Below, one piece after another: positions 1 through 64,000 of a stretch of 64,000 bases of DNA. Location of the stretch: positions 2,961,579 to 3,025,578 of the forward strand of contig CAWDEM010000008.1 of the NCBI GenBank assembly GCA_963801355.1, in the 5' to 3' direction. The DNA is from Ignavibacteriota bacterium (lineage in GTDB: Bacteria > Bacteroidota > Ignavibacteria > UBA10030 > UBA6906). The position numbers were made by a program, and so were the translations under genes. The notes below the pieces were generated by a model. The model ran no database searches. It was given only the letters and a program-made list of their open reading frames with translations, and was not told the origin of the DNA. How positions within the stretch are numbered: position 1 is the stretch's first letter; each line of letters begins with the position of its first letter.

Positions 1-243
1 GGAAACCGGGTTCATTATCTTCGGCCATGCCCACTATCCGGATGCACTCCTGCTCGGCAACGGCACACGGTACTTCAATTCCGGTTCGTGGATTCCTACT
101 CTGCTGGAACCGGCACCCGGATACCCGATTGCATGGCAGTTCACGTTTTTCCTTCTGGAGGACGGAACAGGGACGCTGTTGCGCTGGGTCCCCGAGAGGC
201 ACCAGCCTGAACCTTTCACCGTTCAATAGAAGGCGGGATGCCC

Positions 244-272
244 TCGACACTCTCGTGGGAAGTTGGTATATT
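244..272 (+). promoter_or_regulatory. sigma70-type promoter TCGACA-17-TATATT (extended -10) directly upstream of a GTG start
   Basis: TCGACA at 244-249, 17-bp spacer, TG at 264-265, TATATT at 267-272; in-frame GTG at 279. Confidence 0.6.
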
Positions 273-278
273 ACTGCG

Positions 279-926
279 GTGAACACTCTGGACTTTCCGA
301 CTATTGCAAAAATGCTCCCTGGAATCGTGGCCGGATTGACGTGTCATGAATTCATGCACGGATATGTCGCCTACCGTTGCGGCGATCCGACCGCCCGCGA
401 TGACGGCCGGTTATCGCTCAATCCGCTCCGCCACATTGACTGGATGGGGTTTCTGTTCATCGTGGTCGCAGGGTTCGGATGGGCCAAACCGGTCCGCTTC
501 AACCGGGAGTACCTCCGGAATCCGCGTAGGGATGAGATACTGATTTCTCTTGCAGGACCGTTTGCCAACCTGGTGCTGGGTGTCCTGCTCTCGGTCTTCC
601 TGCGACTGATGCTCCTGGTACGCCCGTTTGACGGGGACCCCCTGTATAGTGTTTTTCTGGATGTCCTGATCGTGGGTGCGTACGTGAACTACGGGCTATT
701 CGTTTTTAACTTGCTTCCACTCCCCCCGCTGGATGGGTCACACGTCTTCTTTCAATCGCTGCGGTTGCGCGACGAGACCGTGAACAAGCTGTACCGGTAC
801 GGCATTTTCGTTCTCTTCGGCATCCTGCTGCTCGAAAGCCAGGCCAACATCAGCATTCTTCCCGTGGGAGTCGCCGTCCGCTGGATCGCCAATACGGTCT
901 TCTCGTTGCTCGGGTTTTCCCTGTGA
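279..926 (+). CDS. Site-2 protease family (M50) intramembrane zinc metalloprotease
   Basis: HEFMHG, AGPFANL and FNLLPLPPLDG motifs with hydrophobic segments; start moved to GTG 279 because the ORF-track N-terminal extension looks non-coding. Confidence 0.92.
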   Translation: MNTLDFPTIAKMLPGIVAGLTCHEFMHGYVAYRCGDPTARDDGRLSLNPLRHIDWMGFLFIVVAGFGWAKPVRFNREYLRNPRRDEILISLAGPFANLVLGVLLSVFLRLMLLVRPFDGDPLYSVFLDVLIVGAYVNYGLFVFNLLPLPPLDGSHVFFQSLRLRDETVNKLYRYGIFVLFGILLLESQANISILPVGVAVRWIANTVFSLLGFSL

Positions 927-1963
927 GAAAGCATGACACACCTGCACACCGACCTCCGATGTCATCGATGAATCCTCACACATCCAATCCCGCCGGCGAC
1001 GTATACAAGATCATGTTCGATCAGGCTCCCGATGCAATGTTCATCATCGACTCTGACGACACGGTGCGCGAAGTCAATGCAGCGGCATGTGCTCTCACGG
1101 GATTCACACTGCAGGAATTGGCCGGACTGCCGCTCGTCAACCTCTTCGCCGGAACTGCTGCTGCGAACGGTCCCGCACATGATCACCCGCCGGCGGAACG
1201 CCCAGCGGCGCACCGCGAACAACAGCTCCGCAAAAAAGATGGCAGTGTCATCACCGTGGAGACCGGCATGTGCCAGCTTCCCGGCGGACAGCGATACGCA
1301 ATCGTCCGTGATGTCACGGCGTTCAAAGCCGCCCAGCTCCGCCTCCTCGCGGCAATTGAGGAGAAAGAGACGCTGCTGAAGGAAGTCCATCACCGCGTCA
1401 AGAACAACCTGCAGATTGTCTCCAGCCTGCTGAATCTCCAGGCAAGCGAGATCAACGACGAGACCCTGTTCGAAATGTTCAAAGAGAGCCAGAACAGAAT
1501 CCAGTCCCTCGCGTTGCTCCACGAGAAACTCTATCAGACGCGGAACCTGGCACAGGTGGATTTCCTTGACTACCTGCAGAGCATGACGATGCAACTCGGG
1601 CGTTCATACGAGCGGGGCGGAGTGACCTGGCAGGTCGAGGGTGATCCCGTCATCCTCGGCGTCGATCAGGCGATCCCCTGCGGCCTGATCGTCAACGAGC
1701 TGGTGTCCAATGCCATGAAACACGCGTTTGTGGGCCGGGAGCGGGGAACCCTCACGGTGGGCTTTCACAGTGTGCCGGATGGCAAAGTGGAGCTGCGCGT
1801 GCAGGATGACGGCATCGGATTTCCGGAAGGCGTCGATTTCCGCAACCTGGAATCCATGGGGATGGTCCTCGTCATGTCACTCGTCGAACAGATCGACGCC
1901 AGCATCACACTGGACCGCACGGGAGGATCTCTCTTCACCGTGCGATTCACCCCTCACCCGTAA
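923..1963 (+). CDS. PAS-domain sensor histidine kinase (HisKA_2/HWE-like)
   Basis: PAS domain, EVHHRVKNNLQ H-box, NELVSNAMKHAF N-box, DDGIG G-box; start could be ATG 959. Confidence 0.92.
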   Translation: MRKHDTPAHRPPMSSMNPHTSNPAGDVYKIMFDQAPDAMFIIDSDDTVREVNAAACALTGFTLQELAGLPLVNLFAGTAAANGPAHDHPPAERPAAHREQQLRKKDGSVITVETGMCQLPGGQRYAIVRDVTAFKAAQLRLLAAIEEKETLLKEVHHRVKNNLQIVSSLLNLQASEINDETLFEMFKESQNRIQSLALLHEKLYQTRNLAQVDFLDYLQSMTMQLGRSYERGGVTWQVEGDPVILGVDQAIPCGLIVNELVSNAMKHAFVGRERGTLTVGFHSVPDGKVELRVQDDGIGFPEGVDFRNLESMGMVLVMSLVEQIDASITLDRTGGSLFTVRFTPHP

Positions 1964-2014
1964 ACCACCTCACTCGAAGACCACCTCACCCGTAGACCAC
2001 CTCACCGTCGACCA
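1952..2014. repeat. Four imperfect 16-bp tandem repeats (CCTCACCCGTAGACCA) spanning two convergent gene ends
   Basis: Units start at 1952, 1968, 1984 and 2000 (the last is 15 bp). Confidence 0.85.
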
Positions 2015-3569
2015 CGGTCATCACCACACGCACATTGCGGATTTCCGCCGGCGGGACGGAGAATATGTTCTCCGACAGAACGACCATGTCCGCCATCTTT
2101 CCGGGTTCCAGAGTTCCCTTGAGATGTTCTTCGAATGCGGCGAACGCATTGTTCACCGTGTAGCACCTCACCGCTTCTTCGACGGTGAGGCGTTGCTCGG
2201 GGAACCATCCTCCGGGCCGCTTCCCGTCAAGGGTCGCCCGCGTCACCGCGGCGTAGATTCCCTGGATCGCATCGAACGGGGCGACCGTCCAATCACTCCC
2301 GAAGCATACGCGCACGCCGGCATCAAGGAACGATTTGAACGCGTAGGTTGTCCTGGCACGCACAGGCCCGATCCGCTGTTCGGCCCAGACGCCGTCATCG
2401 ATGCAGTGATAGGGCTGGGCTGACACCACTACGCCGAGTGAGGAGAACCGCTGGATGTCCTCTGTTCTCACGTGCTGGGCGTGTTCGATCCGGAAGCGCC
2501 GGTCCCATGCCGGGTTCGTCCGGATGATCTCTTCGAAAAGCGAGAGAATGGCATCATTGGCGCGGTCACCGATCGCATGGATGGAAAGCTGCAGACCATG
2601 CCGGTCGGCCTCCAGCGCCCACTCCCGGAGCCGCCCGCTGGTCAGCACCTCCATTGCAAGCCCCGTCGTGGTCGGCGCGTTGAGATACGGCTCGAAGAAC
2701 CATGCGGTGTTCGATCCCAGGGATCCGTCTGCAAACGCCTTCAGGGATCCCACCTTGACAAATTCCGTTCCGTGCGCGCGGCGGACGCGTTCGCGGACAA
2801 GTCTCATCATGCCGGCGATCGGCAACCGCGCATAAATGCGGCAGGTGAGCTTTCCTGCGCCTTCGAGTTTGTGATAGAAGGGGATGTGCTCTTCTTCCGA
2901 GATATCGTGCACCGACGTGATGCCGTTTCTCCGTGCCACATCGAGCGCCTGCAGTATGGAACGCTCCACCTCATTGGGCGTGGGGCGCGGGATCACGCGG
3001 GTGACCAGATCCATGGCGGCGTCTTTGAGGATACCGGTGGGTTCGCCTGTCGCCGGGTCCCGTTCGATGGTTCCCCCGGGCGGATCCGGCGTCTCCCGGG
3101 TGATGCCCGCCTGGCGCAGGGCGACACTGTTGGCGAGCGCCATGTGCCAGTCAAGCCGGTTGATGAATACGGGAGTGTCGGGAGAAACAGGATCGATCAC
3201 GTCGCGGTCGGGGAGCTGTTTCACATCCCACCCCTCCTGATCCCAGTCTCCGCCGGACACCCAGGTTCCCGGGTGGGTCTTGATAAAAGCCGCCAGGGTT
3301 TCCGCCACCTCTGCGGTTGATCTGCACTGGCGCAGGTGCAATCCGTCCACCTGCGAACCGCCCAGCACGAAGTGCACATGGTCATCGATGAACCCCGGGA
3401 GCATCAGCTGTCCGTGCAGATCGATCACTTCTGCACCAGATCCGGCGAACTGTCGCGCACCGGCGGAAGACCCCACGAAGACTATCCTGCCGCCTTTGGT
3501 CACAACAGCTTCGGCCCGGGGAATCGCATCGTGCATTGTGCGCACGACGCCGTTGACGAAACATTTCAT
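1986..3569 (-). CDS. Amidohydrolase (Amidohydro_3 / YtcJ-like)
   Basis: PGFIDDHVH, KAFADGSLG, HAIGD, RIEHAQ and GSDW motifs; ATG 3569 overlaps the permease stop (ATGA). Confidence 0.92.
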   Translation of the reverse strand: MKCFVNGVVRTMHDAIPRAEAVVTKGGRIVFVGSSAGARQFAGSGAEVIDLHGQLMLPGFIDDHVHFVLGGSQVDGLHLRQCRSTAEVAETLAAFIKTHPGTWVSGGDWDQEGWDVKQLPDRDVIDPVSPDTPVFINRLDWHMALANSVALRQAGITRETPDPPGGTIERDPATGEPTGILKDAAMDLVTRVIPRPTPNEVERSILQALDVARRNGITSVHDISEEEHIPFYHKLEGAGKLTCRIYARLPIAGMMRLVRERVRRAHGTEFVKVGSLKAFADGSLGSNTAWFFEPYLNAPTTTGLAMEVLTSGRLREWALEADRHGLQLSIHAIGDRANDAILSLFEEIIRTNPAWDRRFRIEHAQHVRTEDIQRFSSLGVVVSAQPYHCIDDGVWAEQRIGPVRARTTYAFKSFLDAGVRVCFGSDWTVAPFDAIQGIYAAVTRATLDGKRPGGWFPEQRLTVEEAVRCYTVNNAFAAFEEHLKGTLEPGKMADMVVLSENIFSVPPAEIRNVRVVMTVVDGEVVYG

Positions 3570-4906
3570 GATGTCTCCTGCACTATTCGACGACGGTATG
3601 CATAGTAGAAGTAGACCGGAAGACCGGAGAGGATCAGTGCCAACGAGGCGAGGATCCCTCCGGTCGGGTAGGCCAGGAATGTCCCGACGGCAACATACAG
3701 CTGCGACGCCATGGCGAGCACCGCCATCACGCCCCACCAGGGTGCCCGGTACGTCGGTGCGTAGTCAGGCTTGCGCCGCAGGAAGAAGATAGCACCGTAG
3801 ACAAGCCCGTTCTGCAAGGCGTACGAAAGCGTGAAGTAACCCATCATGTTCTCGATGTCCCCGAGGAGGAACAGCGCAATTCCCAGGGCCGACTGAATGA
3901 GAATGGAGTAGTCGGGTGTGAGATACTTCGGGTGGAGGTGTCCGAAGACACTGAAGAACAGGCCGTCCCGCGCGATGGCATACTCCAGGCGCGGCTGCGC
4001 CATGATGCTTGCGCTCAGGACACCGACCATGGAAACAAACGCTGCCACGGCGAACATGGCGCCGGCGGCGTTCGCCTCCATGCCGAGGTAGCGGAACGGA
4101 TTGATGAAATCCCCTCTGGCCGCAATCATCTGATCGAACGGCACGATTGCCGATGTGCACAATGCAATGAGTGTGTATGCAATCATGACAAACGCGAGAG
4201 AGCCGATGAGCGCCACGGGCAGTGTGCGTTCGGGCCGTTTCACCTCGCCCGCCATATACAGGATATTGGTGAAGCCCGCGTACGACCAGAGTGTGGACGA
4301 AATGCCGGCCGTGATCACGGCAAAGACCGAACCGTTGACCACAGCCGTCGTTCCCCCCGACAGATTCCCCGACCTGAGGTAGAAGAAGCCGATCATGACG
4401 ATCGAAAGCAACGGCGTCAGTTTGGCAATGGTCAGCACGATTTGCAGGTTTCCGCCGGTGCGGACACTGCGATAATGCAGGAATGACAGTATGACAATCA
4501 ACAGGGCGGCCAGAAACCGTGCTGTCACCGGGTCGCCGAACGCCGGGGAAAAGAAGGTGAGTGCGGACATTGCGCCGAGTGCGACAATGGTCAGCGTGGG
4601 CGTGTCGCTGGTCAGAAAGGCCGTCCATGTGTAGAGAAAGGCCAGGAAGGGCGAGCCGGCCTTGTGCAGGTAGAAGTATGCCCCGCCCTGAATAGGATAG
4701 GCGGTTCCCATCTCGGCAAGAATCAGGATCTGGGGGATCCAGAGAACGCCTCCCAGAAACCAGATGAGCACGGACATAAGCGGACTGCCGCTGATCCGCG
4801 CCACGATCGGCAGACTCAAGAAAACACCCGAACCTATTACGGTACCCACCACAAGTGATGCGGTCTGCACAAGGGAAAGCTGGCGCTGCGGCGCGGGCGT
4901 ACTCAT
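3566..4906 (-). CDS. APC-family amino acid permease (LAT/FrlA-like)
   Basis: GTVIGSGVF, GGAYFYL and AGEVKRPER motifs; about 12 TM segments. Confidence 0.9.
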   Translation of the reverse strand: MSTPAPQRQLSLVQTASLVVGTVIGSGVFLSLPIVARISGSPLMSVLIWFLGGVLWIPQILILAEMGTAYPIQGGAYFYLHKAGSPFLAFLYTWTAFLTSDTPTLTIVALGAMSALTFFSPAFGDPVTARFLAALLIVILSFLHYRSVRTGGNLQIVLTIAKLTPLLSIVMIGFFYLRSGNLSGGTTAVVNGSVFAVITAGISSTLWSYAGFTNILYMAGEVKRPERTLPVALIGSLAFVMIAYTLIALCTSAIVPFDQMIAARGDFINPFRYLGMEANAAGAMFAVAAFVSMVGVLSASIMAQPRLEYAIARDGLFFSVFGHLHPKYLTPDYSILIQSALGIALFLLGDIENMMGYFTLSYALQNGLVYGAIFFLRRKPDYAPTYRAPWWGVMAVLAMASQLYVAVGTFLAYPTGGILASLALILSGLPVYFYYAYRRRIVQETS

Positions 4907-5008
4907 GGTAGGTCAAAGTAGTACAATCGCCGCAGAGGTGCAACGCCAGCCTTGCGTTTCGTTGGACTTCTCCCTATACTTTTCCCCAACAACTCACCGG
5001 GAGAGATT

Positions 5009-5773
5009 ATGCTGGTCATTGTGACGGACAACTATGATCTCATGAGCAAGGAAACGGCCAGGTTCGTCGCCGACCGTCTCCGGAAGAAACCCAACCTCGT
5101 GCTCGGCCTTGCCACCGGCAGCACCCCGCTCGGCATGTACAAAGAATTGATACGGATGCACAGGGAAGAGGGACTCGATTTTTCCAAGGTCACCACATTC
5201 AATCTGGATGAATACGTCGGTGTTCCCCCTGAACACGATCAGAGCTATCACTACTTCATGTGGGAGAATCTGTTCAAACACATCAACATCGATGAACGGT
5301 ATGTCCATATCCCGATGGGCATGGCCAAAGACGTGGAACTCTTTTGTGAGTGGTATGAGCAGCGCATCAAGGAGTGCGGCGGCATCGATCTGCAGGTTCT
5401 CGGCATCGGCGCGAACGGGCACATCGCCTTCAATGAACCCGGCTCCTCACTCGGCTCGCGGACGCGCATCAAGACATTGACCGGGACAACCCGCCTGGAC
5501 AACGCCCGCTTCTTCAAGAATCCTCAGGAAGTGCCGAAGTACGCGATCACCATGGGTGTCGGAACGATCATGGATGCCAAGGAAATCCTCCTGCTGGCTA
5601 ACAAAGCCAGCAAGGCCGACGCCATCAAGGCCGCTGTGGAGGGACCGATCACCGCCATGTGTCCCGCATCGATCATCCAGTTGCACCAGCGAGCCCTTGT
5701 TGTTGTGGACAAGGAAGCTTCCTCGAAACTCGTAGGGCTTTACAACGATACCTGGGAACCGAAGATGTTCTAA
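5009..5773 (+). CDS. nagB: Glucosamine-6-phosphate deaminase
   Basis: LGLATGSTP, TFNLDEY, GHIAFNEPGS and AITMGVGTI motifs; GGAGAG RBS before ATG 5009. Confidence 0.96.
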   Translation: MLVIVTDNYDLMSKETARFVADRLRKKPNLVLGLATGSTPLGMYKELIRMHREEGLDFSKVTTFNLDEYVGVPPEHDQSYHYFMWENLFKHINIDERYVHIPMGMAKDVELFCEWYEQRIKECGGIDLQVLGIGANGHIAFNEPGSSLGSRTRIKTLTGTTRLDNARFFKNPQEVPKYAITMGVGTIMDAKEILLLANKASKADAIKAAVEGPITAMCPASIIQLHQRALVVVDKEASSKLVGLYNDTWEPKMF

Positions 5774-5791
5774 GCGCACGGAGAGCGTACA

Positions 5792-7048
5792 ATGGCGGAA
5801 TCACTCTGCATTTTTGAAGATCTCCACTACGAGCGCCTGCTTCCCCTTGTGTACATGCGCCCGGTCTATGACCTCCGGTGCGGCATCCTGACGCTCCGGG
5901 AAAAACTCGAACGCTGTTTTCCGGGCGTGCCGGTGCAGCTGCATGTGCGAGGGTACCTTGCCGATTTCCTCCGCGAACAGTATCCCCACCTCCCGGTCAA
6001 TACCGTCAACACCGCAAGCTGTCTCTTCATTAACGGCCGCGTGCTGGCGGACCCGCAGTTCCTGGCGCAGGTGCCATTGCAGGGAGAAGACGCGGTGTAC
6101 GTCGACGGGGAATCCGTGGTCGCCGCCCGGGTGAGCGGGAGCCGTCTCGAGCGCCTGAAGACTCACCTGCCCGATCTATTCGATGCGAAGCACTTCGACG
6201 GTCTCACGCGCACGGATGTCCGGATCACCATGATCCGTTACCCCTGGGATCTGGTGGGCAACAACGGCGCCCAGATCAGAGCCGACTTCGCAGTGCTGAC
6301 GGCAGGCATGACGGAGAAGATCGCGGGCACAGTCTACGACGGCGTGCATCTACTTCAGCGCGACGCCATCTGCATCGAGGCAGGCGCAAAGGTGAAGCCG
6401 GGTGTCGTGCTCGACGCGGAGGGGGGACCGGTCTTCATCGCCCGGAACGCCAGAATCTTCCCGAATGCGGTGATCGAAGGGCCGGCATTCATCGGTGAAA
6501 GCTCACTGATCAAAGTCGGCGCAAAGATCTACGAGGATACCAGCATAGGCCCCGTGTGCAAGGTCGGCGGCGAGGTGGAGGCATCCATTATTCACGGCTA
6601 CTCCAACAAGCAACACGACGGCTTCCTCGGCCATGCCTATCTCGGCAAGTGGGTCAATCTGGGAGCCGATACGAACAACAGCGATCTCAAGAACAATTAT
6701 AGCAGCGTCCGTGTGTACATCAACGGCAAGGAGGTGGATAGCGGGTCGACGTTTGTGGGGCTGACGATGGGCGATCACTCCAAAAGCGCCATCAACACGA
6801 TGTTTAATACCGGAACGGTGGTCGGCGTGTCAAGCAATGTGTTTGGAGCGGGCTTTCCTCCAAAGTACATCCCTTCGTTTGCCTGGGGCGGCGCGGAAGA
6901 ACTTACGACATATGATCCTGGCAAGAGTCTGGACGTTGCACGGCGGGTGATGGCACGGCGGAAAGTGGTCATGTCGGCGGAGGAGGAGCGGGTCTTCCGG
7001 CACGTCTTCGAACTCACACAGGAGGAACGAAAGCACGCAAAAATGTAG
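5792..7048 (+). CDS. Alternative GlmU-like sugar nucleotidyltransferase/acetyltransferase (Bacteroidota/Chlorobi type)
   Basis: N-terminal RPVYDLRCGILTLREK; hexapeptide repeats; NKQHDGFLGH and NLGADTNNSDLKNNY motifs. Confidence 0.88.
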   Translation: MAESLCIFEDLHYERLLPLVYMRPVYDLRCGILTLREKLERCFPGVPVQLHVRGYLADFLREQYPHLPVNTVNTASCLFINGRVLADPQFLAQVPLQGEDAVYVDGESVVAARVSGSRLERLKTHLPDLFDAKHFDGLTRTDVRITMIRYPWDLVGNNGAQIRADFAVLTAGMTEKIAGTVYDGVHLLQRDAICIEAGAKVKPGVVLDAEGGPVFIARNARIFPNAVIEGPAFIGESSLIKVGAKIYEDTSIGPVCKVGGEVEASIIHGYSNKQHDGFLGHAYLGKWVNLGADTNNSDLKNNYSSVRVYINGKEVDSGSTFVGLTMGDHSKSAINTMFNTGTVVGVSSNVFGAGFPPKYIPSFAWGGAEELTTYDPGKSLDVARRVMARRKVVMSAEEERVFRHVFELTQEERKHAKM

Positions 7049-7052
7049 CTGC

Positions 7053-7092
7053 GTCCTTGCGAGTGGCGCCTCCGGCGCCACGAAGCAACCTC
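7053..7092 (+). repeat. Palindromic REP-like element, copy 1
   Basis: GTCCTTGCGAG-TGGCGCCTCCGGCGCCA-CGAAGCAACCTC between convergent genes. Confidence 0.85.
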
Positions 7093-7114
7093 CTCGTTGA
7101 GAACTCGTAGTACC

Positions 7115-7816
7115 CTACAGTACCTCCCTCACCTGTTTCTTTTCAAACGCATCCACATCAAACGCCACCGCATACGTGGTTCCCGCAACCGCTCCCCGGA
7201 CCCGGGCGAGGGCGGTATAGTAGTCGAGGTACGCAAATGTGGAAATCCCCCCTTTAATGAACTCGTAGCCTGTCACCCAGGAGCGCCACGCTTCAAGTTC
7301 GGTGGATACATCCACCAGCATGTACGGCGTGAACCCTTCCGGATCTTCCCAGTTTTCCGTGTAGTAGATGCTACGGACACCGCGGTGGCGCTCGTGGCCG
7401 GTCTCCACAGCCTCCAGTGATGCGAGAAGCACGGCATCCATGGTGAGCTGATGTGCGGCAACATGGTCTTTGTGAATACTCGTCCGCCAGTGGGTGATGA
7501 TATGCGTTGGCTTGACTCGCCGGATGACGCCGGCCACGAACAATCGGGCTTCATCCGATACCGGCAACTCGCCGTCGCGGTAGGGCCCGAACAACACCTC
7601 GGCGCCCATGGCCCGGGCGACGGTTTCCGCTTCACGGCGTTTCTGTGCCCCATACGCTGCAGGTGTCATGCGTGGATTGCCTCCCTCCCCGGGAGTCAGA
7701 TGCAGCAGCACGACACGATCCCCTTTGCGGGCATGTTTGTACAGCACAGCCCCGCAGGAGACTTCCATGTCCCCCGCGTGCGCACCAACGGCAAGGAGTA
7801 CTTTCGGTTCTTCCAT
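7115..7816 (-). CDS. PIG-L/LmbE family N-acetyl-sugar deacetylase
   Basis: GAHAGDME (variant of AHPDD), LTPGEGG, RRREA and HKDH motifs. Confidence 0.88.
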   Translation of the reverse strand: MEEPKVLLAVGAHAGDMEVSCGAVLYKHARKGDRVVLLHLTPGEGGNPRMTPAAYGAQKRREAETVARAMGAEVLFGPYRDGELPVSDEARLFVAGVIRRVKPTHIITHWRTSIHKDHVAAHQLTMDAVLLASLEAVETGHERHRGVRSIYYTENWEDPEGFTPYMLVDVSTELEAWRSWVTGYEFIKGGISTFAYLDYYTALARVRGAVAGTTYAVAFDVDAFEKKQVREVL

Positions 7817-7827
7817 TATGGTCTCAT

Positions 7828-8841
7828 TTAGCGTTTCGGTATCCAGGCCATGCAGATCCCGGAACTCAGGTCCCAGGCGTACCTGCCACGGCTTCCTTCA
7901 TAGAGCATCACAAACCAGCTTCCGGCATCATGCAGCGCGGGATACCAGATTGCCCCGCCATCGGCCGTGCTGCGGGCCCCCCCGCCGAACACCGGGTTGC
8001 CGGGATGCCTTTCCCAATGCAGCATGTCGCGTGACCGCGCCAGCCCGAAGTAATCGGGCTCGTCAACACGATCCGCACTTCCGCCATAGAGCAGATAGAA
8101 CCACTCACCGGATTTCCAGACACGCGCGGTAATGATCGACTTAGCATCCCAGCGATTAGGTTGTCCGGAAAATACGGGCTTGTTTCCAAACGGAAAGAAC
8201 TTCACGCCGTCGGTGGAGACCGCCAGGTAGAGTTTGTACCCCACAGTGTCGCGCTTGTGATAGAGGAGATAGAGTGTATCGCCCACAGCGATGGCATCCG
8301 GCGAACGCCCTTCCAGAACTTTTCCCACCTTGACGAACTGTTCGCCGTCATTGCTGGTTGCCAGGCCGATGCTGTGGGGACCGCGGCCGATGGCACCGTA
8401 GTAGAGATGCACGCGTCCCTTGAACCAGACAGCCGCAGGATCGCGCACCTCCTGATCATCAAATGCTCCCGGTGCCCCGACATCGATCACCGGAGAACCG
8501 TTGTTCAGGTCGCGGAAATTCAGCTGCATGGGAGCGAACGACAATACCTCCGCGACACCGATCCGGTCGTGGTAACCTTTCCCCTTCCGCGGCATGTTAC
8601 CGTTGCCGCAGTAGTACAGCAGTAAGCGATCTCCAAACCCGAACAGCTCCGGGTCGGCGGTCCACCGGCTCTTCCAGGTCGATCCCGAGGGGGCAATCAC
8701 CGGATTCTGGCTCTCCCGCGTCCACGCCATACAGTTTGCCGGGTAATCGTTGGAGAAAGTGTCCCAGAAAGTCTGTGCCTGGAGCACCGGCGCGAAAAGC
8801 AGCGCAAGAGCGCAGGCGAATCCCATCCGCCTCATACTCAC
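7828..8841 (-). CDS. Secreted five-bladed beta-propeller glycoside hydrolase-like protein (GH32/43/130/117-like)
   Basis: Signal peptide; repeated NPV/DP blade motifs (WTRESQNPVI, ADPEL, VRDPAAV, IGLATSNDG, WERHPGNPVF). Confidence 0.75.
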   Translation of the reverse strand: MSMRRMGFACALALLFAPVLQAQTFWDTFSNDYPANCMAWTRESQNPVIAPSGSTWKSRWTADPELFGFGDRLLLYYCGNGNMPRKGKGYHDRIGVAEVLSFAPMQLNFRDLNNGSPVIDVGAPGAFDDQEVRDPAAVWFKGRVHLYYGAIGRGPHSIGLATSNDGEQFVKVGKVLEGRSPDAIAVGDTLYLLYHKRDTVGYKLYLAVSTDGVKFFPFGNKPVFSGQPNRWDAKSIITARVWKSGEWFYLLYGGSADRVDEPDYFGLARSRDMLHWERHPGNPVFGGGARSTADGGAIWYPALHDAGSWFVMLYEGSRGRYAWDLSSGICMAWIPKR

Positions 8842-10895
8842 CTCTCGAGAAGTTTTTCTTGAAATGTCGGCTGGGCACCCGCCATCGCCAGGAAGATGTC
8901 GAGCGGCACGACCTCGAACTCCGGCCCCAGCTTGTCAAGGATGTTCTTGACCCGTTTGATGTCCGTCCACTGCCGTACGTGCATCAGCAGGAAGTAGGGA
9001 CGTGCGCTGTTCATTGCCGCGAGCTCCTGGAGATCAGCCACCGCCTCGGCCTCGGGCCGTGTCTCGGAAAGATAATAGTCGAATGAAACAAGCGGACGCC
9101 CGTTCCGCGATGCAAATGAATGCGAGGCGGTATAGCCGTTCACAAAACCAACCGCATCCGGCATGCCGGCATAAAATGCATCCACCACATCGCGTGTGAG
9201 TTCGGTGTTGCCCTCAACCGTCGCACCCTCGGAATAGTCCATGATCTCAAAGACATTCAAATCCAGCTGCTTCATTAACTCGTACGCTTTGGAAACGACC
9301 TGCGGGAGAAAGGCCTTGGGGATGGCTTTGGGATACATGTATCCGGGTCCGCCGAGCGAACCGATGAAATAATCATTCGGCGTCGCCATGCCGTAGAAAT
9401 ACTCCAGCATGGTCGGAGCCAGCCAGACCCAGTTCATGGTCACTTCCCAGGCGTAAGGAATCTCACCCCGCCCCGGCTTGAGCCATGCGCCGATGCCCAG
9501 ACAATCGGTCTCTATTGCGGCGATGTAGACTTTCTTCTCCCGTGCGGGGATCTTCCCCGGAACGAGATGGTGGTTGTTCTTGAATGTGAAGCCCGGCGTC
9601 AGGGCCGTCTGGCTGCAGAAACTCATGTTGGGCAGTGTGTGCAGGCCTTCAACGCGCAGCGCATAGCTGGAGGCCAGTTTGACGTGGTCACGTTCCTTGT
9701 CCTTTGCATACGAATGCCAGCCCATGACCAGCGACAGAGGTTTCATCTCGCTGAAGATCTTGTTGGCAAGTGCATATTCCTCCGTGTCAGCAGGTTTTGT
9801 CGAGAGGTCGGTGAAGAATGCCTGCTTGAGCATTCCGAAATCCGCGACACCGGGCCGCATGATCTTCCCGTGTTCGCCTCCCAGCCAGACCACAAACTCT
9901 TTGCTGCAACGGTCCCAGTACTGTTCGATCGCCCAGCGATAGATTGCGGCGTCGTTTTTTCCCGTGAACTTGCCGCGGAAGTCAGCCACGGGCCTGAGCC
10001 CTGCCCGCTCCACCATCGGGATCAGCTCTTCGCTGACGACAACCGCCTTCTCCAATCCGGCAACGGTGTACGCAACGATGAGCGAGGTCCGCACGTTTTT
10101 GTCCCACACAACGTAGCCTTTGACAAACGGACGCAGCGCCGCGAGGGCGGAGTCCGCCGTGCGCAATTCCGTGAATGAGTAATTGTGCTTCGTGCGATAG
10201 TAATCATAGACCGACTGCGTGAACGTATAATCCCACTTTTCACCGTAGATGAAATAGAGCCGTGGCGCCCCGGTGTTGGCCACGCCCTGCAGACTGATAA
10301 GGAACGCCTGTTCCGGCAGCTTCCCGTCAATTGCCCAGTTGTCGGTCATACGCATGACATAGGCCGTGCGGGCATTCGTCCGTACAAAAGTGTATGTGGG
10401 CGCGGACGCCTTCGGACGCGTCGGCCGCTCTATCCGCCAGGTGAGCGTGCCGCCGTCGGCGGAAAGGGTGAACACATTCTCCACCGTATACGGCAACATC
10501 CCCTGCGACACGAGTACGGAGTAGCGTTCGTTGATGTACAGCACCCTGCCATTCTGTTCTGTGCGGGCGCTGACTGCCTTCGTCTTGCCGGGCTGCATTG
10601 ACACGCCCATGAACACATTCGTGGGCCAGACACGGTCACGCACGGGCACCGTCACAGTCGCACCCCCGGAGGGCAGCGTCACGGAGTCCCGGAAACCGCG
10701 GGCTCCTCCCCAGTTCTGTACCACTGTCACAAGATCGCCGGAGTGCGTGATCCGCAGCGCCACGGTGGAGTAGAGATCGATCTCTGAACTCTTTTCGGGA
10801 AGCATCTTCCAGTCACCGTCCATCGTTGCAGGCTGGGCCATGCACAACGCAAAAGCGGCAACGCTGAGCAGCAGTGTGATAAGAAGTCTGCGCAT
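8838..10895 (-). CDS. Secreted GxGYxYP-domain putative glycoside hydrolase (paralog 2)
   Basis: Signal peptide; SLQGVAN..PRLY, KGYVVWD and GPGYMYP signature. Confidence 0.85.
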   Translation of the reverse strand: MRRLLITLLLSVAAFALCMAQPATMDGDWKMLPEKSSEIDLYSTVALRITHSGDLVTVVQNWGGARGFRDSVTLPSGGATVTVPVRDRVWPTNVFMGVSMQPGKTKAVSARTEQNGRVLYINERYSVLVSQGMLPYTVENVFTLSADGGTLTWRIERPTRPKASAPTYTFVRTNARTAYVMRMTDNWAIDGKLPEQAFLISLQGVANTGAPRLYFIYGEKWDYTFTQSVYDYYRTKHNYSFTELRTADSALAALRPFVKGYVVWDKNVRTSLIVAYTVAGLEKAVVVSEELIPMVERAGLRPVADFRGKFTGKNDAAIYRWAIEQYWDRCSKEFVVWLGGEHGKIMRPGVADFGMLKQAFFTDLSTKPADTEEYALANKIFSEMKPLSLVMGWHSYAKDKERDHVKLASSYALRVEGLHTLPNMSFCSQTALTPGFTFKNNHHLVPGKIPAREKKVYIAAIETDCLGIGAWLKPGRGEIPYAWEVTMNWVWLAPTMLEYFYGMATPNDYFIGSLGGPGYMYPKAIPKAFLPQVVSKAYELMKQLDLNVFEIMDYSEGATVEGNTELTRDVVDAFYAGMPDAVGFVNGYTASHSFASRNGRPLVSFDYYLSETRPEAEAVADLQELAAMNSARPYFLLMHVRQWTDIKRVKNILDKLGPEFEVVPLDIFLAMAGAQPTFQEKLLER

Positions 10896-10928
10896 GAAAT
10901 CTCCGTTTGTACTGATAATTCAGACCTG

Positions 10929-13007
10929 TTATTTCACGAGGAATTTCTCCTTGAACGTCGGGGACTTCCCCGCCATTTTCAGGAACCGGTCCAGGGGCAC
11001 CACTTCGAAACCCGGGCCAAGTTTATCGAGTATCCCCTTTACCCGCTTGACGTCGCTTGACTCGCGCACGTGCATGAGCAGGAAGTAGGGGCGCCGGTCG
11101 TTGATGCGGGCAAGCTCCTGCAGATCAGCCACCGCATCGGCTTCCGGACGCTCGGGGGAAAGATAATAATCATACGAAATGAAGGGCTTCCCGTCACGCA
11201 CAGTGAACGTGTACGAGGGGACGTAGCCGTTCACGAAACCAATGGCTTCGGGCATTCCCTCATAGTACATATCAACAACGGCTTTGGGCAGTTCGGTGTT
11301 CCCTTCCACCGTTGCGCCTTCGGAAAAGTCCATGGTCTCGAACACTGTGAGATCGAGTGTCTTCATCTGCTCCCGCGCCATCGCAATGAGCTTCTTGAGA
11401 AGATGCGGTGGAACGGCTTTCGGATACATGTACCCCGGACCGGAGAGACACCCGATGAAGTAATCATTCGGTGTTGCCATGGTATAGAAGTACTCCGCCA
11501 TGGAGGGGGCCATCCAGGTGTAGTTCATCAGTACCTCCCAGGCATAGGGGATTTCGCCCCGTCCCGGTTTCAACCACGCACCCAGGCCGATCCCGTCAGT
11601 CTGTATACACGTAATATAGACCTTGTTCTCCGGCGTGTACTCCTTGCCCGGAACAATGGTATGATTGTTCTTGTATACAAAGCCCTGTGAGGCGGGCAGC
11701 TGGGCGCTGAAGCTCAGGTTGGGAAGGGTGTGCAGGCCTTCAACGCGGTGACCGTAGGTGGATGTGAGCTTCACAAATTCCCGCTCGAGATCCTTTGCAT
11801 ACGAGTGCCACCCCATCACCATGGACATCGGTTTCATTTCGCGCAGAAGCCGGTTCGCCAGCGCGTATTCGGCTGTATCCGTCGTGCGGCAGGAAAGGTC
11901 GTTGAAAAACACATTCTTATATATCCCCCAATCCGCCACCGCGGGCTTCATGATGTCGCCGTGTTCCCCGCCGAGCCAGATGATGAATTCCTTGCTGCAC
12001 CGCGGCCAGTACTGCGCATAGGCCCATGCATAGATCTGGGCGTCGGTCTGGCCGGTGAACCTGCCGCGGAAATCCTCGATCCGTTTCAATCCGAGCTGCT
12101 CCGCAAGGGGAATCTGATCCTCGCTCAAGACAACGGCATTCTCAAGACCTGCAACCGTGAACGCAACGATGAGCGATGTGCGGACCTTCTTGTCCCATAC
12201 CACATACCCTTTCACGTCCTTCACAAGCGTGCGCAGGGCTTCCTCCGGCGACTTCAATGTGCGGAACGTGTAGTGCCGTTTGTCGCGGTAGAAATCGTAT
12301 ACGGATTGCACGTACGTGAACGGCCAGTCTTTCGGATACAGAATGTACATCCGCGGTCCGCTCTTGTTGACGATCCCCTGCAGGCTGATCAGCATGGCCT
12401 GAACATCCAGACGCCCGCGGACTTCCCAGTTGTCTTCCAGCGTGATTGCGTACGCCTCCTTCGATCCCGACCGTTTCAGGCGGAATGTCATGGGCGGTCC
12501 TGACGTCCGTGTGGAACGGGTGAGGTCATACGTCAGTAATTCGCCGTCGGGGGAAAGCTCGAAGCGATGCGTCACACTCTCCGGATGACTTCCCTGTGAC
12601 CCCACGATCTGAAATGTCTCCTCCACGCGGAATAGTCCGGGGCTTTCACGCTTGGCGCTGACTTTTCGCGTGCCCCCGACCGGCATGGAGAGTCCCATGA
12701 AGACGTTCGTCGGGAAGACCCTGTTGTTCACGGCCACAGAGACCTGGCTCCCATCCAGCGGGAGGCGGAGTGAGTCCCTGAAGATCCTCTCTTTGCCGAA
12801 CTGCCGGATAAGGGTAAGATGCGTGTCGGAGAAGCGCACGTCCACGGACAGGCTTCCGTACAGATCGATGTCCGTGCTTTGCGCGGCAAGGGATTCCCAT
12901 TTGCCTTCAATACCGGAAGCGCCGGAGGCGGTGGCGCAGAGGGTGGTGAGGAACGTCGCAAACAGGGCGGTCAGGAACATTGAGGAAAGTACCGTCAGAC
13001 GGTGCAT
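10929..13007 (-). CDS. Secreted GxGYxYP-domain putative glycoside hydrolase (paralog 1)
   Basis: Signal peptide; SLQGIVN..PRMY, KGYVVWD and SGPGYMYP signature; colinear with the neighbouring paralog. Confidence 0.85.
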   Translation of the reverse strand: MHRLTVLSSMFLTALFATFLTTLCATASGASGIEGKWESLAAQSTDIDLYGSLSVDVRFSDTHLTLIRQFGKERIFRDSLRLPLDGSQVSVAVNNRVFPTNVFMGLSMPVGGTRKVSAKRESPGLFRVEETFQIVGSQGSHPESVTHRFELSPDGELLTYDLTRSTRTSGPPMTFRLKRSGSKEAYAITLEDNWEVRGRLDVQAMLISLQGIVNKSGPRMYILYPKDWPFTYVQSVYDFYRDKRHYTFRTLKSPEEALRTLVKDVKGYVVWDKKVRTSLIVAFTVAGLENAVVLSEDQIPLAEQLGLKRIEDFRGRFTGQTDAQIYAWAYAQYWPRCSKEFIIWLGGEHGDIMKPAVADWGIYKNVFFNDLSCRTTDTAEYALANRLLREMKPMSMVMGWHSYAKDLEREFVKLTSTYGHRVEGLHTLPNLSFSAQLPASQGFVYKNNHTIVPGKEYTPENKVYITCIQTDGIGLGAWLKPGRGEIPYAWEVLMNYTWMAPSMAEYFYTMATPNDYFIGCLSGPGYMYPKAVPPHLLKKLIAMAREQMKTLDLTVFETMDFSEGATVEGNTELPKAVVDMYYEGMPEAIGFVNGYVPSYTFTVRDGKPFISYDYYLSPERPEADAVADLQELARINDRRPYFLLMHVRESSDVKRVKGILDKLGPGFEVVPLDRFLKMAGKSPTFKEKFLVK

Positions 13008-13049
13008 GATATCTCTCCGTGGGGAATATTTGTCATGTCAGAATATATT

Positions 13050-13796
13050 TTACAGTCCGCTGAAGCGATCGAGGAATGCCCGTTCGGGATCCGAAAGACT
13101 CTGGACACCCTGCGTCTCGATCTTGCCCATGATCCGGTCGAACTCCGTACGGTTGACTTCGTGCATTGTCGAACGGTCGATCTTGCGCCACCGCTCGATC
13201 GTGCCGCGATTCAACGGCGGTGGAGCAAGTTTTTCCTTGAACCGCCGCGACGGCATCCGCCATTCCCGGAATTTGAGGAACAGGTATCCCCCGAGGAACC
13301 CGCCCAGGTGTGCGAAGTGTGCAATGTTCCCCGCTCCGGAGATCCCACCGAAGATCGAAAGGACGATCATGATGACTATCAGATACCTTGCCTCGATGGG
13401 TACCACTCCCCAGATGAGCAACCGGTCGCGCGGCCAGAACCGGGCGTAAGCCAGCAGGACTCCGTAGACTGCGCCCGACGCTCCTACAATGGCCACATAT
13501 GGTGTAATGCACGAAAGGAGCGCGCCCGCGATGCCACTCATGAAATAGAGGAGGAGAAAATCGCGGTCGCCCATCTCCGCTTCGAGCCGCGGTCCGAAAA
13601 ACAGCAGGCCGAGCATGTTGAACAGTATGTGGAACGTGCCCTCATGGAGAAACATGTAGGTTACCACCGTCCAGGGCCGATCGAGTGTAAGCGCCGGCAC
13701 GAACATGAGGCTCATCATAATCGCTGGCCGCACGGAAGTCAGCACAAACATCACCACGTTTGCCAGAATAAGACGGGACGTCCAGGAATTCATCAC
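13050..13796 (-). CDS. Rhomboid intramembrane serine protease with C-terminal DUF6576-like domain
   Basis: TYMFLH, HILFNM, GASGA and AHLGG motifs; C-terminal RIMGKI..GVQSLS..ER.FL. Confidence 0.92.
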   Translation of the reverse strand: MMNSWTSRLILANVVMFVLTSVRPAIMMSLMFVPALTLDRPWTVVTYMFLHEGTFHILFNMLGLLFFGPRLEAEMGDRDFLLLYFMSGIAGALLSCITPYVAIVGASGAVYGVLLAYARFWPRDRLLIWGVVPIEARYLIVIMIVLSIFGGISGAGNIAHFAHLGGFLGGYLFLKFREWRMPSRRFKEKLAPPPLNRGTIERWRKIDRSTMHEVNRTEFDRIMGKIETQGVQSLSDPERAFLDRFSGL

Positions 13797-13841
13797 GTGC
13801 GTTGGTCTTTCATAAATGGAAAAGTGCCGGATCCTTCACTT

Positions 13842-14351
13842 CTACTCTGATTTCTTGGGCTTCTCCGAGGAGGCCTGAAACCAGATCCCCGCCGCCGCAA
13901 GAACAATCATGATCGGCGTTGCCAGGGATGGGGAAAGCTGGAACGCACCCACCAGCAGGTACGCACCCACGACGGAGGAAAGAATAATCAACGCCCATTT
14001 CAGAAGGAAATGGGCGAGGACGATACCCAGGAGCGCGCAGAGGATCACCGGAATCCACGGGAACCCCTGGGGCAGCCATCCCATGTAATCTGCGAGAGCG
14101 TATCCTGCGTATCCGCCGCCGAGGATTCCAGCCAGGAAGACTCCCACCTTTTCAATGAAGAATGCAACGGCAAACCCCGCCAGGCCGCCCATGATCATCG
14201 CTGCGATCATGACGCCGTTTGACGGGTGTTGAAGATACATGCCGGCAAGTGCGATGCCTGCCATGGCACCGAGAGCGGTAAGGAACAACGCCAGCCCCTT
14301 GCGTCCGAATATAAGAAGGGCCGCACCAATCACCCCTTGAACAATTTGCAT
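13842..14351 (-). CDS. Membrane protein (DUF4203/TMEM198-like)
   Basis: Gly-rich multi-TM protein with LLIFGRK, SSVVGA and GIWFQ. Confidence 0.7.
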   Translation of the reverse strand: MQIVQGVIGAALLIFGRKGLALFLTALGAMAGIALAGMYLQHPSNGVMIAAMIMGGLAGFAVAFFIEKVGVFLAGILGGGYAGYALADYMGWLPQGFPWIPVILCALLGIVLAHFLLKWALIILSSVVGAYLLVGAFQLSPSLATPIMIVLAAAGIWFQASSEKPKKSE

Positions 14352-14354
14352 GAT

Positions 14355-16415
14355 TCAGCTCCTTTCAACGGCTTCGAGCAATATTTCGGCTATATCCTTC
14401 ACCTCCACCGGAGTGGATGGACTCTGCTCTTTTACGCCATCGCTGAGCATTGTCAGGCAGAACGGGCAGCCCGTTGCGATGGCTGCCGCACCCGTCGAAA
14501 GCGCTTCTTCCGTCCGTTCGATGTTGATCCGTTTGCCTTCCCGCTCCTCCATCCACATCCGCCCGCCTCCCGCACCGCAACAGAAGCTCCTGTCGTGCGA
14601 CCTTTTCATCTCCACCTGCGTCAGCGCAGGAATTGCCCTGAGAACATCGCGTGGCGCATCGTACGTCCCATGATAGCGCCCCAGATAGCACGGATCATGG
14701 AACGTGATCTTTCCCTCATGTCCCCGCGCAATCCTCAGCCTGCCCTCCCGCACGAGATCCCGCAGCAATTCCGCGTGATGCACTACTGTGTACTCGCCTC
14801 CGAATTGCGCGTATTCTTTCCCCAGCGCCTGCAAGCAATGTGGACAGGTGACAACGATCTTTTTCACACCGTAGCCGTTGAGCGTTGCGATGTTTTCAGC
14901 CATTAGTGTCTGCGCAAGGTATTCATTACCCGCACGCCTGGCCGGATCACCCGTGCACTTTTCCTCTGTGCCAAGTATCGCAAAATCGACGCCTGCCATT
15001 TTCAGCAGCCGGACGAAGGCCCGGCTCACTTTCTGATAACGTGCATCGTACGATCCCGCACATCCCACCCAAAAAAGAAACTCCGCCTTCTTCACGTCCG
15101 CCATAAGCGGCACATCCAATCCTTCGGCCCAGTCGGCCCGTGACGCATGTCCGAACGCCCACGGAGTGTAATTCCGTTCAAGATTCGAAAACACAGTCTT
15201 CAACTCATCGGGGAAGCGCGACTCGTTCAGCACGAGGCCGCGGCGCATTTCCACAATCGCATCCACGTGCTCGATCATCACCGGGCACTCCTGCACACAC
15301 GCCATGCAGGTTGTGCACGCCCAGAGTTCCTGTTCGGTTATATAGTTATCAAGAAGCTGATGTCCAAGAATGCGCTCCCGTTCGCGCTCGCGTCCCCGTT
15401 CGCGTTCACGTTCCGCTTCGCCGGCAGCGGGGGCCTGCAGCAGAACTTTCGCCTTCTCGATCGTGCGTGCACGGAGATCCACAAAGATCTTCTTCGGATT
15501 CAGAAGCTTCCCGGTGGCCTGTGCCGGACAGGCAGCGCTGCATCTGCCGCATTCGGTGCAGGTGTAGCCGTTCAACAATTGCTTCCAGGTGAAGTCCTCA
15601 ACATCGGCTGCACCGAATTTCACGGCCGTTTCATCCGCAAGATTCACCGGTGCAAGCGCGCCCGTCGGGCCGAGGTTCGAACAATACACGTTGGGCACCG
15701 ACGTGAGAATATGGAGATGCTTGGAAAACGGCAGGTAGTTCAGAAATAGCAGCACCACCAGAATGTGCTTCCAGAAGAACAGGGCATACCACGTCTGCAC
15801 CGTGCCTTCGCTCGCACCGCCGAATATCCTGGAAAGTCCGGCGGAGATGATTCGCCCGTCTCCGTATCCTTCGCCGCGCAGGGCGATGCCTGCTGCGTTC
15901 TGTCCGAACATGGTCAGCATCACCACAAGAATCAACACGAGGATCACCGCGGCATCCCACCTGGCATGTCCTTCAACATCGAGCCGCGGAGGAGGAGCAA
16001 TGAACCGGCGCAGGAGTGATACGACAACGGCAACCACGACAATCGCTCCGATAATTTCCTGCAGGAAGAGCAATGGCACGTGCAGCGGGCCCAGGAACGC
16101 AAGCGAGAATCCCGGTGCGAATCCCTGCACTATGGATTCCCCCACCGCCGTCAACAGGATGACAAAACCCCAGAAGATGCAGAAGTGCAGGATGCCCGCG
16201 AAGGGCTCACGGAGGAGTTTGCTCTGGCCGAATGCAATGGCAGCCACCCGCAGCAACCGTTTTCCAGGTTGAGTGGAGCGGTCTTCCTTCTTCCCCAGCC
16301 GCAGGATGCGCACCAGCCGCCGGACGTTCCAGGCAAAGTACCCCATCGCGCCAAAGAATACCAGGGCAAATACTACTCGCTCCATGATGCCATCCTCATA
16401 TGATCGCAGCTGCAT
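14355..16415 (-). CDS. Membrane-bound Fe-S oxidoreductase (FadF/HdrD-like, CCG domains)
   Basis: N-terminal TM domain, CTECGRC..CP, CTTCMAC..CP, HDPCYLGR and CCGAGGG motifs; start may be ATG 16385. Confidence 0.92.
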   Translation of the reverse strand: MQLRSYEDGIMERVVFALVFFGAMGYFAWNVRRLVRILRLGKKEDRSTQPGKRLLRVAAIAFGQSKLLREPFAGILHFCIFWGFVILLTAVGESIVQGFAPGFSLAFLGPLHVPLLFLQEIIGAIVVVAVVVSLLRRFIAPPPRLDVEGHARWDAAVILVLILVVMLTMFGQNAAGIALRGEGYGDGRIISAGLSRIFGGASEGTVQTWYALFFWKHILVVLLFLNYLPFSKHLHILTSVPNVYCSNLGPTGALAPVNLADETAVKFGAADVEDFTWKQLLNGYTCTECGRCSAACPAQATGKLLNPKKIFVDLRARTIEKAKVLLQAPAAGEAERERERGRERERERILGHQLLDNYITEQELWACTTCMACVQECPVMIEHVDAIVEMRRGLVLNESRFPDELKTVFSNLERNYTPWAFGHASRADWAEGLDVPLMADVKKAEFLFWVGCAGSYDARYQKVSRAFVRLLKMAGVDFAILGTEEKCTGDPARRAGNEYLAQTLMAENIATLNGYGVKKIVVTCPHCLQALGKEYAQFGGEYTVVHHAELLRDLVREGRLRIARGHEGKITFHDPCYLGRYHGTYDAPRDVLRAIPALTQVEMKRSHDRSFCCGAGGGRMWMEEREGKRINIERTEEALSTGAAAIATGCPFCLTMLSDGVKEQSPSTPVEVKDIAEILLEAVERS

Positions 16416-16424
16416 CTCCGCATC

Positions 16425-17324
16425 TTATCGCAGCCGCATTTCCGTAGTAAACACCGTCACCGCGCGTCCGCTGATTTCCACCGACGTCACTTTCCCTCCG
16501 CTGATGCCGAGCGCAATCGTCACCCTGCCACGACGGCCGATGGCATCTCCCTGTTCACCGATAAGGGTCGCTGATTCTCCATGAACCTGAACGAGACCCT
16601 GTTCCACAAGGTAGACGCCGAGCGGGCCGTTCGCAGAGCCGGTAACGGGGTCTTCGGTGATGCCTTCGGCCGGACAGAAAAACCGCGAATGCACCGCCGA
16701 CTCCCGGTCCACCGTGTCAGTCGTGAACACACAGATTCCGCCGATGTGATGGTGCCGTTGGAACGCATCGATTGCCGAATAGTCCGGATGCACTCCGAAG
16801 AGCACCTGCCGGTCGATCACCGGAACGTACAGATACTTGTCGGCAAGAATCGGAAGCGCTGGATGCAGATCACGTCCGTTCAATCGCAGCATTCCGAGCA
16901 CTGCATCGCGGTGCTGGTAGCCCGGCTGAAAACGGGGTACGGGAAGACCGAAGTGCACGATTGCCCCCGGCGTGCCCCGTTCCACCAGAACCGGAAGGAT
17001 GCCCGACCGTGTCTCCACACGAAACGTCTTCCGCGCCTGCTCTCCTGTCCCGTGCAGCCGCTCTTCGGCTACTGCATGAAATGTCGCAATCGTCGCGTGA
17101 CCGCACAAGGCCACTTCGCTGGCCGGAGTGAACCACCGCAGACGGAGGTCCGCCCCTGTGGCGGTGGGAGGCAAAAGGAAAGCGGTCTCCGAGAGCGCCA
17201 TCTCCTGCGCGATTGCCTGCATCATTACATCCGTGAGCCCTTCGCCATGCAGCACGACTGCCGCCGGGTTTCCTTGAAGAGGCTTCTCGGTAAATGCATC
17301 GACCTGCTTTATGATGATGTTCAT
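16425..17324 (-). CDS. PhzF family epimerase/isomerase
   Basis: VDAFT..GNPAAV, SETAF, LCGHAT and EDPVTGSA motifs. Confidence 0.93.
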   Translation of the reverse strand: MNIIIKQVDAFTEKPLQGNPAAVVLHGEGLTDVMMQAIAQEMALSETAFLLPPTATGADLRLRWFTPASEVALCGHATIATFHAVAEERLHGTGEQARKTFRVETRSGILPVLVERGTPGAIVHFGLPVPRFQPGYQHRDAVLGMLRLNGRDLHPALPILADKYLYVPVIDRQVLFGVHPDYSAIDAFQRHHHIGGICVFTTDTVDRESAVHSRFFCPAEGITEDPVTGSANGPLGVYLVEQGLVQVHGESATLIGEQGDAIGRRGRVTIALGISGGKVTSVEISGRAVTVFTTEMRLR

Positions 17325-17328
17325 GATG

Positions 17329-18063
17329 TCAGAGCCTCACTGCGCAAAGGGTTGACCGTTCGCGGATGTAGAACAGCATGCCTTCATGTATGAAAAACGC
17401 GTCGGGCGCAATCCCCTTCGCCGCCGCGATGAGAGTGTCCTCGTAGACGACTTTTCCTGTCCGCGCACTCTGCACTTTGAGGAGTTGCACGAGGGGAACC
17501 CCCTCCCCCTTCCCGCTCTTGACATGCGCAGCAACCACCGTGTGGTCCCCATGGCCGGCGGTTTCCATGGGGCCGACCACCATATTCACGGGCCACCGGG
17601 CGAGAACCACGTTCTGAGCCGTTTCCGGCCCCTGAGGGTCGTGCACTGTTGGAAAAACAGTTCCCCGGGCTGAATCCGCGGCGGAATGTGGCACCCCGGC
17701 CCCGGCCAGTGCTTGTTCGTCTCCCGTCCATTCTGCATCAGACCAGACGCACGTCCCGCTGGGAATATCCACAACTGTCACTCCACGCGGCATCGGAAAA
17801 TCCGGAGAGGTGAACCCATGCAGCACGAGTCTGTCGCCGCTGACACGCTCGATGGCCACCCACCAGGCATCGTGAAATTCCCGGTCACGCCAGATGCAGG
17901 CTCCCGTCTCCGCATCGAGGGCGAAGAACAATGTGCGCTTCGCCTCCGGATCACGCACCTCTCCGATGATCTTCCCGTTCACCGGAGGGTGCAAACGCCA
18001 GAGCGGTAACCCCGGGGTGAATTCCCATGAGCGATGCAACCGGCGTGAGAACAGGATCGTCAT
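17329..18063 (-). CDS. DUF4905-like hypothetical protein
   Basis: W..EVRD, WW, LHGF..PDFP and PDAFF motifs recalled for this Bacteroidota family; coupled to rdgB (ATGA overlap). Confidence 0.7.
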   Translation of the reverse strand: MTILFSRRLHRSWEFTPGLPLWRLHPPVNGKIIGEVRDPEAKRTLFFALDAETGACIWRDREFHDAWWVAIERVSGDRLVLHGFTSPDFPMPRGVTVVDIPSGTCVWSDAEWTGDEQALAGAGVPHSAADSARGTVFPTVHDPQGPETAQNVVLARWPVNMVVGPMETAGHGDHTVVAAHVKSGKGEGVPLVQLLKVQSARTGKVVYEDTLIAAAKGIAPDAFFIHEGMLFYIRERSTLCAVRL

Positions 18064-18653
18064 TTCTCCTGCCGCAGGAAATTGGCAAAGTTCATGAACG
18101 CCCTTGCGCGGTGGCTCAGCATGTTCTTCTGCGCAAGCGCCATCTGGCCGAATGTCTCCGTATACCCATCGGGAAGGAAAATGGGATCATATCCGAATCC
18201 GCCATCACCGGCTTCCTCTTCCGTGATGACACCGGAACAAACACCCTGGAACAGGTGATGCATGCCGTCGAGCCGCACGAACGCCACCACGGTTCGGAAC
18301 CGTGCAGCTCTCCGCCGCGGCGGAACGCCGCGCAGCGCTTGCAAAAGCTTCTTCCTGTTGTCCGCGTAGGTCGCGTCTTCGCCTGCATAGCGGGATGAAT
18401 AGACCCCGGGCGCATCATTCAGATAGAAGACTTCAAGTCCCGTGTCATCTGCCACAGCCGGGAGCCCCAGCGCGTGAAACGCAGCCTCCGCTTTCTTCAG
18501 GGCATTCCCTTCGAGCGTTCCGGCATCTTCCACGGTCGGCGGGATGTTGGGAAAATCCGCCAACGGCACAAGCATGAAATCCAGTCCGGTGAGGATGCCG
18601 CGGATCTCTTCCACTTTGTCAGGGTTGCGCGTGGCGATGAGCAGTTGGTTCAT
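18060..18653 (-). CDS. rdgB: Non-canonical purine NTP pyrophosphatase (RdgB/HAM1)
   Basis: ATRNPDK, ADDTGL, PGVYSSRY, GFGYDPIF and SHR motifs. Confidence 0.96.
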   Translation of the reverse strand: MNQLLIATRNPDKVEEIRGILTGLDFMLVPLADFPNIPPTVEDAGTLEGNALKKAEAAFHALGLPAVADDTGLEVFYLNDAPGVYSSRYAGEDATYADNRKKLLQALRGVPPRRRAARFRTVVAFVRLDGMHHLFQGVCSGVITEEEAGDGGFGYDPIFLPDGYTETFGQMALAQKNMLSHRARAFMNFANFLRQEK

Positions 18654-20005
18654 GGGACGGCCGTTCGTTGGAGGAGACTCCGGAGTTCGGTTTCCGCGTC
18701 GCGCAGCGCCCGGTCGACGTCGAGCGTCGCATATTCATGTTGTCGGTACACCCATTGTCCGTCAATCATCACAGAATGCACGTTGTCCGGCGAACAGGCA
18801 TGTACGATCGTCCCCGCCAATCCGTCGAGCGTATCGGGCACCGGCGCACTCCAGGGTTTCTGGAGGTCAAGGAGAACGATGTCGGCCCGCTTCCCCGCAA
18901 CGATGCTGCCGGTCTCCCGCTCGATCCCCAGCACGGCAGCCCCCCCGGCGGTCGCCATCTTCAGCACCGTGCGGGCAGGCATGGCCGTAGGCCCGTAACC
19001 CGGCTTCTGGATCAGTGCCGCAAGATGCATCTCCCTGAACATATCGAAGCGGTTGTTGCACGGTGCACCGTCGGCTCCCAGGGATACCGGAATCCCCATG
19101 GACATGTACCGGGGAATGTCTGCAATGCCCGAGCCGAGTTTCATGTTCGACGACGGACAGTGCAGAACACGCGCCTTGCGTTCCCGCATCGCGGTGATTT
19201 CGTCGTCGTTCAGCCAGATGCAGTGCGCAAGGCAGGTGTTGCTCTGCAAGATCCCCAGGTGATCGAAATAGGCGACGTTGTCCATCCCGCAGCGGGCGCG
19301 CACGGCGTCGAGCTCATGGCGGTTCTCGGAGGCGTGCGTGTGGAAGAGCATACCCGGGAAATTGGCGGTCATGGCGTGCGCATCACGCAACAGGGTATCG
19401 GTGCAGGAGAGAATGAACCGCGGGGCAACGGCATAGCGGATGCGGCCGCCGGCACTCCCGTGCCACTGCTCGGCCTGGCGCAATGTGGAACGCACCGCCT
19501 CGTCCGTCGCCTCCCTGAACGGCGGATGCATGGTGTTGAGATCCATCATTGCTTTCCCCACGAATGCGCGCATCCCGGTCTCCGTTATCGCGCGCACAAC
19601 CTCTTCTTCGTGGTGAATGCTCCCCATGTCCATAATCGTCGTCGTCCCGCCCCCGATCAGCTCCGCGATGCCGATCCGCGCCGAGGCGTACATCGATGAC
19701 GGCGAATGTGCCGCTTCCATGGGAAAGATTCTGGTCTGCAGCCAGTCCAGGAGCTCCATATCCTCCGCAAGGCCGCGGAAAAGTGCCTGGCAAAGGTGAA
19801 CGTGCGTCTGAACGAATCCGGGAAGAGCAATCAGGTCCCGCGCGTCGACAACCACATCCACCACCGGGCGCTGTGCGGCAAGCTCTCCCGCGTCGAGCAC
19901 TCTTGTGATGGTCTGTCCCTCGACAAGAATCGCGCCGCCCCGGAGCATGCGGTCATCGCCGTCCATCGTCAACACCGTGCGCGGAACGATGAGCGTCGTC
20001 GTCAA
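18650..20005 (-). CDS. Amidohydrolase, 5'-deoxyadenosine/methylthioadenosine deaminase-like
   Basis: PGFVQTHVHLCQ, HTHASE, LAHC, HCPSSNMKLGSG and GADGAPCNN motifs; TTG start overlaps the radA stop. Confidence 0.88.
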   Translation of the reverse strand: MTTTLIVPRTVLTMDGDDRMLRGGAILVEGQTITRVLDAGELAAQRPVVDVVVDARDLIALPGFVQTHVHLCQALFRGLAEDMELLDWLQTRIFPMEAAHSPSSMYASARIGIAELIGGGTTTIMDMGSIHHEEEVVRAITETGMRAFVGKAMMDLNTMHPPFREATDEAVRSTLRQAEQWHGSAGGRIRYAVAPRFILSCTDTLLRDAHAMTANFPGMLFHTHASENRHELDAVRARCGMDNVAYFDHLGILQSNTCLAHCIWLNDDEITAMRERKARVLHCPSSNMKLGSGIADIPRYMSMGIPVSLGADGAPCNNRFDMFREMHLAALIQKPGYGPTAMPARTVLKMATAGGAAVLGIERETGSIVAGKRADIVLLDLQKPWSAPVPDTLDGLAGTIVHACSPDNVHSVMIDGQWVYRQHEYATLDVDRALRDAETELRSLLQRTAVP

Positions 20006-21381
20006 CGTGCTCCTCCGTTCTGGTGCATCATCGCACGCATCGCCTCTTCGATGGTCTCGACCTCGGTGAGTATGATGTCTTTTCTATTGCGGGCCTGCTG
20101 CGCATTGTTGCGCGGAAGAATGAGCTGCTTGAACCCCAGTTTCTGTACTTCAGCAATTCGTTTTTCAATATGATGGATCGTCCGTATCTCCCCTCCGAGG
20201 CCGACCTCGCCTACCACCGCGGCATCCGCACGCACCGGAATATCGCGCACGCTGGAGGCAATCGCCATTGCCATACCCAGATCGGCGGCGGGCTCGTCGA
20301 TCCGCACGCCGCCTGCAACATTGACAAAGACGTCGTACTGTCCGAGTCGCAGCCCGGCCCGCTTTTCCAGCACCGCCAGCAGCATCTGCAGCCGGCGCCC
20401 GTCAAATCCCGTTGCCGTGCGCTGGGGCACGCCGTAGCTCGTGGACGCCACCAGTGCCTGCACTTCCACCAGCAACGGACGGGTTCCTTCCATGGCGGCT
20501 ACGACGGCCGATCCGGAGGCGTCAGCTTTCCGTTCGGCCAGGAATACCGCGGAGGGATTTGCGACTTCGCGGAGACCCCCGTCGTGCATTTCGAATATGC
20601 CGATCTCGTTCGTGGACCCGAACCTGTTTTTCGTCGCGCGGAGGATGCGGTAGGCGTAGTGGCGCTCCCCCTCGAACTGCAGCACTGCGTCCACCATATG
20701 CTCCACAACGCGCGGCCCCGCAATAATGCCTTCCTTGGTCACGTGCCCCACGAGAAACACCGGCACGCCCTTCACCTTCGCATAGCGCATGAACTGGGCG
20801 GTCACTTCGCGCACCTGACTTACCGTCCCCGGCGCACTCTCCAGCTGCGGATGCTGCATTGTCTGCATGGAATCAACAATGATCAAATCCACGGGGGTAC
20901 GATCCAGCACCTGCCCCACAACTTCAACGTCGGTCTCTGCGAGCAGCAGCACACGATCATGAGGCCTGGGCATGAGGCGGTCAGCTCGCAAACGAATCTG
21001 CGAGAGCGATTCTTCCCCGGTGATGTAGAGAACAGTCCGCCCCGTGAGGGAGGCCGCCATCTGCATCATTAATGTGGATTTTCCGATACCCGGATCCCCG
21101 CCAACCAGCACCACAGAACCGGGAACGATGCCCCCGCCCAGCACTCTGTCAAGCTCGGGAATTCCGGTCACCATCCGTACGCCGGCGGTGGTTTCCACTT
21201 CGGTGATCGGTACGGGATCGACCCTGACCTGCTTCCGGCGTTCCCGTTTGGCCGGACCCGCGGGTACGTGCACTTCTTCTACAAAGCTGTTCCATTCTCC
21301 GCAATTGGGGCAGCGCCCGACCCAACGGGGGGATTCGTACGCACAGGCCTGGCAGACAAAGATGGTTTGAGTTCGAGGCAT
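20002..21381 (-). CDS. radA: DNA repair protein RadA/Sms
   Basis: C4 zinc finger, GGDPGIGKST Walker A, KNRFG motif, Lon-like C-terminus; start placed at ATG 21381. Confidence 0.97.
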   Translation of the reverse strand: MPRTQTIFVCQACAYESPRWVGRCPNCGEWNSFVEEVHVPAGPAKRERRKQVRVDPVPITEVETTAGVRMVTGIPELDRVLGGGIVPGSVVLVGGDPGIGKSTLMMQMAASLTGRTVLYITGEESLSQIRLRADRLMPRPHDRVLLLAETDVEVVGQVLDRTPVDLIIVDSMQTMQHPQLESAPGTVSQVREVTAQFMRYAKVKGVPVFLVGHVTKEGIIAGPRVVEHMVDAVLQFEGERHYAYRILRATKNRFGSTNEIGIFEMHDGGLREVANPSAVFLAERKADASGSAVVAAMEGTRPLLVEVQALVASTSYGVPQRTATGFDGRRLQMLLAVLEKRAGLRLGQYDVFVNVAGGVRIDEPAADLGMAMAIASSVRDIPVRADAAVVGEVGLGGEIRTIHHIEKRIAEVQKLGFKQLILPRNNAQQARNRKDIILTEVETIEEAMRAMMHQNGGAR

Positions 21382-21456
21382 AGGAAGTTCATGTAATATA
21401 GCGAAATGGGCAAAGAATGAAAACGGGACTTCGAGAGAAGATTTGCGTATATTGGT

Positions 21457-23244
21457 ATGTCCAAACTGCAGGCGATCCGTCGCATGAAGTACTTCCGAAC
21501 CGGTAGTTTCCTCCTTGGCGCTTACCTGACAGCCCAGCAGGCGTTGTCGTTGCCTCAGCTTTCCCCTCTTCCACCCAAGAGCGAGGTTCGCGCGGTCTGG
21601 GTTACCACAGCTGCGGGTCTCGACTGGCCGCAGGTCGCCGGCAAAGAGAGGCAACAGGAATCCCTTCGACGCCTGGTGCGCGATCTGTACGAAGCGAAAT
21701 TCAACACCATCCTCTTTCAGGTGCGGCCGCGGGGCGATGCCCTGTACCAGTCCAGCTATGAACCCTGGGCGGAGATCCTGAGCGGAACACTCGGCAAAGA
21801 TCCCGGCTGGGACCCCACCGCATTTGTCATCTCCGAGGCGCATGCTCTGGGCATGGAGGTGCATGGCTGGTTCAACGTTTTCAAGGTCCGCGGACCGAAC
21901 CCGGTGGGTCCATCTACACCGGAACATCCCTCCCGTACATTCGCAAACTGGTGTGTGGAACGGGACGGGGAGCTCTGGCTCGATCCAGGCCGCCCGGAAA
22001 TCCGCACACACTTGCTCAACGTCGCACTCGAACTGGTCCGGAACTATGATCTGGACGGCATCAACTTTGATTTCATCCGCTATCCGGGCAGGGAATTCCC
22101 TGACGGGGACAGCTATGCACGCTACGGCAACGGGATGAATCGCAACGACTGGCGCCGGAGCAATGTTACCGCCTTCGTGCGCTCATTCGCCGCCGGGGTT
22201 GCCGCAATCAAGCCCATGATGAAGGTCGGATCCTCGCCCTACGGCATCTACCGCGATGAATCCGGCAACTCCCAGAGGGGCAGCTACCATTGGGTTCTTC
22301 AGGATTCCTACGCATGGCTGGAAAACAAGTGGCAGGACTATCTCTCACCCCAGGTCTACTGGCAGATCGGACGCGGGAACGGTGAACCGGATTTTGTTCA
22401 GGCACTCCGCCGCTGGCAGGTACAGAACGCGGGCCGGCATATCTACGTAGGCATCGCTGCCTATCGACCGGAGATCGGGCCTCGATTGGGGACCTACATC
22501 GATTCCTGCCGGGCAGCCGGTAATGCCGGTCAGGTGTTCTTCCGATGGGAAGACATTGCCGACTCAAGGGTGCTTGCAGGGCGCTATGCGACCCGTGCCC
22601 TCATCCCCCCCATGCCCTGGAAAGACCGGATCCCGCCACTCGCGCCGCAGCGCGTGAACGTTGATTCCACGGGACCCCGGACCTGGACCATTCACTGGGA
22701 TCCGCCGCCGCGAGCCAGTGACGGCGATACTGCACAGACGTACGTGGTGTACAGGTGGAGTTCCCGCACCATTCCCTTCGACAGCCCCTACTCGATCGCA
22801 GCCGTGTTGCCGGCCACCCAGCGTGCATTCGTCGATTCACAGGAAACCACTGACGAATATTTCTACGCCGTTTCCTCCTGCGACCGGATGCACAACGAAA
22901 GCGAACCGTCGCCCGTAATTTCTTCACGCCCCACTCTTGCGCAACAGCTCCCACCCTGGCGGCCGCCAACAAACATCTCTCTCAGTGTCTCTCTCGCCAA
23001 TACCACCGGCCGTCCGCTGGCGGCACTCTACACCATCGCCCGGCGCACACGCGTTGCCCTGGACGTGTTTTTCAAACACGCCGACACAGCGGACTCGCTC
23101 CATACGAAGCTCATCCGCGCAGTACAGGAAGAGGGGAAGTACAAGGTGAGTCTGCAGGGCGTGAAGTTCACGCCCGGTACTTATGTCATGCGGCTGACGA
23201 CAACCGAGGCGACGATCGAACAGTCGTGTAGTACGGTAGGTTAG
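21457..23244 (+). CDS. GHL10 family glycoside hydrolase (YddW/DigH-like) with FN3 and C-terminal beta domain
   Basis: EVRAVW, FQVRPRGDALY, MEVHGWFN, YDLDGINFD and DYLSPQVYW motifs; start may be ATG 21484. Confidence 0.88.
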   Translation: MSKLQAIRRMKYFRTGSFLLGAYLTAQQALSLPQLSPLPPKSEVRAVWVTTAAGLDWPQVAGKERQQESLRRLVRDLYEAKFNTILFQVRPRGDALYQSSYEPWAEILSGTLGKDPGWDPTAFVISEAHALGMEVHGWFNVFKVRGPNPVGPSTPEHPSRTFANWCVERDGELWLDPGRPEIRTHLLNVALELVRNYDLDGINFDFIRYPGREFPDGDSYARYGNGMNRNDWRRSNVTAFVRSFAAGVAAIKPMMKVGSSPYGIYRDESGNSQRGSYHWVLQDSYAWLENKWQDYLSPQVYWQIGRGNGEPDFVQALRRWQVQNAGRHIYVGIAAYRPEIGPRLGTYIDSCRAAGNAGQVFFRWEDIADSRVLAGRYATRALIPPMPWKDRIPPLAPQRVNVDSTGPRTWTIHWDPPPRASDGDTAQTYVVYRWSSRTIPFDSPYSIAAVLPATQRAFVDSQETTDEYFYAVSSCDRMHNESEPSPVISSRPTLAQQLPPWRPPTNISLSVSLANTTGRPLAALYTIARRTRVALDVFFKHADTADSLHTKLIRAVQEEGKYKVSLQGVKFTPGTYVMRLTTTEATIEQSCSTVG

Positions 23245-23251
23245 AAAGCAC

Positions 23252-23371
23252 AGGCACTGGGCATTAGGCACTGGGCACGAGTAGCCTCCCCAATTGCCTC
23301 GTGCCTAACGCCTATTGCCTCATGCCTCACTCCTCCTGCCTGGCGCCTATTGCCTCATGCCTCATGCCTTC
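23252..23371. repeat. Inverted heptamer array (4 x AGGCA.. then 11 x TGCCTCA-like)
   Basis: Strict 7-bp period: left arm 23252-23279, right arm 23295-23371; lies between convergent genes. Confidence 0.9.
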
Positions 23372-24652
23372 CTACTTCACCCCCATCGCTCTGATCAACC
23401 CCAGGCTCAAATCCGGCACGTAGGTGATGATCAACAGGGCGATGACCAGCACCACCATAAAGGGAAGGACGGACCGGGCCACCGTGAACACCGGCTTGCC
23501 GAATCTCAGGCTTGAAATGAACAGGTTGAGTCCGACCGGGGGGGTCAGATAGCCGATCTCCAGGTTCGTCAGGAAGATGATACCGAGGTGGACGGGATGG
23601 ATGCCGTACGCAGCAGCGATGGGGATGATCAGCGGCACCACGACGATGATGGCGGAAAAGATGTCCATCATCATTCCCACAACAATGAGAAATATATTCA
23701 GGATCACCAGAAACACCGCAGGGCTGCTGATGAACGTCTTGGTGAGTTCAAACAACCGCATCGGCACTTCGTCGTCGACGAGAAAATTCGTCAACCCCAT
23801 CGCTGTGCCGATGATCATGAGAATCGCACCCACCAGCAGCATGCTCTCCCGCATGACCCGCGGCACATCACTAAAGAGTTTGATGTCGCGATAGACAAAC
23901 ACCTCCACGATAAGCACGTAGAACGCCGTGATTGCCGCCGCCTCGGTGGCCGTAAAGAGGCCCGCGTAGATTCCGCCGATAACCAATACCGGCAGCGGCA
24001 GCTCCCAGATGGCATTGCGCATGGCTGTCAGCGCCGCCTTCACGGAAAATTCCGTGCGCGGCACCTGCATCCGCACGCCGTGCCGGATACCGTACAACGC
24101 AAGCGTAATCACCAGCAGGAATCCCGGAAGAAGTCCGGCCATGAACAACTGATCAATGCTGACCTTTCCGACAACGGCATACAGGATCAACGGAAGGCTG
24201 GGCGGAAAGAGCAGGCCCAGGCTTCCTGAGGTCGTCACGAGCCCCAGGGAAAATCGCTCGCCATAGTGCTCCGAGAGGAGGATCGGATAGAGCAACCCAC
24301 CCAGGGCGACAATGGTGACTCCGGATGCGCCCGTGAACGCCGTGAACAACGCGCAGGTTAGCAGCACCACAATCCCCATTCCGCCCGGGATCCATCCGAA
24401 AAAAGCGCGCGCAAGGTTCACAATTCTGGTAGGGGCGTTGCTCTCCGCCAGCATGTATCCGGCGAACGTGAAGAGCGGAATTGCCACGAGCGTGGGGTTG
24501 CTGCTGATGCGGTAGAGTTCGACGATGACGGCGGAGGTATCGATGCCCTCGCCTGCAAAACTCATCATGGCGATGGCACCGATGATGGCGAACAACGGCG
24601 CACCAAGAAGCGCGACGACAACGAGGGCTATCCCGATAAGGAGCGTTTCCAT
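23372..24652 (-). CDS. dctM: TRAP transporter large permease
   Basis: AIPLFTFAG, GLLFPPS, FTATEAA and TPPVGLNLF motifs. Confidence 0.95.
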   Translation of the reverse strand: METLLIGIALVVVALLGAPLFAIIGAIAMMSFAGEGIDTSAVIVELYRISSNPTLVAIPLFTFAGYMLAESNAPTRIVNLARAFFGWIPGGMGIVVLLTCALFTAFTGASGVTIVALGGLLYPILLSEHYGERFSLGLVTTSGSLGLLFPPSLPLILYAVVGKVSIDQLFMAGLLPGFLLVITLALYGIRHGVRMQVPRTEFSVKAALTAMRNAIWELPLPVLVIGGIYAGLFTATEAAAITAFYVLIVEVFVYRDIKLFSDVPRVMRESMLLVGAILMIIGTAMGLTNFLVDDEVPMRLFELTKTFISSPAVFLVILNIFLIVVGMMMDIFSAIIVVVPLIIPIAAAYGIHPVHLGIIFLTNLEIGYLTPPVGLNLFISSLRFGKPVFTVARSVLPFMVVLVIALLIITYVPDLSLGLIRAMGVK

Positions 24653-24655
24653 TAT

Positions 24656-25159
24656 CTATTTCGCTCCTTCCGGTTGCGGATGTACGATCCCGGCACCGTG
24701 TTCGACGGCTTTGAGGGCGAAATGCAGCGCGAGCAATGCGTACCCCACCGGGATGATGACCATCCCGACATAACCGGGCAGACCGAAGAGGAATTCCCCG
24801 CCGCCTTCCGCCTCCGCGGTCACGAACGTGAGGCCTGCCTGTGCCAGGTAGTAACAGACAATGCAGCCGAAAAGATTGGTCACCACTCCGGCAATGTGTT
24901 TCCACCGTTGCGGAAGATATTTCGTGATTGCGTCAATGCTGATGTGCCGCCCTTCGAACGCGGCGATGGATCCGCCGAAAAAACCCGCCCACAGCAGGAG
25001 ATGGCGCACGAGGGTGTCTGCCCAGATCAACCCGGTGCCGAAGAAATTCCGCAGCACAACCTGGAGGAACGCGAGGACAACCATGCTGCCGAGGAAGACG
25101 ACGAGGACGACGGTCTCCGACCGCGCCAGCAGACGGTCAAATGCCTTGAGGAACTTCAC
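24656..25159 (-). CDS. dctQ: TRAP transporter small permease
   Basis: QVVLRN, WAD.L.R and HISID motifs; 4 TM segments. Confidence 0.92.
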   Translation of the reverse strand: MKFLKAFDRLLARSETVVLVVFLGSMVVLAFLQVVLRNFFGTGLIWADTLVRHLLLWAGFFGGSIAAFEGRHISIDAITKYLPQRWKHIAGVVTNLFGCIVCYYLAQAGLTFVTAEAEGGGEFLFGLPGYVGMVIIPVGYALLALHFALKAVEHGAGIVHPQPEGAK

Positions 25160-26187
25160 TTCGTGTCGCCCTTGTGCGTTGCGCGGAAATCATCCACCGC
25201 TTTCTCGACGCGGTTCACAAATTCCTGGTCAAACAGTCTGCCCACGAGCGATTCACGCGCTTTTTTCCCCGTGGCGTAGAATCCATCCAGGATTTTGGGG
25301 TCGGTGATGTCGATGATCTGCACGCCGTTGCGCTTCATTGTCTGGATGGCTGCGGCATTCTCCTCCCGACTCTTTTGCGTGAGGAGAGTCATGTACTTTT
25401 TGCCGTTCCGGAGGAGAATTTCCTGAAGGTCGGCCGGCAGCGTGTCGAATTTCTTCTTGGAGACAACCACCGCACCCGAGGCATCCGCAAGCGGCACGTT
25501 CGTCATGTATTTCACGCGGGTGTTCCACTGGAGCGCGACCGCGGCGAGTGGAGACGTATATGCGCCGTTGATGAGCCCGGTCTGCAGTGATGTGAATACA
25601 TCCGTCACCGACAGCGGGATCGATGAGATGCCCAGCGCCTTGAACGCCGCATCGGCTATCGCGTCGCCTTCCCATGACCACATTTTCACGCCATGCATAT
25701 CCTTCGCGCTGCGCACCGGTGTGTTGGTCAGCACATACACGAACCCGACCTCCGCCCAGCCCAGCAGGACGAAGTCGTTCTTCTTGAATTCCTGATCCAG
25801 TTCCTGCCCGAACAGCTGCGTGAAGTGATCCACTTCCGCATAGTTCCGGAACAGGAAGGGCGCATCCAGAATCCGCAGCTTGTTGGAGATTTCGCCCACA
25901 CCCACACCGGTGATGCCGGCGCTGTGCAGCTGGCCGAGACGGATCTTCCGCATCACGTCCTTGTCCTCGCCCTGCACGCCGCCCGCGTAGATTTTGAAGC
26001 CGAGCCGCCCGCCGCTCTCTTTGCGGATGGCGGCATCATACTCCCTCATGATGTTCATCCAGGTCGATCCGTCGGTGGCAATCGAGGCAAACTTGATGAT
26101 GTACTGCTGTGCATGCGCGGGGCGCTCCACCGGGCCGGCGACGACGCATAGTGCAAGAATGAGGGTACTCAAGATGAATGCCTTCAC
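25156..26187 (-). CDS. dctP: TRAP substrate-binding protein (DctP/TatP-type)
   Basis: KFASIA.DGS.W, GGVQGE and TSLQTG motifs; signal peptide; AAAGGA RBS before GTG 26187. Confidence 0.92.
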   Translation of the reverse strand: MKAFILSTLILALCVVAGPVERPAHAQQYIIKFASIATDGSTWMNIMREYDAAIRKESGGRLGFKIYAGGVQGEDKDVMRKIRLGQLHSAGITGVGVGEISNKLRILDAPFLFRNYAEVDHFTQLFGQELDQEFKKNDFVLLGWAEVGFVYVLTNTPVRSAKDMHGVKMWSWEGDAIADAAFKALGISSIPLSVTDVFTSLQTGLINGAYTSPLAAVALQWNTRVKYMTNVPLADASGAVVVSKKKFDTLPADLQEILLRNGKKYMTLLTQKSREENAAAIQTMKRNGVQIIDITDPKILDGFYATGKKARESLVGRLFDQEFVNRVEKAVDDFRATHKGDTK

Positions 26188-26203
26188 GGGCTGTTCCTTT
26201 CGC

Positions 26204-27082
26204 TCAAAACAATTCAGACTGGTTGGAGAGCAGGCGCCGGGCCTTTTGTTTGGCAATGGCGTTGGCAAGGCGGAATTCGGGCAGAATATCCAGGGATGCG
26301 CTCTCGACTTTCGTCAGGAGTTCATTGAAAAGCTGCTCGTTTTGCGTCTGGACCGCGTACGAGCGGGCATAGTAGACATACGTCATGAGGAATTTCCCGC
26401 CGTTCAGCCGCAGGGCGGTCTCGAAGTGCGCTTTTGCACGCTCGGGATTTCCCCCGAGCATCCTGGGCCGGCTGCCGAAGAGCGTGCCCAGAAAGACATG
26501 GGCGCCGCCAAAATAGTAGGTCGAGTCATGTTTCGCCACAAACTCCATCAGCGCCTCGGCCCGGGGCAGATCGCCGATGGCATCCATATTATCCAGACTC
26601 AGGTAAATGTAGCTTCCCCATCCGAAGGCGGTCCAGAACGCCGCCGGCACGAGATCCTTGTCCCGTGTTGCCAGCGCAGCCCTGAGATCATCGATTGTGC
26701 CGTCAAGGGCGCGGGCCATTCCGGCGTCCTGCCGGAGCATCCGGAGACCGAAATCACGGCCGCGCTTGTAGAAATCACGCGCGCGGTCCTGCAGGCTGTC
26801 TTCCAGATAGCCGAGCGCATAGCTGCTGTACCCCTGGCTGACGAGCGTCAGAAGACGTTCGTTGTCCGGATTGTTCTTCAACATCACTTCGAGCAGCTTG
26901 ATGTTGCCGGGCAGCGCCTCTTCCGCAAAGCTCAGATCGCCTTCTTCCGTGATTGCGGAAAACCCGTCGCTGGCAATATTGCCGACCGTGGTCACTGCGA
27001 TGGTCTGCACACAACCGGTGAATGCAATCACCGGCAGGAGAAGGGCTAGTGTAAAGCGCATGGCCGTAGATTTCCCTTGCAT
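26204..27082 (-). CDS. tatT: TRAP-associated TPR lipoprotein TatT
   Basis: Lipobox AFTGC; RARDFY.RG, LGG..ERAK.HFE.A and NAIAKQKA motifs; lies directly upstream of dctPQM; alternative start 27061. Confidence 0.88.
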   Translation of the reverse strand: MQGKSTAMRFTLALLLPVIAFTGCVQTIAVTTVGNIASDGFSAITEEGDLSFAEEALPGNIKLLEVMLKNNPDNERLLTLVSQGYSSYALGYLEDSLQDRARDFYKRGRDFGLRMLRQDAGMARALDGTIDDLRAALATRDKDLVPAAFWTAFGWGSYIYLSLDNMDAIGDLPRAEALMEFVAKHDSTYYFGGAHVFLGTLFGSRPRMLGGNPERAKAHFETALRLNGGKFLMTYVYYARSYAVQTQNEQLFNELLTKVESASLDILPEFRLANAIAKQKARRLLSNQSELF

Positions 27083-27303
27083 ATCGTTAAAATATAGAAA
27101 AATGCGAATCGTATTGCAAGGAAGGGTTGGTGTCGAGGCGACATGCCGGATTGCCTTTTTATTTCAGATCCCATACACCGCGAGTGACCTGTTTGATCCT
27201 CGCAGCTGTCTTTTTGGCTTCTTGACCGAGGATAGCAACTATTTAGTCTGGTACTCCATAACCGGTTGTCAGATAACACCGCATACGATTCCTTAGATTT
27301 CTG

Positions 27304-27332
27304 TTGTTCCCAACTTGGGAATACCATATATT
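27304..27332 (+). promoter_or_regulatory. higBA promoter TTGTTC-17-TATATT with palindromic operator TTCCCAA-C-TTGGGAA
   Basis: Perfect 7-bp inverted repeat at 27307-27321 overlapping the -35 and spacer; -10 at 27327-27332; ATG 6 nt later. Confidence 0.7.
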
Positions 27333-27338
27333 ATGGGT

Positions 27339-27632
27339 ATGAGAATCTTGGCAAGAGGAACGCTCAAAGATTTCTGGCTGAACAATAGCGATTCGGAGCA
27401 ACCGCTAAAAGCGTGGTTCCAAGAGGCCAAGCGGGCCAAATGGAACAACCCTAATGAAATCAAGGCCGAATATGGAACTGCGAGCATCCTAAAAATTAAC
27501 AGGGTTGTTTTCAATATTAGGGACAATAAGTATCGACTCGTTGTAAGGATAAATTACAAATATGGCCGTGTGCTCATAAGATTCATTGGGACACACAAAG
27601 AATATGACAAGATAAACGCAGAGGAAATATGA
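27339..27632 (+). CDS. higB: Type II toxin HigB (RelE-fold mRNA interferase)
   Basis: MRIL...L..FW, W..PNEIK, RVVFNI..NKYRL and FIGTH.EYD motifs. Confidence 0.93.
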   Translation: MRILARGTLKDFWLNNSDSEQPLKAWFQEAKRAKWNNPNEIKAEYGTASILKINRVVFNIRDNKYRLVVRINYKYGRVLIRFIGTHKEYDKINAEEI

Positions 27633-27997
27633 ATAAGTATCTCAAATATCTCAAACCAATCCGGACAAGGAGCGAATATAGAGCGGCTCTTTTGCTTGTG
27701 GACCAACTATTCGATGAGAAACCTGACACTATGAAGGGCCGCATTGCTGAAATCTTGACGTTGTTCATTGAAAGGTATGAAGAAGAACAATTCCCAATGG
27801 AGGCACCAACCCCAATTGAGGCAATCAAGTTCAGAATGGAACAGATGGGATGGACAAGAAAGGATCTAGCGGTTGTTCTCGGTGGAAGAAACCGCGTATC
27901 AGAAATACTAAGTAAAAAACGCGGACTCTCGTTACAGATGATTAGAATGTTAAACAAGCAAATGGGGGTTCCTGCTGAATCTCTACTTGGCACCTAG
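27629..27997 (+). CDS. higA: Antitoxin HigA (HTH)
   Basis: PIRT..EY, IE.YE, PIEAIKFRMEQ and VSEIL..KR.LSL.MIR motifs; ATGA overlap with the toxin. Confidence 0.93.
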   Translation: MNKYLKYLKPIRTRSEYRAALLLVDQLFDEKPDTMKGRIAEILTLFIERYEEEQFPMEAPTPIEAIKFRMEQMGWTRKDLAVVLGGRNRVSEILSKKRGLSLQMIRMLNKQMGVPAESLLGT

Positions 27998-28022
27998 TCT
28001 GTCAATGCCTTCAATACAGAGG

Positions 28023-28049
28023 AGCCGGAGCTAATCACTCCGGCTTTTT
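28023..28049 (+). terminator. Rho-independent terminator after higBA
   Basis: AGCCGGAG-ctaatca-CTCCGGCT followed by TTTT. Confidence 0.85.
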
Positions 28050-28246
28050 CTATTAGACAAAGCCACAAGAAGTCCAGGTTATGTTAAGGATTGAAACAGA
28101 CACTATTTCCCATCTGAAGGAGTGTGACGAAATGGAAGCCTACAATGATGCCGTCGAGCATCTCAAGGAGGCAGCACAAGATATCCGACTCAAGGTTGCA
28201 GATGATTTCGGGTAGTAATTTCAAGAAATACTCTTTACATTCCCCC

Positions 28247-28918
28247 ATGCGCATTCTCGTGGTCGAAGACGAAAAGAAGGTTGCCCGTTTCATCCAGCAG
28301 GGTCTGGAAGAAGAGCACTACGCCGTTGATGTCTCCCACGACGGGGTGGAAGGACTCTCAATGGCCGAAACGGGAAGTTATGACGTCATAGTCCTCGACG
28401 TCATGCTGCCCGGCAAAGACGGATTCGAGATCACGCGCGAGCTGCGCGCCGAGCACATCACGACACCCATCCTGATGCTCACCGCGAAGACCACAACCGA
28501 TGACAAGGTGGCTGGATTGGACAGCGGTGCCGATGATTATCTCACGAAGCCGTTTGCCTTCGCCGAGCTGCTGGCACGCGTACGCTCGCTGCTCCGCCGC
28601 GGAGCGCACGAGAAGACCACCCAGCTCACCGCGGCGGATCTGGAATTGGATACGGTGACACACCGCGCACGCCGCGCCGGAAGACCCATCGAACTCACCG
28701 CCAAAGAGTATGCCCTGCTGGAATTCCTGATCCGCAACAAGGACCGCGTGCTCAGCCGTACGATCATCGCCGAACATATCTGGGATTATCACTTCGACAC
28801 GGGCACGAACCTCATCGATGTGTACATCAATCACCTGCGCAACAAGGTGGATACGGGGTCTGAACTCAAGCTCATCCACACGGTGCGCGGTGTCGGCTAT
28901 GTGCTAAAGGAGGGATAG
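28247..28918 (+). CDS. OmpR-family response regulator (CusR/CzcR-like)
   Basis: MRILVVED, LDVMLP, GADDYLTKPF and IHTVRGVGY motifs. Confidence 0.95.
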   Translation: MRILVVEDEKKVARFIQQGLEEEHYAVDVSHDGVEGLSMAETGSYDVIVLDVMLPGKDGFEITRELRAEHITTPILMLTAKTTTDDKVAGLDSGADDYLTKPFAFAELLARVRSLLRRGAHEKTTQLTAADLELDTVTHRARRAGRPIELTAKEYALLEFLIRNKDRVLSRTIIAEHIWDYHFDTGTNLIDVYINHLRNKVDTGSELKLIHTVRGVGYVLKEG

Positions 28919-28921
28919 GTC

Positions 28922-30397
28922 ATGTTCCTCCGGCTGCGCTCCGTACGCACCCGCCTGACACTCTGGTATACCCTGGTCCTCCTCTCCACGCTCCTGCTCT
29001 TCGGAGTCTTCTCGTACTACTTCACCGGCGAGACCCTGTCGCAGAACCTCGACCGCTCCCTGACTGCCGAAGCCCGATGGATGCGTGATTTCATCGAGCC
29101 ACAAGCCAGCAAAGTGAAACCGGGCCGCAATCCCGGCGACGCCATTGGCACGACAAAGCTTCCTCCGCGCTTCATCGGACCTCTCCCGCCGGAAGACGAC
29201 CTGGCAAGCCAGGAAGCCGATGAAATCTGGAGCCAGATCTTCCGGCATAGCCTGCAAAGCCCCAAGAAGACGCTTATACAGTTTCTCGACCGGCGCGGCA
29301 CCATCATCTACCGCTCTCCCAGTCTCGGCCCCGACAGCCTCGTCGTCCCCGATACCATCCAGTACAACGCGATCACGCTCACCACATCCGAAATGGGGGA
29401 CCAGCTCATCCGTATTGCCGCAACGCGCGACCGGAACTTCACGTACATCATCGGCTATCCCTTGTCGGACCTCCGCGACCTGCTTGACAACCTGTACGTC
29501 ATCTATCTCGTTCTCATACCCATCACACTGGTCCTCTCCGTCGTGGGGGGGCTCGCACTCGCCAAGAAGTCGCTCCAGCCGGTGGATGAGATTACACGCC
29601 AGGCCCGGCGTATCACCGCGGAGAATCTTGACCAGGTGATCGCCGTGCCCAATGTGGACGATGAAATCGGACGTTTGGGAGCTACGATCAACGATATGAT
29701 CCGCCGGTTGCACGAATCCTTTGCCCGGATCAAGCAGTTTACCGCGGATGCGTCGCATGAGCTCCGCACACCGCTCACCGTGGTGCGGGGAGAAATTGAG
29801 CTTGCCCTGCGCACACAGAAATCACCGGAAGAATACCGCCGCGTGCTGGAGAGTACGCTGGAGGAGAACCTCCGCCTCACGTCGATTATCGACAACCTCC
29901 TGACGCTCGAAAAAGCGGATCAGGGAACATTGAAGGCGGAGCTGACAGAAGTGGAACTCCACACACTTGTGGAGGAGCTGTATGAAGACGGGACCATTCT
30001 CGCGGCAAGCAAGAATATCACGATGACCCTCCGTTCGAACACGCCGGTGACGATCGTCGGAGACAGAGGGCGATTGCGCCAGCTGTTCCTCAACCTGGTT
30101 GATAACGCCGTCAAATATACCCCTCCGGGCGGAAGCGTGACGCTGGCACTGGAACGGCGGGGGAACGTGGCGGTGTTCGAAATCAGCGATACAGGGATCG
30201 GGATACCGCAGGCGGAGCAGGGAAAGATCTTTCACCGCTTCTACAGAGTTGACAAAGCCCGGTCACGGGAGCTGGGAGGAACCGGGCTGGGATTGTCAAT
30301 CGCACGTTGGATTGCGGAACTGCACCGCGGGACCATCACCGTCACGAGCGAGCCGCAGCAGGGGGCGACGTTTACGGTACAACTGCCCATCGACTGA
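28922..30397 (+). CDS. Sensor histidine kinase (CusS/CzcS-like, HAMP)
   Basis: 2 TM segments, HAMP, ASHELRTPL, NLVDNAVKY and GGTGLGL motifs. Confidence 0.94.
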   Translation: MFLRLRSVRTRLTLWYTLVLLSTLLLFGVFSYYFTGETLSQNLDRSLTAEARWMRDFIEPQASKVKPGRNPGDAIGTTKLPPRFIGPLPPEDDLASQEADEIWSQIFRHSLQSPKKTLIQFLDRRGTIIYRSPSLGPDSLVVPDTIQYNAITLTTSEMGDQLIRIAATRDRNFTYIIGYPLSDLRDLLDNLYVIYLVLIPITLVLSVVGGLALAKKSLQPVDEITRQARRITAENLDQVIAVPNVDDEIGRLGATINDMIRRLHESFARIKQFTADASHELRTPLTVVRGEIELALRTQKSPEEYRRVLESTLEENLRLTSIIDNLLTLEKADQGTLKAELTEVELHTLVEELYEDGTILAASKNITMTLRSNTPVTIVGDRGRLRQLFLNLVDNAVKYTPPGGSVTLALERRGNVAVFEISDTGIGIPQAEQGKIFHRFYRVDKARSRELGGTGLGLSIARWIAELHRGTITVTSEPQQGATFTVQLPID

Positions 30398-30410
30398 AGG
30401 GCCTTTCACC

Positions 30411-30545
30411 AGGCACTAGGCAAGAGGCGATAGGCAATAGGGGAAGAACACTCGTGCCTATTGCCTCGTGCCTAATGCCCCGTGCCTCATCCCTCGTGCC
30501 TAATGCCTCATGCCCCGTGCCTCATGCCTAACGCCTATTGCCCGC
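30411..30545. repeat. Inverted heptamer array (4-5 x AGGCA.. then 13 x TGCCTCA-like)
   Basis: 7-bp period: left arm 30411-30445, right arm 30455-30545; lies between convergent genes. Confidence 0.9.
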
Positions 30546-30547
30546 TT

Positions 30548-33500
30548 CTAGAAATCCGCCCCCAGCGAAATATAGTATTTCGGTGTCGAGAAGTTGTTGT
30601 AGTACCAGGCCCACGCCACATCAAAGCGCACGAGGAAGCCGAGGAAGTAGATCCGCGCGCCGGTACCCATTCCCATCAAGAGATCGCGCGTCACGGTGGC
30701 TCCGGTCTCGTCCTTCGTGAACGCCACGTACTCCTTCTCCCTGGTCCAGGCCGAACCCGCATCGAAGAATACCACACCTCCCAGACTCTGCAACCCGAGG
30801 GGCAGCGGACCGGCCTGGAGGAATGCAAACAACGGATAGCGTAACTCGAAATTGAAGAGCGAGTACTTGGAACCGATGGCCGCATTGTAGTTGTAGCCAC
30901 GCAGCGGGAGGCCAACCTGCAGGAACATGTAGTCCTCCGCGTTCTCCAGAGGTATGTATCCGCCTTCGAATGTGTGATTGATCCAGTTGTCAACGCCGCC
31001 GATAATGAACTTCTGCGGGTTCTTCCCGATGCTGGCGCCGCCGGCATACCTGATCGCAATGCTGTAATTGTTCCCGAGACGGAGGTACTTGCGGTAATCC
31101 GCGCCGATGTTCAGAAAACTCAACCCATCGCTCCCGATCTTGGGGGTCCCGAACAGATCGAACCGGTAGCGCGTTCCCGTGACAGGCGACAGCAGCCCCC
31201 AGAGGGATGTGTCGTAGGTGTAACTGATACTCGGCACGATGAGCGAGCGTGTCTGTATCGGAGTTCCGGTGTAGTCAAGATTCTCTTTGGAAATGTTGAG
31301 CCAGTTGATGCCGAAATCCAGCCGGCTGAAGCGATCAAAGGGGTATTGCGCGGAAACCATCCCGCCGTATGTCCGGAAGCGGTAGTAGCTCCCGCCGAAT
31401 GCATCATTGATGAGAATGAACCGGGCGCTGTGAAATGCGCCGAACCCGTAATCGATCCGTTTGGGAAGATAGTAGTACTGCAATGCGTAGTCACTATTCT
31501 TGAGATCAAGCAGCAGGTTCGTGGCGAAGATGATCTGGTGATCGCCCAGCAGATCGCTGAATGCCATGATCGTGGAGCCCGTGACTCCGTAAAACGTATC
31601 GTATCCGGCGTTGCCGTAAATGATGTCGGGGGTGAAGTTCAGTTTGTACTTGTTCACCCGGTAGTTGCCCTCTTCATCCATGTTGCCCGAAATCTTGGGC
31701 AGGCGGGAAATGAGGGAGTCTTTGGGCAGGTTTTCGTCCTTCCCCTCGCCGAACACGTAGTCCGAAAAATCGAGCTGGATCCCTGCGCCGTACAGCCCGG
31801 TGGTGTCCTTCCCTGCGGACCCTGACTTGGCGGTCGCTGTCGTATCCTTCGCCGTCGTGTCCCTTGCCGCAGTGCCCTTTGCTGCCGTGTCCGCCGCCGT
31901 CACCGCAGCCGCGACCGCCGGTTCCGTGAACGATTTACGGTACGCCGTCGGCTCGAGCGATCCGGTCTTGACAACGCGATCAAACGGGCTGCGTAGCAGG
32001 AAGATGTCGAAACCGGATTGATTGAGAGACGAAAATGACAGTTTCGTGCCGTCCCGCGATATTGACAACTGGTAGACACCGCTGATGGAGTTGGTGACCG
32101 GCCGGGTGATTGCCGAATCCAGCCGGAGCTCATAGATATTGTTGATCCCGTTGCGGTCGGAGATAAAGAGCAGCTTGTTTCCGTCCGGCGAAGAGACCGG
32201 TGACGATTCGTCGCTGTCTATCCAGTCGGTCAGTTGCCTGATCGTGTGATCCTCGAGCCCGATCTTGTAGATATCCATATCGTAAAATCGATAGTCATGC
32301 ACCGGCCCGGCGTCGGAAGATTTGCGCCCCGCCCTGTCTGATGAAAAGTACAGCGTCTTCCCGTCGGGCGACCACGACGGCTCTTCGTCGCTGTAGATAT
32401 CGTCGGTAAGATTCGTGAGTTTCTTTGTGTCAAACGAATACACGTAGAGATCCGACTGCCTGGATGTATTGCCGATGAACGCCAGCTTGTCTCCCAACGG
32501 CGACCATGTCACCGAGAATATGCCTTCCAGACCGAACGTGAGTTTCTCCATGTCGCCGCTCTTCACGTCAATCAGGAGGATGGCATCCTGATCACCGGCT
32601 TTTGCGGCAAGCGCCAGACGTTTTCCGTCGGGGGACCAGCTGACCCCCGGTGTCAACAGATGCAGCTCTTCCAGATTGGACGTCTGCTGGCCGTCGACCA
32701 CCTTTTGCACCTGACTGCCATCGACGGCGTTCATCACGAACAGATCAAAGAAGTCGTTCCGGTTGGAGATGAATGCCACTTTGTCGCCCTGCGGGGAGAT
32801 GGCGGGACTCGTATTATAGAAACCGCCGTCCTTCTTGTGATCCGTAAGACGCCGCGCATAGTCCGCCGGGTCTTCACGTTTGGCGATATCCGGCCAGTAC
32901 TCCACCTTGAGTTCCTTCTGCCAGCGCTCGGAAAGCTCCTCCAGGTTCAACCCGATCGCCGCCCGGATCCCTGCCTCGACACTTCTCGTGCTTTTGATCC
33001 GGTTCAGGATCTCGCCGATTTTTTCTTCGCCATATTTCTTTGCCAGATAGTGGAACACCGACTGCCCGCCGCGGTAGGCAGCGTATCCGTAGAGTTGTTT
33101 CAGCGGCGCGAGGTACTGGTTCACCGTCGCATCCCTGATGAACATGTCCGTGTCGGTATCCCATTTCAACGCTTCATACTCGGACAGGCCTTCGCTGAAC
33201 CACATGGGAAACTGCAGAGAGATGTTGTTGCTGATGATCGACTGAATGCTGCCGCCGTAATACAGGTCGTTCATCACCGCGTGCACGAGCTCGTGATGGA
33301 TGACGTGCCGGAATTTCCGGTAATCCCCCTCAAACGGAACTACCACCCGGTTCTTGAAGAGTTCCGTCACGCCTCCGATTCCTTCTTCCAGGTATTCGGA
33401 GATAACGTTTGTTTGTTGGAATGCATTGTGGGAATTGTAGACAATCAGGGGGATGCGGTTGACAAGCTGGTACTTGAACAGCTTGCTGATGGATGCATAG

Positions 33501-33736
33501 GACGATTCCGCTGCGACGGCGGCAAACACCGCCAACGGGTGGCCGTCCTCGGCAAAGTACACGTCGAAGTGATCGGTCTGGAGATACGACCAGTTGAACT
33601 TCGTGTACTGTACCTTATTCTTCCCGAACAGGTCGGACTGGGCGTGCACGGTCGCCGGCATGCCGGCCAGGACCACCACGGCTGCCAGGGTCAACCAGAG
33701 TTTCGTCTTCCGTTCCATACGCTCCTCGCTCTTCAT
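30548..33736 (-). CDS. Omp85/BamA-family outer membrane protein with N-terminal HExxH peptidase-like domain and PD40 propeller
   Basis: Signal peptide; HELVH..WFSEGLSEY; multiple SPDG/WSP repeats; LRGY and FFDAG barrel motifs; C-terminal ..GADF; start may be 33718. Confidence 0.85.
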   Translation of the reverse strand: MKSEERMERKTKLWLTLAAVVVLAGMPATVHAQSDLFGKNKVQYTKFNWSYLQTDHFDVYFAEDGHPLAVFAAVAAESSYASISKLFKYQLVNRIPLIVYNSHNAFQQTNVISEYLEEGIGGVTELFKNRVVVPFEGDYRKFRHVIHHELVHAVMNDLYYGGSIQSIISNNISLQFPMWFSEGLSEYEALKWDTDTDMFIRDATVNQYLAPLKQLYGYAAYRGGQSVFHYLAKKYGEEKIGEILNRIKSTRSVEAGIRAAIGLNLEELSERWQKELKVEYWPDIAKREDPADYARRLTDHKKDGGFYNTSPAISPQGDKVAFISNRNDFFDLFVMNAVDGSQVQKVVDGQQTSNLEELHLLTPGVSWSPDGKRLALAAKAGDQDAILLIDVKSGDMEKLTFGLEGIFSVTWSPLGDKLAFIGNTSRQSDLYVYSFDTKKLTNLTDDIYSDEEPSWSPDGKTLYFSSDRAGRKSSDAGPVHDYRFYDMDIYKIGLEDHTIRQLTDWIDSDESSPVSSPDGNKLLFISDRNGINNIYELRLDSAITRPVTNSISGVYQLSISRDGTKLSFSSLNQSGFDIFLLRSPFDRVVKTGSLEPTAYRKSFTEPAVAAAVTAADTAAKGTAARDTTAKDTTATAKSGSAGKDTTGLYGAGIQLDFSDYVFGEGKDENLPKDSLISRLPKISGNMDEEGNYRVNKYKLNFTPDIIYGNAGYDTFYGVTGSTIMAFSDLLGDHQIIFATNLLLDLKNSDYALQYYYLPKRIDYGFGAFHSARFILINDAFGGSYYRFRTYGGMVSAQYPFDRFSRLDFGINWLNISKENLDYTGTPIQTRSLIVPSISYTYDTSLWGLLSPVTGTRYRFDLFGTPKIGSDGLSFLNIGADYRKYLRLGNNYSIAIRYAGGASIGKNPQKFIIGGVDNWINHTFEGGYIPLENAEDYMFLQVGLPLRGYNYNAAIGSKYSLFNFELRYPLFAFLQAGPLPLGLQSLGGVVFFDAGSAWTREKEYVAFTKDETGATVTRDLLMGMGTGARIYFLGFLVRFDVAWAWYYNNFSTPKYYISLGADF

Positions 33737-33773
33737 GTATAACGCCGGATCGCATCCCTTCCGTTCCGTCCTA

Positions 33774-35957
33774 TTATTTCATCTTTCTCCCCTCATCCGC
33801 CACAAGCGCCAAATCAATACTGCGCCGCTCCGGGTCCACCGTCATAACCTGCACGCGCACACGGTCTCCGAGCCGGTACACTCGCCCCCTGCTCCGGCCG
33901 CGGAGTGCATATTGCTTCTCGTCAAAGAGGTAGTAGTCATCCTCCAGATCCCGCATCCTGATCAATCCGTCAATGAGGATCTCATGCAGCTCGACGAACA
34001 GTCCGAAATCCGTCACCCCGGAGATCACTCCCGTAAACTCGTCGCCGATGTGACGCTTCATGTATTCGATCTGCATCACCTTGACAGATGTACGCTCGGC
34101 TTCCGCGGCGATCCGTTCGCGCTCCGACGACTGCCTGGCTATCCCGGGAAGGGCAGCGCGTAGGGCGACCAGGCGGCCCCCCTCCACAGGACGAGCGTAC
34201 TCGTCCAGCAGCCGGTGAACCACAAGATCCGGATAGCGGCGGATGGGTGAGGTGAAATGCGTGTAATGCCGGAATGCGAGGCCGTAGTGCCCGATGTTCT
34301 TCTCCGCGTAGACCGCCTTTGCCATCGAGCGGAGGGCGACCTCGTTGATCACATCTTCCACTTCCGTCCCCTTCACCTTCTCCAGCAGCTTCTGCAGCTC
34401 GTGTGACGATACACCCTCTTTTACGTCGAGGGAGAAGCCGAACTGCCGCACGAAGTTCCCCAGATCGCGCAGTTTGTCGGGATCCGGCACATCGTGCACA
34501 CGATAGAGAAACGGCCGGGGATCGCCTCCGGTTTTCATCCCCGCCACGTGCTGGGCTACCGTCTTGTTGGCCAGCAGCATGCATTCTTCCACGAGGCGGT
34601 GGGCATCCAGACGTACTTTCTTGATGATGCGGTCGGGCAGTCCCTGCTCGTCAAACGTGAATTTCGTTTCCACACTGTCAAAGTCGATGCTTCCGTTCTT
34701 CCAGCGGCGGCGGTACAGCGCCTTGGCAAGCCGGTTGAGATGCAGCAGCACATCCGCATGTTCACCCTTGCCGGCATCAAGTATACTCTGCACCTCTTCA
34801 TACGCAAAGCGGCGCGTGCTCCGGATGACCGACCGGGCGAACCGGTAGTCCTCCACCTTGCCGTCGGGATGGACGTCCAGCAGGACGCTGAATGTCAGCC
34901 GGTCTTCCTGCGGACGGAGGGAACAGAGATCGTTCGACAGCCGCTCGGGGAGCATTGGTATCACTTCATTCACGAGATAGACACTGGTGCCGCGTTCATA
35001 CGCCTCGCGGTCCAGCGCGGTCCCCTCGCGGACATAGTGGCTGACATCTGCGATGTGGACACCGAGGCGCAGCAGACCGTTCGGCAGCACCTCACAGGAA
35101 AGAGCGTCATCGAAATCTTTCGCATCTTCCGGATCAATCGTGAGCGTCGTCTTCTGCCGCAGGTCAAGCCGGCCGTCCAGCACCGCATCCGGAATGCCGC
35201 CAGACAATTGCATTGCCTCCGCTTCGACGTCGGCCGGAAAGGATGCCGGAAGCCCGAAGCTGCGCGCGACACCCAGCACCTGCGTGCGGGCATCTCCGCC
35301 CGGCCCCAGTACTTCCAGAATCGTTCCCTCGGGATTGACGTGCTCGTCTTCCCAGGGGTCAAGTTCCACCACTACTTTGTCGCCGGGGCGGGCATCCCCC
35401 TGGTCGACATAAATATCCCGCCCGATGCGTCCGTCGTCGGGGACCACAAATGCGAGGTTGCGCCGTACCTGAAATTGTCCGACAATGCGCGTGGTATTTC
35501 GCTTCAGCACACGCACGACCTCCCCGCGAAATGCTTCGCCCTTCCGCCGGTGGCTCGGGGGCGCAAAGAGTGTCACCTCCACTTCATCGCCGTGCAATGC
35601 AGTGTGCTGGAACTGGGAGTCGATCACAATGTCGTCTTCCCATCCCGCAGGTCTGACACTCCCCACCCCCCGGCGCGAGACGCTCAAGACTCCGGTGACA
35701 TGACCGGACTTCTTGCTCTTCGCCTGTTTTGATTCGGGAACGTACGTAAAACGCCCATGTTCATCCGCTTCCACCACCCCCCGCAGTTTCAATTCGTCGA
35801 TCTGTGCACGAAGCGCTTCGTACTCTTCCTTGCTGCGAACACCCAGGCGTTTGGCAAGGTCTTTCACTGTTGTCCGGCTTCGCGGGTGCGCCGAAAGGTA
35901 CGTCAACACCCGACTTTTGATATTTCCTGCTGATTTCTTCTTCAATGTATATCCCAT
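33774..35957 (-). CDS. rnr: Ribonuclease R
   Basis: TIDPEDAKDFDDA, VHIADVS and YTHFTSPIRRYPD motifs; C-terminal S1 domain. Confidence 0.97.
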   Translation of the reverse strand: MGYTLKKKSAGNIKSRVLTYLSAHPRSRTTVKDLAKRLGVRSKEEYEALRAQIDELKLRGVVEADEHGRFTYVPESKQAKSKKSGHVTGVLSVSRRGVGSVRPAGWEDDIVIDSQFQHTALHGDEVEVTLFAPPSHRRKGEAFRGEVVRVLKRNTTRIVGQFQVRRNLAFVVPDDGRIGRDIYVDQGDARPGDKVVVELDPWEDEHVNPEGTILEVLGPGGDARTQVLGVARSFGLPASFPADVEAEAMQLSGGIPDAVLDGRLDLRQKTTLTIDPEDAKDFDDALSCEVLPNGLLRLGVHIADVSHYVREGTALDREAYERGTSVYLVNEVIPMLPERLSNDLCSLRPQEDRLTFSVLLDVHPDGKVEDYRFARSVIRSTRRFAYEEVQSILDAGKGEHADVLLHLNRLAKALYRRRWKNGSIDFDSVETKFTFDEQGLPDRIIKKVRLDAHRLVEECMLLANKTVAQHVAGMKTGGDPRPFLYRVHDVPDPDKLRDLGNFVRQFGFSLDVKEGVSSHELQKLLEKVKGTEVEDVINEVALRSMAKAVYAEKNIGHYGLAFRHYTHFTSPIRRYPDLVVHRLLDEYARPVEGGRLVALRAALPGIARQSSERERIAAEAERTSVKVMQIEYMKRHIGDEFTGVISGVTDFGLFVELHEILIDGLIRMRDLEDDYYLFDEKQYALRGRSRGRVYRLGDRVRVQVMTVDPERRSIDLALVADEGRKMK

Positions 35958-35971
35958 TGCTTTCTTTTAAT

Positions 35972-36016
35972 GTCATCCTGAATTCGTCCAGCTTCCCAGG
36001 ACGAATTCAGGACCTC
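35972..36016 (+). repeat. GTC-tagged palindromic element (second subfamily)
   Basis: GTCA-TCCTGAATTCGTCC-9 nt-GGACGAATTCAGGA-CCTC: perfect 14-bp inverted repeat with the same GTC...CTC ends as the main REP-like family. Confidence 0.75.
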
Positions 36017-36040
36017 ACCCTTGATATTTAGGATCTCACC

Positions 36041-39000
36041 TTAGAATGAAAATCTATAGTACACCCGCGCGGAATTTGTCCGCCGCAGGTCCGTCGCCGA
36101 TCCGAAGGATCCCCGCTCAACTTTGCTTTCCAGCTCCATCATGAAATTCTGGAGCGACGGCTTATTGAAGATCGAGCCGAACGAATAGAGCAGACTGAAA
36201 TTGGCATTCCCGAACGGGTCGTCCAGGATCTGGCCACCGTATTTCCAGTACCCGTTCCACGCGGACCCGCTGAGCCGGATGTCGGCCGATTCGCTCCGGC
36301 CTGTGGAGGAATTGAAATTAAACTCCACCGAGTTGATGAACCCCGTCTGCGTCCGCAGGAACTCCGACAATGTGCCGGTCAGCAGCGACGACGCACCCGT
36401 CAACAGCGAGCGCCGCAGCGTCCTGTCCATCTCCGATGACATCTGCCCTTTCTCCGCGGTGGACAGGGGGAATGAACCGTAAATGATGAAGCCGATGGCA
36501 TCCGATTGCACATCGTTCGACTTCAACCCGCGGTACGCATAGTAATCCACATCGTCGATGGTCATCGACATGCTGAGTCTCGGTGCGCGCCGCGGACCGG
36601 TAATCGTCACCGTCACCACGATCCGTTCGTTCTTGTCGCCGGAGATGCTATCCGGCACTGTCCGGGCACCGTGATACGATGCCGTGATGTCCAGCTCCGG
36701 GTTCATGAAATCGCCGGTGAAACGGATCCTGCCCTGCGCATCGAAACGCCGGTAAAAGCTGTAATACGCACGGCTGATTGCTAGATCGCCCAGCCAGCGG
36801 CGGCCATCTTCCGTTATCGAAAAACGCCCGTCGATGGTCGCCACCAGTTCTTCGCTTGATATCGGATTGAACACCATCCGTATTTCGGTGGAACCGCCGG
36901 TTGCCTCGATGTCAAGATCGTAGCGCAGCCCGTCGAGGAATGACTTTGCCCCCCTAATGCCATTGTCGACGCGCCGTGCGGCGCCGATCAGGTGATCGCC
37001 GCCGAAATATCTGTCGGCAGCCGTCAGGGAAACCTTCTCTCCGTAGCGGGAGGTGTCATCAAAAACAACGATGGGAACCGAAAATGCCGACTCTTCCGCG
37101 ACGACCTGTTCCGTCGGTGGAAATATAAGGCTCGAATTCTGAATTATCAGATCTCCCTGCAGGAGCGAATTGTCGATCTCTCCAGTGAAGTGCAGTCCCT
37201 TCCGACCGATCTCCACAAAGAGGTCCCCGTACATGGAGAGCGAAGACTTTCGCGTCGATTCCTTCACCACATTCAGCTGCCCGGTTGCGGAGAGCCGGAA
37301 GTCGCCCGGCGTAAATCCACGGAGGGCAAAATCACCGCCGATCTTTATCTCGCCTTTCCGTCCGCCGCGTTCGTCAGTGGCCACATTCCGCAGCGTCGCA
37401 TCCACCACCCGGATGCGTTCGTTCTCCGCGCTGAAGGTTCCGTCCAGGTAGTAGTACATGTTGTTCGCCTCGAACAGGAATCCACAATCGCTCAGGCGCA
37501 GCGACCCTGTGGAGCGCGGTTGTGAGGCGGTCCCCTTGATGTGCAGATCGCAGTCCAGCGTGCCGGTCAACTGGTTGAAATTCGGCAACAACGGATCCAG
37601 GATGTTGACCTGTGCCCCTTTCGCTTTTACCGATATGTCCATCTTCTGATCGGGCGCGATCTCCTCGCCTCCAATGGACACCGGAAGAATCCCGGAGATG
37701 GCGAGGCTCGGCAAGCCTGCAACCAGCCGGGCCGGATCCCCGGCTTCAACTTCAAGCGCAAGAAGTCCGCGCTGGTACTGGGCTGTACCGTTTACCGTCC
37801 CGAAGGGAATGTTGCGAATGGCCATGCTGTCGGAACGGACGGTGGCATGGAATTCCGGGTGGTCGAGTGAACCGCCGATCACCACGGTCGCGTCGACGCT
37901 CCCGCCGAATGTCTGTTCATCCGGCACTGTCTCCTTTTCACTCAGGAAGAAGCGGAGATCATTCAGCAGCAAGCCGGATGCCCGGAGCGATGCAACAATA
38001 CCTCCTCCCCGCCGGATGGCCCCCTGCGCATCAATCTCCTCCTGCCCCCGGCGCAGCACGAGCTGCGAAAGCCTGATTGCATTCCCCGTGAGACTCAACG
38101 TCAACCCGCTGTCCGCGGCCCAGTCGTAGCCGTCATACGCGGCATCCACGGATCCAAACCGGCAGAGGACGGAATCCCCCTGGAACCGGGCATCTCCTTT
38201 GACATCCCAGCGCAACTGGTGGTTTAACCCGCCCCGGCTGCTGAACTCCGCGAGGCGGTCGCCGATCCGGAGGTCGACCCCGAGACTGTCCAGCTCGGTC
38301 CGGTTGATATTCATCACTCTCACATCCCCCTTCACATGCAGATCGGCGGTGGCAAACGATCGGTCGGGAGTGAGGTCGTTGGTTTCGACGAGACATTCGG
38401 CATCCTCGATCAGCATGCCGGAATCGACGTCACCGTAGTAGAACTCTTTCAGATTCAACCGGGTGGACGAGGAGAGGCGGTAGTAGTTCCCTTCAAGCGT
38501 GCCTTGCACCATTCCGCTTCCGTTGAACTCTCTCTTTCCGAGGATCAACGAAAGCAACCGCACGTCCTTGACTTCGGCTTTGTATTCGCAGCGGAGTGTC
38601 GCGGGGTTGGCCGAGAGTTGCTGTCGCAAGGCATGGAATGCCGCAGTGTCGGTCCTTGCGCCGAGGGTCGAATCGAACGGCGTCAGACGGTCACGTACGG
38701 AGAGTATCGCATTTTGCACTTCGAACTCCAGCAGCGAACGGAGATACTCCAGGTCAAACGCTCCCTCCACCGACGCCTCGACAAAGGGAGAGGTCAGCGC
38801 AATCCGTTTGTGTGCGGGATCGTCCTGACTCACTTCAAGCTGCAGCTTCTCGTTCGACAGCGGATAGTCGCGATACCGGGAGGTTGAGAATGCAACGTCC
38901 ACACTGCCGCCGAATGTGGAGAGCGATGTTCCGGCTCCCTGTGCCTCCAGGGACGCAGTTCAGGTCGCTGTCATACGTCGAGTCGTCAAGGAACTCGGCA

Positions 39001-40589
39001 AGGTTCAACGACTCCAGAACACCATGGACGGCAAAGGGCGGCCGCGCCTCGTTCAACGAGTCCAGATCTCCCTCCAGGTGTACCGTGGTAGGACCGATGG
39101 AAAATCCCAGAGTGCCGGTCAGCTTTTGACTGCGTGCGGACATCTGCAGTTGTGCGCGGCTGACAGGGTGGTGCCGGAATGTCGATGTGTCAAGAGAAGC
39201 GTTGACCATTGCATTCATCCGTGCGGGCTTGACGCCGTATCCATCCACCGCTATACGTCCATTCAGATTGCTCGCCAGCGCGGGATCCTCGAGGAGCCGG
39301 GCAAGATCCACGCCTTGCATGTGCACAGTGCCCCGGTACTGCAACGTGCGCGGTCCACCGATGCGCAGGGCAAACTCGTCCGTTCTCAGTTTGCCGGCGC
39401 TGCAGCTGGCGGTTAGTCGTGTCACAAAATCCAACGGCGTACCGCGGTATGCTCCCTGGAGGCTGACCGGACCCAGGGATGAAAAGTCGGGAAGATCAAA
39501 TGACGGCAACAACCGTAAAGGGTCGGCGGGATCAATTTCGGTTTCGCCGATCTGGAGGTTGAGTGCGAGGTTTGATGGATTGTGGAGGTTGAGGACGGCG
39601 CCGTTCACCTGAATATGGCTTGAACCAAAATGCAGATCCAGCGGATTGACCTGGAGCGCACCGAATGGACCTTCCGCGTGCAGCGTTCCATCAACTGTCC
39701 CTTTGAGAAACGCCGTCTGGGAAATGATGCTTCCCAGCTCGTGGAAATTGAGCCGGTCAATGCTCAAATCGACATATGTCGGCACCTTTTCCATCTGCCC
39801 GAATTCCACTCCGCCCAAAATATCGGCTCCCACAATGCCTGCCGTGAGTGCAAAACGCGAGCTGTCGGTGACCACTCTCATGTCCATCACCTCGACCGAG
39901 GATGGTGCGACATGGAATGTGCCGGTGAACTGGCGGATCCGGATGGGCGTCCGGGCTATGGTGCAGGTGAACCTGCTCAGCGCCGCTTCGTACGACGTGT
40001 CACGCATTTGAAACGAGAGCACAACGTTCAAGTCCTGCACACGCAACCGGTTGTAGCGAACTGCATCGGGAGCCAGATCCCCCTCCGGTTCACGCATTCC
40101 CACTGAATCGGTAATACTGAATGTGCCATCGCGCAGCTCGAAGTGTCCAACACTGACAGGCCAGTCGAACGCCCCCGCGGAGGTATCCTCCTCTGTCGGC
40201 CGTATCATCTCCTCGATATTCCACAGCCCTGCCCCCGATCTCCGCAAGTGAATGACGGGATGGTACAAGGTGATGTCATGGACAGCTATGGATCTTGAGG
40301 GAAGCGCAAAGAGGTTGTACCGGATATTGAGCTGATCTGCGTGAACGATGGTATCGCCGCGCAACGAGAGGGTAATGCCGTGCACGTTGAAACCGGTAAC
40401 GAGATTGCCGGTGATATCACCGAGGACGACATCGGCGGTGAGGAGTGAATCGAGTTGATCGAGAGCAACAGCGCGCAGCCGGTCGCGGAAAATCTGCGTC
40501 TGGCTGAAGCCGGCAAGAAGCAGGAAAAGGACAAGAATTCCCAGTATGCCGTACAGAATCACGCGCAGTATGTTTTTAAGGGCCTTCAT
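36041..40589 (-). CDS. tamB: TamB/AsmA-like translocation and assembly module protein (one apparent frameshift near 38957)
   Basis: N-terminal membrane anchor plus QT.IFR; beta-taenia repeats; C-terminal FTGD..NPELDI.A.Y and YYRFSF; removing one base at 38957 joins the two ORFs. Confidence 0.82.
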
Positions 40590-40623
40590 TGCGAGGAGCG
40601 TTTCTCAGCGACGAAGCAATCTC
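40586..40623 (+). repeat. Palindromic REP-like element, copy 2
   Basis: TCATTGCGAGGAGCGTTTCTCAGCGACGAAGCAATCTC; overlaps the tamB ATG and the rfaE2 stop. Confidence 0.8.
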
Positions 40624-41101
40624 ATCGCTTGTACTTCTCCAGCACCTTCTGTATCACCCCCGTTGTCGACCTTCCCTGCGTCAGGCGGATGCGCTGTACG
40701 CAGCCCCCATGTGCCTCCACGATATCTTTGCCGACAATTGCATTCGCACTCCAGTCCGCACCCTTGACCAGGACGTCCGGGATGAGTGCGGCAATCAACC
40801 GCTGCGGTGTGTCATCTCCAAACATGCATACGTAGTCAACGCAGCCGAGTGCTGAAAGCACCGCCGCCCGGTCCCTGTTCGGGTTGATCGGACGTTTGTC
40901 CCCCTTGATGCGCCGTATCGACGCATCGGTGTTTAATCCGACCACCAGCACGTCCCCCATCCGGCGCGCGGCCTGGAGATACTCCACATGACCGCGGTGA
41001 AGAATATCAAATGTGCCGTTGGTAAACACGACCCGCTTCCCGGCGCGTTTCAACCGCCGGCGGATCCGGACCAGCGCGGCACGCCCGACTACTTGACCCA
41101 T
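40622..41101 (-). CDS. rfaE2: D-glycero-beta-D-manno-heptose 1-phosphate adenylyltransferase
   Basis: FTNGTFDILHRGH, GLNTDAS, KGADW and STT motifs. Confidence 0.95.
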   Translation of the reverse strand: MGQVVGRAALVRIRRRLKRAGKRVVFTNGTFDILHRGHVEYLQAARRMGDVLVVGLNTDASIRRIKGDKRPINPNRDRAAVLSALGCVDYVCMFGDDTPQRLIAALIPDVLVKGADWSANAIVGKDIVEAHGGCVQRIRLTQGRSTTGVIQKVLEKYKR

Positions 41102-42045
41102 TAGTGTGCTCCCGTTGTCGCAAGGTAGTGTGCTACGGCTTCACGCAATTCGTCCGGACGGATCGGCACAATGCCGATGGCGCCTACCACAACACTGCTC
41201 GCACAGTTGGCGAGTATACAGGCTTCCCGGATGTCCGCACCGCTTGCCAGCGCCATGGTCACCGTGGAGATCACCGTGTCGCCTGCGCCCGAGACATCCT
41301 GCACGTTTGCCGCCACTGACGGAAGGTGGAACACCTTCCCGTTCGCCTCGAAGAGTGACATCCCGTCTTCGCCGCGGGTCAGCAGCACATTTTCAGCCTC
41401 CAGTTTTTGGAGCAACAGCTTCCCGGCACGCTCAACATCCTCCACGCTCCGCAGCCGGCCTCCCAGCACTTCCTCTGCTTCGCGGCGGTTGGGTTTGAAC
41501 ACCGTGACCTGCTTGTAGTCCAGAAAATTGTCGAATTTCGGGTCAACCGTAATGATCTTGCGGTGTTGGCGCGCCAGCGCGATCACTTCGTGTATCAGTT
41601 CCTTCGACACAACCCCTTTATTGTAGTCTTCAATGATAATCCCGTCAAGCGAAGTAATTGCCTTGCGCACGACGTCAACCAACTGTTCCCGGAGCCGGGG
41701 GGAGCACGGAGATTTGGATTCATTGTCGATCCGCACAACATGTTGCCCCTGTGCAATAACGCGTGTCTTCACGGTTGTCGGCCGCGAAGGATCCGTGATG
41801 AGTCCGCTGCCGTCGAAGCCCGCCTCGAGTACCAGATCTCGCAGGACCGTGCCGATATGATCATCCCCCACCATGCCGATCACAAGGGGGGAACCTCCCA
41901 GCGAATAGATATTGTTGGCGACGTTTGCAGCGCCGCCGAGCCGGGTCGACTCGGATTCCACCTCCACAACCGGGACGGGCGCTTCGGGTGATACCCTCCG
42001 TACCGCCCCCCAGTAGTACCGGTCGAGCATAATGTCGCCCAGCAC
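41101..42045 (-). CDS. rfaE1: D-glycero-beta-D-manno-heptose-7-phosphate kinase
   Basis: GDIMLDRY, SPEAPVP, GGAANVA and DVSGAGDT motifs; frame stays open upstream to ~42120, so the true start is probably hidden by an indel. Confidence 0.93.
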   Translation of the reverse strand: MLGDIMLDRYYWGAVRRVSPEAPVPVVEVESESTRLGGAANVANNIYSLGGSPLVIGMVGDDHIGTVLRDLVLEAGFDGSGLITDPSRPTTVKTRVIAQGQHVVRIDNESKSPCSPRLREQLVDVVRKAITSLDGIIIEDYNKGVVSKELIHEVIALARQHRKIITVDPKFDNFLDYKQVTVFKPNRREAEEVLGGRLRSVEDVERAGKLLLQKLEAENVLLTRGEDGMSLFEANGKVFHLPSVAANVQDVSGAGDTVISTVTMALASGADIREACILANCASSVVVGAIGIVPIRPDELREAVAHYLATTGAH

Positions 42046-42128
42046 CGCAATCCGTTTGCCGGCAAAGCGGTCTACAAGAGCGTCAAAGTGTTGTTGTGAT
42101 GGTCGTTGCGAGCTCTCACACTAAGATA

Positions 42129-42157
42129 AATATATGTACACCCCCCCCTATCCGCAA
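42129..42157 (-). promoter_or_regulatory. Putative promoter TTGCGG-17-TATATT with a G8 tract in the spacer
   Basis: -35 at 42157-42152, -10 at 42134-42129, C8 (plus strand) at 42141-42148. Confidence 0.55.
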
Positions 42158-42229
42158 GGCGCCGAACTGCCTCATTGAAAATCGAGACGAAATCGACTCG
42201 TTGCCTCAAATGGAAAATCGAGTCGAAAA

Positions 42230-42790
42230 TCACTTCAGCATAGGTTTCAGCAACTTTACGAGCCGGTCCACGGTCAAACCCAGCCGCATCTGGTCTGCCT
42301 GGATCGTAATGTCGGCCCGCTCATAGAGCGGTTCGCGCACCGCAAGAAGCTCGAGTATCCGCTTCCGCAGCTCTTCTTCATTCAGCCGTTCTCCGTCGGG
42401 ACCCAGGATCATCGGACGGTCGGTCTTGTTCCGCAATCGGCGGACGATCTGCTCCACGGGCACTTTGATATAGACAAGGATCCCCGTGGACGTCACAACT
42501 GTCAGCGCTCCCTCGTCTGCAAGCGTCCCGCCTCCGAGAGAAACGATGATCCGGTCGCGGAGACTCAATTCCGTAACCGACTCCCGTTCCTTCCGGCGGA
42601 AATATGCTTCACCGTGATCCTGAAAAATCTTCCGGACGCTCTTCCCCTCCCGGGCCGCAACGGTGACGTCCAGATCTGCAAACTCGAACCCGAGCACGTT
42701 TGCCAGAATGGGTCCGATTGTGCTCTTGCCGCTGGTCATGAAGCCTGTGAGATAGATCCGGCGGTTGCGCTGGTGCAGTGGTACCGTCAT
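42230..42790 (-). CDS. aroK: Shikimate kinase
   Basis: GFMTSGKST, GEAYFR..E, SLGGG, RP and R.PLY motifs. Confidence 0.95.
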   Translation of the reverse strand: MTVPLHQRNRRIYLTGFMTSGKSTIGPILANVLGFEFADLDVTVAAREGKSVRKIFQDHGEAYFRRKERESVTELSLRDRIIVSLGGGTLADEGALTVVTSTGILVYIKVPVEQIVRRLRNKTDRPMILGPDGERLNEEELRKRILELLAVREPLYERADITIQADQMRLGLTVDRLVKLLKPMLK

Positions 42791-42850
42791 GGCAGCACTT
42801 TCAGGCGTTCGACCAGGGATTGTGCGGAGGGCATTGCAGTGTCGGGGGGA

Positions 42851-43558
42851 TTAGAAACTCACGCCAAGTCCAACCTGGATCACCATGCCATCGGTGTGGA
42901 TACTCGATTCCAATGGGCCGCTCGGGAGATTCACCAGAATGCCGTTGTATCTCACGTTCGCGGCCTGGAAGCGATTGGTGGCCTGGAACTGCGCGTCGCG
43001 GAATTTGATATCTGCTGAGACGGAGAACCATTCGTTGAAGGAGTACCCGACTCCCCCGAGCACATGAATGCCGTAGCCTGCGCGGGTTTCCATTGTGGGT
43101 GCCTCGACGCCGGCCATCGCATAATGACGCTCACCGAAGTAGATCCCGATGCCGCCGCCCATAATGACGCTGAATGCGCCCGAGGTAACCGGAATCCGGA
43201 AGTAACCGGTGAGTTCAACGGGGATGACCCGGTAGTAGTCCTCCACTGGAATAACCCGTTGCGCGGATGTGACAATGTTGCGTCCGCCGCTGTTGCGGAC
43301 AAGTTCCGAAGAGAGACCCAGTGAGATATTGCTGCCGGGGAAGCGGTACTGCAGTTCGGCGCCGATGCCGTAAAAATCCGAGAAGGAAAAGGACTGTGCG
43401 CGCGTCACAGGGTCGGCTGCATGCGGATTGGGGAACAGCCGCCCCTGGGTATTTAACGATCCACGCGCAACAACGGTGAAGGTGCGTTCCTGCCCCGGGG
43501 AAGGGCTCGCCGAAGCCAGCATGAGGGCAGCGGTGCACATCATGACAACGCCACGCAT
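42851..43558 (-). CDS. Outer membrane beta-barrel protein (OmpA/OmpW-like)
   Basis: Signal peptide, amphipathic strands, GGGIG motif, C-terminal Phe. Confidence 0.75.
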   Translation of the reverse strand: MRGVVMMCTAALMLASASPSPGQERTFTVVARGSLNTQGRLFPNPHAADPVTRAQSFSFSDFYGIGAELQYRFPGSNISLGLSSELVRNSGGRNIVTSAQRVIPVEDYYRVIPVELTGYFRIPVTSGAFSVIMGGGIGIYFGERHYAMAGVEAPTMETRAGYGIHVLGGVGYSFNEWFSVSADIKFRDAQFQATNRFQAANVRYNGILVNLPSGPLESSIHTDGMVIQVGLGVSF

Positions 43559-43588
43559 CGTCCCACCTCCCTTCCCGCAGGGACCGGA

Positions 43589-45724
43589 CTACCGGAAGAA
43601 CCGGTCCCGGTTGTCCTCGATATTACCCTTGTCTTTCAACATGGTCAGCCAATCAGACAGGAACCGGTTACGTTTTTCCTGAAGCAGGCGCGTCTTGAGT
43701 GCGTCATGTTCGGCACTGTACGCCACCGAATCAATCGGTGTCACACTCAGCACCTGAACAAGGAATGCACCCCGCTGATTCTGTACCGCCTGGGAAACCT
43801 GGCCCGGCTGCAAACCGGCCACAGCGCCGAGGAAGAACGGATCCCGTCCGACACCCGGTACGTTCGCTCCCAGCGTGAATGCCGGAATCTCCTGCACAGT
43901 TACGGCCGGGTTGAATGTGGTTACCTTTTTCAGGCTTTCGCCGGCTGCAAGTTTCTGACGGAGCTCTTCAGCAATGGCCTTGGCCCGCTCGATCTTCTTC
44001 TGACGCAGCGCCAGCGGACGTACCTGGTCTTTCACTTCGTCAAACGGCCGCACGCCGGCATCCTTCGCCTCAGCCACCGCGACGACCACGGAGCCCGTCG
44101 GTGTAGTGTAGGGATCGCTCACCGAACCCACCTTGTTGTCGAATGCCCACCTCACCACCTGCGGGAGCATGCCGATGCCGGGCACCACGGTGCTCTTTTC
44201 CTGTACCTGTGTCTCTTTTACTTCGAATCCCAGCTGCTGGGCTTCTTTGGCAAATTCCGTTTCCCGTGCGTTGTAGGCAAAGTCGCGCGCGCGGTCATAG
44301 AGATCATTCTTCGTCTGGCTGCTTGGTTCGATTTTCAGATCGATGTGCGCGAGCTTCAGTTCACGTGCGTCGCGAGCGTGGACCTTGATAATGTGCAAGC
44401 CGTACGGGGACCGGATCGGACCCACAACCTGTCCGGGCCTGGCAGCAAATGCGGCTTTTTCGAAATCCGGCACCATCCGCCCTTTGCCGAACCAGCCGAG
44501 ATCCCCGCCGTTCTTTGCCGAGCCGGCATCTTTGGAATACTGCTGTGCGAGCGCGGCAAAATCCTTGCCCGCCTGGGCATCTTTCACAAGCGTGCGGGCC
44601 AATGCCTTTGTGGCTGTCGTATCACTACCCGGGTCAAGCGAGAGAAGAATATGACTTGCGTGGATGAACTCTTCTTTTCCCTTCCGTGCGTCCAGCACCT
44701 TCAGAAGATGATAGCCGTCATTGTCCTGTAGCGGGCCGACAACTTCTCCCACCTGTGCAGCAAAGGCCGCCTTTTCGACCGCGGGGCTGAGTTCCCCGTG
44801 GCGGAAGAACGCGCCGCTGTCGGGTTTGTCGGCATACGTCGAGACCACCTGCAGGAAATCAACGCCTGACCGGGCCTTCTGTGCTGCGTCGTCGATATCC
44901 TCCTTACGCATGGCGGAGTCCGACGCCGAAGGGCGTTCGATGAACTGCACGTAGCTCAGTTTGCGCATTGCTTCAACACGGTACTGATCGGGATTTTCGT
45001 CATAGTATGCGCGGACATCGGCGTCGCTGAGTTGAACAGCCGAATCCGGAACCATCTGGTTGGCATCGATCAGCGCGTAGAGCGCCGTGTATTTCTGGTT
45101 CTGGTCGAGGTAGCGCTGACGCACCTCCCCTTCGTTCACGCGCACGGATGTCAGCAGCACGCTCTGAAGCTTTTCCTGCAACTTGCGCTGACGCAAATTC
45201 TGCTCATACTGCTTCAGCCACTTCGTCCCGAACTCCGGATCGGAGCCCTCGGGGTCGCGGATAAACTGATTGGGGTTGGCAAGGAACTGCTCGTACATGT
45301 CCCGGCGGAACGTCCCGGTCGAGTCGGTGAAATTCCGGCGGAGGTCCTCGGGAGGATTCTCGCCGCGCACCCAGTCCACCAGCTCCTGATCGGTCACCTT
45401 TATGCCCATCCGTTGCAGCTCTTCGTCCACCAGGCGTTGCGTGACAAGATTCTGCCAGACCTGTTCGCGGATTTGCGTCAATGCGTTTTCGTCGGGTTCG
45501 GTGCCGTTCTGGGCCTTCTGATTGTCGGACGCCACTTTCACCATCTCGCTGAACTCTTTGTACGACACATCGTAGCCGTTGATCTTCCCGATCGTATCCG
45601 AACCGCCGCCGCGCATCCCCATGTAGTCCATCCCCCACTCAAACACGATCGTGATGAGGAACGCGATCAACAAACCGAAGAGGATAACGGGCATGCTATC
45701 CCGCATCCGAGTCATGATAGGCAT
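43589..45724 (-). CDS. PpiD-like membrane-anchored parvulin peptidyl-prolyl isomerase
   Basis: N-terminal anchor, SurA-N-like domain, ASHILL, GGDLGWF, FEKAAF and YGLHII motifs. Confidence 0.92.
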   Translation of the reverse strand: MPIMTRMRDSMPVILFGLLIAFLITIVFEWGMDYMGMRGGGSDTIGKINGYDVSYKEFSEMVKVASDNQKAQNGTEPDENALTQIREQVWQNLVTQRLVDEELQRMGIKVTDQELVDWVRGENPPEDLRRNFTDSTGTFRRDMYEQFLANPNQFIRDPEGSDPEFGTKWLKQYEQNLRQRKLQEKLQSVLLTSVRVNEGEVRQRYLDQNQKYTALYALIDANQMVPDSAVQLSDADVRAYYDENPDQYRVEAMRKLSYVQFIERPSASDSAMRKEDIDDAAQKARSGVDFLQVVSTYADKPDSGAFFRHGELSPAVEKAAFAAQVGEVVGPLQDNDGYHLLKVLDARKGKEEFIHASHILLSLDPGSDTTATKALARTLVKDAQAGKDFAALAQQYSKDAGSAKNGGDLGWFGKGRMVPDFEKAAFAARPGQVVGPIRSPYGLHIIKVHARDARELKLAHIDLKIEPSSQTKNDLYDRARDFAYNARETEFAKEAQQLGFEVKETQVQEKSTVVPGIGMLPQVVRWAFDNKVGSVSDPYTTPTGSVVVAVAEAKDAGVRPFDEVKDQVRPLALRQKKIERAKAIAEELRQKLAAGESLKKVTTFNPAVTVQEIPAFTLGANVPGVGRDPFFLGAVAGLQPGQVSQAVQNQRGAFLVQVLSVTPIDSVAYSAEHDALKTRLLQEKRNRFLSDWLTMLKDKGNIEDNRDRFFR

Positions 45725-45812
45725 AGCTGTAAACCAACCTCCTTACCGGGGAAAAAGCGGAAAATGATGTTTAATAATATACCCGAATAACGCTGGAAAA
45801 GCAACGCATTTC

Positions 45813-45841
45813 TTGACTTTTCCACCACTTCAAGGTATATT
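45813..45841 (+). promoter_or_regulatory. sigma70-type promoter of secDF: TTGACT-17-TATATT
   Basis: Near-consensus hexamers with a 17-bp spacer; GGAGG RBS before the TTG start. Confidence 0.75.
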
Positions 45842-45888
45842 TATGGGCTTTCCATAAGTCCCCGAATGGTTGACCCCGGAGGTGTGCA

Positions 45889-47744
45889 TTGAGCAAGTAC
45901 AGATGGAAACTGCTGGTCATTGTAGCTACTGTTGGTCTTGCGCTCTACTTTCTGTACCCCACGTACAGGGACTACGAGCTTCACTCCCAGTTGAAAGGGC
46001 TTCACGGATCCGACAGCCTGCAGTTCGTCGAACAGAACGAGACCGAGCTCCGGGAAAACCGGGCGAAACGCATCAAGCTTGGCCTTGACCTGCAAGGCGG
46101 CATGCGCGTGGTGCTTGAGGTAAACGTCCTCAAACTCCTGGAAGACCTGGGAAAGAACAAGGACGAAGCATTCGCGAAGATCATGGCGGAAGTCCGTGAA
46201 GAAGTCAAGAAGACCGATGAATCCCCCGTTATCCTCATGCGCCGCAAGTTTGAAGCGCAACAGATCAGGATGAGCCGGTACTACGGCAGCCTGCGCGACG
46301 ACAACGACAAAGTCGCTTCAATGCTGGAGGATGAATCCAAGAAGGCGATCGACCGCGCTATTGAAATCGTCGGCAACCGTGTCGACCAGTACGGCGTATC
46401 TGAGCCATCCATCCAGAAACTGGGCGGCACCCGTATCAACGTGGAGCTTCCCGGCGTCAGCAAGGAAACCGAAGTACGCCAGCTGCTGCAGGGGACCGCT
46501 CTCCTGGAGTTCAAGCTGCTGAAAGACCCCGATGTCGCATACCGCATCATGGAGTCGATCGACAAGACACTGGCCTCCAGCGGCGCTGCTGACACTACAG
46601 ACACGACTCTTGCAGCCAAGGCAGGGTTCACCGATACCTCGAAGATCACCACCCCCGAGGGGGAGATGGACGCGGAGCAGTTCGCAAAGAAGCACCCCTT
46701 CTTCACCGTCGCCCTGGTGAGCCAGCAGTATCCCGGTGAGGCGCTCGTGGCCGAAGACAACCGCGATAAGATCCGGCGCTGGCTTGACCGCGACGATGTC
46801 GTCCGCTCCATCCCCGGTGATATTCAGTTCCTCTGGAGCGCCAAGCCGCGCACCATGGAGGGCGGCAAGAAATATTTTGTGCTCTACCCCGTGAAAAGCA
46901 CCGCGGAACTGACAGGCGGCGTCATTGTGAATGCGAAGGCGACACTGGACCCCAGCTTCAATCAACCCATCGTGACGATGGAGATGAACAGCGAGGGATC
47001 CCGCGAATGGTCGCGCATCACCGGCGCCAATGTGAATAAACGCATTGCCATCGTGATGGACAATGCGGTCTTCTCCGCCCCGGTCGTCCGCAACAAGATC
47101 ACCGGCGGCCATTCCCAGATTGAAGGAATGGACAACCTTGACGAAGCCCGCCTGCTCGAGATCGTGCTGAAAGCCGGTGCACTCCCCGCACCTGTGGAGA
47201 TTATCGAACAGCGTTCCGTCGGGCCGTCACTTGGTGAAGACTCCATCCGCAACGGCATCACGGCATCCGTTCTTGCCGTCGTGCTCACGAGTCATCTTCA
47301 TGGCCTTCTACTACCATACCGGCGGCCTGGTGGCTGACTTCGCGATTGGTGTTCTGCATGCTCTTCCTGCTGGGCGTCCTGGCGGCATTTCAGGGAACGC
47401 TCACGCTTCCGGGCATCGCGGGCATCATTCTGACCCTTGCCGTCGCCGTGGATGCGAACGTTCTGATTTATGAGCGTATCCGCGAAGAACAGGCCACCGG
47501 CAAGACGCTGCGTGCGGCCATCGACGCAGGCTACGAAAAAGCGTTCAGCGCGATTTTCGACTCAAACCTGACAACGTTCATCTCTGGCGTGATTCTGTAC
47601 CAATTCGGCAGCGGTCCAATTCAAGGGTTCGCCCTCACGCTGATGATCGGTATTGTTGCGTCGATGTTCAGCGCAATCTATATCACGCGCGCGGTCTTCT
47701 ATATCCTGACCGACCGATACGGGTCAAAGGTCACATTCGGTTAA
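45889..47744 (+). CDS. secD: Protein translocase subunit SecD (two apparent +1 frameshifts, 47290 and 47345)
   Basis: LGLDLQGG, RVDQYGVSEP, AGALPAP, VGPSLG, LTLPGIAG and VDANVLIYERIRE motifs. Confidence 0.95.
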
Positions 47745-47769
47745 GCGATTTTCTCGGGAGAATGCGGTT

Positions 47770-48689
47770 ATGCGGTTTTTCAAGAAAACATCTATCGACT
47801 TCATGGGGAAACGCACGACCTGGTACATGGTATCAGGCATGGTGATCCTCATCGGCATGGTGACTCTGGCACTGCGGGGGGTCGACTTCGGCATTGACTT
47901 CCTCGGCGGCACCGAACTCGTCGTGCACTTCAACGAGCCCGTTTCCATCAGCGATGTCCGTACGTCCATGGACCGCATCGGCATGGGCAAGGCGGAAATC
48001 AAGACGTTCGGCAGCGACCAGGATATCCTGATCCGCACGGCCGAACAGGCCGAAGGGACCACCATCGGCGACCGGATGCTCGCGGCATTGAAAGAATCCT
48101 TCCCCGCCAATCCGTACACGGTGCTGAAGGAAGACAAGATCGGCCCCAAGATTGGCGCTGAGTTGCGCCGCAACGCCCTCTATGCCGTTCTCGCATCGGT
48201 GATTGCCATCGGCATCTACATCGGGTTCCGGTTCAAGATGGTCTACGGCGTCGGCGCTGTCGTGGCATTGTTCCATGACGTTCTCGTGACACTCGGGATG
48301 ATCGCCATCTTCAACGGCGTCTTCAATCTCGAAATCAACCAGAACATGATCGCCGCATTCCTGACTCTTGTCGGTCTGTCGGTGAACGACACCGTGGTGG
48401 TCTTCGACCGTATCCGCGAAAACCAGAAGATATTCCGAACCATGAACATCTGCCGATCTGATGAACAAGAGCATTAACGAGACGCTCAGCCGGACTATCA
48501 TCACTTCCGGAACAATCCTCATAGTGCTTATTGTCCTGCTGCTGGTCGGCGGTGAAGTCTATGCGCGGATTCGCTTTTGCACTGACGGTCGGTATAGTCG
48601 TGGGTACCTATTCGTCCATCTTCGTTGCCAGCGCCGTCGCACTCGACTGGACACTCAAAACGAAGACGTCCGGCAAACTCATCGAGTAA
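47770..48689 (+). CDS. secF: Protein translocase subunit SecF (two apparent +1 frameshifts, 48451 and 48560)
   Basis: GIDFLGG, ALFHDV, NDTVVVFDRIRE, TLSRTI and GTYSSIFVA motifs spread across three frames; TAA at 48687-48689. Confidence 0.95.
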
Positions 48690-48714
48690 TCATGTCTGGA
48701 TCGAGGAGATCGCC

Positions 48715-49056
48715 ATGAAGCTCAAGACATCGGCGCAGGGTCCTGTTACGGTGTTCCATCTGGACGGCAATCTCATGGGTGGACCCGACGCCACGGCCCT
48801 CAACAGCAAGCTGCACGAGCTGGTGGAAAAAGGGAAGACGCAGGTGGTCATCGATCTCAAGAAAGTGGAGTTCATGAACAGTTCCGGCCTGGGACTCCTC
48901 ATCGGCGGTGCGAGCCTCATGAAAAATGCCGGCGGCGGCCTGAAACTCGCCTGCGTATCCGCGAAGATCATGACGCTCATCAAGATCGCCCGCCTCGGCT
49001 CCATTTTCGAAACCTTCAAGAATGTGCCGGAGGCCGTTGCCGCTTTCAAGAAGTAA
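48715..49056 (+). CDS. STAS-domain anti-sigma factor antagonist
   Basis: V.FMNSSGLG phosphorylation motif; GAGGAG RBS. Confidence 0.92.
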
Positions 49057-49074
49057 GAGGTACGTCTGTTTGCG

Positions 49075-49110
49075 CCTCCGGCCTCCCCTGTATGGGGTCG
49101 GAGGTTTTTT
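49075..49110 (+). terminator. Rho-independent terminator
   Basis: CCTCCGG...TCGGAGG stem followed by TTTTTT. Confidence 0.8.
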
Positions 49111-49148
49111 GTGTCCGCACGTCACCATACATACTGGGGTGCTTAACG

Positions 49149-51624
<2,476 letters not shown>

Positions 51625-51664
51625 GTCCTTGCGAGGCAGCGAAGCTCAGCGACGAAGCAACCTC
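51625..51664 (+). repeat. Palindromic REP-like element, copy 3 (absent from the duplicate locus)
   Basis: GTCCTTGCGAGGCAGCGAAGCTCAGCGACGAAGCAACCTC immediately after the TAA stop. Confidence 0.85.
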
Positions 51665-51673
51665 GCCCCTAAA

Positions 51674-51703
51674 TGCATCGGCCCGCTTTCGCGGGCCGAT
51701 GCA
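51674..51703. terminator. Hairpin between convergent genes (possible bidirectional terminator)
   Basis: TGCATCGGCCCGC-TTTC-GCGGGCCGATGCA, perfect 13-bp stem; degenerate copy at ~53692-53723. Confidence 0.6.
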
Positions 51704-51717
51704 ATCACACTCCCCCT

Positions 51718-51758
51718 GTCCTTGCGAGGAGCGCTTCGTCAGCGACCGAAGCAATCTC
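51718..51758 (+). repeat. Palindromic REP-like element, copy 4
   Basis: GTCCTTGCGAGGAGCGCTTCGTCAGCGACCGAAGCAATCTC. Confidence 0.85.
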
Positions 51759-51780
51759 ACCCTCAAATCACCGTTGAACC

Positions 51781-52416
51781 TTAATTCAGCACCACCACCA
51801 GATACTGGTCTCTCCAGAACTTATTCGGTTCCAGTATCTGCAAGTCCGATCCATTCTCATCAGTTGCAGTAGTAGCAAAAAGCTCTGCGTTGCGGCGGGG
51901 GAGAATTTCGTCAACCGTACCTGCAACGTGAATGGTCTGATCTTTGGTCCTGTCCAGCGGTGTGAACACAGTCGGATCGGCAGTAGGCGCCATCACCGTT
52001 GTTGAACCGAGGAGCCCCCAGAGGAACCCGCCCTCTTCGTCAATGACCCCTTTCGCTTCCAATTCGTCTCGTGTACCGACGATGTAGAAGACCTTGTTCA
52101 ACAGCTGCTTCTGCTCGGTCAACTTATTGTCCTGTTGGGTAATAGTTGCAATCTTCTCGGCAACCGTCAGCTCCAGGCCCTGCACCTTGCCCTGCAGTTG
52201 TGCAATCGCCTGCTCGCGTTCTGAAATCGTATTGCGCAAGTTGACGATGAGCGTATCTAGTCCGGCAATCTTCACTCCCAGAGAACGTACCCTCGCCTGG
52301 AGATTACTGATACGTGTCCGGCTGTCCTTGAGTGCCGTACCGACATCCTGGATGTTATCAAGCAGCTGTTTCCGGCTGTCGAGATTCACTTGTTTGGCCT
52401 CTACGCCCTGAGCGCG
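51781..52416 (-). pseudogene. 5'-truncated duplicate of the Cbp1-like lipoprotein gene
   Basis: Matches 53803-54438 but lacks the signal peptide and lipobox; probably an assembly duplicate. Confidence 0.75.
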
Positions 52417-52430
52417 ATGAAGTAACGCTC

Positions 52431-52470
52431 CATCAATTGTGGATTGTGGATCCACCATCCACAATTGATG
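52431..52470. repeat. 40-bp near-perfect palindrome built from ATTGTGG heptamers
   Basis: CATCAATTGTGGATTGTGGA|TCCACCATCCACAATTGATG, 19 of 20 pairs. Confidence 0.9.
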
Positions 52471-52487
52471 TTGTTCAAGGATCTGCA

Positions 52488-53690
52488 ATGTCTCCACCCC
52501 TCACCGGTCTCCCGATCAGCAGGATGGGGAACTTCAAGATCGTTCTCCTGTTGCTCGCGTCGCTGTTCGTGATTGCGTTGCTGTTCTACTCGCAGCGTCT
52601 TACGGATCAACTCCTCGCGCGCGAAGGTGAAGTTGTCGCCCTTTATGCACGGTCGCTGGAATACGTCGCAAACAACGATCCGGCTGCGGGGGATCTGAGT
52701 TTCGCCTTCGAAGTCATCAGGACCATCGACTTCCCCATCGTGCAAACCGACGCCCGGAACAATCCGATTTACTGGAAGAATATCGACGTAGATACCGCGG
52801 CACTCGCACCTCTCGACCGTGAAGCATTCTTCCGCGATTTGATCGTCACCATGGACCGGAGTCACAAGCCGATCCGTGTGGCCATCAATGACACGCTCGT
52901 GTTGAACTACCTGCACTACGGGGAATCCGCACTCATTCGCCAGCTGCGTTGGCTTCCCGTGAGTGAAATCGCTCTCGCCACGATCTTCATCGTCATTGCC
53001 TACCTTGGTTTCAGCACCATCAAGAGGAGCGAACAGAGCAACATCTGGGTGGGAATGGCCAAGGAAACCGCACACCAGCTTGGCACACCTCTCTCGAGCA
53101 TCATGGGATGGATGGAACGGATGCGCGAGGATGCACAGTCCGAGCCGCGCCTGGTGGATACCATCACGGAGATGGAGCAGGATGTCAACCGTCTGAACAA
53201 GGTTGCCGCGCGGTTCTCCAAGATCGGCTCAAAACCGGACCTGCACGAAGAATCGTTGACGGAAGTCCTGGAGGGGGTGATCAGCTACATAGGGAAGCGG
53301 ATACCGAAAGCAGGCAAGAAGGTGGATCTGCTCATCGAAACGCCCGGTACGTTCATTGCACCGATCAATCGCGAGCTGTTCGAGTGGGTGATTGAAAACC
53401 TGATGAAGAACGCGCTGGATGCATTGGAAGGAGCGGCAGGGAAGATTTCATTCTCGATCAGCGAGTCGGGGCGGTGGACGATTCTGGACGTCACCGACAC
53501 CGGCAAAGGGATCGATCCCAAGTTTCACAAGGAGATATTCCGGCCGGGGTACAGCACGAAGAAACGCGGTTGGGGACTCGGTCTGTCGCTTTCCAAGCGG
53601 ATCATCGAGGAATACCACAAAGGCAGGTTGTACGTCAAGCAGAGTGCGCCGGGGATGGGAACAACGTTTCGGATACGGCTACCGCGGTAA
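52488..53690 (+). CDS. Sensor histidine kinase, copy B (intact)
   Basis: 2 TM segments; MAKETAHQLGTP H-box; N and G boxes; Bacteroidota-type orphan kinase. Confidence 0.92.
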   Translation: MSPPLTGLPISRMGNFKIVLLLLASLFVIALLFYSQRLTDQLLAREGEVVALYARSLEYVANNDPAAGDLSFAFEVIRTIDFPIVQTDARNNPIYWKNIDVDTAALAPLDREAFFRDLIVTMDRSHKPIRVAINDTLVLNYLHYGESALIRQLRWLPVSEIALATIFIVIAYLGFSTIKRSEQSNIWVGMAKETAHQLGTPLSSIMGWMERMREDAQSEPRLVDTITEMEQDVNRLNKVAARFSKIGSKPDLHEESLTEVLEGVISYIGKRIPKAGKKVDLLIETPGTFIAPINRELFEWVIENLMKNALDALEGAAGKISFSISESGRWTILDVTDTGKGIDPKFHKEIFRPGYSTKKRGWGLGLSLSKRIIEEYHKGRLYVKQSAPGMGTTFRIRLPR

Positions 53691-53738
53691 GTGCATCGAG
53701 CCCGCTTCCGCGAGGCCGATGCAATCACACCCCGCCCT

Positions 53739-53780
53739 GTCCTTGCGAGGAGCGCTTCTCAGCGAGGCCGAAGCAACCTC
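53739..53780 (+). repeat. Palindromic REP-like element, copy 5
   Basis: GTCCTTGCGAGGAGCGCTTCTCAGCGAGGCCGAAGCAACCTC; counterpart of copy 4. Confidence 0.85.
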
Positions 53781-53802
53781 ACCCTCTAATCACCGTTGAA
53801 CC

Positions 53803-54672
53803 TTAATTCAGCACCACCACCAGATACTGGTCTCTCCAGAACTTATTCGGTTCCAGTATCTGCAAGTCCGATCCATTCTCATCAGGTGCAGTAGTGGCAA
53901 AGAGTTCTGCGTTGCGGCGGGGGAGAATCTCATCAACCGTACCTGCAACGTGAATGGTCTGATCTTTGGTTCTGTCCAGCGGCGTGAACACGGTCGGATC
54001 TGCAGTAGGCGCCATCACCGTTGTTGAACCGAGGAGCCCCCAGAGGAACCCGCCCTCTTCATCAATGACCCCTTTGGCTTCCAGTTCGTCTCGTGTACCG
54101 ACGATGTAGAAGACCTTGTTCAACAGCTGCGTCTGCTCGGTCAACTTATTGTCCTTTTCGGCAATAGTTGCGATCTTCTCGGCAACCGTCAGCTCCAGGC
54201 CCTGCACCTTGCCCTGCAGTTGTGCAATCGCCTGCTCGCGTTCTGAAATCGTATTGCGCAAGTTGACGATGAGCGTATCCAGTCCGGCAATCTTCACTCC
54301 CAGAGAACGTACCCTCGCCTGGAGATTACTGATACGTGTCCGGCTGTCCTTGAGTGCCGCACCGACATCCTGGATGTTATCAAGCAGCTGTTTCCGGCTG
54401 TCGAGATTTACCTGTTTGGCCTCAACGCCTTGAGCGCGGCGTGTGAGGGTTCCTTCCTTCACGCGTGATTTCTCGAGGTCAGTGTAGATATCATTGATCT
54501 CTTTCATGACCCCTTCGAGGTAAGCATCCCGCTCGGTCAGAAGTTTCTGTACGGATTCCCGGTCGGACTGGACCTGCGACAACTGCTGCTGCAGGGCCTC
54601 TTCCTTTGCTTTATCCGAGCATCCAACAACAAGCAACGAGCAAAGCGCAACGATTGCGATTGTCGTTCTCAT
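53803..54672 (-). CDS. Cbp1-like coiled-coil surface lipoprotein (collagen-binding adhesin family-like)
   Basis: Lipobox VVGC, long coiled coil, YIVGT..EL...G and C-terminal I..P.KFW...YLVV; AAGGAG RBS before ATG 54672. Confidence 0.75.
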   Translation of the reverse strand: MRTTIAIVALCSLLVVGCSDKAKEEALQQQLSQVQSDRESVQKLLTERDAYLEGVMKEINDIYTDLEKSRVKEGTLTRRAQGVEAKQVNLDSRKQLLDNIQDVGAALKDSRTRISNLQARVRSLGVKIAGLDTLIVNLRNTISEREQAIAQLQGKVQGLELTVAEKIATIAEKDNKLTEQTQLLNKVFYIVGTRDELEAKGVIDEEGGFLWGLLGSTTVMAPTADPTVFTPLDRTKDQTIHVAGTVDEILPRRNAELFATTAPDENGSDLQILEPNKFWRDQYLVVVLN

Positions 54673-54914
54673 GGTATTCTCCTTATGGTGTATTCCGTTA
54701 TTCACTAGGGTCAGGGGCACCGAGGGTAAAGAATTCCGCGTGCTGCCTCCCACCAGAGCCTCTTCGAACTCTCCAACACGTTGGCAACACGCTGGAATTC
54801 ATAATAAACGTACGGAATGCCGGGGGAGCGTACAATCGGGGGGAGTATGTATATGCGGACTAGGGTAAATGATGTAGACAGATAATCCACAAACCAGCCG
54901 TAGATTGCAGAAAA

Positions 54915-55589
54915 TTAGGTCCTTTCCACAAGTCCAAGTCTTATGGCGTGCCTAACCAGTCCTGCTGTCTCATGAATGTCCAATTTTTGCATGATATTTG
55001 CCCGGTGTGTATTGACGGTGCGGAAACTCAGGAAGAGCTGGTCGGCGATCTGCCGGTTTGTGTTCCCGAGCGCAATGAGCTTCAATACCTCTGTCTCGCG
55101 CTTTGTCAACTGTTGGCCCGGTGTTGACGGGGCTGGTTGTTCGGCCGGCGGTTGCTCTTTTGCGCGCTTGATGAAGCTTTCCACGATGATATTCGAGATT
55201 CCCGGACTGAAAAACCGCTCACCCGATACTGCTGATTCGATGGCTTTGAAAATGTCCCTTTTGCCGGCATTCTTCAGCACGTACCCGCTAGCCCCGGCGC
55301 GGAGTATCTGATAGGCGTATTCCTCATCTTCATGTACCGTCAGAATCACCACTTTCACGTCTGGGAAACGTTCTTTGATGATCTTCGTGGCCGCAATACC
55401 GTCGAGGTTCGGCATGGAGATATCCATGATCACCACATCCGGCTTTGTCTTCTCGGTCATACGCACGGCTTCTTCGCCATCCACTGCCTCCCCCACGATT
55501 GAATAGTCCGGCGACGTACGCAACAGCGCCCGGAGCCCGCTCCGCACGACATCATGATCATCAGCAATGAGAATCCTGGTTTTGGACAT
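54915..55589 (-). CDS. NarL/LuxR-family response regulator
   Basis: ILIADDH, MDISMP, GASGYVLK and LT.RE.EVL..TV..HR..IM.KL motifs. Confidence 0.95.
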   Translation of the reverse strand: MSKTRILIADDHDVVRSGLRALLRTSPDYSIVGEAVDGEEAVRMTEKTKPDVVIMDISMPNLDGIAATKIIKERFPDVKVVILTVHEDEEYAYQILRAGASGYVLKNAGKRDIFKAIESAVSGERFFSPGISNIIVESFIKRAKEQPPAEQPAPSTPGQQLTKRETEVLKLIALGNTNRQIADQLFLSFRTVNTHRANIMQKLDIHETAGLVRHAIRLGLVERT

Positions 55590-55629
55590 TCTGCTCCTCG
55601 GTCAATATTCACATTCTCTACAGCGTACC

Positions 55630-55722
55630 GTCCTTGCGAGCCCCGAAGGGCCGAAGCAACCTCCTCGTCGAACTCAGGTACAATGAACGTCCTTGCGAGG
55701 CCCGAAGCGCCGAAGCAACCTC
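55630..55722 (+). repeat. Two tandem REP-like elements (copies 6 and 7)
   Basis: 55630-55663 and 55689-55722, both GTCCTTGCGAG..short stem..CGAAGCAACCTC. Confidence 0.85.
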
Positions 55723-55749
55723 ACACTCAACCTCACACACCCGACACTC

Positions 55750-58700
55750 TCATTCTTCACTCGCCATGGGAAGTGTCACGGTGATCGTCGTGCCCTGATC
55801 AGGCCCGCTGTCGACGGCGAACGATCCGCCCAGCAACTCTGCACGTTCCCGCATGCCAAGCAATCCAAAGCCATGTCCTTCAGCACGCATGTCGGCCATA
55901 TCACTGCGCACAATCCCCTGCCCGTTGTCGTGGATGCGCAATTCCAGCGATGCGTTCTGCCGTGAAAGGTTGATTTCCACCGCTGTGGCATGTGCATGCT
56001 TGGCGATATTCGCCAATGCTTCCTGGGAAATGCGGTAGAGGGCAATCTCTGAATCACCAGGGAGATCCGTGGGAATACCCTCAGTACAAAGAATGCTGGT
56101 GGCAATGCCCTGGCGCTTTTCAAAATCTTTTGCCAGGAGCCGGAGTGCCGTCACAAGGCCGAAGTCATCAAGCACGCTCGGACGGAGGTTTGAGGAGATC
56201 CTCCGCACCTCAGCAATTGACCGGTCCAGTTCCTCCCGCACATCCCGCAGCTGCTTCGCCATCTTGCGGTCACCCGGTGCACCTTCTTCTTCCAACACTT
56301 CTACGCGGAACTTCATTCCGCTGAGTCGCTGGCAGAGGTCATCGTGAAGCTCCCGCGATATGCGGGCCCGCTCTTCTTCCTGTGCCCGTTGCATGGATGA
56401 CGCAAAACGCCTGAGCCCCGCAATTCGCTCCTGTTCAGCCTTTTCGACTTGCTCGACCATCGCGTTGAACCTATCACCCACAAGCCGCAGTTCGTCCCTT
56501 CCGGTCAGATGCACCTTCTGCGACAGATCGCCTTTTCCGACTTTCTCCATCACCGACATCAGGTGTGCCAGCGGCTTGGTGATGCTGCGCGTCATCCAGA
56601 TTCCGGCAAGTATACCGGAAATCAGACTGATACCCAACACTCCAAGAATTGTGTTGTTCGTGGTACGACCTGCGACAAGAAGTTCGTCCTTTGTACGGGT
56701 CAGGTTGAGCTCCGTGCGTGCCTGTACGCGGTCGTTGAGCGTTGAAGCCAGGCTTCGATAGGAACCCATGAATGCATCCAGATGCGCCCGCCGGGTTTTC
56801 TCCGACTCAATGAGCGTGCGGGCAAGCTGCAGTTCGCGAGCCGATCGCCGTTGCAGTTCCTCGGCCCAGCGTTTCTCCTCGGCGGTAAGAAGCACCACCT
56901 GGTGGACACGCAGGAACTCCGAGAACTGCTTCTCCGCGACACTCAACTGGTCTGTGAATTTGTCCTCCCCCGTCAGCAGATAATTGCCTAGACTTTTGGC
57001 GAGCTCATTCATCTGTACTTGCATGCCGAGTGCAACCTGGAGCCGACGGTAGGCGATGGGGTCGGTTACGCTAATGGAACGGAGAATACGGTCTGACAGC
57101 AGTGCGTCGATTGCCTGGAGCTCATCACGCAGCGCAGTTCAGATCCCTGCACTTGCACGTCACGCAGGCGCACCTGCTCGAGTGCCGCATCGTGAAAACT
57201 GACAATTGAATCCTGCAGGTCTTGCCTCAAACGGGCAAATCGCGCAAGTTCAACAACGCCCGTTTCTTCCTTCCGGCTGCTGTCAAGCTCTTCCGGTTTT
57301 CGCTCTAGCGCGCCGAGCAACCGGCGGTCTCCCGTGGCAGAGTAGGCAAGTGTGGCGAAGGCCGTTTCGGCAAGATCGTTTTCGATGGCATAGACTGCAG
57401 AGTTGACAGGCTCCCGCACTTGCGTCAGCTCTTCCAGCTTGTCGTTTACAGCGTTCGTCTGCGTATACGACACCAGGCCGATCACCACACACAGCACAAG
57501 CAGCACACCGATGCCCAGCCCGAGTTTCGCTCCGATGAAGTCGACGCGAACGATCCGCCAGCAACTCGCACGTTCCGCATGCCAAGCAATCAAAGCCATG
57601 TCTTCAGCAGCATGTCAGCCATATCACTGCGACAATCCCCTGCCGTGTCGTGATGGCAATTCCAGCGATGCGTTCTGCCGTGAAAGCTGGATTTCCGCCG
57701 CTGTGGCATGCGCATGCTTGGCGATATTCGCAATGCTTCCTGGGAAATGCGGTAGAGGGCAATCTCGAGGTCACCAGGGAGATCCGTGGGAATACCCTCA
57801 CCACAATGAATCCCGGTGGCAATGCCCTGGCGCTTTTCAAAATCTTTCGCCAGGAGCCGGAGTGCCGTCACAAGGCCAAAGTCGTCGAGCACGCTCGGAC
57901 GGAGGTTCGAAGAGATCCTCCGCACCTCCGCAATTGACCGGTCCAGCTCCTCTCGCACATCCCGCAGCTGCTTCGCCATCTTGCGGTCACCCGGTGCACC
58001 TTCTTCTTCCAACACTTCTACGCGGAACTTCATTCCGCTGAGTCGCTGGCAGAGGTCATCGTGAAGCTCCCGTGATATGCGGGCCCGTTCTTCTTCCTGT
58101 GCCCGTTGCATGGATGACGCAAAGCGCCTGAGCCCCGCAATTCGCTCCTGTTCAGCTTTCTCGACCTGCTCGACCATCGCGTTGAACCTATCACCCACAA
58201 GACGCAGTTCGTCCCTTCCGGTCAGATGCACCTTCTGCGACAGATCGCCTTTTCCGACTTTCTCCATCACCGACATCAGGTGTGCCAGCGGCTTGGTGAT
58301 GCTGCGCGTCATCCAGATTCCGGCAAGTATACCGGAAATCAGACTGATACCCAACACTCCAAGAATTGTGTTGTTCGTGGTACGTCCTGCGACAAGAAGT
58401 TCGTCCTTTGTACGGGTCAGGTTGAGCTCCGTGCGTGCCTGTACGCGGTCGTTGAGCGTTGAAGCCAGGCTTCGATAGGAACCCATGAAAGCATCCAGAT
58501 GCGCCCGCCGGGTTTTCTCCGACTCAATGAGCGTGCGGGCAAGCTGCAGTTCGCGAGCCGATCGCCGTTGCAGTTCCTCGGCCCAGCGTTTCTCCTCGGC
58601 GGTAAGAAGCACGACCTGGTGGACGCGCAGGAACTCCGAGAACTGCTTCTCCGCGACACTCAACTGGTCTGTGAATTTGTCCTCCCCCGTCAACAGATAA

Positions 58701-59260
58701 TTGCCCAGACTCTTGGCGAGCTCATTCATCTGTACTTGCATGCCGAGTGCAACCTGGAGCCGACGGTAGGCGATGGGGTCGGTTACGCTGATGGAACGGA
58801 GAATACGGTCTGATAGCAGTGCATCGATTGCCTGGAGCTCATCACGCAGTGCAGTTAGATCCCTCACTTGCACGTCACGAAGGCGCACCTGCTCGAGTGC
58901 CGCATCGTGAAAACTGATAATTGAATCCTGCAGGTCTTGCCTCAAACGGGCAAATCGCGCAAGTTCAACAACGCCCGTTTCTTCCTTCCGGCTGCTGTCA
59001 AGCTCTTCCGGTTTTCGCTCTATTGCACCGAGCAACCGGTGATCTCCCGTGGCAGAGTAAGCAAGTGTGGCGAAGGCCGTTTCGGCAAGATCGTTTTCGA
59101 TGGCATAGACTGCGGAGTTGACAGGCTCCCGCACTTGCGTCAGCTCTTCCAGCTTGTCGTTTACAGCGTTCGTCTGCGTATACGACACCAGGCCGATCAC
59201 CACACACAGCACAAGCAGCACACCGATGCCCAGCCCGAGTTTCGCTCCGATGTTCAGCAT
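55750..59260 (-). CDS. NarX-type (HisKA_3) HAMP sensor kinase, present as two overlapping partial copies (55750-57537 and 57540-59260)
   Basis: ERARISRELHDDLCQ, QEALANI.KH, DNGQG and GLLGMRERA motifs; one copy lacks the start and has frameshifts, the other has a degraded C-terminus. Confidence 0.85.
55810..59252. repeat. ~1.7-kb tandem duplication (55810-57537 versus 57540-59252)
   Basis: Colinear copies with synonymous differences; many 1-bp deletions in 57540-57735. Confidence 0.95.
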
Positions 59261-59332
59261 CTTCTCATGCCTCCGTTCTCACACAAAGGAACGCAAAGAA
59301 TGGGAAAAAACCCAACACTCCACACAACATCA

Positions 59333-59354
59333 AGCCCCGGCAAGTACCGGGGCT
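59333..59354. terminator. GC-rich hairpin, possible terminator
   Basis: AGCCCCGG-caagta-CCGGGGCT; only a weak U-tract. Confidence 0.45.
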
Positions 59355-59417
59355 CATTGAAATCAGCATCAAACACAGGCACAAAACAGCCTGCATCATT
59401 TCAGAATCATGTTTTCG

Positions 59418-59693
59418 TCAGCCCTGGCCGGCCTCCTTCGACCCATAGATCATCCCATGGAACTTGTTGTACAGCCATGCAAAGAAGGCTCCAACAAGGA
59501 AACCTTCAATGAAGCCGCCAACCAGTCCAATGATGACGCCAAGGAAGCTTCGCTGGAGGAACGGCAGGAAAATGGCGTAGTAGGAATAGGTCTGCCCGGC
59601 TCCAAATGCGATCGAATAGATCGTTCCAAGGCAATAGACCAACCCCAGCAACACCCCAGCCGCCATTCCGTATGCCCTTACGCGGAGTTTCAT
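59418..59693 (-). CDS. Small 2-TM membrane protein (holin-like/DUF5676-like)
   Basis: MKL.V.A.G, G...GL..GF..GF..G..FAWLYN pattern; AGGAGG RBS. Confidence 0.75.
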   Translation of the reverse strand: MKLRVRAYGMAAGVLLGLVYCLGTIYSIAFGAGQTYSYYAIFLPFLQRSFLGVIIGLVGGFIEGFLVGAFFAWLYNKFHGMIYGSKEAGQG

Positions 59694-59951
59694 ATGGTCC
59701 TCCTTATTGTGTGTGTTCGACGAGGGTAGATTAGACTTCGACTAAGAGGCAACACGCTTCGTAGTGCAAAGCTAGATAGGTGTTGGAGCAATGTCAATAG
59801 GTCCATTTGCCTCACAACACACCCTCACAGACACCCCTTGTTTCGGGCCTGGTTTCCGCATCTACCCATAGCACCCATATCTTCCGGGTTTGAAGAGTTT
59901 GAAAATTCTTCGTACCCTATGACAACTGAATCTCGAACCCGGAGGATACGT

Positions 59952-60226
59952 ATGAACACCGCCACACACGCCGCAGCCGCAGCAGTCGCCCAGGCCATCA
60001 AAGCCTCGGGCGCCATCGTGAAGATCTCCCCTGAAGGATTCAAGACATTGCTCCAGCGGGCGAAAGAGCCACTGGTCATTGTTTCCCAGGGCGGGGTATT
60101 TTCAAAGAAGTTTGAGTACTTGATGGGCTATAAAGGACTTGTCTTTTTTACGAGTTCCAAGGAGCAACTCGGCTTCACGTCTGGCGTGGAGATTGTCACG
60201 TCGAGAAGATCTGGATACCGGGCTGA
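59952..60226 (+). CDS. Small conserved hypothetical protein (frameshift near 60204)
   Basis: GGAGG RBS; AAAAVAQAIKASGAIV..Y...YKGL.F; natural-looking end KIWIPG-TGA lies in the adjacent frame. Confidence 0.65.
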
Positions 60227-60269
60227 AGGACAATCTACTTTCAGATATCTGAACTCGGATTTTCCAGCC

Positions 60270-60992
60270 ATGCAAAAGAATTCATCGTCCGTGAAGGCTA
60301 CTCCTCTCATCGCCCCTGAGCCCATCGATCCTGTAGTCAGGTACGTTCCTCTCTTCCTTCGTCTGTTGCTCTATGTGTTCCTGACCTGGTTCCTGATCGA
60401 GGCCATCCCGATCTTCTATTCGTATGATCCAAACGAACCCTGGCCGCGTCTCATCTGGATATTCCGTACGTTCACGTTCCTGCCGCTTCATGAAGGGGGG
60501 CACATTCTCTTTATCCTCTTCGGCAGAACGCTCTACGCTCTGGGTGGATCATTCTGGCAGATTGTGTTCCCGCTGCTCTGGTTCATCATTGCCATGAAAC
60601 AGCGGTCGCAGGTCGCCCCCTTCCCTCTCTTCTGGGTGGGAGAAAATATGATGGATGTGAGTCTCTACATCCGTGACTCACAGGACATGGTACTGCCGCT
60701 GCTCGGTGGTCACAAATCGGGACACGACTGGCATTTTCTGCTAACGAGGTGGGACCTGATTGATTCCTGTCAGGAGATAGCAGATGTCATGTATTTCGCG
60801 GGAGTGATTGTCTCTATTGCGGGGATTATCGGCGGGATTGTCTGGGCGCTTGTGGCGTTCTATCGATCAGGGAAAACCCGCAGCACCGGTATCCGGTACT
60901 TTACAAACGAGAGAGTGATTGACTATGGTCAATCGACTATAGACCATCGTCAACCGTTCTCCCCCGCCAGCCTTGCAATCTGCAGCAGATAG
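60270..60992 (+). CDS. Membrane protein with HExxH motif (M50-like)
   Basis: LHEGGH, GGS..Q, W.GEN..DV..YI.D, LPLLGG and HDW motifs; 3' end uncertain (may stop near 60918). Confidence 0.7.
   Translation: MQKNSSSVKATPLIAPEPIDPVVRYVPLFLRLLLYVFLTWFLIEAIPIFYSYDPNEPWPRLIWIFRTFTFLPLHEGGHILFILFGRTLYALGGSFWQIVFPLLWFIIAMKQRSQVAPFPLFWVGENMMDVSLYIRDSQDMVLPLLGGHKSGHDWHFLLTRWDLIDSCQEIADVMYFAGVIVSIAGIIGGIVWALVAFYRSGKTRSTGIRYFTNERVIDYGQSTIDHRQPFSPASLAICSR
60919..60953. repeat. Heptamer-period hairpin between convergent genes
   Basis: TTGACTATGGTC...GACCATCGTCAA (1 mismatch); units ATTGACT/ATGGTCA/ATCGACT/ATAGACC/ATCGTCA. Confidence 0.65.
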
Positions 60993-63900
60993 AACCGCAG
61001 CCGGTCCTGTTGTACCGCATTCAGGGCCTGCTCTTCGATCGACGCGATCCGTTCCACTTCCTTCATCGCCCGTATGATCGTTGCAGGCACCTCCAGCTGA
61101 CCTTCCGCAGCGATGTTCAGATATTCCACCGCAGCAGCAAGGAACTGCCGCATCTCATCATCGCCACGCGTCACCCGGAAATACGACGTGAGCGCCGAAG
61201 GCAAACGCACATCGCGCGACGCCAACTGGAAATCACGCGGCTGCATTTTCGATGAAATCGAATAGAGCGCCACGGCCAGCTCAACAAACGACTCGACACG
61301 CTCGAAGACCGGATGCTCCAGCAACGCCCACGCACGCGAACGCCAGAACCGGATCTCCTCCGGAATCCTTAGCAATCCCCCCACATCCTTCAACCAGACC
61401 TGATCAATCGAACCGTCAATCATCTCGCGCAAATGCTGTAGGTTCGTGTTGAACAGATCCGGCTGCAATAACACCGCCAGGTCCGGGCGAAGCGTAGGAA
61501 GCAGAGCGGCTTTGAAGCCAGCCGGTTCGAAGAAGTCACCCACATCGATGCCGTGTCTGCGCAACAATTCCTGCTGGAACAGTGGAATGTACTTCGCCAT
61601 TGCATCCACGTCTTCGCGCAGCGCAAGGAGTGCTGAGTTGCCTGCAGGGAATGCCCGCTCCAGTATCTGCAGGTGTTCAACGCCATGATAAAGCCGCAGC
61701 GTGTGGAGGATTTCGTAGACTGGCAGATGCGGAAGAATCCGGTCGGCCAAAAACGTCTCCGGATCTCCTTCCACCGATTCCCGGTGTGCAAAGGCATCCA
61801 GCGCGCGGAAGAGTCCGACGGTTAGCTGGTTGATTCCCAAAACTGCCGTCTGCGCCTGATTGTGTGCGATAGCCCGCAGGAGACTTCCATACCGCGCGAA
61901 GGGAATGGTCTCCGCAATCCGCTGGAGGATCCGATTGCCCTCCTCTTTGGCCGATTGTCCGGGACGTACACTAGGTCTGTCGCGGAGTGGCGGGGTTGTC
62001 CGCGCGATGAAATACGAAATAACATGCAGGCCCACAACATCTTCCTCGCGGCCATAGAGGATCTGCCGGAAATTCTCTGTCAGCACTTCCAGAAATCCGT
62101 CCAGTGCCTTGCTCTGCGCGCCAATGGTAAGTCGTTCAAGCGCCTGCTCCCCGCGTCTTGTGCTCTTGAAACGGCTCTGCGCAAACTCCTCGCACGCCCG
62201 GACAAGGTCACTGTGGTGTTTTTGTTGCTGTTTCGTGATGTGATACAGCAGTTGTGTCAGATCATGCACTGGGATGTGGCGTACCCGCTCGGCAATCGCA
62301 CTCTGGAATGTACGCAGGTCTCCACCCGAAAAGACACCCTGCATCGGTGTGGTTGCATAGAGCGTGCTTCTTCGCGTTGAAGCCCGCAGTTCCTTGGCAA
62401 ACCGCCGTGATGAGTTTTCGGATTGTTCGAATGCCGGCAAGCCACTCAGTTCACCGTAGTAGCCTCCCTGCCGCTGCATAGGTTCGCCGCTTCCCAACTT
62501 CAGCCGCACGTCATCGGCAAGGCCCCGTTCTCCAAGCCAGTGCATCAGCTCGAACTTCGCCTGCCGGTATATCCTCGCGCCGGCGGTCTGACCTACATTT
62601 TGACTCAGGTCGGAACCCGCAATAAACACTTCGGCAATCATCTCTCCAAAACGGTCGCGGGTCTCCTGGTTCAGCCTCCTGCTCTGAAGTGCATGCTCCC
62701 ACAGTTTGTTCAGATATCCCGTCAGACCACGCACCGCTTCCACATCTTCAAAAAGCGGGATCAGCCATACTGAAGGGAGTACGAGGTCGGGGTGGTCGCG
62801 AAGCGCATGTTCGCGCCGTGCATGGAACTTCCGGTCCAGGGCAATCAGAGCCTCCGGCCGTGACGACATGCTTACCTGGAGTCCCAGCACGAGTCCCGGA
62901 TTGCCATACTCTGCCCCGATCTCATTGATCTCAGTGATATTGAACACCGTGGTATCGATGGCAAACTGGTCCTGCGCCGTCACCATGTTCTGCTGAATGC
63001 GCGGCGTGATCACAATGCGCTGCAGGAGATCGCGATAGAGCACCGCTTCACGCAGCAGCGCCGGATCACCGATATTCCGCTGCATCGCCGGAATCAGTCC
63101 ATGCAACTCCTTGCGGAGCCGTTTGTTGAGACTCCCGTAGGACTCCAGTGCCTCACGTCGTTTCCGGCGCAGCTCCAGCATCCGCCGCTCCAGCCTGTCG
63201 TTGTGATGCCAGAGCGTAGTAACCGGATCGCTGGCTACGTGAAGCGACATGCCGATGCGCCGCCAGGTTCCCGCTTGAGCATAGAACGGCAGAATCCCCC
63301 GGTAGCGCCGTTCAAGCTGGTGCGTCAGCCCGGTGATTTCATTGAGCAGGTCAATAAAACGGTGCGACTTTGCCTGCAGCTGCTCCATCTCGTCCTGCAA
63401 TTCCGGCGAAATCCGCACCGTCCCGTCCCGTTCCATAAGCATCCTGAGCAGGCGTGACATCCGCTGGACATTTTGCATCAGTACAGACCCGACAAGGTTG
63501 TGCCCCTGTCCGGAGGGACGGTTGCTTCCGTCCCAGTCTCCCCAGAACGAGAGAAACGTCGGCGGCAATCCCGCACCTTCGATCTCTCCACACAGCTCTG
63601 CGGCGATGTGAGCATCCAGATCAATGATGACTTCCTCCGCTTCGCCGCTTGAAGTAATCGCGACATTGAGGCCGAGAAATTCATTTACGAGGTCACGGGC
63701 TACCCGGGAGAGCTGCACGCGCGATGCCTCCCCGCCGCGAATCATCTCGTGCAGTATCGCATCAAAGGAAGCTTCTGTCCGGATGGAGTACATCTGCGTC
63801 GGATGTACCGTACGATCGAACAACCGGTGTGTGAATGCCTCCTCCCGGCGCTTCAGAGAATCCTTGTAGAATTCTTTCTCCATGCTGCGCGCGAGTGTCT

Positions 63901-64000
63901 TTCCATTGTCATTCCGCGCAAGCGCACAATAGTCTTCGGCAAGGGTCAGACGATCCATGTACCGTTGACGGAACACCGCAATACGTGCAGGCAAGAATTC
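60950..64000 (-). CDS. Divergent phosphoenolpyruvate carboxylase-like protein (5' truncated by the window edge)
   Basis: Colinear motifs TVHPTQ, SFWGDWDGS, IPLFED, FIAGSD, GSGEPMQRQGG, TFQSA, LRAIAH and C-terminal GENG; frame is open to the window end. Confidence 0.7.
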   Translation of the reverse strand, partial: EFLPARIAVFRQRYMDRLTLAEDYCALARNDNGKTLARSMEKEFYKDSLKRREEAFTHRLFDRTVHPTQMYSIRTEASFDAILHEMIRGGEASRVQLSRVARDLVNEFLGLNVAITSSGEAEEVIIDLDAHIAAELCGEIEGAGLPPTFLSFWGDWDGSNRPSGQGHNLVGSVLMQNVQRMSRLLRMLMERDGTVRISPELQDEMEQLQAKSHRFIDLLNEITGLTHQLERRYRGILPFYAQAGTWRRIGMSLHVASDPVTTLWHHNDRLERRMLELRRKRREALESYGSLNKRLRKELHGLIPAMQRNIGDPALLREAVLYRDLLQRIVITPRIQQNMVTAQDQFAIDTTVFNITEINEIGAEYGNPGLVLGLQVSMSSRPEALIALDRKFHARREHALRDHPDLVLPSVWLIPLFEDVEAVRGLTGYLNKLWEHALQSRRLNQETRDRFGEMIAEVFIAGSDLSQNVGQTAGARIYRQAKFELMHWLGERGLADDVRLKLGSGEPMQRQGGYYGELSGLPAFEQSENSSRRFAKELRASTRRSTLYATTPMQGVFSGGDLRTFQSAIAERVRHIPVHDLTQLLYHITKQQQKHHSDLVRACEEFAQSRFKSTRRGEQALERLTIGAQSKALDGFLEVLTENFRQILYGREEDVVGLHVISYFIARTTPPLRDRPSVRPGQSAKEEGNRILQRIAETIPFARYGSLLRAIAHNQAQTAVLGINQLTVGLFRALDAFAHRESVEGDPETFLADRILPHLPVYEILHTLRLYHGVEHLQILERAFPAGNSALLALREDVDAMAKYIPLFQQELLRRHGIDVGDFFEPAGFKAALLPTLRPDLAVLLQPDLFNTNLQHLREMIDGSIDQVWLKDVGGLLRIPEEIRFWRSRAWALLEHPVFERVESFVELAVALYSISSKMQPRDFQLASRDVRLPSALTSYFRVTRGDDEMRQFLAAAVEYLNIAAEGQLEVPATIIRAMKEVERIASIEEQALNAVQQDRLRFYLLQIARLAGENG

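Follow-up and report, generated by a model that had tools for sequence, protein, structure and literature searches.

The analyzed stretch of DNA (64,000 nucleotides in total, hereafter the window) ends in a reading frame that is closed by a TGA stop codon at positions 60950–60952 of the minus strand and is open at its 5′ end (Table 1). Since the end of the window is also the end of its contig (C8), the gene was truncated at its 5′ end by the assembly rather than by a stop codon. With respect to the strand, the initial annotation was corrected, the gene being located on the minus strand. The frame represents a real gene, because dN/dS values between 0.07 and 0.11 were obtained in comparison with four relatives over the whole domain resembling phosphoenolpyruvate carboxylase (PEPC), and because 215 proteins among 1.84 billion representatives were matched by phmmer at E≤1e-3. 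As judged by appearance, and not hit by hit for PEPC membership, the best 150 of these 215 matches resemble family members or fragments thereof. Full-length relatives comprise 1830–1950 amino acids and carry the window part at their C-terminal end, and the frame represents the C-terminal 1016 residues of a conserved multidomain bacterial enzyme of approximately 1865 residues. The size of more than 1015 amino acids reported initially thus holds for the open frame, but not for the protein, of which the window contains the C-terminal half.

The N-terminal half is located beyond the contig end; within the same assembly, it was recovered from contig C3 and from the variant contig C2. This half matched the aminotransferase family PF00155 (E 1.5e-14; 54.5 bits at a cut-off of 19.7), which was also present in each of the 120 long relatives listed. 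Within contigs representing one genome per species, the protein family was detected at 340 places, with ‘aminotransferase’ as the sole annotation. The N half adopts the fold of class I/II PLP aminotransferases, and all motifs for PLP binding are present: its structure model (pLDDT 84.1) matched class I aminotransferases with Z values of 25.6–27.4 over 320–390 aligned residues, and 3b46 was found as a match among PDB sequences (E 7.7e-10). The motifs NNPHNATG, DDLSY, SxSKT, and FRLTLGG are invariant or nearly so, and the same applies to the PLP lysine (SxSK), the NPxNxTG asparagine, the D..Y motif, and the C-terminal arginine. The likeness to known enzymes of this class (PF00155; LysN 2ZYJ, Bna3 3B46, and Thermus AspAT 1BJW) concerns the N half and, hence, DNA outside the window. 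Unlike these enzymes, the fold is interrupted at residues ~100–330 by an extra seven-stranded alpha/beta domain of approximately 230 residues and at residues 355–402 by a long helix, and it is followed by the PEPC-like domain. NCBIfam equivalog scores were all far below their cut-offs (for example, 26 vs. 356 bits), and therefore no known specificity class applies to the N half. Its best matches were tied between LysN, ACC synthase, C-S lyases, kynurenine aminotransferases, and aspartate aminotransferases. Thus, an aminotransferase and a very diverged PEPC relative are joined in one protein, an arrangement without a described function. The large stand-alone PEPC proposed initially turned out to be one half of this fusion, and its size, previously taken as a bacterial-type feature, is therefore uninformative in this respect.

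All eight PEPC motifs quoted in the initial annotation were recovered from the 1016-codon frame, each string being present once and in the order known for PEPC. Residue conservation was evaluated in two family alignments of 34 and 35 sequences, whose members are 37–58% identical to the window protein, and the majority of the motif residues were found to be invariant (Table 1). For comparison with canonical enzymes, 24 PEPC sequences were used as a reference, residues shared by at least 95% of them being regarded as kept.

Table 1. Features of the PEPC-like reading frame; conservation refers to the alignments of 34 and 35 family members unless the broader family profile A1 is named.
Feature	Residues	Coordinates	Strand	Structural position or counterpart	Conservation
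Open frame, 1016 codons + TGA stop		60950..64000	minus	C-terminal PEPC-like domain of a fusion of ~1865 aa	
TVHPTQ	64–69	63794..63811	minus	after barrel strand 1 (61–64 in the model); paired with TAHPTE by hhalign	all six residues invariant
FWGDWDGSNRP	152–162	63515..63547	minus	strand 2 and flexible loop; counterpart of W-x-G-G-D-R-D-G-N-P, register uncertain in hhalign	W153, D155, W156, D157, G158, R161, P162 invariant
TPRIQQ	332–337	62990..63007	minus	strand 3 (329–336 in the model)	T332, P333, R334 invariant
LQVSMS	374–379	62864..62881	minus	strand 4 (373–377); aligned to I-I-S-M-T	Q375, S377, M378 invariant (A1)
IPLFED	414–419	62744..62761	minus	strand 5; aligned to VPLFET	P415, L416, E418 invariant
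FIAGSDLSQ	459–467	62600..62626	minus	strand 6; aligned to MLGYSDSNKD	F459, A461, G462, S463, D464, Q467 invariant
KLGSGEPMQRQGG	501–513	62462..62500	minus	strand 7 and mobile loop; counterpart of FHGRGGxxGRGGG	K501, G503, G505, E506 invariant; R510 at least 97%
TFQS	564–567	62300..62311	minus	strand 8 (562–565 in the model)	T564, Q566 invariant
RDRPSVR	673–679	61964..61984	minus	aligned to G-S-R-P-x-x-R	R673, D674, R675, P676, R679 invariant
LRAIAH	708–713	61862..61879	minus	aligned to LRAIPW	R709, A710, I711, H713 invariant
GENG	1013–1016	60953..60964	minus	C-terminus of the protein	G1016 invariant (A1); N1015 and G1013 at least 90%

According to a published source (PMC10176493), PEPC employs a glutamate and an aspartate for Mg2+ and a conserved histidine on a flexible loop. 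As deduced from the alignments, H66 corresponds to the catalytic histidine of TAHPTE, E418 to the metal-ligand glutamate of PLFET, and D464 to the metal-ligand aspartate of GYSDSxKD. In agreement with the initial annotation, these three residues are invariant. The arginines R510, R675, R679, and R709 are either fully conserved or kept in at least 97% of the sequences. The replacement of the SDSxKD lysine was likewise corroborated, Q467 occupying its position, and so was the C-terminal GENG; the window protein ends on glycine, as compared to N-T-G in canonical PEPC. Further canonical residues were found to be exchanged and fixed otherwise, namely the first arginine of FHGRGG (S504; the second is retained as R510) and its histidine (L/M502), the glutamate of TAHPTE (Q69), and the tryptophans of LRAIPWxxxW (H713 and Q717). 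Strand order suggests that TPRIQQ possibly represents the canonical DIRQ strand and TFQS possibly TEQGE; hhalign did not pair TPRIQQ with DIRQ in the comparison with the 24 canonical PEPCs, and it placed TEQGE elsewhere than at TFQS.

An AlphaFold model of the C half (pLDDT 84.1, pTM 0.85) shows, as a prediction, the TIM-barrel-plus-helices domain of the PEPC fold. PEPC chains were top-ranked in all three fold searches. Foldseek retrieved 67 PDB matches at E≤1e-3, with PEPC in every row among the matches listed (5vyj, 6.3e-10; 1fiy, 1.8e-9; 3odm, 3.7e-9). VIA-align aligned 493 of the 530 residues of 3odm_C with model residues 54–1016 (Z 19.5, rmsd 3.6 Å, identity 16%), followed by plant PEPCs (Z 16.6–18.2, 550–630 residues) and the E. 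coli enzyme 1jqn (Z 15.8), the best non-PEPC match being malyl-CoA lyase (Z 13.4, 223 residues). In a Foldseek-independent search of 48,161 chains, two PEPC representatives ranked first and second (Z 18.8, obtained for the archaeal-type enzyme, and 17.4; next 13.2). The structural alignments extend to residue 1015/1016, and sequence identity to PEPC within them is 13–17%. A motif that is invariant in the family is located at the end of each of the eight barrel strands; six of these motifs align with canonical PEPC motifs, and the barrel topology suggests that the active-site residues probably meet in one pocket. Residues 157–160 and 504–511, located in loops, were modeled with a pLDDT below 50.

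The best structural match is the archaeal-type PEPC (PF14010; 3ODM, Clostridium perfringens), whose monomers are described in a published review as stand-alone enzymes of 55–60 kDa (PMC8100219). Compared to these, the window domain, with its 1016 residues, contains approximately 500 additional residues in helical insertions and is fused to an aminotransferase. The fold match to bacterial/plant-type PEPC (PF00311; 1JQN and 1FIY, E. coli; 5VYJ and 1JQO, maize; 8OJ9, Arabidopsis) covers 550–630 residues, starting with the first helix and extending to the very C-terminus (Z 15.8–18.2), six motifs follow the same order in the profile alignment, and the residues kept comprise the TAHPT histidine, the PLFE glutamate, the SD aspartate, the second arginine of the glycine-rich loop, SRPxxR, LRAI, and the terminal glycine. 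In contrast to this type, the window domain lacks roughly the first 80–100 residues (alignments begin at chain residue 79–105) and is placed behind approximately 850 residues of PLP-enzyme domains. With Z 19.5 for 3ODM and 18.2 for the best plant PEPC, the two types are tied structurally. The C half is about equally distant from both and has diverged too far to be matched by either of the two Pfam models.

By itself, the sequence evidence for kinship with PEPC is weak. Among the relatives, 3 out of 35 matched PF00311 (best E 6.4e-4) and one matched PF14010 (E 8.5e-3). The C-half profiles A2 and A4 did not retrieve PEPC among PDB sequences, and the broader profile A1 found 3odm_A as the only PEPC match (E 0.24). 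In the profile alignment with the 24 canonical PEPCs by hhalign, a score of 41.1 was obtained over 681 columns (P 0.0018; probability just 15%), and P was 0.0017 for a second profile pair. Ten controls, consisting of one reversed template, eight block-shuffled templates, and one unrelated profile, scored between 20 and 33. Because six motifs were placed in register in the profile alignment at a score above all controls, the agreement of the motifs with PEPC exceeds chance. As a lead only, language-model neighbors of the C half of one relative were PF00311 clusters (score 0.90).

Reading the protein as an ordinary PEPC of bacterial or archaeal type, unusual only to the eye, would be consistent with the order of its motifs and with its fold, but conflicts with the low identity within the structural alignments and with its occurrence in a fusion of ~1865 residues. 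PF00311 and PF14010 gave zero matches to the window protein even at E≤10, although within the same phylum the PF00311 model finds PEPC in 93 of 151 genomes, with E-values as low as 0. Together with the family-like appearance of the leading phmmer matches, this refutes the ordinary-PEPC reading, which we consider extremely improbable. Nesting among ordinary PEPCs together with a full-length PF00311 match, the outcome named in the initial annotation as its refutation, was not observed. Since the PEPC fold is present and neither Pfam family fits, it is fair to describe the protein, as was done initially, as a third lineage of PEPC or as an enzyme combining the PEPC fold with altered chemistry; overall, the first reading is partly supported.

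In 65 out of 80 loci, a gene for an SPFH-like membrane protein (321–344 aa, with an N-terminal hydrophobic helix) is located directly upstream on the same strand, with gaps of mostly 8–30 bp. All three neighbor copies scanned showed weak matches to Band_7 (PF01145; E 6e-4 to 1e-2), which, compared to established SPFH/Band 7 scaffold proteins, remain below the Pfam cut-off (16–20 vs. 23.6 bits). A literature search for SPFH proteins linked to PEPC or an aminotransferase yielded none. The genome harboring the window contains no match to PF00311, PF14010, PYC_OADA, or PEPCK_GTP, and ATP-PEPCK was the only one of the searched enzymes present. A canonical PF00311 gene is also carried by two of five fusion-bearing genomes, and 13 of 24 genomes in the window’s own family possess neither the fusion nor PF00311; the fusion gene is, therefore, not a simple stand-in for PEPC.

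Considering fold and residues, the C half may represent a third PEPC lineage that converts PEP into a 2-oxo acid and passes it to the fused transaminase, a reading to which we assign slightly less than an even chance. The barrel is predicted to bind PEP and a divalent metal via E418 and D464, and H66, R510, R675, R679, and R709 would assist in the conversion of PEP. The putative product would most simply be oxaloacetate, formed by carboxylation; the PLP domain would then transaminate the barrel product, yielding aspartate in the case of oxaloacetate, and the SPFH partner could hold the fusion at the membrane. If true, PEP would be turned into an amino acid within one polypeptide. In plant PEPC, the SDSxK lysine has been connected with the binding of bicarbonate. 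Because this lysine and the first loop arginine are replaced (Q467 and S504), the handling of bicarbonate or phosphate would probably differ from that of textbook PEPC.

For the same lysine, its replacement by Q467 means that carboxylation may be lost. Alternatively, the domain could be catalytic without carboxylating and act on PEP, or on a related phosphoenol compound or 2-oxo acid, in a different way, e.g., by bicarbonate-independent hydrolysis of PEP to pyruvate or by another enolate-based C-C or phosphoryl transfer, with the PLP domain acting on that other product (e.g., pyruvate to alanine). This is conceivable, if somewhat doubtful. While the metal ligands and the histidine are kept, the exchanged lysine, the first arginine and the histidine of the glycine loop, and both tryptophans following LRAI are replaced by residues that are themselves invariant, as in an active site that has been retuned rather than one in decay. 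Likewise in favor are the coexistence with canonical PEPC described above, the next-best structural neighbors, again barrels that handle enolates (malyl-CoA lyase, CLYBL, pyruvate kinase, and HpcH aldolase), and weak matches of the PLP half to PLP enzymes other than transaminases (CobD threonine-phosphate decarboxylase, 9.9e-6; PatB C-S lyase, 1.9e-5). However, PEPC is the clear best match over ~490–630 residues, a stretch that takes in both the C-terminal helices and the final glycine, and the neighboring genes suggest no alternative substrate. Furthermore, the hydrophobic pocket for CO2 in PEPC is built from the canonical W, L, and M positions, and the residues aligned to them (W156, L416, and F459) remain hydrophobic.

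PEPC is a strongly allosteric enzyme, and its fold can therefore bind effectors. Accordingly, the PEPC-like half might be a pseudoenzyme that senses PEP, aspartate, or a similar compound to control the aminotransferase, or that organizes an assembly together with the SPFH protein. The loss of several canonical catalytic-loop residues and the conserved membrane-scaffold neighbor, which suits an organizing role, are in line with this view; a precedent for a fused domain acting in regulation only is the PTA domain of malic enzymes, as outlined in a review (PMC8100219). Nevertheless, this explanation appears unlikely, as the expected catalytic histidine, glutamate, and aspartate and several arginines are invariant despite the divergence of the family members, the mobile loops are kept in the model, and the low dN/dS values extend across the domain.

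The frame at the end of the window encodes a domain of predicted PEPC fold that falls outside both known PEPC sequence families and forms the C half of a fusion protein of about 1865 residues. Its 5' end was truncated by the assembly, because the window and C8, a contig of the same assembly, end on the same base. Each motif string quoted in the initial annotation was recovered once from the window protein, in the order stated there. Comparison with four relatives (69-95% identical) yielded dN/dS values between 0.07 and 0.11, and the gene is real and evolving under purifying selection. Among 1.84 billion representative proteins searched, 215 relatives were found at E<=1e-3, the full-length ones being 1830-1950 residues long with the window part as their C end; the closest (94% identical) has a stop-to-stop frame of 1880 codons and a called gene of 1865 aa. 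Shorter relatives (558-1778 aa) were considered as candidates for a stand-alone C half and rejected, since they were mostly labelled partial, situated on short contigs, or derived from loci with the gene in pieces.

The missing N half was read from two further contigs of the assembly, C2 and C3. C2 (18.8 kb) is approximately 90% identical to the final 10 kb of the window, extends beyond the C8 end and carries the entire gene, comprising an N part of 849 residues (start MTTTS...) followed by the window-homologous part; a one-base insertion in this copy reflects pseudogenization or else an error in sequencing. C3 starts within the same gene and most likely continues C8, with about 87 residues of the gene missing in the gap, whose length, judged against C2, is about 260 bp. 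The assembly broke inside the fusion gene, probably because C2 spans from the end of C8 to the start of C3. Six small contigs of the assembly (C1, C2, C3, C5, C6, and C7) share 84-96% identity with one another or with stretches of C4 or C8, and are probably second-strain haplotigs.

Coordinates of the features discussed, together with structural comparisons of the C-half model (L003, the locus on C2; L036, another locus carrying the fusion gene)
Feature	Position	Observation
PEPC-like frame	window 60950-64000 (-)	single open frame, 1016 codons; TGA at 60950-60952; stop-free up to the last window base
N half, C2 copy	L003:14486-17032 (-)	
Inserted alpha/beta domain	N-half residues ~100-330	seven-stranded; own invariant residues E250, N252, P255, N256, R262, E263, K309, G310
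One-base insertion, C2 copy	L003 ~14200-14226	relative to window and L036; frame shifted after '...IRG.EAS', near window-part residue 90
Gene part on C3	C3:2-2323 (-)	open for 774 residues; 91% identical to C2 copy over residues 6-762
SPFH-like gene on C2	L003:17073-18041	
Convergent ORF	window 59838-60992 (+)	384 codons; no Pfam match; looks membrane-like; H-E-G-G-H string; overlaps final 43 bases of PEPC-like gene
Counterpart of convergent ORF	C2 10600-11403	
Tandem sensor-kinase genes	window 55750-59260	two ~1.7 kb copies, 96% identical; 4HB_MCP-HAMP-HisKA_3
First sensor-kinase copy	window 57066-57599 + 55750-57024	split
Second sensor-kinase copy	window 57590-59260	without HATPase domain
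SecD/SecF	window 45889-47337 and 47770-48477	split
Adenylosuccinate synthetase	window 49406-50422	spans profile positions 84-415 only
Beta strands, C-half model	residues 61-64, 150-157, 329-336, 373-377, 412-417, 457-461, 499-503, 562-565	eight strands, embedded in helices
Low-confidence loops, C-half model	residues 157-160, 504-511	positions match PEPC mobile loops
Foldseek vs PDB		67 matches, E<=1e-3; all listed rows PEPC
Foldseek E values		maize 5vyj 6.3e-10; E. coli 1fiy 1.8e-9; archaeal-type 3odm 3.7e-9
VIA-align, 3odm_C	model residues 54-1016	Z 19.5; rmsd 3.6 A; 493/530 residues aligned
VIA-align, plant PEPCs		Z 16.6-18.2; 550-630 residues aligned
VIA-align, E. coli 1jqn		Z 15.8
VIA-align, best other family	barrel only	malyl-CoA lyase; Z 13.4; 223 residues aligned
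Foldseek-independent search		48,161 representatives; two PEPC representatives ranked 1 and 2 (Z 18.8, 17.4); third 13.2

Scoring of the window protein against PF00311 (bacterial/plant-type PEPC, bpPEPC) and PF14010 (archaeal-type PEPC, atPEPC), a check named in the initial annotation, gave no match to either model at E<=10, and no other PEPC model of Pfam or NCBIfam matched at this threshold. The protein thereby differs from bpPEPC and atPEPC, which match PF00311 and PF14010, respectively, above cut-off. Among 35 relatives, weak PF00311 matches were obtained for three (best E 6.4e-4) and a PF14010 match for one (E 8.5e-3). The same PF00311 model detected PEPC in 93 of the 151 phylum genomes sampled, and its miss on the window protein is therefore no fault of the model; PF14010 gave one match at E<=1e-10 in 301 phylum genomes, a cross-hit on a canonical PF00311 PEPC gene. 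Furthermore, the atPEPC monomer is described in a review (PMC8100219) as compact, stand-alone and 55-60 kDa in size, whereas the domain studied here comprises 1016 residues within a much longer protein.

Profile-profile comparison by means of hhalign against 24 canonical PEPCs scored 41.1 (P 0.0018, probability 15%, 681 columns), and a second alignment pair gave P 0.0017. Ten controls, namely one reversed template, eight block-shuffled templates and the unrelated N-half profile, scored between 20.4 and 33.1. The alignment placed TVHPTQ/TAHPTE, the W..D..G loop, VSM/ISM, IPLFED/VPLFET, AGSDLSQ/GYSDSxKD, KLGSGEPMQRQGG/FHGRGGxxGRGGG and, further on, LRAI/LRAI in register, which was counted as six motif pairs in all. 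Searches of PDB sequences with the single window protein gave no match, and the C-half profiles A2 and A4 recovered no PEPC; the broader profile A1 alone reached the atPEPC structure 3ODM (E 0.24). On this basis, sequence comparison alone falls short of establishing homology to PEPC, for which it is suggestive rather than decisive.

An AlphaFold2 model of the C half, built with 33 relatives, reached a mean pLDDT of 84.1 and a pTM of 0.85. The bpPEPC fold, an eight-stranded barrel with helical elaborations to the C-terminus, was shared over model residues 1-1016 (Z 15.8-18.2), and the atPEPC fold over model residues 54-1016 (Z 19.5). When chains were ranked by similarity to the model, 3ODM came first and a bpPEPC representative second among 48,161. 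Judged by this predicted structure, the C half is a member of the PEPC superfamily. It is defensibly closer to neither type, because the two were tied within approximately one Z unit.

Conservation was read from the family alignments A1 (34 sequences, 37-58% identical to the window protein) and A2 (35 closer sequences). Invariant or nearly invariant in both were H66; W153, D155, W156, D157, G158, and R161; T332, P333, and R334; S377 and M378; P415, L416, and E418; A461, G462, S463, D464, and Q467; K501, G503, G505, E506, and R510; T564 and Q566; R673, D674, R675, P676, and R679; R709, A710, I711, and H713; and G1016. As a reference we took the positions conserved in 95% or more of the 24 canonical PEPCs. 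Those retained here were the His of TAHPT, the Glu of PLFE, the Asp of SD, the second Arg of the Gly-rich loop, SRPxxR and LRAI, so that the catalytic His, the Glu and Asp and several Arg are conserved. The proposal that the catalytic His and the Glu/Asp metal ligands had been kept was thus borne out, H66, E418, and D464 being invariant in all 34 and 35 sequences and aligned to the canonical positions of bpPEPC. In PEPC, according to the review PMC10176493, one Glu and one Asp coordinate Mg2+, and carboxyphosphate is deprotonated by a conserved His located on a flexible loop. That the C half is a purely regulatory pseudoenzyme appears improbable to us.

Other canonical positions were fixed as a different residue. 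The Glu of TAHPTE is replaced by Q69, and the two Trp following LRAIP by H713 and Q717. The Gly-rich loop, FHGRGGxxGRGG with both Arg in bpPEPC, reads K-L-G-S-G-E-P-M-Q-R-Q-G-G, in which R510 is kept, the first Arg has become S504 and the His is Leu or Met at position 502. The Lys of bpPEPC GYSDSxKD corresponds to the invariant Q467 at the aligned position, as the initial annotation had anticipated. The C-terminus reads G-E-N-G, compared with (R/Q)NTG in bpPEPC; Asn and terminal Gly are kept, Thr is missing and Glu occupies the basic/Gln position, the hhalign alignment ending before this point. TPRIQQ was not paired with DIRQ by hhalign, nor TFQS with TEQGE; both equivalences are proposed from the strand order of the model only. 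In PEPC, the SDSxK Lys is linked to bicarbonate binding, and the W/L/M positions form the 'CO2 pocket'. The fixed substitutions at bicarbonate- and phosphate-binding positions, as well as the coexistence of fusion and canonical PEPC in some genomes, leave room for a PEP-dependent reaction without carboxylation, which we regard as plausible but less likely than not.

The C half is covalently fused behind an intact-looking PLP aminotransferase. The N half of the C2 copy matched PF00155 (class I/II aminotransferase; E 1.5e-14, residues 425-764, 54.5 bits at a cut-off of 19.7) and yeast Bna3 (3b46; 7.7e-10), while all NCBIfam specificity models scored far below their cut-offs on it. The motifs NNPHNATG, DDLSY, SxSK, and FRLTLGG showed little or no variation across 31 sequences, and the PLP-binding K613 within SxSK was invariant. 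The N-half model (pLDDT 84.1, pTM 0.80) aligned with LysN, ACC synthase, C-S lyases, kynurenine aminotransferases and aspartate aminotransferases at Z values of 25.6-27.4 throughout. The N half therefore shares the features of class I/II aminotransferases, that is, a PF00155 match above cut-off, the PLP Lys and a predicted fold-type I structure with Z ~27 to many class I enzymes. The structural alignments covered about 320-390 residues, spanning model residues 3-787, which suggests that the PLP fold is composed of an N-terminal arm and residues ~410-787. The aminotransferase is interrupted by an extra alpha/beta domain, which bears a weak resemblance to the PLP large domain (N1 vs N2, hhalign P 0.008, probability 5%), faintly hinting at an internal duplication of the aminotransferase.

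Taken together with the barrel, this arrangement could be explained by a two-step reaction in which the barrel would convert PEP into a 2-oxo acid and the PLP domain would then aminate the product; the simplest version, PEP and bicarbonate to oxaloacetate to aspartate, is a reading that we consider close to evenly balanced. Somewhat more tentatively, the C half may represent a third, unnamed lineage of the PEPC superfamily that functions solely within the fusion polypeptide, with a membrane SPFH scaffold as its partner. Such a protein might be a self-contained, membrane-tethered machine making aspartate from bicarbonate and PEP, with oxaloacetate never freed; in a bolder version, the remodelled pocket, with Gln for the SDSxK Lys and Ser for the first loop Arg, would run a PEP-dependent reaction new to the fold.

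In the review PMC8100219, four PEPC types are described, all within the two known sequence families. The C-half domain would add a PEPC lineage invisible to profile annotation; the public names of the protein are 'aminotransferase', or 'hypothetical protein' without Pfam domain when the C half alone is present. Among the matches inspected in searches of openly accessible literature, no description of a PEPC-aminotransferase fusion was found. Should carboxylation occur, metabolic models of the carriers, heterotrophs from sediment, soil and hot springs, lack an anaplerotic step of CO2 fixation. The covalent PEPC-transaminase pair would be a natural case of channelling of an unstable 2-oxo acid, of relevance to pathway engineering. 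A reaction without carboxylation would instead illustrate one way of retuning the PEPC active site.

A pattern scan of a contig collection with one genome per species located the family at 340 places. The 80 listed belong to Ignavibacteria, Melioribacteraceae, Kryptoniota, several Chloroflexota and MAGs labelled Acidobacteria. The matches listed include the cultured carriers Melioribacter spp. and Rosettibacter primus, and the question of carboxylation is therefore open to direct test. Within the order, the fusion gene was present in 11 out of 24 genomes of the window's family and in none of 16 from other families. A complementary distribution with canonical PEPC was considered and rejected: PF00311 was found in 0 of the 24 family genomes, and two of five fusion carriers tested elsewhere encode both. 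Given this distribution, the fusion is no simple replacement for PEPC. The window's genome encodes an ATP-dependent PEP carboxykinase, and matches to PYC_OADA (pyruvate carboxylase), GTP-PEPCK, PF00311, or PF14010 were absent from it.

Directly upstream of the fusion gene and on the same strand, a gene of 321-344 aa was found in 65 of 80 loci from the one-genome-per-species collection, mostly separated by 8-30 bp (63 values, range -59 to 243); it was also present on C2 and C3. Its product features an N-terminal hydrophobic helix and weakly resembles SPFH proteins, scoring 16.4-20.3 bits against Band_7/SPFH PF01145, below the cut-off of 23.6, in all three copies scanned. The remaining 15 loci comprised six without upstream DNA, six with a different, opposite-strand gene and three with an unclustered ORF upstream. 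The six loci where an opposite-strand gene stands upstream in place of the SPFH-like gene are L041, L060, L068, L076, L082, and L111; this replacement belongs to gene cluster 16 (median 408 aa), and the one copy scanned (a 265-aa ORF, L041) had no Pfam match.

Apart from the SPFH-like gene, no neighbor was conserved across the family in the loci examined, and the wider neighborhood was discarded as a source of metabolic clues. The neighbors are two-component sensors in the window, uracil-DNA glycosylase on C2 and C3, and PspC, LiaF-like, sigma/anti-sigma, OsmC, MarR, and arginase genes in Melioribacteraceae. In the window, the PEPC-like gene converges with an ORF that has a counterpart on C2. 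Both tandem sensor-kinase copies look broken. The split SecD/SecF and the partial adenylosuccinate synthetase have the appearance of frameshifts, which would stem from indel errors in the assembly or from decay of the genes close to the end of the contig.
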